A program made the position numbers and the translations under genes. From Scyliorhinus canicula (Eukaryota): a stretch of 64,000 nucleotides of DNA. Under the pieces are notes generated by a model. That model was given only the letters and a program-made list of their open reading frames with translations. It did not search any database and had not been told where the DNA came from. Positions 1 through 64,000 of the stretch are shown here, piece after piece. The stretch covers positions 116,242,552 through 116,306,551 of the forward strand of contig NC_052147.1 of assembly GCF_902713615.1 (NCBI RefSeq). The letters run 5' to 3'. Position 1 is the first letter of the stretch. Each line of letters starts with the position of its first letter.

Positions 1-616
1 TGTGTTTATTTAGAAATAACAGAAAATAAAATGTGAAAAATTACTAGGATTTCATTGCTGAGCAGATTAAACAAAAATATACTTTTCGCATTTCCTACTG
101 GCCTCTAATTTCCTTCCTAACTACAAAAAGAGTTCTTTTAGTGGCACTGACTTCACTGATTCTATGTGGAAACAGCTGACTGGTTAGCTTTGCTCCCACT
201 GTAGAAAATTGAGTCCGTCACAATTTAGACATTTTGAGAACTAACATGTTGAACATTTTTGATGTGAGGAACCTTCATGGATTATGTTTTTAGTGCCAAA
301 AATGGCAGGTGTGTAACTCGAAGGTAAAGGTTCAATTGAGCTGTGTAAGGATTGAGATAGTGCACTTATGTACATTTATATGACATTTATACTGTTGCTG
401 AAATAGTCTATTTCGTGCTTTGTCCATACAGGAGTCTAGTTTTAAAATCTGGACAACAGTCTCTATTTGCTTTTGTCTACATGGTTTTAATAAATAGGGC
501 TACCATAATTGTTGGAAGATCAAATTGTATCGCAGCTCTTGCCCAAGCAATCCAAAATAAACTGACTTCCACATTAAAGTTGTAGCTGCAGAGTGCTATT
601 TAAAAGGGAGATGAAT

Positions 617-3480
617 TGGTGGAGTGAAGGATGGGGGTGGAAATGTAGTGCAGAAGGGGACAGAAGTAAACGGGGTCTTTAGGGACTTTTACGAGGGATT
701 GTACCGGTTGGAACCTCCGAGGGGGAGAGAGGGGTTGGAGAGTTTCATGAACAGGCTATGTTTCCCAAGGGTTCATGAGAGGCTGGTAGAGGGGCTGGGG
801 GCGCCGATAGAGTTGGAGGAGCTAGTCAGGGGGATCGGACAAATGCACTCGGGTAAGGCCCCGGGGCCGGACGGGTTCCCGGCGGAATTTTACAAAAAAT
901 ATGCGGACCTGGTGGGTCCCCTGTTGATGCGAACTTTCAATGAGGCATGGGAGGGGGGGGGGGGGGGGGCTTTGCCCCCGATGATGTCGCGGGCACTGAT
1001 CTCTTTGATCCTAAAATGGGATAAGGACCCCTTGCAGTGCGGATCATATAGGCCTATCTCGCTCCTTAATGTAGACGCTAAGTTACTGGCGAAGATCCTG
1101 GCTACCAGGATAGAGGATTGTGTACCAGAGGTAATTCATGAAGATCAGACAGGATTTGTCAAGGGACGGCAGCTCAACACGAATGTGCGGAGACTGCTCA
1201 ATGTTATCATGATGCCGGCAGTGGAAGGGGAGGCGGAGATAGTGGTGGCGCTGGACGCAGAGAAAGCGTTTGATAGAGTTGAGTGGGGGTACCTGTGGGA
1301 GGTGCTGGAGAGGTTTGGATTTGGGGAGGGATTCATCAAATGGGTGAGGCTGCTTTACGCGGCTCCGATGGCGAGTGTAGTCACAAATGGAAGGAGATCG
1401 GAGTACTTTAGGCTCTATCGTGGGACCAGGCAGGGGTGTCCCCTGTCCCCCCTGCTCTTTGCACTGGCGATTGAACCGCTGGCCATGGCGTTGAGGGAGT
1501 CAGGGAAATGGAGGGGTCTGGTGCGGGGTGGGGAGGAGCACCGGGTATCGCTGTATGCGGACGACCTGCTGTTATATGTGGCGGACCCAGAGGGGGGAAT
1601 GCCGGGGGTGATGGAGCTGTTAGCGGAATTTGGGGGCTTTTCGGGATATAAGCTAAATTTAGGAAAGAGCGAGGTATTTGTAGTGCACCCGGTAGAGCAA
1701 GAGGAGGGAATTGGGAGGCTCCCTTTCAGGAGGGCAGTGAAGAGTCTCAGGTACCTAGGGGTGCAGGTGGCCAGGAGTTAGGGGGCTCTCCATAAGCTTA
1801 ACTTCACCAGACTAGTGAAACAGATGGAGGAGGAATTTAAAAGGTGGGACATGGTGCCGCTATCGCTGGCGGGCAGAGTGCAATCCGTCAAAATGATGGT
1901 TCTCCCGAGGTTCTTATTCCTCTTCCAGTGCTTGCCAATCTTTATCCCTAGGGCCTTTTTTAAAAGGGTGACCAGCAGCATCATGGGATTTGTTTGGGCG
2001 CATGGCACCCCGAGGGTGAAGAGGGTCTTCTTGGAGCGGGGTAGAGATGGGGGGGCTGGCGTTGCCCAACTCTCGGGGTACTACTGGGCGGCCAACGTGT
2101 CGATGGTGCGTAAGTGGGTGATGGAGGGGGAGGGGGCAGCATGGAAACGGATGGAGAGAGCGTCCTGTGGGGATACAAGCCTGGGGGCCCTGGTAACGGC
2201 GCCGTTGCCGCTCCCTCCCATGAGGTATACCACGTGTCCGGTGGCGGCGGCTACCCTCAAGATTTGGGGTCAGTGGAGGCGACATAGGGGAGAAGTGGGG
2301 GGCTCGATGGAGGCTCTGTTAAGGGTGAACCATAGGTTCGTCCCGGTGAACATGGATGGGGGATTTCAGGGATGGTACAGAGCGGGCATTAGACAGCTGA
2401 GGGACCTGTTTATCGACGGAAGGTTTGCGAGCCTGGGGGAGTTGGAGGAGAAATTTGGGCTCCCTCCGGGAAACATGTTTAGATATCTGCAGGTAAAGGC
2501 ATTTGCTAGACGGCAGGTGGAGGGGTTCCCTGCGCTCCCTCAAGGGGGTGAGTGACAGGGTGCTTTCGGGGTTCTGGGTCGGGGAGGGCAAGATATCCGA
2601 TATCTACAAGGTTATGCAGGAGGTGGAAGAGGCGTCAGTAGAGGAGCTGAAAACGAAGTGGGAGGGGGAACTGGGGGAACAGATCGAAGACGGGACATGG
2701 GCTGATGCCCTGGAGAGGGTAAATTCTTCCTCCTCGTGTGCGCGGCTTAGCCTCATTCAATCCAACGTGCTGCATAGGGCCCACATGACTGGGTCGAGGA
2801 TGAGTAGGTTCTTTGGGGGTGAAGATAGGTGTGTCAGGTACTCGGGAGTCCAGCGAACCATGCCCATATGTTCTGGGCATGCCCGGCACTGGAGGAGTTC
2901 TGGAAGGGGGTGGCGAGGACGGTGTCAAGGGTGGTGGGATCCAGGGTCAAGCCAGGATGGGGACTCGCGATCTTTGGGGTTGGGGTAGAGTCGGGAGTGC
3001 AGGAGGCGAAAGAGGCCGGTTTGCTGGCCTTTGCGTCCCTAGTAGCCCGGCGAAGGATTTTGCTACAATGGAAGGATGCAAGGCCCCCAAGTGTGGAGAC
3101 CTGGATCAATGACATGGCGGGCTTCATTAAGCTTGAGAAGGTTAAATTCGCCCTGAGAGGATCGGTGCAAGGGTTGTTTAAGCGGTGGCAACCTTTCCTC
3201 GACTTTCTGGCTCAACGATAGGGTACTGGGACAGTAGCAGCAGCAACCTGGGGGGGGGGGACAATGACTATGTTTGTTTATTTTATTTAAATTTGATTTA
3301 TTTAATTTAAATTTATGGTTAAGTTTTCTTGTTGGGGGGGGGGTGGGGGGAGTGTGACACATGTGATATTACGGTTTGGGGGGATTTGTGGGTGTTAGGG
3401 GGCAGTTCGTTGTATATTATTACTTGTTACATTTTTATATTTTCTGTAAAAAATTCCAATAAAAATTGTTTTAAAAAAAT
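617..3480 (+). mobile_element. 5'-truncated L1-clade LINE (ORF2 RT and C-terminal region, disrupted)
   Basis: KAPGPDGFP, LDAEKAFDRVEW, GTRQGCPLSPLLF, LYADD; premature TAG at 1779 and frame switches near 2540 and 2845; G/T-rich 3' UTR, AATAAA, short A tail; 13-bp TSD AAGGGAGATGAAT at 604-616 and 3481-3493. Confidence 0.93.
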
Positions 3481-4504
3481 AAGGGAGATGAATATTTCAG
3501 AGGTTAGATAGGTTTTAATTTTAAATTGAGGCATAGCAGACGTACAATGATTGCATTGTGAGGGCTCCACAATGTGAAAGTCTATGCAACGAAGTTTATC
3601 ATTGATTTGTTTAATGTAACATGGTGCCAAAGACCCGGGTTCAATTCAGGCCTTGGGTGAGTTTGTACGTTCGCCCCGTGACTGCATGGGTTACCTCTCT
3701 CAGTCCAAAGTTTGCAGGTTAGTGGCCCTGTTAAAATTGCCCCTTCGTGTTCAAAGATGTGTGTGTGTGCGGGGGGGGGGGGGGGGTTGGCCTAGGTAGG
3801 GTGCTCTTTCCAAGTGTCAGTGCAGACTCGATGGGCCAAATGGTATTGGGATTCTGTGATATTCTATTCAAACAAACTGCATATTTTTATTTTACTGTAA
3901 AGTATTAAGCTCTAAGATTGGCTGCAGAGTTGCACTCTCGAAAGCACTTTAAACTACAGTTACTAAACTCACCTTTACTGTGAGATTCACCTTAAATGCC
4001 AAATACAGAGGAATACTTTTGCGAAGGTTTCTCAAACTGGACTACTGTAAACTGGGCTTTCATTTTAAGAAAATCTCCAGATAATCGTTTAATAGTTATT
4101 GTGAATGTTTTGAATCTGACATCCAACTTGTTGACTTCATCAGTTTTTGCTAAACTAGTAAAGGTCGATCAAAATTACAACCTTATGCAAAAGTGACTAC
4201 TTTTGGAATTTTGAATCTCAATTTTTATGACTAAATATTGTCAAATTTATAACTTGTAGTTTATATCTGAAATGCACTGCTTCAGATGCAGTATTAATTC
4301 CGCTGAATTTAGATTTGCAGCTTTAGAATATCTAGGTTCATAGTCTTGCAGAGGATTCACCACAATCAATATACCTGTATTTGTATAGCGCTTACAAAGT
4401 TATAAAATGTTCCAACGTGCTTCACAAGAGTAACATAAATGAGTCAATGATATATTAGGGCCAATGACCTAAAACCTGTAAGAACGATAGGTTTTCAAAA
4501 GAAA

Positions 4505-4710
4505 TACGTGCACTTACGTTGCACTTTTCACGGCCACCAGACGTCCAATAGTGCCAGTGAAGTACTTCGGCAGTCTGGTCACTGGTGTAGGAAATGTGCA
4601 GCCAATTTGTGCACAGCAAGCTCTCATAAACAGCAATGACTAGATAATCTGTTTTGTGATGTTAATTGAAGGATAAATCATGGCCGGAAGACTGGGGATA
4701 ACTCCCAGCC
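4505..4710 (-). mobile_element. DeuSINE (SacSINE1/AmnSINE1-like) remnant; other pieces near 15580-15690, 51430-51500, 52300-52480
   Basis: GCAGCCAATTTGTGCACAGCAAG..AAACAGCAATG..GATAATCTGTTTT..GGATAAAT..GGGGATAACTCCC recognised from memory as the Deu-domain SINE. Confidence 0.55.
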
Positions 4711-5556
4711 CTTTGATAGGTGGCAATAATTTCAAGTATCTTGACAGACAAATGAATGGGCAGGGAATGGAGTGATACAGATCATTTTGGGCAACAAGTA
4801 AAGTGTTTTAAAGCAAATGGCGTACTTTTGAAACATATTCACTGTTGTAATGTAGGAAGCTGTAAGTACACATGTGTGATCACATTTAGTTTTTAAATTG
4901 TTATTTTCATAATGTATTCACTAGAAATAAGGAAGCCCTTTTATACTTCTGACATGTGACTTCCTGCAGCCATTTCGCCTTCTGTACCTTTTCTATATTA
5001 ACTATATTGATTTCATAGCAATAACAATAATTAATTCAATGATTATTTAGTAGTGAACATTGATTATCATTAGTGACTTGGTGTATTAGGTAATTATATT
5101 GTAAAGACTAAATTCTTTATTCCACCAAAATGTTTTCAGAAACTGCCAAGAATATGTGGGATAGGCAGTAATCCAGAGATTTAGGTTAATGCTCTGGGGA
5201 TTTGGGATTGAATCTGTCTAGATATTGAAATTGAATAAAAGTCTTGAATTAAAAGTCTCATGATGACATTGTGGATTGTTGTGAAACCCCATCTGGTTCA
5301 CTAATGTCACTTAAGTCCGGTTACGGGGACAGGGTGGGGGTGTGGGCTTGGGTGGGGTGCTCTTTCCAAGGGCTGGTGCAGACTCAATGGACCGAATGGC
5401 CTCCTACTGCACTGTAAATTCTATAAGTAGCAGGTCTCAACAAGGAATCTGGATTGACGCAGGCTTGGAGGGCCAAATGGCCTGTTCCTGTGCTGTAATG
5501 TTCTTTGCTTGTAAGACTGCTCAAATGTATGTCAGTCACAGCAATTTGTTTCACTA

Positions 5557-5562
5557 TTTATT
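5557..5562 (-). terminator. Candidate RDH12 poly(A) signal AATAAA
   Basis: First TTTATT (plus strand) I find beyond the stop, about 500 nt downstream. Confidence 0.4.
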
Positions 5563-6066
5563 TTAGTTTCCTCACTTCAACACATTGGTGCAATGTTTAC
5601 TCCTGGTCACCATAAAAAAACCCTGAACAAAGTTTCTAAAGCATGAAACAATGCTAGTCATTAAAGGAGTGCTTTGGCATGTGAACAATTTGCAGTAAAG
5701 TTGCATTGCAGCAGTCAGTGCTATCGTAACTTTGATGATGCATTAGCATGTGTTGAGATTTTGGCAATTGGTTCAAAACCTTACACTGTGCCTTCTCAAA
5801 CAGCCAAAATTCTATTTAAAATGTAATGGCTGTTGCAGCATGGTACCTGGTGGGGAAGGGTGGCTATTGCAGACTACACACATTATAGTTTGCTGATTGG
5901 ATCGATGCAGTGACCATGTTCAGTAACATCAACTTCATAATCAAGAAGTTGCATGTTCTGGATTGTAGTAGCTTTTTGTGCAGCAGCTGTTAAATAAATA
6001 AATCAGTATTCAGTCTGCCTCTTCCTTGTTCTTGGTTTCCAAACATTTTCATCTTTCGGGTAATTC

Positions 6067-6169
6067 TCAATCCCATCGAATTTTCAAAAGTTTGCAGCTG
6101 ACATCCCATAACTTCCTGGCTGTTACATCGTTTCTACCCTGAGGTGCGACAAATGCAGGGCTGCAGTCA
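6067..6169 (-). CDS. RDH12: RDH12 last coding exon
   Basis: [36 protein letters not shown]; 103 nt, cag acceptor. Confidence 0.93.
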
Positions 6170-9100
6170 CTGTGAAGAAAACCAAACATATCTCACTGAA
6201 AATGGAAACCTCAAAGTGGGGTTCACTTCATCTCTCATTACCTAAAGTATAAGGGGGTCACAATTTTCTTCTTCCAAGTATGTCACATTTAATTTTATTA
6301 GTTACAGCTGATCAACAAAAAGGGAGAGGCATGGTGGCAATGTCACTGAACTAGTAAGACAGAGTTCCAAATGCTTCGGGGACATGGGTTCAAATCCGAC
6401 CACGGTAGCTGGTGGAATTTAAATCCAATTAAATTAAAAAATCTGGAATTGAAAGCTAGTCTCAGTAATGGTCCAGAATCTTGTGCTCTCGCTGGTGGTG
6501 AGTTTGTAGTCGGGAAGAGCATTTACTGAGGCATACTTGAACCCTGCCACTTTCCCCCCCAATACCAGATTTTAAGTTCATGGTCGATCTTGGAGGGATT
6601 ATGTAGTGAGGCATTAAGGGTGGAGCTCAGGAATAAGGGGGGTGAAATCACAAGGTTGGGAGTGCACTAAAAAGGTGTGAAAAAAGCAGGGTAGTTGTGG
6701 TGGATGATTTTAACTCTTTCCTCCCTCCCCGGGGAAAATCCATGTCTGACACGTGGAAGGCTTTTAAAGGCCAGTTGATTGAAGTGCAGGACATGGATAC
6801 ATAAAACATAGTGCAGAGGGAGGCCATTCAGCCCATCGAGTCTGCACCGACCCACTTAAGCCCTCGCTTCCACCCTATCCCCATAACCCAATAACCCCTC
6901 CTAACATTATTGGACACTAGGGGCAATTTAGCATGACCAATCCACCTAACCTGCACGTTTTTGGACTGTGGGAGGAAACCGGAGCACCCGGAGGAAACCC
7001 ACGCAGACACGGGGAGAACGTGCAGACTCCGCACAGACAGTGACCCAGCAGGGATTCAAACCTGGGACCCTGGCGCTGTGAAGCCACAGTACTAGCCACA
7101 TGTGTTACCATGTTGGCATGTCCCTGCAAAATGAAGGATAGAAATGGCAGGATTCGGAAACCATCGATTACAAGGAAAAAAAATGTAAGCACAGTGAAAA
7201 GGAAAAAGGAAGGCTAGGTCTAGGCATCTAAAAACTGGAACTTAAACGTGGAATTAGGAGGGCTAAAAAGGGCCATAAAATGTCTTTGGCAAACATGATC
7301 AAGGAGAATCCCAAGGCTTTTTATGCATATATTAGGAGCAAGAGGAAGATTGGGACCACTCAAGGACAATGGAGGGTGTGGTATTATCATAACTATAAGA
7401 ACTGCAAGGGCTTATGAAATGACTAGAGTAGCCACTAGAGGGACCTACAGATGCAAGTATATAATGTTGAGGTCAGGGATAGGTGTGTGAAAGCTCTTGA
7501 GAACATCAATATACCAAAGAAGGAAGTGTTGAGTATCTAATTTGCATTAAGGTAGACAGTCCCCTGGGCCAGATGGGATCTATCAAAGGAGCAAGGGGAG
7601 AAATAACTGGGGCCTTAACCGATATTTTAGCATCCTTCTTGACCACAGGCAAGGTTCCAGATAACTGGAGACTAGCCAATGTTGTTCTCTTGTTTAAGAA
7701 AGGAAGCATGCAGGCAGCATGGTGGCCTAGTGGTTAGCACAGCTGCCTCATGGCGCTGAGGTCCCAGGTTCGATCCCGGCTCTGGGTCACTGTCCCCGTG
7801 TCTGCGTGGGTTTCGCCCCCACAACCCAAAAATGTGCAGGCTAGGTGGATTGGCCACACTAAATTACCCCCTTAATTGGAAAAAATAATTGGGTAATCTA
7901 AATTTATAAAAAAAAAGGAAGCATGGATAATCTAGCAAATGATAGGCTGGTGAGCCTGACATCAGTGATGGGGAAGCTTAGATACCGAGGGACAGGATAT
8001 ATGCACATTTGGAGGAAAATGGACTAGCAACAGGCAACATAGTTTTGTACGGGGAAGATCATGTCTCACCAACTTGATTGAGTTTTTTGAAGAGGTGACA
8101 AAGAAAATTGATGAGGGAAGGGCTGTGGATATAGTTTATATGGACTTTAGCAATGTGTTTGACAAGATCCCACATGGCAGACTGGTACAAAAACTAAAAT
8201 CACATGGGATTCGGGGCTAGATGGATACAGAACTGGTTTGGTTGTAGAAGACAGAGTAGCGGTGGAAGGGTGTTTTCTGAATGGAGATCTGTAACTAGTG
8301 GTGTTCCGCAGGGATCAGTGCTGGGACCTTTGTTGTTTGCATAAATGATCTGGAGGAAAATGTGGGTGATCTGATTACTATGTTTGCGGATGACACGAAG
8401 ATTGGCGGAGTTGCTGACAGTGCCGAGAGTTGTCAGAGGACACAACAGGATATATAGATTGGAGACTTGGGCACAGAAACGGCAGATGGAGTTTAAGCTG
8501 GACAAATGCGAGGTGATGCATTTTGGAGGATCAACTCTAGGTATGAATTATACTGTAAATGGCAGAACCCTTAGGAACATTAACATACAGAGGGATTTGG
8601 GTGTGCAAGTCCACAGTTCCCTAAAAGTGGCAACACAGGTGGCCAAGGTGATTAAGAAGGCATATGGCATGCTTGCCTTCATCAGCTGGGGCATTGAGTA
8701 AAGGCGTTGAGAAATCATGGAGCAGGTATATAATACCTTGGTTAGGCCACATTTGGGAGTATTGCGTGCAGTTCTCGTCACCACACTGGAATTAGCCCAG
8801 CTGCAGGTTAGCCTATTGCCATGTGATATTGGGTGCCTGATTGAGGGACTGGATATTGGGCCCCCTCCCTAATGAGAGCCACACCCTTCCCCTTGCTGCT
8901 GATTCCTCTTCATCCTTCTCCATGTGAAACAACACCCAACTACATTACTTACCTGTGGCCTTGGAGCCTCTGGGATTCTGTTGCCTGTCCCTCCAGAAAC
9001 AGAAACAGCTTAGTGGTGCTGCTGAGCACAAAGGCCAGACCAGGTAAAGATGGCAGATTTCCTTCCCTAAAGGACATTAGTGAACCAGATGGGTTTTTCT

Positions 9101-12100
9101 GACATCGACAATGGCTTCATGGTTATCATTAGACTTTTAATTCCAGACTTCTATTGAATTCAAATTTCACCATCTGCTATGGTGGGATTTGATCCCGGAT
9201 ACTCAAAGCATTCCCCTAAGTCTCTGGATTACTGGTCCAGTGACAGTACCACTATGCCACCGCCTCCTAATTTAAAAAAAAATGATAGTTCACAAACCTG
9301 AAATGTTTTCCAGAAATCTCTTGCAACTCTTCAGCTACAGCACAATATATACTGGTCTGTGCACCCTCTTTTGGTGTTTTGATGAGGAAAGTGAGAACCC
9401 TCCATGCCAAGGACATGATGAAGGAATGCCTGGTTAGTTCCGATTTGACAGAGCCCGGATGGACAGAATTTACAGTGACTTTAGTGTCTATATCCAGAAA
9501 AGAAACAAAGTGAAATATAACCAGTTTTACTGTAAGATTAAATTTTTTTGAAGCTTTTCATCTTGCACTCACCAGGACAATTGCAGGAATACCAATGTCA
9601 GGGCAAACAACATTCACTGGTTCATTCAACAGGACAATGCTTTGACCAATATGAGTCAAGCTGCTTGTTTACATTTCAAACAATGCTTGGCAGTTAACTG
9701 TCGGTCACCATCAATTGGTGCATTCTCCATGTTGACATCTTTACCAATCAAACTCCACTTACCAACCAATCAGCACCAGCTTCTCATTCGGAATAAGTAT
9801 GTTGTCACCCCTGACACTGGTATTCTTGCGATTTTCCTGATGAGTGCAAAACAAAAAGCTTTGACAAAATGTATTTTTTCAGCAATTCTCCAGTTCTGTA
9901 CTACCAAACGATTATTTATAGCCTAGTTTAAAAACCACCTCCTGAAAGCTAGTGGTTTTCAAACAAAGCTTCTTTGCAAGTGACAGAAAACAAGCCAACG
10001 AGGCCTTAGGCTCATTGAAGGGGTCATAATGCAATCCAGCTACTTTTAGACATGAAGACGGACATTTGTGAGCAAAGACCAAGGAGGCTAATATGTAATA
10101 GCCAATGGACAGGTATAGAACCTTGTGTTTCATTGATTTGGAGATCATTGGGGAAATCAACAGGGTTGAATGAGCTGATTAACACCAAAAGGACTGAAAT
10201 TGAACATGTCGCTCAGATTGGTTGGTAGAATTGGGGATGTTCCTTTGAAACTTTGAGTAACAAAAACACCATTTTTATATATCCCAATGTCAATCTTTGA
10301 TTCTAGTTAGTTTTGTATAGTAGTTCTTTGCAATAGAAGCTGGGACTGTTTTTGATGTAGTAAATGCAAAAAGGAGCCTCTGTCAAATTGTGAATTGCAA
10401 AATAGTTTGATATTCCTCACTTAGATTTGGCTTACTGTAATCCCCAATTAAAATAGCCTTTTTACAAATCCCTGCCTCTTGAAGAGTAAATCCTGACCCT
10501 CATGTCCACACTGGCACCGTGGTATGTGATTAGGAGTTCGCTCTATAGTGGTTAGTTTTCCGCCTCACAGGCAGGAATATTGAAGTCAGACGTCGGCTCC
10601 CTATCACTGCACAGGCCGAGACCATACACCAGCAATAATGTATTGGAACATTCTTGGTCTAGATGCCTCAGTTGCTCATTGGCATCTGTTTAGATCAAAA
10701 ATAGAATAATAAACTGATGAACAAAAAAGGCCAGAATCTGTGTCATCCAGCTGAAAAGGACTTTAAACAGATGATCTTTACACAAAATTTTGCCCAAATT
10801 GTGGAGATACAATTTGCATCTTACCTTTTAGACGCTTGGTCAGTTCCCGGGTGAACAGGATATTTGCTAGTTTACTTTGGCAGTAAGCCAATCCCCCATC
10901 ATAACTCTTCTCACTCTGAAGATCCTTAAAGTTGATCCGACCGAAGACATGAGCAAAGGACGATACATTAACAATGCGAGCAGGGGCTGATCTTTTAATG
11001 AGATCGAGAAGAAGGCAGGTCAGCAAGAAATGACCTGAAGGAAAAGAATACAAAACATTTGACATCGGTGATCTTTCTTTTTGTTTTTCCAATTAAGGGT
11101 CAATTTTAGCGTTGCCAATCCATCTACTCTTCACATCTTTGGGTAGTGGGGGTGAGACCCATGCAGTCACGGGGAGAATGTGCAAACACCACACAGACAG
11201 TGACCCGGGTCTCGGCGGCGTGAGGAAGCAGTGCTAAGCACTGTACCATCGTGCCACCCTGTGATCTTTAGTTTTCCACTTCCCTGGGACATTCTGTGTT
11301 GCGTTTAGAACTCCCAATTACCGTGCTCTATTCCAAAGTCAATAGTCTCAGTAAATACTCCGATCACCACATATAACTCATCTCCTTGGAGAGAAGGATG
11401 AGGGACGGAAAGCTGTTCAAGATCAAGAGGGGGCTGGACAGAGTAGATAGGGAGCATATTTCATAGAATGTACAGTGCAGAAGGAGGCCATTTGACCCAT
11501 TGAGCCTGCACCGGCTCTTGGAAGGAGCACCCTACTCAAGCCCATCCCTGTAACGAACCCAACTTAACTTAAGGGCAATTTTAGCATAGCCAATCCACTT
11601 AACCTGCACATCTTTGGACTTGTGGGAGGAAACCGGATCACCCGGAAGAAACCCTCGCAGACACGGGGAGAACATGCAAACTCCGCATGGACAGTAAGCC
11701 GGGAATCGAACCTGAGACCCTGGAGCTGTGAAGCAACAGTGCTAACCACTGTGCTGCCATGCCTCCTGGATAAACTTTTCCTGCTCGTAAAAGGATCAAG
11801 AACAAGAGGGCACAGATTTAAAAGTGTTTGGCAAAAGAAGCAAATGCGAGGAGAGAAAACACGTTTGGGTCTGGAGTGCTCTGCCTGGAAGTTTGGTGGA
11901 AGCAGGTTCAATAGAGGCATTCAAGAAGGCCTTAGGTACTTGAATCGAAACAATGTGCAGGGGTGTGGGGAGAAGGCAGGGGAATTACATTAAGCCATGA
12001 TGCCCGTTTGGAGAGCTGGTGCAGATACGGCAGGCCTAATGACCTGGCACCGTAACAATTCCGTGATACCAGTTTACGATTTAGAGAAACAAAATAATGC

Positions 12101-15100
12101 AGATGCTAGAAATCTGAAATAAAAACAGAAAAGGCTGGAAATACTCAACAGATCAAAAAGGGTCTGTAGAGGGAGAAAGAGAGTTAACGTTTCCGATCAA
12201 CTACCTTTTATTGAGCTTTGGACGTTTTTCCTCCTAATGCACAAAAGACTTGCAGTTAAACGGCAGCTTATTATAATTAGTGTATTATTACACTTTATAA
12301 TAATAAAGCGGAATTGTTATTATAGATTATTATAATCGGTTTGCACACGGTGAGCCTGCGGGCCAATAAGATAACTATGTTTTACTTTTGGTGGTTGCTG
12401 ACTTAGGTGGGAAAGAAAATTCAGAAGTGCAACGGGCAACGTATTGACTATTGCACGTCCTGCTGACCAAGCTGAATTTTCACTCTGTGTGTTTCAGGGC
12501 TTGCAGTTAATATCATTTCAAGAAATGTTTTAAAATTCCAGAAAACCATACAGCTCATTGAACATGCCAATATCTTTGTCCTCGAATCCTATCTGAATCA
12601 TCTGTGAATTTGGGTTTAGGATTAGCTGTAGAGGGATAAATGGAAACATGAGGGAAGACTGAATTTCACAATAGCCTTTGGATAAACTGTCAATTGCAAT
12701 TTATTTCCCATTAATTTTCTTTTATTCTTCTTTATTCTTTCACGGGGTGTGGTTGGCAAGGCCAGCATTTGTGGCCCACTGAGTGGCTTGCGAGGCCATT
12801 TCAGAGTCACGTAGGCCAGATCAGGTAAGGACGGCAGATTCCGTTTCCTGAAGGGTATCAGTGAACTAGATGGGATTTTATGACAATCAATGATAGTTTC
12901 TTGGTAACTATCACTGATTTCTATTCCAGATTTATTCACTGAATTCAAATTCCATCAATTGCTGGGGTGGGATTTGAACCCATGTCCCCACAGTATTAAC
13001 CTGGGACTCGGATTACTACTCCAGTGACATTACCACCATGACACCACCCCCCCCCCCCCCCCCCCCCCCGAGTCAGTTAGCTTGGAGCATTTCACAATAT
13101 AGAGTCTAGCAACTGAGGGCTACACAAATTAGAATTTGAATGCGAATTATAAGCTTAATGCGTTTATCAAAACCATTTAACCTGGGAAAGTCCAAAGTTT
13201 CACCCTCGGATCAAGAAGCGTAGGCTGATTTTAGCAGAGTGACTTTAGGGTGCTTCAGTTGGCCTCAAGTGTTCCCGGGCAAGAGCATTTATGCTTCTGA
13301 TTTGTTACCCCAGCTAAAGTGCATACATGTGGATTGATGGGTCTGATTCACGTGGGAAATCCTCCATAGCTAAACAGGGTGATTGCATATGAATGGCATC
13401 GTTTGGATGTGGTGTCAAATGGTAGTTGTCAAGTGTGAAATACCTTAGAGGAAGAGTCTATTGCTTTTGGGGTGGGGGAGGGGTTTGCAGGAGGAAAGAT
13501 TTGGGGGGAAAAGTATCCTCTTCAGTTAAATTGAGAGGGTCCAGACAGCATAACAAACAGGAGACCATCTTAAATTGTTCTCCCTGGTTTGATTTCCAAC
13601 ATTATCCAACCTACCCCTTGCCACATCTCTTTGTTTCTTGATCTTCCCCATCGCTATTCCCTTTGATGACTACCTCTTTGTCATTCAATCTTTCCTGTCT
13701 TCCACCCTATCTCATACCTTCCTATTGTTCCACTCACCCCTTGTCCGAAACCCATCATATCTCTAACTTTTCCTAGTTTTGATGAAAGACCATCAATGAA
13801 TTTGGTTTTCTTTCTCCGCTGAGACTCCCTGACCTGCTGAAGGAGGCTATTCAGCTCATCGAGTCTGCACCCACCCTCCGAAACAGCGCCCTACCTAGGC
13901 TCACATCCCACCCTATCCACGTAACCTCCACATCTTTGGACACTAAGGGACAATTTAGCATGGCCAATCCACCTAACCTGCACATTTTTGGACTGTGGGA
14001 GGAAACCGAAGCACCCGGAGGAAACCCCACGCAGACACGGGGAGAAAATGCAAACCCCACACACACACACAGTCACCCGAGGTTAGAACTGAACCTGGGT
14101 CCCTGGTGCTGTGAGGCAGCAGTGCTAACCGATGTGCCACCGTGCTGTCCTATTTACAGCATTTTTTGTTTTTATTTCAGGCTCTCATCTGGAGCGTTCT
14201 GCTTTCCGATTATTAACCCACGTCTATTATAGAATCTAAACGGCACTCATTCGCTCTTAGTTGTTTGGGCTCGTACGATTGTAATGCTTCGAATGAATAA
14301 ATTGTTTCCACTGTCCCCCCCTCTTACGGTCCATCAGAAACGTCTGGTCACATCACAGCAGTTACTGAAAATCCATTCGTTAAGACTGAAGATAAAAAAC
14401 TGGCAGAGTTACGGGCTAAGGGCAGGGAGTGGGACTGGCTGAATTGGTCTTGGAAGGCCTGCAGAGACTCGATGGGCCAAATGACTTTCTTCTGTGCTGT
14501 TCCGTTCTATGACTATGTTTGTTCATTTGGTTGTCAGTAGGATTTGCTGATATTTCATGCCCAGCATTGGTTATGTGATAAGGTCCTCGCCTCAGAGCTG
14601 CCATCCAATGGACACCAAGCGCTGGTGCACAAAGATTTATGCCACTGGTATGGTTAGTCCCTGCTTTACCCTCAATGCAGCCACCTTATGGCCGAGAGGA
14701 GAGTTCCTTCACCAGGAAATTGGAAAGACCTGTTGGGCGGTCAAAAGTGTTCACACAAAAATAATATTGCATTCAAATGGCCATTTAATGCCTCATAATG
14801 TATCACGTATCGATTGACCACCTTTGATGACTAACTAGGTTTAGTGAATCAAAGGGTATAGGGCATAGATAGGAAAGTGGAGTTCAGGCCACAGTCATGG
14901 TCTTATTAAATAGAGGAGCAGGCTTGAGGCCTACTCTACCTAATTCATGTTGGTATGTATGTTTAAATAGCAGATGCGATGCTCCATGTTCTGTGCCTTC
15001 TCTGTGATGTGACCATCAATTCACAAGACACGTGATTGGAAGTGAACAGTGGTTTTAATAATCTTACAACAGAGCCTGCCTGTGACAAGATGAACTGGCA

Positions 15101-18100
15101 GCAGGCTCACGACTGTAGAGCTTTATACTTCCGGTTAGTGGGAGGAGCCGTGGGTGGAGCCACGGGTGGAGCCCAGTACAAACTCCTCATCTCCCCCTAT
15201 GGGCAGAGCCGCGCGACGGCTCGTATACAGAGCCCACAAGGACACAATACATGTAATACAACAGTGTGAATTACTAGGTTTATAATTCACCACACTCTGC
15301 GACGAGGTTTTCCAGCAAGAGAGATGTTGGAGGACACCACAAACTGACCTCAATGTGTTTTGAATGATGGGAGGGGTGAGAAGTGGGCAAAATTCCACAT
15401 GGAGTGCAAGACTGGATTCTGCTCTGATAATGACCTTGCAGTCAACTAACCTGCTGCTGACCACTGTCTAGACTCTCACGTTAGCATGAGTGAGGTATGT
15501 CCCCGTTGGGATAGTAACCCAGCAGGATTCAGTCACCGACAAAATAAAAAAACAAATATTTCACTTGAAAGTGAGAATTTTGATTTGTATAGTGCTTTTT
15601 TGCTTCCTCAGAATTTGCCAAAGTATATCGCAGCTGATTGATTATTTTTGACGAGTAGCCGCTGTTGTGATGTTGGCAAATGCATCAGCTGCTTTTCACA
15701 CCGCACAGCTGGGCCACAGAAATGTAAAACATGAAATATGTTTTATAACTACAAGCTGTTGTTGACTTACCCAGGTGGTTAACACCAAAGTGCATCTCAA
15801 ACCCATCGCTCGTCTTTGTGAAGGGGCACATCATCACGCCGGCATTGTTGATCAAAATGTTGACCAGTTTTTCCTCTGTCATTAAACAGGATTGGGAATT
15901 AGAAAATTACTCAGAAAATGGAAGCAGCCAATTGGGTTGGTTATTTTCTTTTTGATATGGTACCAAATTATCAGGGCACATACTTTCTACCCAGTTTCAC
16001 CTGGGCACTAGTACAAGATCCAAGTTCTGCAGATCCTGCAACTCTGAAATAAAGTCAGAAAACGCTGGAATAACACTGTGCAAACCTGAGTATGTCCCCC
16101 CCCCCCCCCCCCCCCCCCACCCAAAAAAGGGGCTACCTCATCTTTGCATCACCCGGAGGGATCCCCTCGACTGAATATTGTCTTTCAACATCTGTTGTAA
16201 ACCTAGTCAACTTGATCATAAAATCATAGAATTTACAGTGCAGAAGGAGACCATTCGGCCCATCGAGTCTGCACCAGCCCTTGGAAAGAGCACCCCACTT
16301 ATGCCCATGCCTCCACCCTATGCCCATAACATCACCCGACGTTTTTTGGACACTAAGGACAATTTATCATGGCCAATCCACTTTATCTGCATATCTTTGG
16401 ACTGTGGTAAGAAACCGGAGCTCCCGGAGGAATCCCACGCAGACACGGGGAGAACGTGCAGACTCCACACAGACAGTGACCCAGCGGGGAATCGAACCGG
16501 AGACCCTGGAGCTGTGAAGCAAATGTGATGCCCGTGCTGCCCTGTCACGTTGGCGAAGTTTGGATATTCAATGAGGGGGCGATCATGTCCGGGGTGGGGG
16601 GAGGGAGAGAAGAGGAGCTGGCTAATATTAACATTAATTGAAATCCATAAAAATGCAGTTCTTGTCCTTTGTGGGTGTGAACCTCGTAACGTCACCCACG
16701 AGGGGCAAGGAAAAAAATAAATTTTAAAAATCAGGAAATAGCTCTCTTGAGAATCGATTCTCTCTGGATTTTCTACTCGTGTCTTGTTTTCTCTGAAAAT
16801 CTGCCCTATTAACTCTTTAATATGCATTTGAACAAATCAGTATCAATTCCTCTCTCAGGTCAGAGCCTGTTCCATAGATTCACCACTTGTTCACTGGATA
16901 TGGGGCAGGATTCTCTGGTTCCCTACCGCGTGTCTCTCGGCGGTGTGCTGTTCACTGCCGGCGGGATTCTATCTTCCCATCGCTTGTCAATGGGATTTCC
17001 CATTGTAAGCCCCCCACGCCACCAGGAGCCCCATTGGCGGGGTTGCGCTGCCAGCAGGAAAAGTTAATCGCCATGACCGGAGAATTCTGGCCATGGTTTC
17101 CGTAGATTAATTGTGAGCTTATCCTCTTTAAATATTGGCCAAATCGTTTGCTCCTCCAAATCTTCCTTCCACCTTTCTGCAGCACTGCTGCCAAGGCAAG
17201 GAGTTTAGTGGAACAGACAGTTGATTACCAGTTTATTAGTCTTGTGTTCTACCTTTCCCTGGCTGTGTCAAATTGTACCAATGATTCAAACGTTGGGTTA
17301 AACAATGTCCAGGTTCTCAGGATTTATTTAATTGCAGCCAGTACTGCTTCATTCATTGTACTGTGTACAACACCCTAACTATCACAGTAAAAATCCCCCC
17401 ACCCCCACAAAAAGACAAAAACATTAAAGAACTCAAAGAATCGGATTGCATTTACATTTTTATTTGAAGCGAGCAGCATTAAATTTTGATCTAACTATGG
17501 TATCAGTTTAAACTTGCGGACATGAACCCACACATATTCATCTCACCCTGGTCTTCCTGCTGCGACCTTTATTTTGTTATTTCATGCGATGTGGGTGTTG
17601 CTGACCATCCCATCTGAGCCCTTGACTCCTGACCTTTTGATTTCAGGAGTCAGGGTGCGGCACGGTGGCGCAGTGGTTAACATTGCTGCCTACGGCGTTG
17701 AGGACCTGGATTTGATCCCGGCCTCAGGTCACTGTCCATGTGGAGTTTGCACATTCTCCCCGTGTCTGCGTGGGTTTCATCCCAACGACCCAAAGATGTG
17801 CAGCGTAGGTGAATTGGCCATGCTAAATTGCCCCTGAATTGGAAAAAAATATTTTGGTACCCTAAATTTTTTTTTTTTTTTTCCAGAAGTTTCTTTTAAT
17901 TCAATCGTTCGAATTAAGTAAAATTGAACAACACAAAATGTGAATTCAGTGCCGAGAATGTGTTGGAGTTGGCAAGCTGAATTCAGCAACTATTGAGTTA
18001 AGAGGGTGCACTGTGCTTTGGGGACTGGGCTGAAGGCTTCTGCCTTGAATTCTTCTTTGTTTGTTTAGCAGGAAATTTGAACAAAATGTATTGCTGTTTA

Positions 18101-21100
18101 ATTTAACTTTCTTTATCCACTTGTATTCAACACATCTGCCTTCTGTTTGTGCGGCAGTAGGAGACATTTGATTGAGCAGTCTTGAGTGACTCGAGCTCTG
18201 AAAAGACCTCTCGACCAATAACCTGACCATCACCACAACCATTGTTAGTATTTCAAAATGGAGTATGACAATCTCGGAAATGCTGTTTTATTGGCTGTAC
18301 ATTTACAAAAGTACAGAAAATTGCATATCATCTGCACAAAAACAGGCCATTCAACCCAATCGTGAGGCCCGTCCCACCCAGCTCCACCTCACTCTATGAA
18401 CATAGACTTCTATTCCTTTCGTCCCCGTACGTTTATCTGCCTTTGCCTCAACCTATCAGTGATAGCGAGTTCCACAGTCTCACCATTCTTTGAATGAAGC
18501 GTTTTCTCTGGAACTCTCTCTCTCCCCCTCTTCAGCCACCATGTCCGAACAGGGGTGTTGGCAACTGAGGACTCTGCTCCATGATTATTCTTGGCAAAGT
18601 ACCACAGTGATTTGCAGTTACCTTCTGCACTATAGCTGACCAGGAGACACTCCCACTCTTAACCCCGGCCCCTAGGCGGATCGGAAGGATTCAAAAGCTG
18701 ATGATCAACCTGCTTGGCCACATTATGAATGTGAAACACCCCTACCAGACTTATTAACGACCAAACTCATACTTATGACTCCTGGTTTTGGTCTCCCCAC
18801 AGGAGAAAACATCGACCCTATCAAACCCAATTTCATTATTTTCAAGATCTCTAAAAGGTCACCCCAGGGTCTTCCCATTTTGAGAGAGAACCACCCGTCA
18901 TTCTTTCCTAATTGGTATAAAAGCTCTGTTCCAATTTCATTCTGGTTCCCCCTCTCCAGCGCTTCTGCATCATTTTTATAACACGGAGAACTATTCACTG
19001 GACTCCAAGTGTAACTTCCTCGAGGAAACATCGATGTAATCCATCTCGACCCAGGGTCTTATCCACTCTGTTTAATAACCATCTGCGTTTTCTATAGATC
19101 TTTATAACCATCTGCATTTTCTATAGATCTTTATTTTTTTTTCTTTTTCTAGTGCTGTGAACCTTAGTAGTCTTCCTGGTAAATACCTTTCAATATTTCT
19201 GCCATTTTACTGTCACTAAAATACAATTTATTTTGTGCATCCCTGAGCCTATTCTGATTTTTCATTTGTCAACAAGATACTTGTGGTGAATGTAATATAT
19301 ATATATATAAAATAATTCACACTGTCTTTGTAAGCGCAGTAGTGCTATCCTACCACTAGGGGGAGTAGCTCTGGCAGTACTCAGGAACTTGTACTGGGCT
19401 CCACCCTTGGCTCCGCCCATGACTCCTCCCCCTAGTGCCGCTGTATAAATACCCTTGTCCAGAGTCAGCCTGAGTTTACTAAGAGTTCATCAACGGGTAA
19501 CAGGCAGCCTCTGAAGTAAGTCGATTAAAGCCTAGATTCATATCGGAAACACGCGTCTGGTGAATTGATGGTTCCATCAATACTTAATAATCTTTATTAG
19601 TGTCACAAGTAGGCTTACATTAACACTGCAACGAAGTTACTGTGAAAATCCCCGAGTCGCCACACTCCGGCACCTGTTCGGATACACTGAGGGAGAATTC
19701 AGAATGTCCAATCCACCCAGCAAACATGTCTTTCGGGACTTGTGGTCGTTTCCTTCCACCCGGAGGAAATCCACACAGACATGGGGAGAACGTGCAGATT
19801 CCGCAAGACAGTGACCCAAGCTGGGAATTGAACCCGGGTTCCTGGCGCTGTGAATCAACAGTGCTAACCACTGTGCTACTGTGCTGCCGTTCACTATTTC
19901 TTTGCTAAGTTAAGGAATCTAAACTGAATAAATAAATATGCTGCAAAGGGAAAGAAAATATTACTTGTCTTGCTTGCTGAGTTACCTTTGAGGACATTGT
20001 CAGCAAATTGGGATATAGACTTCTTGCTGGCAAGATCCAACTCCCGAACAACGATTTGTTTATTTCCAGTTTCTTCACGAATCTCCTGGGCTGCCGCCTC
20101 GGCCTTTGTCAAATCTCTACAGGCCAAGATTACCCGAGCCCCTGTGAAGAACCACACTGACATTACTTCCTGTTTTAGTTCCAATGTTGGTGATTAAAAA
20201 TACCATCATACATTGACCGAATATTCGGAGCGAATGGTTTACTGCTGCTCTGTATTTCTGTAAGGGCTGAGTTTGGTTGTGAACTGTAGATGGTTGACTG
20301 TACTTTGTGTGACTTGGCTGGATAGGTCAGTTTAGCTCAGTTGGCTGGATGGTTGGTTCATGGTGCAGAGCAATGCCAGCAGCACGGGTTCAATTGTTGG
20401 GATCAGTTGTTTTATTTGTATCGTTATCTCAATTCAGCTCCAGTCACCCTGATGATTTTTCAATAAACCAATTATCCACTTCTCTATGGGAGATTATACA
20501 TGGGGCTTTGTTTAAGGTACTACAGGTGTTCTGTAAACTGATGGAAGATGCCCTATTGCACCATACACATACCTCTCTACATACGTAAGATTAGAACTTG
20601 GTTTCATCTCATTTAATAAAGGCTTGAGCTTCCTATGAACTTGTGAATTGGCTTGTGGATTTGTTCAGTAGCTAGACTTAACAAAACCGTTAAAGTTGTT
20701 CATTCTCAGACTGCTGCAGGGTTTACAATTTAGCCGAATGTGCTGCGTACAGGATGTGATTTCAGCCTGCTTGATTCAGCCAAGGTAGTCTTGGGACAGG
20801 AGACAGGAAATCTAACCAACTCAAAATTCAATGTTTAACAGGAAACCGTTTCATTTCGCGTTCACAATAACACTCTTCGAACCATAATGAATCATCAATT
20901 TTTTAAAAAATAAATAAATTTAGAGTACCCAATTATTTTTTCCAATTAAGGGGCAATTTAGCGTGGCCTATCCTGCACATCTTTGGGTTGTGGGGGTGAA
21001 ACACGGACAGTGACCCAGGGCCGGGATTCGAACCCAGGTCCTCAGCGCCGTAGGCAGCAATGCTAACCACTGTGCCGCCCTATGAATCATCAAATTTAAA

Positions 21101-24100
21101 AGGGCCAGCAGCATTCTGCCTATAAAAATCTCCAGCTTGCCTTCACATTTCCTCAGAGAATGAGGACAGAGGATTTGAGGATTGTTACCAGGGGGGAGAA
21201 ACAGGGTCGTTGTGTCTGCTTCTCAGCTGGACCAATGCCGCTGAGAGAAATTGAACGTGCCAAGTTTTGGTTGAACACAATTTCAGTTGCGATCGCGTTT
21301 GGTGTCACATCCAAATACTCTCATCACTGTTGAGATAATTGCCCAGAAATATCTCACCTCTCCAGGCCAGTGCCCGTGCGGTCTCTTTTCCAATTCCAGT
21401 GTTAGCCCCTGTAATCAAGACCGTTTTCCCATCTAGTCTTGTGTTGGATGTACACACACCACCACCCGCGCATCTCCTGTGAAACAGATTGGAAAGCATG
21501 ACAATTTTTCCTTCACTCGAGTGCAGTCGCTAAAAATATAGAAATGTCAATTCAACATCTTTCATCCCATCTGTCCTGCGTCTACCCGCTTCACAGCTCC
21601 AGGGTCCCAGGTTCGATTCCGGCTTGGGTCACTGTCTGTGCGGAGTCTGCACATCCTCCCTGTGTGTGTGTGGGTTTCCTCCGGGTGCTCCGATTTCCTC
21701 CCACAGTCCAAAGATGTGCAGGTTAGGTGGATTGGCCATGATAAATTGCCCTTAGTGTCCAAAATTGCCCTTAGTGTTGGGTGGGTTTACTGGGTTATGG
21801 GGATAGAGTGGGGGTGTTGACCTTGGGTAGGGTGCTTTTTCTAAGAGCCGGTGCAGACTCGATGGGCCGAATGGCCTCCTTCTGCACTGTAAATTCTATG
21901 AAACATGTCCTCCTGAAATCTGCAAACAAGTCTATTATGTGGTGCTTAATCAAACGGCTGTTGAAAGTCCACACACACATTACCCTTGTCAGTCCTCTCC
22001 ATTACTTCACCAAAGAACTTCATTCGGCTAGTCAAGAATGATTTGCCTTTAACAAATCTGTGCTGGCTTTCCTGCTTAATCCTTACTTTCCCAAATTACA
22101 ATGAATTTCTTACTGGATAAATGGGGGGAAATTGGGCTCTGTAATGCCAGTGTGTTTTTTTTTGGGAATGTTTATCAGTCTCCCAAAGAGCCAGGTAAAA
22201 GAATGATGAAGTAGAATATTGCTGAAAAGAGGCACATGTTGCTGAAACTTAACATCTTGCACTCACTGGGACAAACACAAAAATGTCAAATTTCAAAACA
22301 ATCACATATAACAGGAGAAAAAGGCGCTGACTAAATGGCAAGTTGACTCTGATTGGCGGAAGCATTTCCATTAGCCAATAGAATCAAACATTGTGTTCCT
22401 CTGGTTGGTCATAATAGCCAGAGTACATACAGACCGTATTCAAACAGCCCACACTCACAAAACATAACATCTTCTGTTAAATATGATTCTGCAATTGACA
22501 GCACTTACTGAACAATCATGAGTGCGGCAATAACTCCACTGACAACCAATTTAGGATAATCAGTCGAGATCGTAATGTGGTTCATTTACACTCGCTAGAA
22601 GCGACATACACTCACTCAGGGACACAGTCACTGCTAACAAAATGAATATGTTCAAGTCCTGTACCTTTTTTGAATTTCCAGGAAACTTGAAGAGACAATA
22701 GTTCCCCATGACTTTCTCCATGACAACACCTTGGCCAGTGAGAGTTGATTTGTCAACCAATCATCACCGTTTTCTCCTGTGGTATAAATTGTGAATGTTT
22801 GAAATTTGGCATTCTTGTGTTTGTCCTGGTGAGTGTAAGATGTAAAGCTTCAGTAACATTGCTCTCCTTTCAGCAAGTTCTGTACTCACAAGTGAATGTT
22901 TGGATCATGAATTACTTAAAGGTTATGTGCTGGATTATTTTGTAGCTCCTATTGCACTTCTTTATATCTTAGGAGCTTTCCTAAGAAAGTTTGAATAGTC
23001 TACAAGAGGTGCTCTGGCTAGTGTTGAAGTAATTTTGAAAAAGCTTGTACTGGAAACAAGTTGCTTCCAGAAATGGATGGCCTGGCTTGGAATAGAGCAT
23101 GATGGGGGGATTGAATCGAGGTCACGTGTAGCAGGACAAGCTGCTGGAAGGGGGGGGGGGGGGGGGGGGGGGAGGAGAGAAGGGCTCTCGGCACTCAGAA
23201 AGGTTTTACCTGAATGTCAACAAAGATCAACATGTGAAATTACTGCACCTCACGAAAGAGGTTACGGCTGAAATTTGTCAACTTCTGCAGCCACACTTGT
23301 AACCTTGAAGGCAACAATCACATTGCCTGTGGTTGTCAAGGTGACCGTGGCTCTGAACATTGTACATCAAGTCCTTTCTAGGTTTCTTCCCAGGTTAGGG
23401 GTGGCATGGTAGCACAGTGGTTAGCACTGCTGCCTCACAGCACAGGGATCCGGGTTCGGTTCCGCCCTTGGGTGACTGTCTATGAAGAGTCTGCACGTTC
23501 CCCCAGTGTCTGCATGGATTTCCCCCGTGTGCTCCGGTTTTCTCCCACAATCCAAAGATGGGCAGGTTAGGTGGATTGGCCATGCTAAATTACCCCTTAG
23601 TGTCCTGATGTGCTGGTTAGATGGGATGGGGGTAGGGGGAAGTGGGCCTGGTTAGAGTGTTCTTTCGGAGGGTCGGAACAGACTCATTGGGCCGAGTCTT
23701 CATCTGCACTGTAGGGATTCTATGGTTGCTACTGCAGAAACAAGCACCGTCTCACAGCCCTGCAGTGCTACAGGAGGGAGATCGCTGAGGCAGTAAATGC
23801 TAACCTTGACAGCGATGCCCACATCCCATGAATTAAAAAAAATTGTGTTTGAGAATGGTTTGTACAGCAATACAAACTGTGATTTATACTGTAGCTTGTT
23901 CAGGTGTGTTACAGAATAAACAGTAAGAATTTCCCAAGCTGCATATTAAAATAATGCACTCAAAAAGTTGCCCCAAACCAAAGCCAAGATTGCAAATACA
24001 TCCTAGCTGCATAAAAGGATGTGACAGCCAAGTTAAAATGTTGCTACTATTGAAATATGAAAAATATCCGACTTTATTATTGCTAGCAGGCTTTCAGGAT

Positions 24101-24965
24101 TTTTTTTTACAGGTTATTACAAAAATCTCCATTGCAGTTTCTCTCCCCTCCCTCCCCCCAGGACTTGGATTATATAAAGTCTTCCACAACCCAAGTGTCT
24201 GGATAGTCGAAATAGTTTGATCCGATGTGGGAGGGACGTGCAGTGACTGAACATCAGCTGAAACACCACGTAGCCAATGCAAATAGAGGAGAGCTGGAAT
24301 CCCTCCCTAAAACTTATGATCTGATCAATGACACCAACCTTTGTCGTGTTGCACGTTGTTCTGGGCTGTGTTTCTTTGTAATGTCCTCTACTAACCCAAT
24401 TGTTCTTCAAACACATAGGCGTTTCGCCCCCCCCCCCCCCCCCCCCCCCAAATCTTATTTGACAAAATAAATTTATTTGAGGCAGTGTTATGTTGGTGTG
24501 ATTTACTTCATTGCAGCAAACGCTCAGACGGAGAGAGAAAAATATATGGTTAAAGCACACCAGCAAATTTTACTTGAATATTTATATGCATGCGAAAAAT
24601 TATCCAAAGTATATCAATGTATACTTTTAAAAAACTACAAGCACCCCATTACTTCTTATTCATAAGTCAATCTTGGGTAGGATTTTGTGAAATTAATTTT
24701 TGCATCAAATATTATTTTAATGTAATTTAAAACGTAACTGAACTTCCAAACAAATAATATTTATAGGGTCGGAAAGCACCAGGAGCAACATTGGTAAGTA
24801 TAAGCAGATTGCAACATTAAATACAATTTACATTAATTTTTCCACAACAAGCAGGTTTTAGAATTGTTACGGGGAAAGGGATACTAACCTGATATATGGG
24901 GCAAATGCTGCCAAAAGAAGAGCAGCGAATGCACAAATCCCAATAATGGTGAATAAGACTGGCAT
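6067..24965 (-). CDS. RDH12: Retinol dehydrogenase 12-like (RDH11/12-type SDR), 7 coding exons, 319 aa
   Basis: Exons 24889-24965, 21358-21476, 19986-20141, 15771-15875, 10825-11034, 9298-9487, 6067-6169 (77+119+156+105+210+190+103=960 nt), all GT-AG and in phase. Hydrophobic N-anchor [43 protein letters not shown], catalytic YCQSK, C-terminus [14 protein letters not shown]. Adjacent to VTI1B/ARG2 as in other vertebrates. RDH12 versus RDH11 naming rests on orientation and is less certain than the family call. Confidence 0.92.
6640..8787 (+). mobile_element. Fragmented CR1 LINE ORF2 with nested SINEs (6803-7119 minus, 7711-7913 plus) and an LTR fragment
   Basis: [56 protein letters not shown]; SINE at 7711 flanked by TSD AAAGGAAGCATG. 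Confidence 0.85.
9298..9487 (-). CDS. RDH12: RDH12 coding exon 6
   Basis: [21 protein letters not shown]...[27 protein letters not shown]; 190 nt, tag/gtttgt; not in the ORF track. Confidence 0.93.
9549..9905 (+). mobile_element. Short fold-back element, probably non-autonomous Penelope-like (family 2)
   Basis: Inverted arms about 9550-9605 and 9808-9862; 3' tail GTTCTGTACT shared with the 22219 copy. Confidence 0.6.
10825..11034 (-). CDS. RDH12: RDH12 coding exon 5
   Basis: [25 protein letters not shown]...[21 protein letters not shown]; 210 nt, cag/gtaaga. Confidence 0.95.
11390..12065 (+). mobile_element. CR1 3' fragment interrupted by an HE1-like SINE (11461-11763, minus)
   Basis: GLDRVDRE / [18 protein letters not shown] split by the SINE. 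Confidence 0.7.
12097..12216 (-). mobile_element. Penelope-like pseudo-LTR remnant (family 3); related pieces at 13640-13840/14150-14180 and 16027-16075
   Basis: GCAGATGCTAGAAATCTGAAATAAAAACAGAAAAGGCTGGAAATACTC..GTTAACGTTTC; degenerate hammerhead-like end GAAACGTTA on the minus strand; family call from memory. Confidence 0.5.
12730..13046 (-). mobile_element. Third tRNA-derived SINE family (also 5160-5310, 6322-6476, 9030-9268, 31150-31470, 33614-33810, 51510-52198)
   Basis: Shared TGTCACTGGA(C)TAGTAATCC(A)GAG..GGGTTCAAATCCC..TTTGAATTCA..CCCATCT(G)GTTCACT among the copies. Confidence 0.8.
15005..15294 (-). mobile_element. Solo LTR, 290 bp
   Basis: TG...CA ends, 5-bp TSD CTCTG (15000-15004, 15295-15299); termini homologous to 19282-19579. 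Confidence 0.85.
15771..15875 (-). CDS. RDH12: RDH12 coding exon 4
   Basis: [34 protein letters not shown]; 105 nt, cag/gtaagt. Confidence 0.95.
16216..16541 (-). mobile_element. HE1-like tRNA-derived SINE with CR1-type tail (representative; similar copies near 3617, 6803, 11461, 13841, 21586, 23398, 26181, 33811, 42855, 46338, 47094, 51791, 57931, 61730)
   Basis: Box B GGTTCGATTCC, core GTGTCTGCGTGGG..TCCTCCGG..GGTTTC..CCACAGTCCAAAGA, tail GCAGACTCGATGGGCCGAATGG..CTTCTGCACTGTAAATTCTATG. Confidence 0.9.
16902..17092. mobile_element. GC-rich MITE (Harbinger-like TIRs); similar element about 33195-33383
   Basis: GGGCAGGATTCTC ... GAGAATTCTGGCC imperfect terminal inverted repeats with internal symmetry. 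Confidence 0.55.
19282..19579 (+). mobile_element. Solo LTR, 298 bp
   Basis: TGTGGTGAAT...GGTTCCATCA, TSD ATACT (19277-19281, 19580-19584), internal TATAAA then ATTAAA. Confidence 0.88.
19590..19889 (-). mobile_element. HE1-headed SINE with an alternative tail (also 59806-60100, plus)
   Basis: HE1-like head and core followed by GCCGGA(G/A)TGTGGCGACT..TTTTCACAGTAACTTC..GCCTACTTGTGACA. Confidence 0.8.
19986..20141 (-). CDS. RDH12: RDH12 coding exon 3
   Basis: [51 protein letters not shown]; 156 nt, cag/gtaac. Confidence 0.95.
21358..21476 (-). CDS. RDH12: RDH12 coding exon 2
   Basis: cag|[41 protein letters not shown]|gtgaga; 119 nt. Confidence 0.95.
22219..22886 (+). mobile_element. Fold-back element, family 2 (longer copy)
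   Basis: Inverted arms about 22219-22370 and 22715-22876 plus tail GTTCTGTACT. Confidence 0.6.
23180..23790 (+). mobile_element. PIF/Harbinger transposase fossil interrupted by an HE1-like SINE (23398-23724)
   Basis: [19 protein letters not shown] and [12 protein letters not shown] resemble the N-terminal part of Harbinger/HARBI1 transposases; stops and frameshifts. Confidence 0.6.
24889..24965 (-). CDS. RDH12: RDH12 coding exon 1
   Basis: ATG at 24965, [25 protein letters not shown](R), donor AG|GTTAGT; phase 2 fits exon 2. Confidence 0.88.
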
Positions 24966-25600
24966 CCTCACTGAGCTAGCAGCTCTAGCTGCAGCATCTT
25001 CTGCAGGAAGGAGCTAGAGACCTGAACTGTCAATCATTATCCTGGGACCGGAAGGAGTTGGAGCCCTGAGCTGTCACTCACTCTCCCCGGGAGACCGGAA
25101 GGACCCGAGGCCTGAGCTGTCAATCATTCTCCCGGGACCGGAAGGACCTGAGGGCTGGGCTGTCAATCACTTTCCTGGGGCCGGAAACCTGAGACGATCA
25201 TGCGTCTGGGGCCGGAAGGAGCTGAAACAACAGCCCCCAGAATGCCTTGGCCCTTCCAAGGCCCGGTCCGTCAGTTACTCACTACCCCCCCCCCCCCCCC
25301 CCCCAAGGGTCAGGCCCGGTCCGTCCTATTCTCCCTTCCCCCCCCAAGCCCAGGATCAGTCCGGGTCCGTCTCCATCACCCCCCACCCCCGGTGACTGCC
25401 TCTCTGGAGGGGAAATAATAAAGTGAAGTAATGGCGAACGCGCCAAAGCAGGATGCTGGATAAACGTGCCTGTTTTGAGGGTCTGGGTGAATGAAGTCAG
25501 GTGATTGCGGAAGGAGGAGCCGGAAGCCTGCGGGATGTTGCTGTAGCTGCTGCTGGTTTTCCCCTCAGAGTCAATCCCGTTGTTTAAAATCATCCCCGAG
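24966..25600. promoter_or_regulatory. GC/CpG-rich bidirectional promoter and 5' UTRs shared by RDH12 and VTI1B
   Basis: Divergent ATGs at 24965 (-) and 25601 (+); CGGAA ETS cores near 25048, 25095, 25138, 25181, 25212, 25507, 25520; YY1-like ATGGCG at 25431. Confidence 0.8.
25021..25222. repeat. Degenerate 43-46 bp tandem repeat (4 units plus a partial fifth) in the promoter
   Basis: Unit consensus about CCTGAGCTGTCAATCA(TTCT)CCYGGGACCGGAAGGACCTGAGG. Confidence 0.9.
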
Positions 25601-25697
25601 ATGTCTTCCGAGGACTTTGAGAAGCTGCACGAAGCGTTCGGTAGTGTTTATGAGGATTTGAGGCGCCAGTGTGAGCAGCTGTCCGCGTATTCGGGAG
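25601..25697 (+). CDS. VTI1B: VTI1B coding exon 1
   Basis: MSSEDFEKLHEAFGSVYEDLRRQCEQLSAYSG G|gtgagg. Confidence 0.92.
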
Positions 25698-28600
25698 GTG
25701 AGGGAGATGCTGCTTTTTGTTTATGGCGGAGGCTTTTCAACTTGGACAGCCCATGTCAAATACCATGTCTGAGGTACTGAATCTAGAACATGCTGACTGG
25801 ACTCCACTTATAGCTTGGCTTCTACTCTATGTTCAAATGTACAAATTGATGAACTGTGACAACATTCAGGAGGCCCTATGGAGGCTCTCTCTCTCTCCAG
25901 TAGACAAATTTCTTTTCTCTGCTACAAACCATCTCTCTCTTTATTCTCTACCTCACCAACCCACCTCCTCATAACATCACGTGTGGACTGTGAGAAACCT
26001 AGAAATCTCCAAACTTCCGCTTGTCTACTCTTTGTCCACCGTGGCTATCTCCAATCTTAACTGCTGTTTGTAACAGTTTTTCCAGATCCATCTCTCCTGG
26101 GAAACCTATTTATGGCTGCCTGATCCCCATATCAATCAGCTTTTGACCATATAGGGACAGGCCATTTAGCTCATCGAAGTGGGCAGCACGGTAGCATGGT
26201 GGTTAGCGTCAATGCTTCACAGCTCCAGGGTCCCAGGTTCGATTCCCGGCTGGGTCACTGTCTGTGTGGAGTCTGCACGTCCTCCCCGTGTGTGCGTGGG
26301 TTTCCTCCGGGTGCTCCGGTTTCCTCCCACAGTCCAAAGATGTGTGGGTTAGGTGGATTGGCCAGGCTAAATTGCCCTTAGTGTCCTAAAAAATAAGGTT
26401 AATGGGGATTGTTGGGTTACTGGATACGTGGGCTTGAGTAGGGTGATCATTGCTCGGCACAACATCGAGGGCCGAAGGGCCTGTTCTGTGCTGCGCTGTA
26501 CTGTTCTAAAAAAAAAGGAAGTCTGCTCCCCCAATTTAATGTGATTATGCCTTTTTCCCACACCATGTCATTAGCAATTAGACATCTGTCAGTCTCTACT
26601 TTAAATACACTCTGACTGAGCGTCCACAACCTTCTGGGGTAGAGAATTCCAAAGATTCACAACCCTGTATGTAAATAAATTTATCTTATTTTATAATTGT
26701 GCCATCTGGTTCTAGACTCTACAACCAGGGCAAACATCTTACTGCATCTACCCTACCTATTCCTTCATTACCACTATTAAAGCCCAGTACTTACTGACAT
26801 CAACTGTTTCTTTTCCTGGATGCACACTGACAGTCTCTGACTGGTGGTACATAATCACTTCTTAACCATTCCAGCCTTTGGCACAGCCAATCACATCATC
26901 TATCTCCATTGCTTGTCTGAGTTGGACTGCCCTCGCATGCCTCCATTCTTCTCTATGCAACCATGCCAGAATATCTCTACTAATTACATCTCTTCTCACC
27001 CCTTTGCTGTTACCCTTAAGAATCCATCTGTGGCCCCTTATGATTCTGCATCCACTTGCTTCTATTTGGTAATTTAACACCATGGGATCATTATAGGTAC
27101 ACCACATTCCATTCTCACCATTTCACTTAACCCCTGTGTGCCTGGGCTGTCAGAATTTCTGATATTCAATCTTAGACGAGCAATATTTTCTAATTTCCTC
27201 TGGAAAGTCAAAGCAACCTTCTTGTGTCCCCCCAAATGGACATCAGCTCTCTCTTTGTTATTAACTCCATCCCTAGATATTTTCTCCAGCCAAACTAGGT
27301 TCCAACCAGATGAGTGGTTCCAACCACTCCATACCATTTTCAAAAAATCATCTGATTCCACCTCTACTATTATGTCACGTCTTCACACCATCACAGCAGA
27401 TCCATAGTGATAATTGTATCTTTAGTGTGTTAAAACTTCCCAAGGCATCACAGGAGCAAAAATGACATGGAGACATATGATCAATATGGAGACATAAGGA
27501 CAGATGATCAAATGCTTGATCAAAGGGGTAGATTTCAAACATCTGTGCCTTTTACCCCCAGAGTTGAGTATTACAGCATAATGCTGGCTGGTTTGCCATC
27601 TTTCACCTTTGAGATCATGTGGAACAATGGAGCCTGAATCCTGTCCAGTGGATCTCAAACTTTCCCAGTTGTAAGACTTATTTTCAAATGTATTAATAAG
27701 CACAGATTTCCTTCCCTTTTTCTAAATGATAATATATAAGTATGGGAGTATTGCATGTAAAGAGTATTTTAATTGTTTTAGGAAAATGGGTAGGGAGGAG
27801 GAGGTCATTGAGAGGATAGGAGCCTCGAGAAAGCACCAGGGAAGCAGGCAGAGAGCTGGAAAACTGGGGAATTAAATTAAAGTATCTATGGAGCTGGAGC
27901 ATGGGAGGGCACCATGGGAGGAGGAGCAATAGCAGGGTGGTACAAGGAAAATTCACAAAGGGAGCATGGGTGGCTGGCTGAGTGGGGGTGGGGCTGAGTA
28001 CGAGCATGGATGGGGTGGGATTGGGGAAGAGCATGGGTGTGGTTAGGGAGGAACATGGGGATGAGAGTGGGGGGAGCACAGGTGGGATGGGGTGGGGGGA
28101 GCACAGGTTACGTGGGGGGGCAATCACTCCAATGGCTGTCACTCACTCGCTCTTCACCATGGCACTCTTGGCAGTCACCCAGATGGTAACGCTAGCCCTA
28201 CATTGTACATCCGCTGCAAGGTCGCTGCACTTAGGTCTCCCTGCATCACAGTTTGAGAATCACTATCTTATTCTGCATCAAATCCTTATTTGGCAGTGTT
28301 CTCTGATCTACATTGGCTGCCGATCTTGCAACACCTTAAATTTAAAATTCTCATCTTATTGTTTAAATTATTCTCTTCCTAGCTCTAACACCACCAGTGC
28401 CGCAACGTAATCTCACCACCGTCTGCTGATAGGTCTACAAAATTATGAGGGGCACAGGTCTTTTGAATGATGAGGGACTAGACAGAGTGGATAGTCAGAG
28501 ACTTTTTCCCAGGGAAGAGGGGTCAATTACTAGGTGGCATAGGTTTAAGGTGCGAGGGGCAAGATTTAGAGGAGATGTACGAGGCAAGTTCTTTACACAG

Positions 28601-31600
28601 AGGGTAGTGGAGGTCTGGAACTCGTTGCCGGAGGAGGTGGTGGAAGCAGGAACGATAGTGACATTTCAGGGGCGTCTTGACAAATACATGAATAGGATGG
28701 GAATAGAAGGATACGAACCCCGGAAGTGCAGAAGATTTTAGTTTAGACGGGCAGCATGGTCGGCGTTGGCTTGGAGGGCTGAAGGGCCTGTTCCTGTGCT
28801 GTACTTTTCTTTGTTCTTTGATTCCAATCTCTTATGCATTGCCCATGTTTTGCTGCAGTTAGTGGTGTTGTGCTGCAGTCCGTGGAGTAGGTACACCCAT
28901 AGTGCTGTTAGGGAGGAAATTCCAGGATTAACCCAGCGACAGTGAAACAATAACAAGATATTTCCAAGCCAGGATGGTGTGAGACTTGGAGGGGAACTTC
29001 CAGGTGGTGGTGCTTGCATGCACCTGTGGCCCTTGTCCTTCTAGGTGTTAGAGATCGCAGGTTTGGAAGGTGCTGTCGAAGGAACCTTGGTGAGTGCATC
29101 TTGTAGATGGTGCACATGGCTGTCACTGATCGTCAGTGGTGGAGGGAGTGATCATTTCAGGTGGTGGATGGGAATGCCAATCAAACAGGCTGCTCTGACT
29201 CCTCTCTCTGTTTCTCACCTAAATAGACTTATCTGAAATGGCAACTGTCCTTTTTTAAAAATAAATTTAGAGTACCCAATTCATTTTTTTCCAATTAAGG
29301 GACAATTTAGCGTGGTCAAACCACCTAGCCTGCACATCTTTGGGTTGTGGGGGTGAAACCCACGCAAACACGGGGAGAATGAGCAAACTCCACACAGACA
29401 GCGACCCAGAGCCGGGATCGAACCTGGGACTTCAGCGCCATGAGGCAGCAGTGCTAACCACTGTGCCACTGTGCTGCCGGAAATGGCACCTGTCCTGCCC
29501 CAGCGCCTCTTCCCTGCTGCTGAAATACAAAACCAGCATCTCCTCACATGCTCCAATTTACCTCTTGGCCAATTGTGCTCCGTGTTTGATTTTTAAACCC
29601 AATCTCTACCTGAAATCATATGTATTTATATGACTGCCTCAGAAACCTGGACAATAAGCAAATATCCGTGGGAAAAAAACAGGCCTTTGAAACGTAGGTG
29701 CTAAGTCATGTGTTTAAAATTCCACATGACAAATGAAGAGGTGCTTGAAATTGGAAGAGAAAAAACAAACTCTTTAAAAGTGACACCCAGAAAAGAAAAT
29801 AGCAGTATTTTAGTCCTTTGATCAGCGCTGAAAACCTTCTCCGATCTCTTCTAGAGGGGGCAGAAAGAGGAGTCGACCTAAATGTAGTTAGGATGTGTGA
29901 GGATGATGCAGGACAAATAAGCTTGACATATCATGACTGCAGATGTCCTGGCAGGTGTAGCTACAAGCACAGCAGCAATGTCTGTGTCTCAGGCACTAAA
30001 AGGAAAAGTACAGAAATTGGAGGCTGTATTAAAAAGAGAGAATTATGGAAATATGCCAAGTGTATCAGTACCTCCAAAGAGATAAAATGGTTAGATCTTT
30101 TGTTGTACTCTAAATTCCTTATGTTGCGACACTTTTTAAAATGGTATAATGTACTTACTTCAGTGTTTACTGTAAATCTCTCTCTGCTTTTTTGGTGTTT
30201 TTGTACATTGTTGATGAAGTCCATGAAGAGGTGGAGAAGGACAGATTTGATAGCAGTGGGACTAAGATGGGGGATGATGCACATTTCAGGAAGGCAACAC
30301 AAAGAAGCCCATACAAAGTTTTACGGGCAGGTCCGAGGTCAGCGATAGATTCCTTTCCTTTCTAACAAATTCCACTTCAATTACTGTCCATGATGGGAGA
30401 GTTAAGGCAACAATCACTTGCATTTTATTTGCCGTTGATGGACTAAAATATAATGGTTTTGTAAGTCTGATGCATTTTTCCAAAAATTGGCCTAATGTGA
30501 ATTATGAGGAAACAAAGCCTTGTGTGCATACTGCCTCAATAGATAAATCCATGTCCCATGAGAAATAAGTACTGATATTAGTTCAGACGGTCAGATTAAA
30601 ATGAAAGAAAGCTGGATTTTGTGAGGGTTAAATCAATGTAGCATTTAGTGATGCCACAGATGTGATATCACAATAAATAAAACAAACACTGGTTCAGTTG
30701 TACTTGTGACAGAAATACAAAGGGGAAATCTAGCCCTGTTTAAACAGCAAGCATATTTCGTTTTGGCCACACTCTCAACTAAAACTGTTAAATCACAACT
30801 GTGTCTTGAATCTGTCTTGGTGTAGTGTCCTAGGCCCAACCATCTTCAGCTATTTCATCGATTGCCAGGAATTGAACTGGACTAGCTATATAAATATGGT
30901 GACTACAAAAGCAGTTTAGAGGCTAGGAATCCTTTTTTAAAATTTAGAGTTCCCAATTCCTTTTTTCCAATTAAGGGCCAATTTTAGCATGACCAATCCA
31001 CCTAGCCTGCACATTTTTTGGGTTGTGGGGGCGAAACCTACGCAAACACGGGGAGAATGTGTAAGTGTCACACGGACAGAGGCTGGGAATCTTGCGGCGA
31101 GTAGCTAATCTCTTGACTCCACAAAGCTTGTCCGCCATCTTTTTTTAAATTTGGTCATGGGATGTGAGCATTGCTAGGCCATCATTTATTTTCCATCCCT
31201 GAGGCATTTAAGAGTCAACCACATTGCTATGGATCTGGAGTCACATGTAGGCCAGATCAGATAAGGATGGCCGATTTCCTTCTCTAAAGGACATTTGTGA
31301 ACCAGATGGGTTTATACGACGGTCATCCTCAGACTTTTAATTCCAAATTGTTTTTTTAATGAATTCAAATTTCACCACTGCCATGGCGGGATTCAAACTT
31401 GGGTCCCCAAAGCATGACTCTGGGTCTCTGGATTACTAGTCTAGTGACAATACCACTACGCCACTGCCTCCACAATGGTAACCCTAAAAATGTTGAGAGT
31501 GGGGGATTCAGTGATGGTAATGCCATTGAATGTCAAGGGGAGATGGTTAGACTTTCTATTTTTGGAGATGGTCATTGCCTGGCACTCGTGTGACGCAAAT

Positions 31601-34600
31601 GTTACTTGCTACCTTTTAGCCCAAGCCTCTATATTGTCCAGATCATGCTACATTTGGACAGGGATTGGGGCTTTATTATCTGATGAGTTGCAATGGTGCT
31701 GAACATTGTGCACAAGTCAGGAGTGTAATGGAATACTCTCCAATTGCCTCGATGAGTGCAGCTCCAACAACACTTAGGAAGCTCAACACCATCCAGGACA
31801 AAGCAGCCTGCTTGATTTTTTTTCTTCACAGAGCATTTCCCCATCTGGAATAACGCACTATCAAAATGTGACATGTTGATGCAGTTTTTCTTTTAAATAA
31901 TAGTGCTACCGTGATTTGGTCTTTTTAATGCACTGAATAATTTTTGTGACATTGCAACAGATTTTGTCCTGGCTTTCTACTGTCTGCACACTGATGAAAC
32001 TTAATGGGAAACTCCTTCTTTAGTAATGATAGGATCAGCCTTTTTATTTATATCCTATTGTGTTGATATGCATCACTGTATATACACCAACATCTGGGGC
32101 TGGTTTAGCACTCTGGGCTAAATCGCTGGCTTTGAAAGCAGACCAAGGCAGGCCAGCAGCACGGTTCAAATCCCATACCAGCCTCCCCAAACAGGCACCG
32201 GAATGTGGCGACTAGGGGCTTTTCACAATAACTTCATTGAAGCCTACTTGTGACAATAAGTGATTTTCATTCATTTCATTTCATTTCATTTCATACACAA
32301 GGGGTTAATGTAAATACACAACTAAGTAACCACTAGAGGGAGCACCAGAGTTGTCATGACATGCAGACATACAGCTAATGGATTATTACAACCAATGGTT
32401 AATCAGGACGCCCAGGGGTGGCATTACCACAAGGGGGCACTTCACAGCCCATATAAAAGGACAGGGCACACATGCTCTGCCTCTTTCCACAGACAGACAT
32501 CTAGAGAATATATCAGGGTTGATCAACAGCATCACACCCAGCACGTGGCTTAGAGCAGGCTGGTAAAGATAGACTGAGTTATGACAGTTAGATTAGCAGA
32601 GAGTCGAAGTCATGTAAGAACTGTGTTAATAGTTCAATAAACAAGTTGAACTCATTTCATAGTCTGGAGCTTCCTTTGTCAAAGCATACATCAAGGAAGC
32701 AGCTTATGCTACACAAAGCAGCATAACGCAACACCTATCACACTCTATTTTGAATGTATTTCTCTCCTGCTCTTTAGTGCAGTATTAAATGGATGCGAAG
32801 ATACACTGGCAATTTGCCAGCTTAAAAGAATGGACCTTGCAAGCAATTGATAGCTTGCCTCTTTATCTAAATCTTCCTCTTCCTCCCTTTGGGTAATTCC
32901 TTTTTGCTATCTCCTGTTGACAAGTTAAATGAGTTTGGGGACTCTTCAGAATCCAGGTAGAGCAGGTAGCTTATCATTCCCCACCCGGCAGTGCTTCCAT
33001 ATATATACCAGCTTAATCCGCCGAGACCACAGCAGTTGTGTAAGTAATGGACTTGCAGGAGATATAACATTAATGGAACACATGGCCTTAATTTTCCAGT
33101 GCTGCTCACATGAACTCAAATAAAAATGGAATTTTTTTCTGAATTTAATGTCAAAGCCATTTTCTTCAATGGCTCAAGGACAACAAGCGAATTTAAACCA
33201 AGACTTTACAGCCCTTCACGCCGGTGGGATTTCCGGTTCCGCTGATCACGTCCCTGTGGTGGAGGGTGTGAGCCACGCGCGGAATGCCGGTGACATTGGT
33301 GGATGGTGCGATCCTGCCGGAGACCAATAACGAGCCGCCTCCACCATCGGAAAACACGTCGCCAGGGTGGGGGAATCCCGCCCTTTGGCTTATTAACGAC
33401 TGGGGTGGAACTGGAAAACCCTATTAGAATTATGCCAACTCATTATTTACTGTAATTTGTCTTCCATTTGATGTTTTGCAGAACAGAAGAAAAGGTTTAT
33501 TCGAGAAATAGATGAAAAAGCCGATGAAGCAAATGAGGTCGTAAGTACGCTGAAGGGGAGAGTTGTAAGAAAATCTTCTTTGGGACAGTTGAAGTGTGAT
33601 GTCTTATTAGACAGGGGAGGCAGTGTTGTAGTGGTATTGTCACTGGACTAGTAATCCAGAGACTCAGGGTAATGGTCTGGGGACCCAGGTTCAAATCCTG
33701 CCTTGGCTGATGGTGAAATTTGAATTCAATAATGAAATCTGGAATTAAAAATGAATGATGACCTTGAAACCATTGTCGATTGTCGTAAAATCTCATCTGG
33801 CTCATTAATGGGTGGCACAGTGGTTAGCACTGCTGCCTCACAGCTCTAGGAACCCGGGTTCAATTCCGGCCTCGGGTGACTGTGTGGAGTTTGCACTTCC
33901 TCCCCGTGTCTGCGTGGGTTTCCTCCAGGTGCTCCAGATTCCTGGCCACACAAAATTGCTCATTGGAGTCCAAAAGGTTAACTGGGGTTACGGGGATAGG
34001 GTGGAGGCATGGGCTGAAGTAGAGGGCTCTTTCTATGAGCCTGTGCAGACTCAATGGGCCAAATGGTCTCCTGCACTGTAATTTCCATGATTCTATGACC
34101 CTAGCAACTTTCAAAACTGTGTGCATTGACTGGTTTACTGGACAAATCAGATTGCAAAATAGTTTAATTTATCAGGGAACGCCAGGAACATCTATTATTT
34201 TATAATTTGCACCCTTCATTGCTGCATGCTTTTATTTCCAGCTGGATGGGATGGAAAAGGAAATAAAGAACGCACCACCTGCGTATCGTAATCAGATGAA
34301 TATACAAATTCGTTCGTACAGAAAAAATGTGAGCAAGTTACAGCGGGATGTTAGAAGCAATGACATTGGATATGGAATGCATAGTGATGTTAAGTACACT
34401 GTGTACAATGCTGAAAATGAACAAAGTGTAAGTATTGCAACTAAAAAAATATTGTTGTAGCAACTGCGTTCTCTTCTAACCAATGAGAATTGAAATATAA
34501 ATCCAGTTCTGTACACAAGAACACCAGAAACAGGAGTCGGCCATTTGGCCGATAAGAGACTGTTCCACCATTCAATAGTCATGGATGATTTTGGACTTCA

Positions 34601-37600
34601 GCGCCATTTTCTCCTCTTCCCTCCCCCACCCCCTCCCCCTCCCCATATCCCTCGATTTGCTAGGACACCACAAATGTGTATCCCAGCTTAAATATATTGA
34701 ACGATGGAACATCCTCGCACTTCTGGGGTAGATAATTTCAAAGATTCACAACCCTTTGGGTGGAGTAATTTCTCTCAGTCCTAAATGATTGGCGTCCTTA
34801 TCCTGGGTCTGTGCCCCCGTGTATTAAATTCCATGACCAGTGGTAACGACCTCTCCGCGTCCACCCTATCAAATCTTGTATGTTTCAATGAGATCGTCTA
34901 GGTGTAATATAACATGGTGTATCACAAATAAGAATATTTGGTTCACATTCGAGTTAACATTGAACTTACTACACAAATGTCTATTAATTTTTATTAGCAA
35001 ATTGTAAAGCTCAGAAGCAATGGAATTAGTTGAAGGGTCAACTTATTTAATCTATTTGTTGTCCCAAGACCTCTATATCAGCATATTGTAGGTGACATCT
35101 AAAACATTTTTCCTTAACTTTGTAATTGTCCCTATGTTGCTCTTTAATGTTTGTTTCTTCCACCAGCCACCTTAGTGGGCTCTTTAATTGTGATTTAGTT
35201 CCATATCAGTTTGGACTATTCTGTGCTGTGAAGCTTGACCCTATTCCTTGTGGATTACTTGTAGCATGCAGAGAGATGTGGCTTCCCTTAATCTGGGCTG
35301 GATTCCCAGCAGCCAACATGCTTCCTGATCAGTTCCTCTTGTTCAGTTTTCCAGCATTGCTTTCCAATATGCTAAAATTTAATCAAACAGAAACAAAATG
35401 CTGTGTTTGGTTGTGGGTTGTTTTGGGGGGTCACTGGAGAAGGGGAGGGGAGGAAGTATTTTGTTTGTTCTTTTAAGGTCAGATAGGTCTGCAATTGCAT
35501 CATTCTCTAAAGGTCAGGTGAAAACATGTACATCAGATTCGGGGTGGGACATTTTGTGAAGTAAACAACTGACTTGCCAGTGGCAGAATATATCCTGTGA
35601 CTCTCTGAAACCTTTCAAATTTTTGCCAAATTCACTTCGCCACAAGATCTAAAGCTGTCTCTAGTATCTAGTTCTTTGTTAAAATAGCTCAAACCTAATT
35701 CTGCTTTAAACTCAAACATTTTCTCTTTTCCAGAATTACTCATCTTCTCAGCGTGCTTTGCTTTTGCAAGGAACAGACAGTCTCAACAGAGCTACCCAGA
35801 GTATAGACCGTTCTCATAGGATAGCAGCGGAGACTGATCAGATAGGTTCAGATATAATCGAGGAACTTGGTGGGCAACGTGAGCAACTGGAACGTTCAAA
35901 AGATAGGGTGAGTTCTCATTGTCAAAAGTGTGTGTGTACGAAGTGTGTTTTGGTGAGAAATATGAGACAATAATACCCCCCTGTCTGAAAACTTTACACA
36001 GGATAATTTGAAATTTTGTTCCCTTTTTTGCTGTTCATACTTTTTGTTTTCATTTCCAAGCTAATAAACACAGGTGAGAATCTGAGCCGGAGCCGCAAAA
36101 TGCTGCGTGCCATGTCCAGAAGGTAAGTTTTCCAGAAATCTGTTAGCCACAAAACACCATTACTGCTGCACTGGGTGCACATTGGAGTGTCATTCAACAA
36201 CTACCAATGACCAAGGTCCTAAGCTCTGGAATTGGCTCTCCAATCTCTTCTTTTAAGCTTCTCCTTAAAGCCCACTTCTCTACCAAGCATTCGGTCATGT
36301 TCCCTAATCTCAGTGTTTACAATTGGTAAATCTTGTACAATAAGCCAAGAACTAGCATTTCTGTAACTCTTTTAATCAGATCCCATCTAAGGTGAGGGAG
36401 ATATTTTCACTGAATAGCATAATCAGCCTGTGAAAGTTGAAGGTTAACAGTGAGAGGGTTAATAATAAATTATTAGGTCCCGCGTGGGACTGGAATAACT
36501 AAGTCTAAGTTAGGAATAATGAATTGAGGAGCTGGACTGATGGAGCTGCGTTCATTTCCTGCTAGCAATACCTTAACTTAAGCCATGTATGCAGTTGTTT
36601 TCCTCAAGGGTGTCGAATGAATAAATGCGCATGCATTAAGCACTAGCTAGATGACAATTTAAACTTGCTGCTTCTCTATTTTAATTTGGATTCCAGGGAA
36701 TTGGCATTAAATCCTGCTCCCTCTGATTTGGAGGAATGAAGACAATGAAGCTGGCTTCCAATGGTGGTTTCATGGGATCTGATTAAAGGGGTTACAGAAA
36801 TGCAAGTTCTTGGCTTTTTGTACAAGATTTCTCAATTGTTAACACCGAGATTAGGGAAGATGGCCACATGCTTGGTAGAGGAGTGGGTTTTAAAGAGAAG
36901 CTTAAAAGAATAGATTGGGGAGTCAATTCCAGAGCTCAGGACTGTAGCCCATTAATAGTTGTTTCTCTTTCCACACGGAGTGGTGTGCAAGGCAGACTTT
37001 CCAGGTTGTTCTTGGAACCGGTCTCCAAGGGCTTATAGCTTGAGGGGCACCACTCCAAATCAAGGAAGGTTGACCAGGAGTCACTCCTGCTCTTACGGCC
37101 AGCCATTGGCATCTTCCTCAGCCTCCAGTGGGATTCCAATCTGGAGCTTTCTTAGAAATGGAAAATGAAAATCGCTTGTCATGAGTAGGCTTCGAATTAA
37201 GTTACTGTGAACCGCCCCTAGTCGCCACATTCTGGCGCCTGTTCGGGGAGGCTTGCCTTGGTCTGCTTTCAAAGCCAGTGATTTAGCCCAGTGAGCTAAA
37301 CACAGAGGCAGGCACACTGTCCATTAATAAAGGAGGATTGAAATTGGGGATTTGAAAGAATGGTTGGAGTGGGTTAGGGTTCTGGGAACCGGATGAGAAT
37401 TTTAAAATTAAACCATTGCTTAACCTGGTGCTACTCTTGGAACAGGAGCAGACGAGTGGGCAAGACTGAAGACAATCCACAAAGACTTGGAGGAGCAGTG
37501 TGTATAGAGAAAGTTTTGGTAGAAAAGTTTGAAATATTAAATGAGTGCTTGTTGTTCCTGCTCCAAAGGTCAAGATCTTTCCCTCTTTCGTGTGTTTGGA

Positions 37601-37744
37601 AGAGTAGAAATTAGATAAATTTCTGACCTTTTTGTTTTGATCTTTAGGGTTATGACAAACAAGTTGCTACTGGGTATCATCATCATTTTGGAAGTGGCGA
37701 TTCTGGCAGCTGTTGTATATTTCAAGTTCTTCCGCAAACATTAA
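25601..37744 (+). CDS. VTI1B: Vesicle transport through interaction with t-SNAREs 1B (Qb-SNARE), 6 coding exons, 224 aa
   Basis: Exons 25601-25697, 33482-33540, 34242-34427, 35734-35907, 36061-36122, 37648-37744 (675 nt), GT-AG and in phase. MSSEDFEKLHE start, SNARE motif QRALLLQGTDSLNRATQSIDRSHRIAAETDQIG, C-terminal TM LLLGIIIILEVAILAAVVYFKFFRKH. Confidence 0.96.
28430..28821 (+). mobile_element. CR1 LINE 3' fragment
   Basis: GLDRVDSQRLFP..FTQRVVEVWNSLPEEVVEA; tail GGGCCTGTTCCTGTGCTGTAC..TTGTTCTTTG. Confidence 0.85.
32059..32733 (+). mobile_element. Solo LTR with nested SINE (about 32096-32291)
   Basis: TGTGTTG...CAACA, TSD CCTAT (32054-32058, 32734-32738), TATAAAA near 32452, AATAAA near 32636. 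Confidence 0.85.
32096..32291 (+). mobile_element. Second tRNA-like SINE family with (TTTCA)n tail (also 37162-37300, 39158-39323, 44992-45100)
   Basis: GGGGCTGGTTTAGCAC..GGTTCAAATCCC..GGAATGTGGCGACTAGGGGCTTTTCAC..GCCTACTTGTGACAATAAG(TTTCA)n. Confidence 0.8.
33482..33540 (+). CDS. VTI1B: VTI1B coding exon 2
   Basis: cag|(E)QKKRFIREIDEKADEANEV|gtaagt; 59 nt. Confidence 0.92.
34242..34427 (+). CDS. VTI1B: VTI1B coding exon 3
   Basis: LDGMEKEIKNAPPAYRNQMNIQIRSYRKNVSKLQRDVRS...AENEQS|gtaagt; 186 nt. Confidence 0.94.
35734..35907 (+). CDS. VTI1B: VTI1B coding exon 4
   Basis: NYSSSQRALLLQGTDSLNRATQ...QREQLERSKDR|gtgagt; 174 nt. Confidence 0.95.
36061..36122 (+). CDS. VTI1B: VTI1B coding exon 5
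   Basis: aag|LINTGENLSRSRKMLRAMSR AG|gtaagt; 62 nt. Confidence 0.93.
37648..37744 (+). CDS. VTI1B: VTI1B last coding exon (TM anchor)
   Basis: tag|G VMTNKLLLGIIIILEVAILAAVVYFKFFRKH-TAA; 97 nt. Confidence 0.95.
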
Positions 37745-37866
37745 TTTTAAATGGACATGCATGTAGTCTGTAGTTTCAATGCCCTGAACTCTGCTTCAGT
37801 GCTTCCTATGAAGCTCAGGTTTCTGGCTCAAGAACAGTGTTGAAAGATGAGACATGGAGGATGTGT

Positions 37867-37883
37867 ATTAAAGTACTTTTATT
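37867..37883. terminator. Back-to-back poly(A) signals: ATTAAA (+, 37867-37872) and AATAAA (-, 37878-37883)
   Basis: ATTAAAGTACTTTTATT between the convergent VTI1B and ARG2 stops. Confidence 0.55.
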
Positions 37884-38061
37884 GCTGAACCATTCCATTC
37901 TTCATCACGTACTTAACCTGGTTAGACGACTTCCCTGTGGTTTGATGGGTCTTGCAGCTGATGAAGTATCTTTGAGCAAAATGAAGAAACTTAACAAATC
38001 AAGTTGCATTTGATCAGTCTCTTAAAACTTTGCTAATAACTACATTGTAGTAATGTGCACA

Positions 38062-38075
38062 ACTTTTAATAAAGT
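38062..38075. terminator. Overlapping poly(A) signals: AATAAA (+, 38068-38073) and ATTAAA (-, 38065-38070)
   Basis: Near-palindrome ACTTTTAATAAAGT. Confidence 0.55.
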
Positions 38076-38493
38076 CATTTGATATTTAACAAATGTCCTA
38101 TAAGTTATTTCTATCTGGAGGGAAAATTTAATATACATTATTAACAGTACACAGATTTATCCCTCCAACAATCTTAAAGGATTTTTATGCAAACAAGCAC
38201 AAAGCTTCTTAAAGTTCTCATGATTCCCTGGCCTAGAAAAAAAGCTGTTTTGATGGCTTATTCAAATTTATCTCCAGCTAATTGAATAGGGAAATTATCC
38301 TATACTTCACAATGGAATGTATAGGAAAATGTGGCTGTTGCCCACATTACCTTATGAATAAAGTGGGATATAGATGAAGGGTTGAGAACACTGTGTCCCA
38401 AAGATAAAGTGTATGTGAAACAAAGTACTATTCCTTTAAAATTTCAGTTCTGGAATATGAATTTGTACTGCTTCCTTTCTTCAACAAAAGGTC

Positions 38494-38696
38494 CTAAAGC
38501 CGTAGCGTCTGTTCATTTGTAGCATATGTTGAACTGGGTGTCGGTAGTTCATCACATTTGCCATGGGATCCTTCACGGGCCTGTCCCAAAGAAAAGGAGA
38601 TGACATCCACTGCAATGTTTACTGTTGCATTAAGTTCCTCATCTGAAGCTGCAAGCTTGGGGTTAACTTCTACCAGATCCATTGCAGACAGCATTC
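38494..38696 (-). CDS. ARG2: ARG2 last coding exon
   Basis: [15 protein letters not shown]...[35 protein letters not shown]; 203 nt. Confidence 0.95.
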
Positions 38697-41600
38697 CTGT
38701 ACGAGAGAAAAAGGTTAAAAGTTACTGCACGCGAACAGCTAGTTTAAGAAAAGTCATTTCATCTCGAGCAACACCACAAAACCGGTTGTGCTAAATTGTA
38801 GTTTTTTTTCATAAAGCCCGATAGGTAAAGTTAGGATAATCAAGAATTGCTTTTGGCCATTTGTTTCATACCCGTGTTATGTATTTCCTCTGCAATATAC
38901 ATTCCTTCCCTGTAAGTTAGTCCTCCTATCACTGGAGTGCCAGTTGCAGGAGCTAAAGATGGGTCAATAGCATCGACATCAAAACTCAGGTGCACTGGTC
39001 TTTTCTGTCTGAAAAACAATATTCCAAATTAGGCTTGCATACCTACGGATGTAACAATTGCTAATCTATGCTTTTAGGATTTAAAATATTTTAAACATAT
39101 TATGTTTGCCCACATAGGCTGGATTTTGTCCTGCATTTCCAGATCAGTCAATATTCCAAATGAAAATGAAAATAGCTTGTCACAAGTAGGCTTCAAATGA
39201 AGTTTGTGAAAAGCCCCTAGTTGCCACATTCCAGCACCTGTTTGGGGAGGCTGGAACGGGAATTGAACCATGCTGCTGGCCTGCCTTAGTCTGCTTTAAA
39301 AGCCAGCTCCTTAGTCCTGTGCTGACATTACCAAGGTGAGCTTATCAATTCAGGTTCTTATGCTGTCCCAACATCTAGAATGCAGGCAAACTACTACTCA
39401 TCTATAATGAATCTGTCAATGAAACTGCATAATGGGTTAGAAAGTGATTCAGCAAAATTCTGCTCTCCAAGGTCTACTCAGGTTTATAATCTACATACAT
39501 GGCAATGTGTTACAAATTGCCCTACAGCAAGATAAAATAGCTGGTCCTTGGAGGCGACCATAAGCAATTATCTCATTTTTCACCGGAATAACAATACTAC
39601 ATTTTATTCTTCTGTTCAAACCTACTTTCCAATTAGATGATCAAACGTTCTTTCCATTACTTTCCTTATTCCGAGTTGATCCACCTCTTTCATAGAGAAG
39701 TATCGGATGCCAAAGTTTTTCAGGATGTAACTGTTGGGAAGGAACAAATATTTTCAATTAAAGAAAAACTTTGCCAAATTGAATAGCTAAATGCCTGTCG
39801 AGTCAAAGTTGTGGATTTACGGCTACTTTAGGGCTTACGTACAGTCTAGGCACCAATGCCTAGAGTCTATATTGTCACAATGTCATATCTGTTTAGATGG
39901 ACAGAAGATGTGAAGAAAAGGATTGTGCACTAAATGTCTAGGTCAAATCACAGATGAAAAATTGATTTGCTATTATGCAGCTTGATTTTCAAAGATTTTA
40001 GTACTTCCAAATTAATATGTTGTGAAGCACTTGGGAGTATCTCAAGTGCTTCATTATATACAGCAGGAATATCAACTGATATGGAAATAGGACTGATATG
40101 GAAATGCAGGAAAAGATCAAGCCTGTGTGGGCAAACATGATTTGTTTAAATATATTTTAAAATGCTGAATTATACATTTTATAGAATCTGGTTTGTCCTG
40201 TATATCAAAATTGAAGCGGTGGATTTAAATAAGGAACTTGGGTGTTAACATATATTAAAAGTAATAGGTTGTATACGTGGCAAGGTAAAGCTTGATCAAT
40301 GATGATATTTCATTAGCTGCCTAAAGCAGAACGGTGTTGGTCTGTTAAGATAGTAGTACTAAAACTGAAAAACAGAATGTTCTTACTATTCAGCAGGATC
40401 AACATCCCGTAGTCCAATGTAAACCAAGTCCTTGGCGGAGATGCAAGGAGTGACCCAAGAAAATCCAGGAAGTGGTGGTATCTTTAAAAAAAAAAGTCAT
40501 TTCTAATATGGGCAGCAAGTTTACACTGGTTAAATGCAGTTAGGGCAAATATTGCTAGGACATTTGAGATTTATCAAGACAAATGAGTTGACAAGATTCA
40601 AATATAAAATGTTACCTTGTCTTGGAGCTCTCTTATAAGGAATGACACTGGCTGTCCATGTAGATTACCAGACATTGAAGTAAGAGGTGTGTTTAGATCA
40701 CAATGCGCATCCACCCATATGACACATAAATCAGGTCGCTGCTGTGCATGCCCATGAACCGAACCAATTCCTAAACTGGATATTTATGATAAAGATAAAA
40801 AAGGTTATGAGCACACTACAAAACATTAGCACTGTGCAGGAGAGAAAAACAACATTTCCAGATTTAACCAGCATTCAATTTCTCCACAAAATTCAATGCA
40901 ATTTGAAATCAATTTGTTTTCAGACCTATACTAAATTAGAATTGCTGTTGGTGAACTCACCTGTGGTCTCCTCCAAGCATAATGCTTAGGTGGCCATCAC
41001 CAACTGCTCGGCTGACTGCTTCAGTTAATGACTGGTTGGCCAAACCCACTGTTCTTGGGTGGTGGACAATGTTGTTATACGGCGTATCATTTGGTACAGT
41101 GGTGAAACTCAGGTCTCCATAGTCGTACACTTTACAGCCTGAAAATGAAGTACTTAATGAATTTTTGGAAATGTATCAGTCTACATTGGAAATGGCAATT
41201 CAGGGCAGCACGGTGGCACAGTGGTTAGCATTGCTGCCTACGGCGCTGAGGACCCGGGTTCGAATCCCGGCCCTGGGTCACTCTGTGTGGAGTTTGCACA
41301 TTCTCCCAGTGTCTGCGTGGGTTTCACCCCCACAACCCAAAGATGTGCAGGTTAGGTGGATTGGCCACGCTAAATTGCCCCTTAATTGGAAAAAATAATT
41401 GGGTACTCTAAATTATTTTTTTTTTTTTAAAAAGAAAAAAAGAAATGGCAATTCAGTAACTTGCAGGAAGTACCAGGTGTCCATTTCAAAGTATGTATAG
41501 CTGCTGTGCTGGATACTGTAAGAAGTCTTACAACACCAGGTTAAAGTCCAACACGTTTGTTTCAAACACTAGCTTTCAGAGCACTGCTCCTTCCTCAGGT

Positions 41601-44600
41601 GAATGAAGAGGTATGTTCCAGAAACATAGACAAAGTCAAAGATGCCAGACAATGCTTAGAATGCGAGCATTTGCAGGTAATTAAATCTTTACAGATGCAG
41701 AATAGGGGTAACCCCAGGTTACAGATGTGTGAATTGTCTCAAGCCAGGACAGTTGGTAGGATTTTGCAAGCCCAGGCCAGATGGGGGATGAATGTAATGC
41801 AACATGAATCCCAGGTCCCAGTTGAGGCCGCATTAATGAGTGCGGAAATTGGTTATAAGTTTCTGCTCAGCAATTCTGCGTTGTTGCGCGTCTTGAAGGC
41901 CGCCTTGGAGAACGCTTACCCGGAAATCAGAGACTGAATGCCCTTGACTGCTGAAGTGTTCTGTTGTCTACCTTATACGCTGCAGGAAAGGATGTCCCAA
42001 AGCGTGGTACATTGGAGAGACCATGCAGACGCTGCGACAACGAATGAATGGACATTGCGCGACAATCACCAGGCAGGAATGTTCCCTTCCAGTCAGGGAA
42101 CACTTCAGCAAAGGGCATTCAGCCTCTGATCTCGGGTAGGCGTTTTCCAAGGCGGCCTTCAGGACGCGCGACAACGCAGAATCGCTGAGCAGAAACTTAT
42201 AGCCAAGTTCCGCAGACGAGTGCGGCCTCAACTGGGACCTGGGATTCATGTTGCATTACATTCATCCCCCACCATCTGGCCTGGGCTTGCAAAATCCTAC
42301 CAACTGTCCTGGCTTGAGACAATTCACACCTCTTTAACCTGGGGTTACCCCTATCTCTGCATCTGTAAAGATTTAATTACCTGCAAATGCTCACATTCTA
42401 AGCATTGTCTGGCATCTTTGACTTTGTCTATATACGTTTCTGGAACATACCTCTTCATTCACCAAGGAGCAGTGCTCCGAAAGCTACTGTTTGAAACCAA
42501 CCTGTTGGACTTTAACCTGGTGTTGTAAGACTTCTTACTGTGCTCACCCCAGTCCAACGCCAGCATCTCCACATCAGTGCTGGATACTAGCTGACTACCT
42601 GTTTAAATCTGATCACCTACCTACCTGTTTCAATCTGATTATCTACAAGGCATTTTGTCATCAGCTTTAACTGGAATGCAGGAGGAATGAGAAAATAAAA
42701 AGTCTTTTACACTTTAGTGAACTGTGCCTTGAAGGACCAGAGGCATTTGTTTTTGATTGGGAAGAGATTAAAATTCCATTCCTATTAGTCATCTAAACTA
42801 GGGACCCACCCACTTCTCCTATGCCAAGTGGTTACAGGTATCAGAAGCCTGAACACATAGAACATACAGTGCAGGAAGCCATTCAGCCCATTGAGTCTGC
42901 ACCAACCCACTTAAGCCCTCACTTCCACCCTATCCCCGTAACCCAATAACCCCTCCTAACCTTTTTGGTCACTAAGGGCAATTTATCATGGCCAATCCAC
43001 CTAACCTGCACGTCTTTGGACTGTGGGAGGAAACTAGAGCACCAGAGCTATCCACTTGTGCTACCATGCTGCTCACAACTAATTATAAATCTACCTAATA
43101 TATTGCCATTGCCAGTCGAATCACAGATGTACACAGGGTGGCTTGCCTCTTCTATTCAATCATGTTAGGTATCAAACTGTCAACACAAGCATATATTCCC
43201 ATCATTAGTCTTCAGTTGTTACCTTTCAGCAACTTGACTTTCATAAGTCAGGTTAAAGAAATCATTAAGCAAACCCAAGGATGTTGGGGTTTTTAAAACC
43301 CAGAAGACACATGGTTGCAGATTTTAAAAATCCAATTAAGGAGCAATTTACTGTGGCCAATCCGCCTATCGTGCGCATCTTTTGAGTTGTAGGGGTGAGA
43401 CCCACGCAAGACGCTGGTCCGGTAAGAATGTGCAAATTCTACACTGAGTGACCTGGGGCCTGGATCAAAACCGGGTCCTCAGCACCACGAGGCAACTGTG
43501 CAAACACCATGCCACTGTGCCGTCCCCAGATTTAAGTTAAATGTTTTTAATTACTCTTTCATGGAATGTGGCAGGGCCATTTGTTGCCCCTCCCCAAATG
43601 CCCTCGAAGGCATCTTGAACCACTGCAGTCTGTGATGTAGACACACCCACAGTGATGCTTGAAGGAGTTACGGGATTCTGACCCAGCCCAGTGAAGAAAT
43701 TATGACATTTTCAAGCCAAGATGGAATGTAGCTTGGCGGACAACTTAACAGGTGGCAGCCTTTTTATCCTGGTGCTCTAGTCTGAAATGGCAGACGTAGT
43801 GGGTTTCAAAGATGCTGTTGAAGGTGCCCTGGAAAATTTCTGCAGTGCATCTTGATACAGTATACACTGTTGTCATTGTGTACTGGTGGTGGTGGGAGTG
43901 AATATTTATGATGATGGCCCGGGTGCTGATCAAATGAGCTGCTTTATCCTGGATGGCGTTTGAGCTTCTTGAGTGTTGTTGGAGCTGCACTCATCCAGGT
44001 AAGTGAAGAGTATTTCATCACAATTCTGACTGTCTTGGGAATCAGGGTTACTCGTCACAGAATGCCCAGGTCTTGACCTGCTCGTGTATCACAGTATTTA
44101 TATAGCTGGTCCAGTAAGACTCTGTTCAACAGCAATTCCCAGGACAAAGGAGTTTCAGTGATGATAATGTTATTCAACGCCAAGGGGAGCAGGTTAGTCT
44201 CCTGCTGGAGATGGTCATTTCCTGGCATTGGAGGCACAAATGTTACTTGCCCAAGCCTAAACATTGCCTAGGTCTTGATGCATATAGGCATTGACTGCTT
44301 TAGTATTAGAGGAGTCTCGAACATAGGCTAATTATCTCAAGGCAGTTCCAACTGATTTACTATAGGGGGTTACTTTAATTTTTAAGTAAAAATGCCAAGA
44401 AAGGCAAAAGTTGATTAAATGAATGGGAAAGCAGCCTATGGTCATCTGGGACTATGGTGACTTTACCTTTATCTCAGATTGGTGATCCTCTGTCAGAACT
44501 GACAGTTTACAGCATTCTTCACATTCAGAAGGCGACAATTTAAGATCCGAACCTCTTTTTTTTTCTCAGGTCATTCTGCTTCTCACATTTACACCCCCTA

Positions 44601-47600
44601 GACTATTTTGCTTACTCCTTCCATTATTCTCCTTTATGCTTTGGACCATCAACCCAAAGCATTTAAATATCACTCCTGCCTTCCAGTTTGTTCTCTTCCC
44701 ATCACAATCCCCAACTGTACAGTTTTCAAGCACTCCATTGCGGAGGAGACACTACTAACTGAGCTACCCCTTCCACAGCTGTCACTGGACCTGCTCAGGG
44801 TTGCCACTCCTTCACAAGAAATGGAGTAGACCATCTGACCCCATTCAGCCTGCTCTTTGAATACAATATGGCATATCTTGGGCTTGGGCTCCACTCTCCC
44901 ACTACACCTCTCGATTCCCCGAGACACCAAAATTCTGTCTGTCCCAGCCTTCACAACCCTCTGGGGCAAATAATTCCAAAGATTCACAACCTTCCCGTAC
45001 CAGCCTCCCCGGACAGGCGCCGGAATGTGGCAACTAGGGGCTTTTCACAGTAACTTCATTGAAGCCTACTTGTGACAATAAGCGATTTTCATTTCATTTC
45101 TGACTGAAGTAATTTCTCATCTCAAATTTAAACAATCGACTTCTTCTTCCGACACCATGTTTTACATTTCACAACAAGCAAAAGCAATCCTATTGTCTTC
45201 TCGATCATTGTAACTTGGTCCTCTGATGCTACAGATATAAGCTTTTCCCATGCAGGATCCGAAAATCTTAGCATGATTGCCTCAAACATGTACACTTTTT
45301 GCTACATATAAATTGCTGCTCTCCCAGTAAGAGGATGTGGTCAGGTAAAATAGTGACAACATGAAAATATCAGGGAAGTCCAACATATTGGAATGTTTTT
45401 GGCTGGTTATGCAACTATTAAACATGCAAGCTTCTTGAAGGCAGGGTCAGTTTGGTTGTGTTAATAGAACTCGTGCTTTTTAAGATGTTGATGAGCATAG
45501 CAAAGCTACAAACGGATGTTTACACCAGACAAGCTGGTAACAATGGGAAATAAACCACAAAGGGTCTGAATGTGATAGAGGTTCAAATGAGGAGTCAAGT
45601 TGTGAACTTTGCATTTACATTCTAACAGGTATTCTCAAAATGAAGGTAAACATCTGAAAAGGTTAGCTCAGATAAAGGAAGATCAAAAGGGAAAAGCTGT
45701 ACATCAGAAGTATTTAACATATGTTAAGGGTGGTTGTTTGAAACCTCAGCCAAAAGCAGGACAGTTGTTTTAAAGCCCAGCAAACTGTGTCTGTAAAGAA
45801 AGCCTGCCTTAAAGCCAGTTGTTTTGTTCCTCCTCAGAAGCAACCCCAAAGAATGAAAACTGCATGGTGTGGTAACAGCTACTGGATTTTAAGAAAAGTT
45901 TTAAAAATCTACAATATGTTGTGGTTCAGAAAGTATTAGCTCTGAAGGTAGTGAAATTAAAGGTGTTTGGAATTGGGTCAAGTGTTAGCATATAACCATT
46001 AGATAAGTGTACTTCAAGGTGACTTTATTGTTCTTTATTTTGTTTAAAAAACATTTATCTTATTTAAAATAATCACAAAAGTCTGAGACATCAATAACTG
46101 GTTTTCAAATCTTTCCTCATTGTATATAAAATCACATAATATAGTGGAGGGCTATTCCTTTCTGGGATTTGGAATAACCCGCGCAGCCAAGTGCTTAACA
46201 ATGTTGAATCAAATACAAGAAGTCAATTTCAATACCATATCTGACCCCTTCCCAGTGGCAGAATTTCTATCCAACTTAAAAACAAGCTCGAAATATGTTT
46301 CAGCTTTCCATCATAGGTAGAGTTTTGTGGTGGCTATCATAGAATCCCAACAGTGCAGGAGGCCATTCAGCCCATCGAGTCTGCACTGACCCTCAAAGAA
46401 CACCCTACCTAGGCCCCATCCCCGTAACCCCATCTAGGGGCAATTTAGCATAGCCAATCCACCTAACCTACGCATCTTTGGACTGTGGGAGTAAACCAGA
46501 GTACCCGGAGGAAACCTATTCAGACACGGGAAGAATGTGCAAACTCCACACAGACAGTGACCCGAGGTAGTGTTGAACCCGGGTCACTGCACCATCATGC
46601 CATGCTAACACACTTCCAATTCTATGAGGTTCACTGTATGCACCGGTCTCTTATGCAGCACCTTGTCAAAGCCTTTTGGAAAGCTAAACACACTACATCT
46701 GTAGGTTCCCTCTAACTTCTCCCCCTGTTACACTCAAAGAATTCAAGCAAATATGTCAAACCTTTCATAAAACCATGTTAACTAGCTTTGATTATATTCA
46801 GCTGTCGTAAATGATTGGCTTTTTTTGATTACTGACTCCAGCATCTTCTCAATAATAGATGTTAAAGTAACAAGCCTATAGATCCCTGCTTTTTGCCTTT
46901 CCCCCTTTTTGAACAAGGGAGTCACGTTGGTGGTTTTCCAATCTTCCGGTACTCTCCCTGGAATTTAGTGAGTTACGAAAAATTTCACCCAATGGGTCCA
47001 CTACCTCTGCAGCCACTTTGTGCAGTTTACTGCCTACTGGTTTCAGAGTTTGTCTTCATAATACATCCTTTGTCATTGGAATTTCTGCAAGTTCATAGAA
47101 TCCCTACAGTGCAGGGGGCCATTTGGCCCATCAGCCCTCTGAAAGAGCATCCCAACTCGATCCACTCTATCCCGTAATCCCATCTAACCTTTGGACACTA
47201 AAGGGCAATTTAGCATGGCCACTCCATCTAAACTGCACATCCCTGGACTGTGGGAGGAAACCAATTAACAATCAACCATTTAAAAATTCAAATTCCAAAT
47301 TGTAAATTCTCAATACATCTAATACTAAGCGGGAGGAAAACAAGCAGCAATCAAGAACTAACAGTTTGAAGGGGGATAGAATGAATAAGCAGGTTGTAAA
47401 TGACAAGTGGACAAAAGGTTTCAGACCAGGTTGGTCCCTGGAACACTGTTTGCAGACCGGAGGTACAATTACTCTTTCACAGCCGTCAGCTAAAATCCAA
47501 ACAAAGCAGCTAGAGTTCACAACAGCAATTGGCTCACTGCATTTCCTAATCTGATCTTCTTGCCCACATACTTTTGAGATTGACACTGCAAAAATTAAAC

Positions 47601-50600
47601 AAAAACCTGGGGTGGGGAACAGTCATCCCTTGGTTCATTCTCCATTGCAATGCCCTGCCCAAATTCGACTCGCTTGGTTTGAATTTTAAAAAATGTTTGC
47701 CACGTTAACTGTTCCCTGGGGCATTCTCCATGGCAACAACTTCTACCAATCAGAGTTAATTTTCCAACTGGTCAGCATCCGTTACTCGTGCATTATAAAT
47801 CATGGTTCCCTGAGATTTGGTATTCTTGAGATTCGTTTTTTCTTAAATTTAGAGTATCCAATTATTTTTTCCAATTAAGGGGCAATTTAGCGTGACCAAT
47901 CGACCTTCCCTGCAGATCTTTTGGGTCGTGGGGGTGAGACCTACACAGACATGGAGAGAATGTGCAAATTCCACACGGGCAGTGACCCAGGGCTGGGATC
48001 GAATATTCTTGCGATTCTGTCCTGATTGAGTGCAAGGTGAAACGTTTTGGCAGCAAGTCTCTTTTCTCCCCAGCAAAAATTGGAGAATGTTTTCATCTGT
48101 AGATCCATAACCAGCATCAGAGGGAAAAAGCACCATAAAAATACAATTAGGAATGTTTCTGCGATATCAAACCACAAATCTCTCAGCCAACACAATCTCA
48201 ATCCTTTTCTCCCAGAGGTACTGTCTAGTTACAGACAGAGAGAAAAAAGGTCTTTCCTATTGCAGGGGGAATCTTACATTTTGGACAAAGAAGACAAGAG
48301 CTGCCCATGAAAAATGTTTACCAGCTTTACAATTGCAGGGACAGGAGAATAAACAGGAAATGTTTCTTAGTTATTTAACCACAGTCAGAACAATGCAAAT
48401 TGTGATGTTACTGATGCTATAGGCATAGTCAAGGGAGCCAGAGCCCATGAAGCTCCATCTAGTCATGAAAGCGTGTAGGTGCAGGCATGACCTGCAGAAC
48501 AGGGATGCCCAAATAAGGGAGCATGACATGCACAGTAAATGTAATATTAGTAGTTAATGAGGGTTTAAATATTAACATTTCCCTTTGTCAGATGTCTTTG
48601 ATCCAAAGTTATCAGCAACCATTAGGGGGCACTTGCTACCAGGTTCCTTGGGCACCATTTACTATTCTTTCTTCCCCACCTTTTTCTGCTTAGTGGAAAA
48701 ACTGTTTTGAGGCCATCTCAACTGAGTTCAAAGGAGATAAGGAATATATTGCAGAATGGGTAAAAACAGAGGATTCAAAAAGTAGAAAATCAGAAGTCTG
48801 TTGGTACTCTAATCTTGTAGCTAAAATTCCTCACCTCTAGAACTATTCTGTTAATCTCATCTGTACCCTAAAGGTCCCACACATCCTTTCTAAAGTGCGG
48901 TGACCAGAAGGTTTAGCATAACTGGTTTGCTTGCTCTGAAACTCAAGGTCCCTACACTTTGCTAATTACCTTGGATCCTTCCTGTCCTTGCACACACAAA
49001 GTGTGCCATGAAATCTATATTGCCTCTCCCTAACCTTCTACTGTAAAGTGTAGCAAGTTCCATCTTGTCTGTCCATATTTTTTTAGGGGCAATTTCGTGT
49101 GGCCAATCCACCTACCTGCACATCTTTGGGTTGTGGGGTAAGATGCACGCAGACACGGGGAGAATGTGCAAATTCCAAACGGACAGTGACCTGGGGCCAG
49201 GATCGGACCCGGGTCCTCAGCGACATAGGCAGCAGTGCTAACCACCACCACCGTGCTGCCCACATGTCTGGTCATAATCAACTGATACAATCCTCACTGT
49301 TTGCCACACTTCCAAGTCTGGTATCGTCAAGTTTTAAAGTTTGACTGGGAATTTGTGCATCATTTGGAGGGTTTGTCAAAGACAGTCATGGCTTGGTAGC
49401 ATTTGGTAACCCCCACATACGGAGGCTGACCCCATTTCTACAAAGAAAAAGTCACCAGAAGAATCTAGAAAAAGGGGCCACAACGGAACCACAAGACTAT
49501 TCAGAGTTGTAAGTGGTGACAGGAGAAGGAATTAGCATTAGATGTGCTTATGTTTGGATGACTACAAGCACAAAGCATGAAAGAGGGCAGAACACATGAG
49601 AAACTAGGAAAACAACTAGGAAAAAGACTGTGACCATAGGAAAAAGACAGTGTGACCAGAGGGAGAGAATGGTATAGCAAATCTTCATTAAAAAATTGAA
49701 TATCTGGTATTGGTTCAAAAACAAAGGCAGGTGTTACTCCAGTTTGGATTGCTATATTATTATTAGTGATGCAATGTCATTATTATTTATATCACAATCT
49801 TGTTAAATGCAGTAAAATTTGGTTCCAAGTTTTTTAAAAAACTTATGTGCAGGATCATCAAATCTAAAACTAGCAAAACCTAGACAAAATAAAGTAAAAA
49901 GAGGTTGGTCACACGCATGTGCAGAAACAAAATGTTTTCTATATACAATACAGACAACACTTTTGACCAACTGTTTCATTTGCTACATACATCAATCTCT
50001 GCTGTTTGTAGCTACTCCTGCCAGGAGATCTGCTGACTTGATGGTCACACTATTCTGTTTATCACAATCCTCGTCTGCAAACGCTTTGCGATGTCAGTCT
50101 TCCAACTACGCCAAGGCCCCTCTAGATCTCTGTAGCTTTTCAGCTCTGATGAAATGGCTGAAATTTCTTTTCAGCATGTCACTTTTTTTTTAAAGTTTAT
50201 TTTTTATCTTGCAAATTTCAACCTCTTTCATTTGTCTTATGGTCTATATGTGGAATTTTAAACACACGTCTTAGCATCCACATTTCCAAGACCTCGATTT
50301 TCTCCTACAATAATATTTTCCAGGTTTCTGACAGTTTTGCTACACGGTTAGTTACACTTACTTCATCGTCTCACGATTACTTTTGGCATTTTAAAATAAA
50401 ATTTAAAGTACCCAATCCTTTTTTTTTCCAATTAAGGGGCAATTTAGCTCAGCCAAATCATCTACCCTGCACATCTTTGGGTTATGGAGTGAGACCTACA
50501 CAAACACAGGGAGAATGTGCAAACTCCACACTGGCAGTGACCTGGGGCTGGGATTGAACCCGGGTCCTCAGGGCTGTGAGGCAGCAGTGCTAACCACTGC

Positions 50601-53600
50601 GCCACTGCGCCACCCCAACTTTATCCTTCTAATTTCAGCAAATTAAGTTCGACAAAAACAAATGGCAGTTAGAAGGAGTACATTAGAAGAAACTAGAGTT
50701 TCATACTGAAACAAGATGCCAATCTCCACCTTAATCTTGCCGTTGCTATTGTTGGGAGGTAGCATGGGGGCCGGTTTAGCTCACTTGGTTTGACAGCTGG
50801 TTTGTGATGCAGAGCAAGGACAACAGCACAGGTTCAATTCATGTACCAGCTGAGGTTATTCATGAAGATCCCACCTTCTCAACCTTGCCCCTCGTCTGAG
50901 GTGTGATGAATCTCAGGTTAAATCACCACCAGTCAGCTCTCTACTCAAAAGGGGAGAGCAGCCTATGGTCATCTGGGACTATGGCGACTTTCGTTAACAA
51001 ACCAAAAGAAAATAAGAATAATAGAAATGCCACTATGTTTTCATTGATGTGCACTGAGCTTAAAAGGAGCTCCTCTCCAAATTAGCAGTGTTAACTTACA
51101 AACCAGTCAGTGTAGTAATGCCATATCTTTTATTATTTTGCACCTCACAATATCTTTTTATTGCAACATCCAATGTCGAGTCACAATAACTGTTCCTTCA
51201 TTAAATGACTATACATTGCTTCAGCACCTCACAACTTCAAGGGTTATGCTAAAGCTGTTTAGATCTGATCAAGTTCTTTAGGGAAGGAAATCTGCCATCC
51301 TTAACTGGTCTGGCCTACATGTGACCCCAGATCCACAAGAATGTGGTTGATTCATTTTAGAGGGCAGTTAGGGATGGGCAATAAACGCTGGTCCAGCCAG
51401 TGAAGCAAATTAAAAATAAAATACAAGCACCTGAAGTTTGTCCGTGTTGTGGAAAATAAGCAGCAAGACCCCCAGAAACAGCAATGTGATAATGACTATG
51501 CATTTTAATTACTTTTTATTCGTTCACGAAATGTGGGAGTCACTGGCTGGGCCAACATTTATTGCCCGGAGGAAATTTAAGCGTCGACCACATTGCTGTG
51601 GATCTGGAGGCACACAGTAGGCCAGACCAGCTAAGGATGACAGATTTCCTTCCCAAAAAGAACATGAGTGAACTAGATGTGTTTCTATGATAAATCGACA
51701 ATGGTTGCATGGTCACCTTTAGACGTTTAATTCCAGAGTTTTATGGAATTCAAATTTCACTATCTGCCGTGGCGCGATTCGAACCCGGGTCATAGATCAT
51801 AGAATTTACAGTGCAGAAGGAGGCCATTCGGCCCATCGAGTCTGCACCAGCTCCTGGAAAGAGCACCCTACCCAAGGTTAACACCTCCACCCTCTCCCCA
51901 TAACCCAGTAACCCCACCCAACACTAAGGGCAATTTATCATGGCCAATCCACCTAACCTGCACATCTTTGGACTGTGGGAGGAAACCGGAGCACCCGGAG
52001 GAAACCCACGCACACACGGGGAGGATGTGCAGACTCCGCACAGACAGTGACCTAGGCCAGAATCGAACCTGGGACCCTGGAGCTGTTAAGCGACTGTGCT
52101 ATCCACAATGCTACCGTGCTGCCCAAGGGTCCCCACAGCATGACTCAGGGTTTCTCGATTATTAGTCCAGCGTCAATACCACTACACCACTGCCTCCCCC
52201 AAAATAAGTGGTGTTGTTGGGAGGGGGCGGTGGTAAACATTGGTCAAGACTCGATGGGCCGAATGGCTTCCTTCTGCACTGTAAATTCGAAATTCTATGA
52301 AAAGACACCAGGGACTAAATGATAACAAGATCACTTGCATCCCATGTAGGAGGCAGGCTGGGCATTAGTTTAATGCTTCATCCAAGAGGTGGCACATCAC
52401 AGTTTTTGAGAGAGTGTCCACAGGGATTTAGTGCTCAAGTTCCTGGGGCTGGAATTTGAACCACTTGCTCCTGACTCTTATTTACCATTGTAGCCCCAGG
52501 GGTAATTCAGTCATTTGTAGGCCATTCAAATCTGTTAGTTTTCTGTTCCTTTTCCAACAGAAAAAATTTTTCTTCGAAGAAAAAAAAAAGTACACAAAAA
52601 ACGTAAGCAAATTTATTGCAAATGCAAGGGCAAGTATGGGAAAGCACTCCAGAAGCGTTCACTTTTCAGTTGGGTGTCTTATGCCAAAAGAGAAACCAGA
52701 AATTTAAAAGTCAATTCTTTCTCAGATACACAGGTGGGACAAGTGCAGTTCCCAGCATTTGGCTCCATGACGCAGGCTGCTTTTGGAGGAAGGAGCATAG
52801 CTGATTTGTAACCGAGGAAAGGGGAGAAATCCTCAGTACTGGCTCCCAATTGTTAAGAGCAACACCGTTTACAAACAAACAAAAAATAACCGTCCTGACT
52901 CTCACAACATTAGATAACCATGTGGTGGAAAGTCTTACTCATAGGAAGTTAAAGGGGAAGGGGAGGGGGCGGAAAGAGTGGAAGTTATTAACAGTACCTG
53001 TTTAATTTATATATTAAAAAAACACATCAGAAATTTTATATATTAAAAAAACACATCAGAAATTTGATAATCCAACAATGGTGGGGGGGGGGGGGGGGGG
53101 GGGCGGGGAGAGTACGGTTATGTTTTTTTAAATAAAGGTCATGCAGCAGGTTTCCTTAAATTGTGGGAGAATTTGAAAAGAGGGAGAGCTGAACACATTC
53201 ATGCAGATTTGAAGCACTCGTGCTGGCTCTTTGCCCGCCGAGGCCAGAGTGGCAGCCCAGCAGCCAGTGATGGGAGTCCCGGCCGCCCTGAGCAACACCC
53301 CCCTCCGAGCCGCCACACACACACACTCACCCAGACCCGATAGCCTCTCCGCCAGGCCGGCGTCCCGGATTACTCGCGGCCCACCTTCGACTCCCCGCCG
53401 TTTCTGACAAAACAGAAACATTTTTTGTCTTAACTCCCCAAAAACAGGCCAGGGAAATCAATCATTTGCAAAATAATTTAAATACAATGCCAGTCCAGCA
53501 TGCACTAGATTTGAATAGATAATTGCAACAAAGCTACAGGCGATTAAAAAAAATATATATAATGCAAACTAGCTACCTGGCCGTAGGAGAATGGAGCTCC

Positions 53601-53693
53601 TATTATTCCCACTGAATGCACCAATCGTCTCTGCTTGGGGAACCAGCCCAGCCGTTTCTGCAGGAGCTCCGTAAACCCTCTCTGTAAAGACAT
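38494..53693 (-). CDS. ARG2: Arginase-2, mitochondrial, 8 coding exons, 355 aa
   Basis: Exons 53577-53693, 53331-53403, 40961-41138, 40616-40775, 40387-40481, 39626-39730, 38872-39008, 38494-38696 (1068 nt), GT-AG and in phase. Basic presequence [23 protein letters not shown]; arginase signatures GAPFS, GGDHS, WVDAHx[31 protein letters not shown]; ARG2-type tail DELPTPSS. Confidence 0.97.
38872..39008 (-). CDS. ARG2: ARG2 coding exon 7
   Basis: [45 protein letters not shown]; 137 nt. Confidence 0.95.
39073..40168. repeat. Inverted repeat pair (39073-39157 and about 40061-40168) bracketing ARG2 exon 6
   Basis: 60-nt core aligns as reverse complement with 7 mismatches by manual alignment. Confidence 0.85.
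39626..39730 (-). CDS. ARG2: ARG2 coding exon 6
   Basis: [34 protein letters not shown]; 105 nt, phase 2-2. Confidence 0.95.
40387..40481 (-). CDS. ARG2: ARG2 coding exon 5
   Basis: [31 protein letters not shown]; 95 nt. Confidence 0.95.
40616..40775 (-). CDS. ARG2: ARG2 coding exon 4
   Basis: [53 protein letters not shown]; 160 nt. Confidence 0.95.
40961..41138 (-). CDS. ARG2: ARG2 coding exon 3
   Basis: [35 protein letters not shown]...MLGGDH; 178 nt. Confidence 0.95.
41204..41441 (+). mobile_element. Short HE1-related SINE with A/T-rich tail (representative; also near 7711, 11080, 17655, 20899, 29252, 30932, 43322, 47836, 50388, 56167, 62478, 63130)
   Basis: Same head, shortened core, tail AATTGGAAAAAATAATTGGGTACTCTAAATT(T/A)n; 15-bp TSD GAAATGGCAATTCAG at 41189-41203 and 41442-41456. 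Confidence 0.9.
41518..42576 (+). mobile_element. Penelope-like element 3' end: GIY-YIG fragment and pseudo-LTR with an inverted partial duplicate; 12-bp TSD
   Basis: Frame 41963-42139 [37 protein letters not shown]; arms 41518-41961 and 42098-42538 are reverse complements; unpaired tail 42539-42576; TSD GTGCTGGATACT at 41506-41517 and 42577-42588. Confidence 0.9.
43555..44320 (-). mobile_element. CR1/L2-group LINE 3' remnant (related pieces at 28825-29190 and 31080-31830)
   Basis: Shared peptide [10 protein letters not shown] / [32 protein letters not shown] among the copies. Confidence 0.65.
47630..48076 (+). mobile_element. Family-2 element, single arm, split by a SINE (47836-48003, TSD TATTCTTGMGATTC)
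   Basis: CATTCTCCATGGCAAC..CCAATCAGAG..GGTATTCTTG / GTCCTGATTGAGTGCAAGGTGAAAC matches 9700-9880. Confidence 0.6.
50766..50991 (+). mobile_element. Fourth tRNA-derived SINE (head fragment also near 20325, tail fragment near 44425)
   Basis: TTTAGCTCA..TGG box A-like, GGTTCAATTC box B-like, tail GGGGAGAGCAGCCTATGGTCATCTGGGACTATGGCGACTTT. Confidence 0.7.
53006..53065. repeat. Perfect about 30-bp tandem duplication in ARG2 intron 2
   Basis: TTTATATATTAAAAAAACACATCAGAAAT twice; similar local duplications at about 19075-19134 and 42595-42646. Confidence 0.85.
53331..53403 (-). CDS. ARG2: ARG2 coding exon 2
   Basis: cag|[25 protein letters not shown]|gtgagt; 73 nt. Confidence 0.93.
53577..53693 (-). 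CDS. ARG2: ARG2 coding exon 1
   Basis: [39 protein letters not shown]|gtagct; 117 nt. Confidence 0.92.
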
Positions 53694-53725
53694 GTCTCCA
53701 GTTTAACAGCGAGCAGCGTGAGCTC

Positions 53726-53789
53726 CTCTTATACATGCACATCGCCATCCCTTCCAATTGGCTCGCTCCGAGCTTTGAAGGGCGGAACT
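53726..53789 (-). promoter_or_regulatory. Candidate ARG2 core promoter: TATA box, CCAAT palindrome, GC box
   Basis: TATAAGAG on minus strand at 53733-53726; CCAATTGG 53754-53761; GGGCGG 53780-53785; order and spacing typical of a Pol II promoter. Confidence 0.55.
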
Positions 53790-54513
53790 TACACAGCGGA
53801 AAAAAAAGTGTAAGAGGAGACATCCAGGCAACATAAACGCTGGACGATTTAAAAATATCCTCCAATTTATAACGTTCTTGCTGTGTGGACAAACTTCTCA
53901 CAAACTCAAAGCAGACTGAAGGCGATCTCCCTGCAGTTTCCTTCCTTGTAGGATTGTGGTTCCACAAATGGCGAGTACACTCTGATAACTTGACATTATT
54001 CATGTGTGAGGGTCATCAGGCTGTTGGATCTTGGGAACTTCAGAGCAACACCTCAGTGTGACCTGCAGTTGGCACTTGGGGACGCCAACCCTGTAGGATT
54101 GGGATGGAGTCTCCGGGAATTGAAGATCAATCTCCAGCACACTGCTGTGTGCAACCCTGGAGAGAAATCATCCGGACATTAAGAAAATATGTTTTTTGGG
54201 GCTAACTTTCTTTGAACATTTTACCATTTTATACAAATTTTGAAAAATAAGGCCAAATGGCTGTTTAGCTGACAGTAAAGCATCATTCAATTGGATAATG
54301 AGTTTTCTTGTTTTCCAATTGGGCAAGAAGGCAATGCTCACAAGGATGGCCAACTCATTTCTGCAGCACAGGGGCAAGTCATGTGATGAAACCTCTAGGA
54401 AAACATTTAAACACAGTTGGCAGTGCTAATTGTACCCTGTAGATTACCCTAATTGATGAACATAGACTGAATTTGAGATATTGCCTGCGTAGCTGTGCTC
54501 AAGGCACCATGGC

Positions 54514-54642
54514 ATGATGTGGATGGAGATGCCGGCGTTGGACTGGGGTGGGCACAGTAATAAGTCTGACAACATCAGGTTAAAGTCCAACAGATTTAGT
54601 TGGAATCACTAGCTCTCGGAGCATAGCTCTTCATCTCAGGGT
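54514..54642 (-). mobile_element. Solo 3' end (pseudo-LTR plus tail) of the same Penelope-like family
   Basis: GGAGATGCCGGCGTTGGACTGGGGTG..CAGGTTAAAGTCCAAC is the reverse complement of about 42460-42576. Confidence 0.8.
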
Positions 54643-54654
54643 GGTACTAGGGCG

Positions 54655-56520
54655 GAGAATTGCCCGGCTGAGAAGTCCTGGCCAGCTAACTGGCAGAAGC
54701 TTGAGGCCAAAGTCACCGCTCGCTCAACCCACTGGACGGGACTGCTATGAGCGCTGTCTTACAGGGGCGAGTGCTCGTCATAAACCAGCCTCCATGTTGT
54801 GGTACTGGCTGGTCACTTTGACCTCTCCCCCGCCTTTGTCTTAAAACTCCGGAGAATGCTTGTGGGACAAGAAACTGCACTGGGTCGCTGCTGAGGTTCT
54901 GAATCTGTCGCTTACGGAGAGCAGTCGCACCCAGGTAGCGACCTTCTGCCTTCAGACCCTGAAGCAATACCTCTATGATGAGCCCCCTCCATGATGGCGT
55001 GCCCTGGCGACAAATTCTTCTGCCCAGGCACATGGCCTAAACTATGACCTGCAGCTCCTGTTCATTGATATGTGGGGCCTTCGTTACTCCCTACAGGCGC
55101 TGCCCGTAATTTACCAGGACCTAGTTAAAGTTTGGAACATGGTCGCCTCGCGCCGCAGCTCTCCCCCTGTCAGGAATAGTGGCTCACGTCGGGAGCCGCT
55201 GGTCAGGAATCCGCACCTCCACCAGTACCATTTCAAGTAGCTGGTGGAGGGGAGGGCTGTGGCTGCTGGTGTGTCCAGGGTCAGGGAGTGCTGGGTGGCG
55301 AAGGAGTGGGTTGAATGATGCACCGCGAATTGGCACGCCGAGTGGCTGTCCAGCTCACAGCCAATGCCATCTATGACCTCTAAACAGTCATGCTCGGACC
55401 TGACAGCACTCGCAGTCTCAAGGACGCACAGATGTGTGGTGGAGTCCCATCTGAACGGACTCCGGCTCAACGGAATACCACAATGTCCCGGAACCTCCCT
55501 CGGGAGCTAAAGCCCCACGACCCCAGCCACCTCGCACTGCACAGAGGGATTTCCTGTATGGGCTGCTGTAGCATATCTTCCACCTCTTTGCCTTCGCCCA
55601 TTGTCTGGACACGCCTTGGTGCGACTTGTTGGCATCCGGCGGCTAAGGTCCCCACTGGAGCTCCCTCTACCCCTCCTCCTGAATCTTGGGGACCTAGGGT
55701 GGATAGTGTTGCATGCAGCAGTGCCTGCAATTACCATTTGCACTGGTTCACAGACTCCCCTGGTACCTGCTTCTTTTGCAGACTAGTTGTGTGCGTGGAC
55801 CATGTCTATGTTACCTGTTGTAGACTGCATCCCTATTCTGGTTTTGTGTCTAACCTTTTACTAATGTTTTCTTTACACTTCAATCCCATGCTCCTGAACT
55901 GCGGGCGACCGGTGCAGAGAGGGACGGAAAGGAGGAGGACCTCCTCGTGAACCTGATCCTGGGCCGTGCAAAACTTTCCATTAGCAGGTCCAGGTAGCAG
56001 GTGAGCAAGGGAGCCGTCCAGACCGACTGTCTGCCTCTCTTTTGTGGCCTCCTTCACAGCCGGGTGTCTCTGGAGAGGGAGCATGCGATGTCCACCGGCA
56101 CCATTAGGGCCTTCCATGCCCTGTGGGTGGCACATGGTCTGGGGTGCTTTACACACCCTTTGAGGTTTAAAAAAAAAAAATTTTTTTGAGTACCCAGTTA
56201 TTTTTTTTCCCAGTTAAGGGGCAATTTAGCATGACCAATTCAACTACCCTGCACATCTTTGTGTTGTAGGGGCGAAACCCACCCAGACACGGGGAGATTG
56301 TGCAAACTCCACATGGACAGTGACCCGAGGCCGGGATTGAACCTGGGTCCTCAGCACCCTAGGTAGTAGTGCTAACCACTGCCCCACCATGCCGCCCCTG
56401 CTTTGAGGTGTTTTAAGCTATCATTGCTCTTTGTTTCGGTTTTGGCGGTGCCCTTCTCTGAGTCGGCCCATTTTTGCTTCATCTCTTATTTTATTTAATC
56501 TGCTTGGTTGAGCTTCCTGC
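54655..56520 (+). mobile_element. Tx1-clade LINE ORF2 3' remnant with nested SINE 56167-56400 (TSD CTTTGAGGT)
   Basis: WPANWQKLEAKV, VLVINQ, SMLWYWLVTL, LHWVAAEVL, GDLGWIVLHAAVP, CFFC..DHVYVTC zinc knuckle, LVNLILGRAKLSI. Confidence 0.8.
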
Positions 56521-56939
56521 TCATTTACGGGTCACTGTGGTCTCCCCTCACCTGCTCACTCCTGCTGGGGGCCGCCAATGCCTGAAGGCCGTATGCTGGG
56601 GAGTGGCGGGGGGGGGGGGGGGGGGGGGACCCAGAGGATGGGAGCCAACCTGCAACCAACGCTGGAGGCGGACCAGCCCGACTATGTAGTCTGGCGGTGA
56701 TACGGAGGAATGCTTTGACAGAATTACTGCCTGGCAGTCTGGGGCTCGATTGCTGCCGCCCCTCGGTTTCTGTGGCCTGAACGAGGGAAGCGCGAATGGA
56801 CAGTGCCCTGTAACCAGCGCTAGAGCAGTGGAAGGGGTGCCCTCCTGCTCCTCCGGCCTGTTTTGTATCAGTGTGACTTCCTTCTGATGGGACTTTGCTG
56901 TTGGGAACTGCGGGAGGGGAGCAGTGAGGCACTTTTGCC

Positions 56940-59900
56940 CGAAGGAGCAAGCTGAGACGGATATAGTGGACATGCTGTTGTGGACTGCTCCTGACCAGGT
57001 GATGTGTTGTTCATGCATGATGTGGGAGCTGGTGGACCCGATTGTGGTTCCCAGTGAGCATGTCTGTAATAAGTGTTGGTTGCTTGAGGAACTCCGGCTC
57101 AGAGCTGATGAACTGGATTCTGAGCTTCTGACACTGCGACACATGAGGGAGGGGGAGAGGTGCCTGGAGACTGTGTTCCAGGAGGCGATCACACCCCTTG
57201 GATTAAGTACCTTGAATTTGGCCAGTGATCAGGGACAGGAGGGTGTGGCTGCGAGTTTGGCCTGCAGGTAGAGGGATCCAGGAGGTAGGGTTGCAGGAGC
57301 CTCAGTCCCTGAACTTGTCCAACTGATTCGGGATTCTTGTTCCCTGTCTGGACGGGAATGGAGAATGCAGGGAGAATGAGCAAACTGACCATGGCACCAT
57401 GGTACAGGGAGCCATTCAAGTCGGGGGAAAAGAAATGTAGTCTTAATTGGGGATAGTATAGTTAGGGGCATTGACATTGTTCTCTGTGACCAGGATCGAG
57501 AATCCCGAATGTTGTATTGCCTACCTTTAGCTCAGGTTCAGGATATCTCATCTGGGCTGCAGAGGAACTAAGAGTGGGAGGGTAAAGATATAGTTGTTGT
57601 GGTCCACGTTGGTACCAATGACATAGGTAGAAAAAGACAGGTTCTGCTAAGCGGGTATGAACAGCTAGGAGCTAAATTACAAAGCAGAGCCAAAAGAGGT
57701 AATAATCCCTGGATTACTACAAGAGCCATGAACTAATGGGCACAGGATCAATAAGATTAAGGAGGTAAATGCGTGGCTCAAAGATTGGTGTGGGAGAAAT
57801 GGGTTTGAATTCATGGGACACTGGCACCAGTACTAGGGAAGAGGGGACCTGTTCCGAAGGGAAGGTCTTTATCTGAATCATGCTGGGACCAGAGTCTTTG
57901 CGAATTGGGTAACTAGGGCTTTAAACTACAACATAGAACACACAGTGCAGAAGGAGGCCATTTACCCTATCGAGTCTGCACTGACCCACTTAGTCAGGGC
58001 ATACTCACTTCCACCCTATCCCCGTAACCCAATAACCCCATCTGATGTTTTTGGTCACTAAGGGAAATTTAGCATGGCTGATCCACCTAACCTGCACGTC
58101 TTTGGACTGTGGGAGGAAACCGGAGCACCCGGAGGAAACCCACGCACACACAGGGAGAACGTGCAGACTCCACACAGACAGTGACCCAGCGGGGAATTGA
58201 ACCTGGGACCCTGGCTCTGTGAAGCCACTGTGCTAGCCACTTGTGCTACCATGCTGCCCAATTAAATAGCGGGGGCTGGGGTGGGGGGGGGGGGGGGGGG
58301 GGGGGTAGGTCAGATGTAGGGGAGACTAGAAATTTCAAGGAGGAGGTAAGAGTGCAGGTTAGCAATGTGGGTGGATGGTTACCAGATAATAAAAGTGAGG
58401 GACAGAGCAGGTGACTGTCTTTATTCTTCAAGGAATTATAGAACAGTAGGGAAATCTAACATTAAATAAACTTAAAAGTTTGTATCTAAATGCACAAAAA
58501 TTTTGAAACAAACTTAATGAGCTAACGGCGCAAATAGAAACAAAAGGTTCCGACTTGGTGGGGATTACTGAAACGTGGTTACAGGGAGACCAGGTCTAGG
58601 AATTGAATATCCAAGGGTACGCAGTATTTCGGAAAGAGAGAGTGAAAGTTAAAGGAGGTGGCATCGCCCTGCTGGTGAGGAATGGGATCAGTGCTGTAAT
58701 GAGAATTGACATAAGCACTGGAGATCAAGATGTGGAATCGGTCTGGGTAGAATTAACAAATAACAAAGGGAAGAAGTGCCTGATAATAGTAATCTATAGG
58801 CCCCCAACAGTAGTTCTACAGTGGAGTGCAGTATAAACCAGGAAATACTGGGGGCTTGCAAAAAGGGTACGGCAATAATAATGGGTGATTTTAATATGCA
58901 CATAGAGTGGAGGAATCAAATTGGCAAGGGTAGCCTGGAGGCAGAGTTCATTGAATGTATTAGAGATTGTTTCCTGGAACAATATGTTGGGGAACCAACC
59001 AGAGAGGAGGCTACTCTCGATTAGGTATTCTGTAATGAGGAGGGATTAATTAATAACCTTATAGTTAAGGATCCACTAGGGAGTAGTGACCATTGTATGG
59101 TAGAATTCAAGATTCAATTTGGGGGCGAGAAAGTGGAGTCTCAGACTAGTGTTCTGGAATTAAACAAAGGGAATTACATAGGCTCGAGGACAGATTTGGC
59201 CCATATAGACTGGCCAGAAAAAGGCTAAAAGGTTGGACAGCTAATGAGAAGTGGCAGTTGTTTAAGGAGATACTTAATTCCTCATGACTAAAATATATCC
59301 CAGTGAGGAAGAAAGATGGGAAGAGTGATAAAAAACATCCATGGCTAAACAGGGAGGTCAAGGACATTATAAAGACAAACACTAAGTTATATCGTATTGC
59401 AAAGGCCAGTGGCAGACTGGACGATTGGGAAACTTTCAAACATAAACAAAGGGATACTAAAAAAAATTAATTAAAAAATCTAAGGTAAATTACTAAAAAA
59501 AAAACTAGCACAGAAAAAGGATAGCAAAAGATTCTACAGGTACATAGAAGGGAAGAGAGTCGCTGAAGTGAATGTTGGCCCCTTGGAAGATGAAACTGGT
59601 GAGTTAATAGTGGGGAACACAGAAGTGGCAAAGATGCTAAATCAATACTTTGCCTCAGTTGTCATGGTTTGGAAAGTCAAAGCTCTATCCATCCGAGTCA
59701 GCATGATTTTACGAAGTGCAAATCATGTTTCACTAATTTGCTTGAGCTTTTCAAAGATGTAACAAGCAAAGTGGATAATGGGGATCCTGTAGATGTGGTA
59801 AGTGATGAGCGGCACGGTCGCACAGTGGTTAGCACTGTTACTTCATAGCGCCAGGGTGCCAGGTTCGAATCCCGGCTGTCTGTGCAGAGTTTGCACGCTC

Positions 59901-61292
59901 TCTCTGTGTCTGTGTGAGTTTCCTCCGGGTGTTCCGTTTTGCTCCCACAAGTCCAGAAAGACATGCTGTTAGATAATTTGGGCATTCTGAATTCTCCCTC
60001 AGTGTAACCAAACAGACGCCGGAATGTGGCGACTTGGGGATTTTCACAGTAACTTCATTGCAGTGTTAATGTAAGCCTACTTGTGACAATAAAGGTCATT
60101 AGTGTATCTGGACTTCCGGAAAGCGTTTGATAAGGTGCCGCACACAAGGTTAATTTACAAGATGAGGTCACATGGGATTAGGGGTAATTTATTAGCTTGG
60201 ATAGAAGACTGGCTGACGGACAGCAGACAGAGAGTCAGGATAAATGGGTCTATTTCTGGATGGCAACGTGTAACTAATGGGCTGCCACAGGGTTTGGTCC
60301 TTGCGCCCCAGCTATTTGCAATCTATATTAATGACTTGGATACAGGAAGAGAAGGTTCTATAACCATATTTTCAGATGACACATAAATACGTGGGACAGT
60401 AAGTTGCAATGAGGAAATAAGAACCTTACAGATGGATATAGAAAGGAGAGTGGGCCAAAATGTGGCAGATGGAGTTTAACGTGGATAGCTGTGAGGTCAT
60501 GAAGTTTGGTCGATAAAATGGAAAAGCAACTTATGATCTAAATGGGGAGAGACTTCGGGGTGCTCCAATGCAGAGGGATCTGGGTGTCCTCGTGCTTGAG
60601 TCACAGAAAACAAGCATGCAGGTACAGCGGGTAATAAAGAAAGCAAATAGAATGTTGGCATTTATAGCAAAAGGAATTGAGTAAAAAGGGAAGGAAGTGA
60701 TGTTACAACTGGACAAGGCATTGGTAAGACCGCACCTGGAATATTGCGCACAGTTTTGGTCCCCTTATTTGAAGAAAGATGTAGTGGCATTGGAGGCATT
60801 TCAGAGGAGGTTCACTAGATTGCTTCCAGAGATGAGGGGTTTGTCGTATGAGGAGAGATTGAACAGTTTAGGCCTATACTTTCGAGAGTTTAGAAGAATG
60901 AGGGGAGATCTATTTGAGGTATACAAGATGTGAAAAGGTATGGATAAAGTAGACATGGAGCTGATGCTTCCTCTTGTAGGGCATTCTCAAATGAGAGGTC
61001 ATAATCTTAAAATAAGAGGTAGCAAGTTAAAACAGATTTGAGGAAAATCTACTTCTCTCAAAGGGTTATGAATCTGTGGAATTCACTACCCCAGAATGTG
61101 GTGGATGCTGGGACAGTGAGTAAATTTAAGGAGGAGTTAGACAGATGTTTAATTGGTAATGGGTTGAAGGGTTATGGAGAATGGGCAGGTGGTGGAGTTG
61201 AGGCCAGGATGGGATCAGCCATGATCACATTGAGGGGGTTAGGCCCGGGAGGCTAAATTGCCAATGCCCGCTCCTAGGTCATGTGTTCTATG
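56940..61292 (+). mobile_element. Long decayed CR1 LINE: ORF1 (Zn finger/leucine zipper plus SGNH esterase) and ORF2 (APE endonuclease plus RT), internal deletion near 59680, nested SINEs 57931-58259 and 59806-60100
   Basis: CCSCMMWE..HVCNKC..LEELRLRADELDSEL; VVLIGDSIVRG and VVVHVGTNDIG; GITETWL and IIMGDFN; YLDFRKAFDKVPH, FSDDT, LVRPHLEYCAQFWSP; CR1-type 3' end; many stops. Confidence 0.9.
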
Positions 61293-63369
61293 GAGGGGAT
61301 GCTCTGGCTGATTTTGCAATCCACCCCTTGGCCTGTAACATTGTAGGGAGCAGATGACGAACATATCAGCCATGATAGAATGGCAGAGCAGACTCGATGG
61401 GCCAAATGGCCTAATTCTGCTCCTCTATCTTATGAACTTATGAACTTATGAATGGTGCTTGACTGTGTCTGGCACGGCGCTCTTTCTTTTCTTCGGAGAT
61501 TATTGATTCATGTGGTGTAGGTGGTTTGGCTTTTTATCCTATTTTCTTATCTTTTGTATGCTTATAGATTGTTCAATAGACAAAATATACGAGGGTGGAG
61601 AATTTTGGACGGAGACGGTTATGAACTTCCAGTTTACTCTCAACCTTTTGAGACCTGGATGAGTCTTATGCCTCACATTTTGTAACTCAGTGCACTAGGT
61701 TGCAGTCCCTCTTTCTCTGTTTGAATAGAGGGCACCACGGTGGTTAGCACTGTTGCCTCACAACACCAGGAATCCGGGTTTGGTTCCAACATTGGGCAAC
61801 TGTGTGGAGTTTGCATATTCACCCTGTGTCTGCGTGGTTTTCCTCCCGGTGCTCCCACAGTCCAAAGATGTGCAGGTGAGGTGGATTGGCCATACTAAAT
61901 TGTCACCACTTAGTGTCCAAAAGTTACAGGGTTTGGGCGGGGAGTGGGTCCAAGTCAGGTGCTCTTTCAGAGGGTTACTGCTGACTCGATGGGCCAAATG
62001 GCCTCTTTCTGCACTGTGGGGATTCTATGATCACTTCTCAACCTTTGGATCCACTTCAGTACCCTGCTCCAGATCTTTGGATACCTGGTGTGGGTGAGCT
62101 TGCAGGCAAGCCAGAGGATCTCACCAGGGCTTGGGGGCTGGCCATCTAAATCTCTGGATTGGAAGGACCCATGGGAGTGACTTCTCTAGTTGCCTGTCCC
62201 TCATCTGCTATCTTGTCCATGAGTGACCCTGCCGATGGAGCCCTGCCATCCCTGTTCACGTGTAGCAGATAACAGTGATTACATTATTGTTTAAATTGTC
62301 TTTGTTTTTATGATTAATATCTTCGTTACGTGCCCTTACGTGATTTTCAGTTGGTAACACTCTGGCAAACAAGTATCTCCTGAATAGTTATTTTGGAAAA
62401 GAATACAAAAAGATGGGAGATGGATAAACTAGTGTGGATTAAGAAATAAATAGATAAAGGTCGGTAGGTAGATTAATGGGTGGCAGGTGGCACAGTGGTT
62501 AGCCCTGCTGCCTCACGGCACTGAGGACCTGGCTTCAGATCCCAGCTCTGGATCACTGTCCATGTGGAATTTGCACAAATTTCCCTGTCTCAGTGTGGGT
62601 CTCACCCCCACAACCCAAAGATGTGTAGATTAGGTGGATTAGCCACGCTAAATTGCCCTTTAATTGGAAAAAAATAATTGGGTACTTTAAATTTGAAGAA
62701 AAGGTAGGTAGATTAAGAAATAACAAAGTCATGATTATGCAGTGGAAGCCGCAGCCTATTGTAATGGGGTAGGTGGAGAATCAGATTAGAAAATGGAAAA
62801 GTCAGAGTGACTGGGATGAGGGCAGCAGAACAGAGCTCGGAAAATGAAAACAAAACAGTTCTGCATAACAATGAAGTCTTCTGCCTCACTGATTTTCATT
62901 GATCCCTTATTGGTTGCTGCGTATTTAGCTGTTTTTAAGCTCTTTACATTTACCTGCCTCTTCCTTTCAGACACTCCTTAAAATTCTTTCACCAAACTCT
63001 TTTGTCACCTAATAGCTTCGTCATACGGCTCAGTTTCAAATGTGAACCACCTTTCAACTTTTTTTTCCACAACACCCCCCACTGTATTTTACCCTCTGTA
63101 AACTTCTGGATCGTCCAAAACTCTGTTTTGTTTTTAATTTTCGAGTGCCCAATTCATTTTTTTCCAATTAAGGGGCAATTTAGCGTGACCAATCCACCTA
63201 GCCTGCACATCTTTTGAGTTGTTTGCGGGCAAAACCCACGCAAACACGGGGGGAATGTGCAAACTCCACACGGACAGGGACCCAGAGCCGGGTTCAAACC
63301 TGGGACCTCAGCGCCGTGAGGCAACAGGGCTAACCAGTGAGCTGCCCTCTCTCCCCCTCTCTTTCCTTC

Positions 63370-64000
63370 TTTTTAAAAAAAAGTAATTTTTATTGAGATT
63401 TTCAAAAACATATCCAAAACAGAAAATAACAACAAGAAAACAATATTAACAACAACAAAAAGAAAAACAAACTAACCACCAAAACCAACAACCCCACCCC
63501 CAGTAACTACAAAAAGGAGAGATAGATAAACACCCGGCATATCCAATAAACGCCTAAAGAACCCCTGTACTGATCCCCTCAGGGCAAATTTCACCTTCTC
63601 CAACTTGATGAACCCCGCCATATCATTGATCCAGGCCTCCATGCTTCGGGGCCTCGCATCCTTCCATTGAAGCAAAATCCTCTGCCGAGCTACTAGGGAC
63701 ACAAAGGCCAGAACACCGGCCTCTTTCGCCTCCTGCACTCCCGACTCCACTGCAACCCCAGAAATTGCGAGTCCCCAGCCTGGCTTGACCCTGGATCCTA
63801 CCACCCTCGACACCGTCCTTGCTACCCCCTTCCAAAACTCCCCCAACGCTGGGCATGCCCAGAACATTTGGGCGTGGTTCGCTGGGCTCCCCGAGCACCT
63901 AGCACACCTGTCTTCGCCCCCGAAAAACCTACCCATCCTCATCCCAGTCATGTGGGCCCTGTGCAGCACCTTGAACTGTATGAGGCTAAGGAAGAGGAGG
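63370..64000 (-). mobile_element. L1-clade LINE 3' end, same ORF2 family as 617-3480, runs off the window
   Basis: LHRAHMTG..CARCSGSPANHAQMFWACP..WKDARP..KLEKVKFALRGS nearly identical to the first copy. Confidence 0.92.

Follow-up and report, generated by a model that had tools for sequence, protein, structure and literature searches.

A transcribed 43-bp tandem array with PBX-PREP and ETS motif matches between divergent RDH11/12-type and VTI1B genes in a shark

Tandem repeats with factor sites in promoters are already well described, as are groups of ETS sites at divergent promoters. Among described leader repeats with one factor site per unit, the TYMS 28-bp USF1 repeat (TSER) is the nearest counterpart. 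The 28-bp repeats of the TYMS 5' UTR contain a USF1 E-box each; their number is polymorphic (2R/3R and rarer alleles), and USF1 was demonstrated to bind them (PMC7712088, PMC2528158). The PBX-PREP decamer tGAxtGaCag (TGATTGACAG) is present in about 70% of PREP1 peaks, mostly in promoters, at positions -500 to +100. The partner described for it at a fixed distance, 11 bp, is CCAAT/NF-Y, with Sp2 as the bridge (bioRxiv 10.64898/2026.02.16.706105; eLife PMC6023610). Most divergent promoters are bound by GABP, whose consensus is CCGGAAGTG (PLoS Genet 2007, PMC2077898). One CCGGAAGTG can induce activity in the reverse direction, and GABP sites can direct initiation (PMC2077898). Expression climbs steeply as ETS1 sites increase in number, and divergent promoters share bidirectional factor sites. 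Finally, homotypic clusters, as far as they are presented in PMC6360817 (citing Gotea 2010), have multiple sites of one factor within about 200 bp of the start.

Here we describe a 43-bp tandem array located between the divergent genes of an RDH11/12-type dehydrogenase and VTI1B. It resembles the TYMS TSER in being an imperfect repeat in a leader, near the start codon, with a factor site in every unit; in both cases every additional unit adds a site. Unlike the TSER, it has shown no length variation, contains two motifs (candidate sites) per unit, and also serves a divergent neighbour. With the DECA-CCAAT element it shares the decamer itself, the promoter-proximal position, the repetition within one promoter and, in three of four units, a partner at 11 bp. 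However, this partner is CCGGAA, an ETS core, and neither CCAAT nor ATTGG occurs within 25006-25222, so the array contains no DECA-CCAAT composite. The agreement of the 11-nt gap between the decamer and CCGGAA with the decamer-CCAAT distance may be a coincidence, and we treat it only as a lead. A literature search for a composite PREP1/PKNOX1-GABPA element returned nothing specific.

The locus has several features of GABP/ETS bidirectional promoters (PMC2077898): the genes are head to head, their starts are less than 1 kb apart, several ETS cores have the same orientation, and the RNA 5' ends are next to ETS sites. It differs from them in that the cores are CCGGAAGGA or CCGGAAACC rather than CCGGAAGTG, have originated by tandem duplication, and are situated on one side of the initiation zone. 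The array is like the homotypic clusters in the density of sites near the start. Most such clusters are not recognisable tandem repeats, whereas the duplication history of this array is still readable.

Structure and motif content of the array

The window, that is, the whole analysed stretch of DNA, is 64 kb long. TRF identified a repeat with a 43-bp period, 4.3 copies and 80% matches at positions 25006-25193 (score 198). This is the sole tandem repeat with at least three copies in the window (TRF score of at least 60). Both TRF and the alignment of units characterise it as a minisatellite, with at least two head-to-tail copies and a period between 10 and 100 bp. No strand is assigned to the array as such. 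The four full units occupy 25006-25049, 25050-25096, 25097-25139 and 25140-25182, and their pairwise identity is 68-84% (16-32% divergence). They are followed by a degenerate fifth unit of 31 nt (25183-25213), which together with the last ETS core and the array edge extends to 25222. This unit has kept the ETS core and lost the decamer, which is replaced by the near-palindrome GACGATCATGCGTC. The left edge of the array starts with CAGGAAGG (25004). The array is 41-257 bp from the RDH ATG (24965) and falls in the 635-bp interval separating the RDH and VTI1B ATGs, which makes up about 1% of the window.

Each full unit contains a decamer on the minus strand. A regular-expression scan found the pattern CTGTCANTCA starting at 25027, 25071, 25117 and 25160, with start-to-start distances of 44, 46 and 43 bp. 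Decamers 1 (25027-25036), 3 (25117-25126) and 4 (25160-25169) read TGATTGACAG, and decamer 2 (25071-25080) reads TGAGTGACAG. The same scan placed CCGGAA at 25048, 25095, 25138, 25181 and 25212, and the gaps from decamer to CCGGAA in units 1-4 are 11, 14, 11 and 11 nt. The five ETS cores (25048-25218) are all in the plus orientation, CCGGAAACC at 25181 and CCGGAAGGA at the other four positions. The first-pass annotation had described a four-unit array with these motif positions and gaps, and both analyses reproduced it exactly. It had also noted that the only decamer change among the four units is at the degenerate N; indeed, this is the A to C substitution in unit 2.

Shuffles predict 0.81 occurrences of the decamer pattern in the window, and six are present. 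The two occurrences outside the array, at 2549 in a LINE reverse-transcriptase ORF and at 28136 in a VTI1B intron, were rejected as isolated, chance-level matches.

The assignment of the motifs to factors made in the first-pass annotation holds in part. The decamer is the PREP1-PBX motif of the literature, and all four copies in the array (three TGATTGACAG, one TGAGTGACAG) match tGAxtGaCag; they lie at about -100 to -240 from the VTI1B cDNA 5' end at 25266, within the -500 to +100 range. CCGGAAG is the core of the GABP site according to the literature, and it is present at four of the five array ETS sites, but the strict GABP consensus CCGGAAGTG is matched by none of the five. The suggested period near four helical turns did not stand: spacings of 43-47 bp correspond to 4.1-4.5 turns, so that the sites drift out of phase. 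The CpG observed/expected ratio is only about 0.46, and thus the region is not a strong CpG island.

Two further ETS cores in the same plus orientation, GCGGAAGG and CCGGAAGC, were found in the VTI1B leader (25507-25527). Ahead of them is TGATTG, a PBX-type half site lacking the PREP half.

Flanking genes and transcription through the array

The RDH11/12-type dehydrogenase gene is on the minus strand with its ATG at 24965, and VTI1B is on the plus strand with its ATG at 25601. The two genes are thus head to head, as had been proposed, with the ATGs 636 bp apart; ORFs, domain matches and the Vti1b match all bear this out. Two exons of the dehydrogenase gene match adh_short, and NNAGVMMCP is among its RDH11/12-group signatures. 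We call the gene RDH12 below in the sense of an RDH11/12-type gene, as the evidence does not separate RDH12 from RDH11. The VTI1B reading frame opens with MSSEDFEKLHEAF at 25601, and later exons match V-SNARE and V-SNARE_C. The SNARE exon is closer to Vti1b (PDB 1GL2 chain C, 2e-16) than to Vti1a (7e-7). A word-based protein search for orthologues of other species with the VTI1B exon-1 ORF, a single short exon, produced no match. ARG2-VTI1B-RDH11/12 is a vertebrate gene neighbourhood.

The region 24650-25850 was compared with a second DNA sample (X2), a run of unstated type from organism A (X3), an RNA-type run from the sister species, organism B (X19), and raw stranded RNA reads (X24). A contig of 1890 nt from X19 has its last 336 letters on 24888-25225, followed by 30 letters matching 21446-21475, the end of RDH exon 2. 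Since it joins the two regions, it represents a spliced RDH12 mRNA with the entire array in its leader. Exon 1 of the RDH11/12-type gene is therefore 24888-25225 on the minus strand in cDNA. Its coding sequence starts at 24965, and the donor after 24888 is spliced to exon 2, whose end is at 21475. The same splice is seen in X3. There the mRNA contig extends to 25042 (depth 13.8), and 25039-25278 is spanned by a second, thinly covered contig (depth 2.1). As X3 shows no intron coverage, the latter contig is RNA rather than DNA carry-over. Most RDH12 RNA of organism A may begin close to the first ETS core and a minority further upstream.

On the other side, VTI1B exon 1 was delineated by cDNA contigs and stranded raw reads as 25266-25697 on the plus strand, with the coding sequence starting at 25601 and a splice to 33482. 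The 5' ends of VTI1B contigs are 25266 in organism B (X19) and 25316 in organism A (X3). Raw reads (X24) start in the bin 25347-25387, and all are oriented as expected for plus-strand RNA.

The cDNA 5' ends, 25225 on the minus strand and 25266 on the plus strand, are well within the 1 kb that defines divergent starts. According to them, the array belongs to the RDH12 5' leader and lies at about -40 to -260 of the housekeeping SNARE gene VTI1B, rather than in a spacer between the starts. The first-pass annotation had put it between the two start sites; instead it is inside the spliced RDH12 transcript, and VTI1B RNA begins at about 25266-25316. The arrangement of GABP-type promoters, with sites between the starts, is not observed here, although contig ends are not mapped start sites. 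For this reason, and because a C20 tract breaks the assemblies, the start positions of both genes are approximate; with this reservation, both genes start in or beside a C-rich stretch at about 25225-25320. What is new here is that the array is transcribed, as demonstrated by spliced cDNA contigs.

The region where both transcripts begin contains a second, loose repeat (25259-25371, no strand), formed by three copies of AGGCCCGGTCCGTC with C-rich tails at spacings of 53 and 46. The C20 tract (25285-25304) is inside this repeat, and it is 9 nt shorter in organism B.

The long RDH12 leader (24966-25225, minus strand) contains upstream ATGs at 25201, 25127, 25037 and 24997. They open uORFs of 7-17 codons that end before the main ATG. 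Two of these ATGs, in units 1 and 3 only, are formed by the decamer and a flanking T. A coding extension through the array was considered and rejected, as all frames are closed and the uORFs stop ahead of the main ATG.

Variation among units and between species

The four full units were registered by hand in an alignment of 47 columns, 16 of them in motifs and 31 in linkers. Seventeen columns are variable: 16 of the 31 linker columns and one of the 16 motif columns, the latter being the degenerate N. How far this agrees with the earlier description of intact motifs and diverged linkers depends on how the motif windows are defined. If the motif columns are fixed in advance, following the literature, the hypergeometric p-value is 0.0019, and a result as good is reached by only 0.4% of alternative placements of a 10-column and a 6-column window. 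With a free choice of windows after inspection, a 10+6 pair with at most one change turns up in 33% of random placements of 17 variable columns, and an invariant run of nine in 22%. At a chance rate of 33% with post hoc windows, the contrast between intact motifs and varied linkers is weak by itself; the description thus stands at p = 0.002 for windows fixed beforehand, and fails at p of about 0.33 for windows chosen after the fact. The motif-conservation signal is real only insofar as the motifs count as prior knowledge, and a scan over many windows is bound to produce examples like this by chance. All five units preserve the CpG of CCGGAA. Of the nine cells in the two linker columns with CpG, about three retain it, and the others read TG or TA.

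Over 24888-25225 (338 bp), two substitutions, both in linkers (25039 and 25088), and one 2-bp deletion at 25077 separate organism B from the window. The deletion breaks the unit-2 decamer, turning it into CTGTCACACT. Hence one of only three differences in the array hits a motif, as chance predicts; three events give an interspecies contrast of motif and linker change no power. The number of units is the same in organism B and in the window. X2 (25016-25262) and X3 are identical to the window over the parts covered. In the VTI1B leader and exon, seven substitutions over 432 bp are listed for organism B, and thus the array does not evolve faster than its surroundings. The divergence of 16-32% between units, compared with the few differences between the sister species and their equal unit count, means that the array long predates the species split.

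The organisms A and B also differ by T>A at 25638 and 25657, both within the 97-nt coding part of VTI1B exon 1; these differences are denser than those in the array.

Origin and possible role of the array

On balance we lean towards the explanation that same-orientation ETS and PBX-PREP sites, presumably bound by their factors, owe their multiplicity in a shared proximal promoter to a tandem duplication that is old and fixed. A 43-bp promoter-proximal module would have been duplicated in tandem to give four full units and one degenerate unit, and would have become fixed in this shark lineage beside a divergent initiation zone (about 25225-25320) that appears to be very compact. The duplication would have created four PBX-PREP decamers and five to six ETS cores in a single orientation. 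Most likely the array works at the level of DNA, its repeated factor sites forming a mixed cluster that could raise or stabilise the output of the shared promoter. It may also seed alternative RDH12 start sites within itself. Factor occupancy, an effect on expression and selection on the motifs are all what we infer from this reading, and a link to retinoid metabolism is, like factor binding itself, pure conjecture. We regard as unlikely the stronger proposal that decamer-N11-ETS is a stereospecific composite read jointly by PBX-PREP and an ETS factor, with cassette amplification being perhaps a recurrent route to divergent promoters in this shark genome.

The main competitor, less probable in our view but to be taken seriously, is a neutral minisatellite: a founder unit with functional or chance motifs was copied by slippage or unequal exchange, the extra copies have no selected role, and the motifs are intact by descent, occasional gene conversion and chance. 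This would agree with the result of the post hoc window test, the broken unit-2 decamer of organism B and the loss of the decamer from the fifth unit. Moreover, the adjacent loose repeat, which contains no motifs, and the C20 tract indicate that the region is repeat-prone. It is less easily reconciled with the result for windows fixed in advance, where the edges of the invariant blocks coincide with the decamer edges and the N position, with the retention of ETS CpGs while linker CpGs decayed, and with four decamers intact in organism A despite the divergence of the units. The placement of the array in about 1% of the window also speaks against it. Alternatively, the array could act mainly at the RNA level, in the RDH12 5' leader, with uORFs or structure controlling translation of the long-leader mRNA. 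The array is indeed contiguous with spliced RDH12 mRNA, and the leader has four upstream ATGs with short uORFs, two of them derived from the decamer and the flanking T. However, only two of the four units contain such an ATG, and hence it is not a conserved feature of the unit, and RDH12 coverage in organism A mostly stops near 25042 (depth 13.8 compared with 2.1 upstream). RNA structure in the leader was ruled out by folding: the leader folds worse than shuffled sequences (z = +2.4), 199 of 200 of which fold at least as well. We give the RNA-level reading little probability; an effect of the leader on RDH12 translation is likely a consequence of the array but not its conserved feature.

The first-pass annotation had also suggested a VNTR whose copy number tunes both genes between individuals. 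Tandem structures can vary, and the TYMS repeats with USF1 sites provide a precedent. On the other hand, no length difference was seen between the window, the X2 DNA contigs, the X3 RNA contigs and the sister species, where the unit number is equal, and the sequences from X2 (25016-25262) and X3 are identical to the window where covered. Copy number thus did not differ among three samples and organism B, a comparison of weak power. As the divergence between units makes slippage unlikely, we consider this suggestion very improbable. Least probable of all, and hardly credible, is a fragment of a dispersed repeat or transposable element lying in the promoter by chance. The window is rich in SINE and LINE copies, and the match of the unit to a dispersed repeat had been named in the first-pass annotation as an observation that would speak against its proposal. 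When this was checked, no other copy of the unit was found in the 64 kb by a consensus search allowing up to three mismatches, by a core search, or by word-7 blastn of the intergenic region; these searches returned only the array itself and C-tract matches. In the whole-genome contigs of X2 a single contig covers the array, at a uniform depth of 3.5, compared with 5431 on the C tract at 90% likeness. The lack of a second copy in the window and the single-copy depth in X2 led us to reject a dispersed-repeat origin.

By itself, the array changes no general view. If the units are bound, the favoured duplication of promoter sites would show in legible form how the sites of a shared promoter came to be multiplied. 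One DNA segment would then be both the upstream promoter of VTI1B and the RDH12 leader with its uORFs, coupling the two genes asymmetrically. Since the array consists of four internal replicates of a two-motif module that have long drifted apart, the units form a built-in mutagenesis series for reporter assays.

Two features of the wider window can be mentioned. The 64 kb contain at least seven more homopolymer tracts (C or G, about 20 nt), near 13042, 16096, 23150, 24427, 53079, 56604 and 58271. Whole-genome contigs pile up to a depth of about 5400 on the tract at 25285, and hence tracts of this kind are very frequent in this genome. LINE-type reverse-transcriptase ORFs (385 aa, 246 aa and more) are located at 624-3221, on the G-rich strand, and account for the strong GC skew of the first 3 kb.
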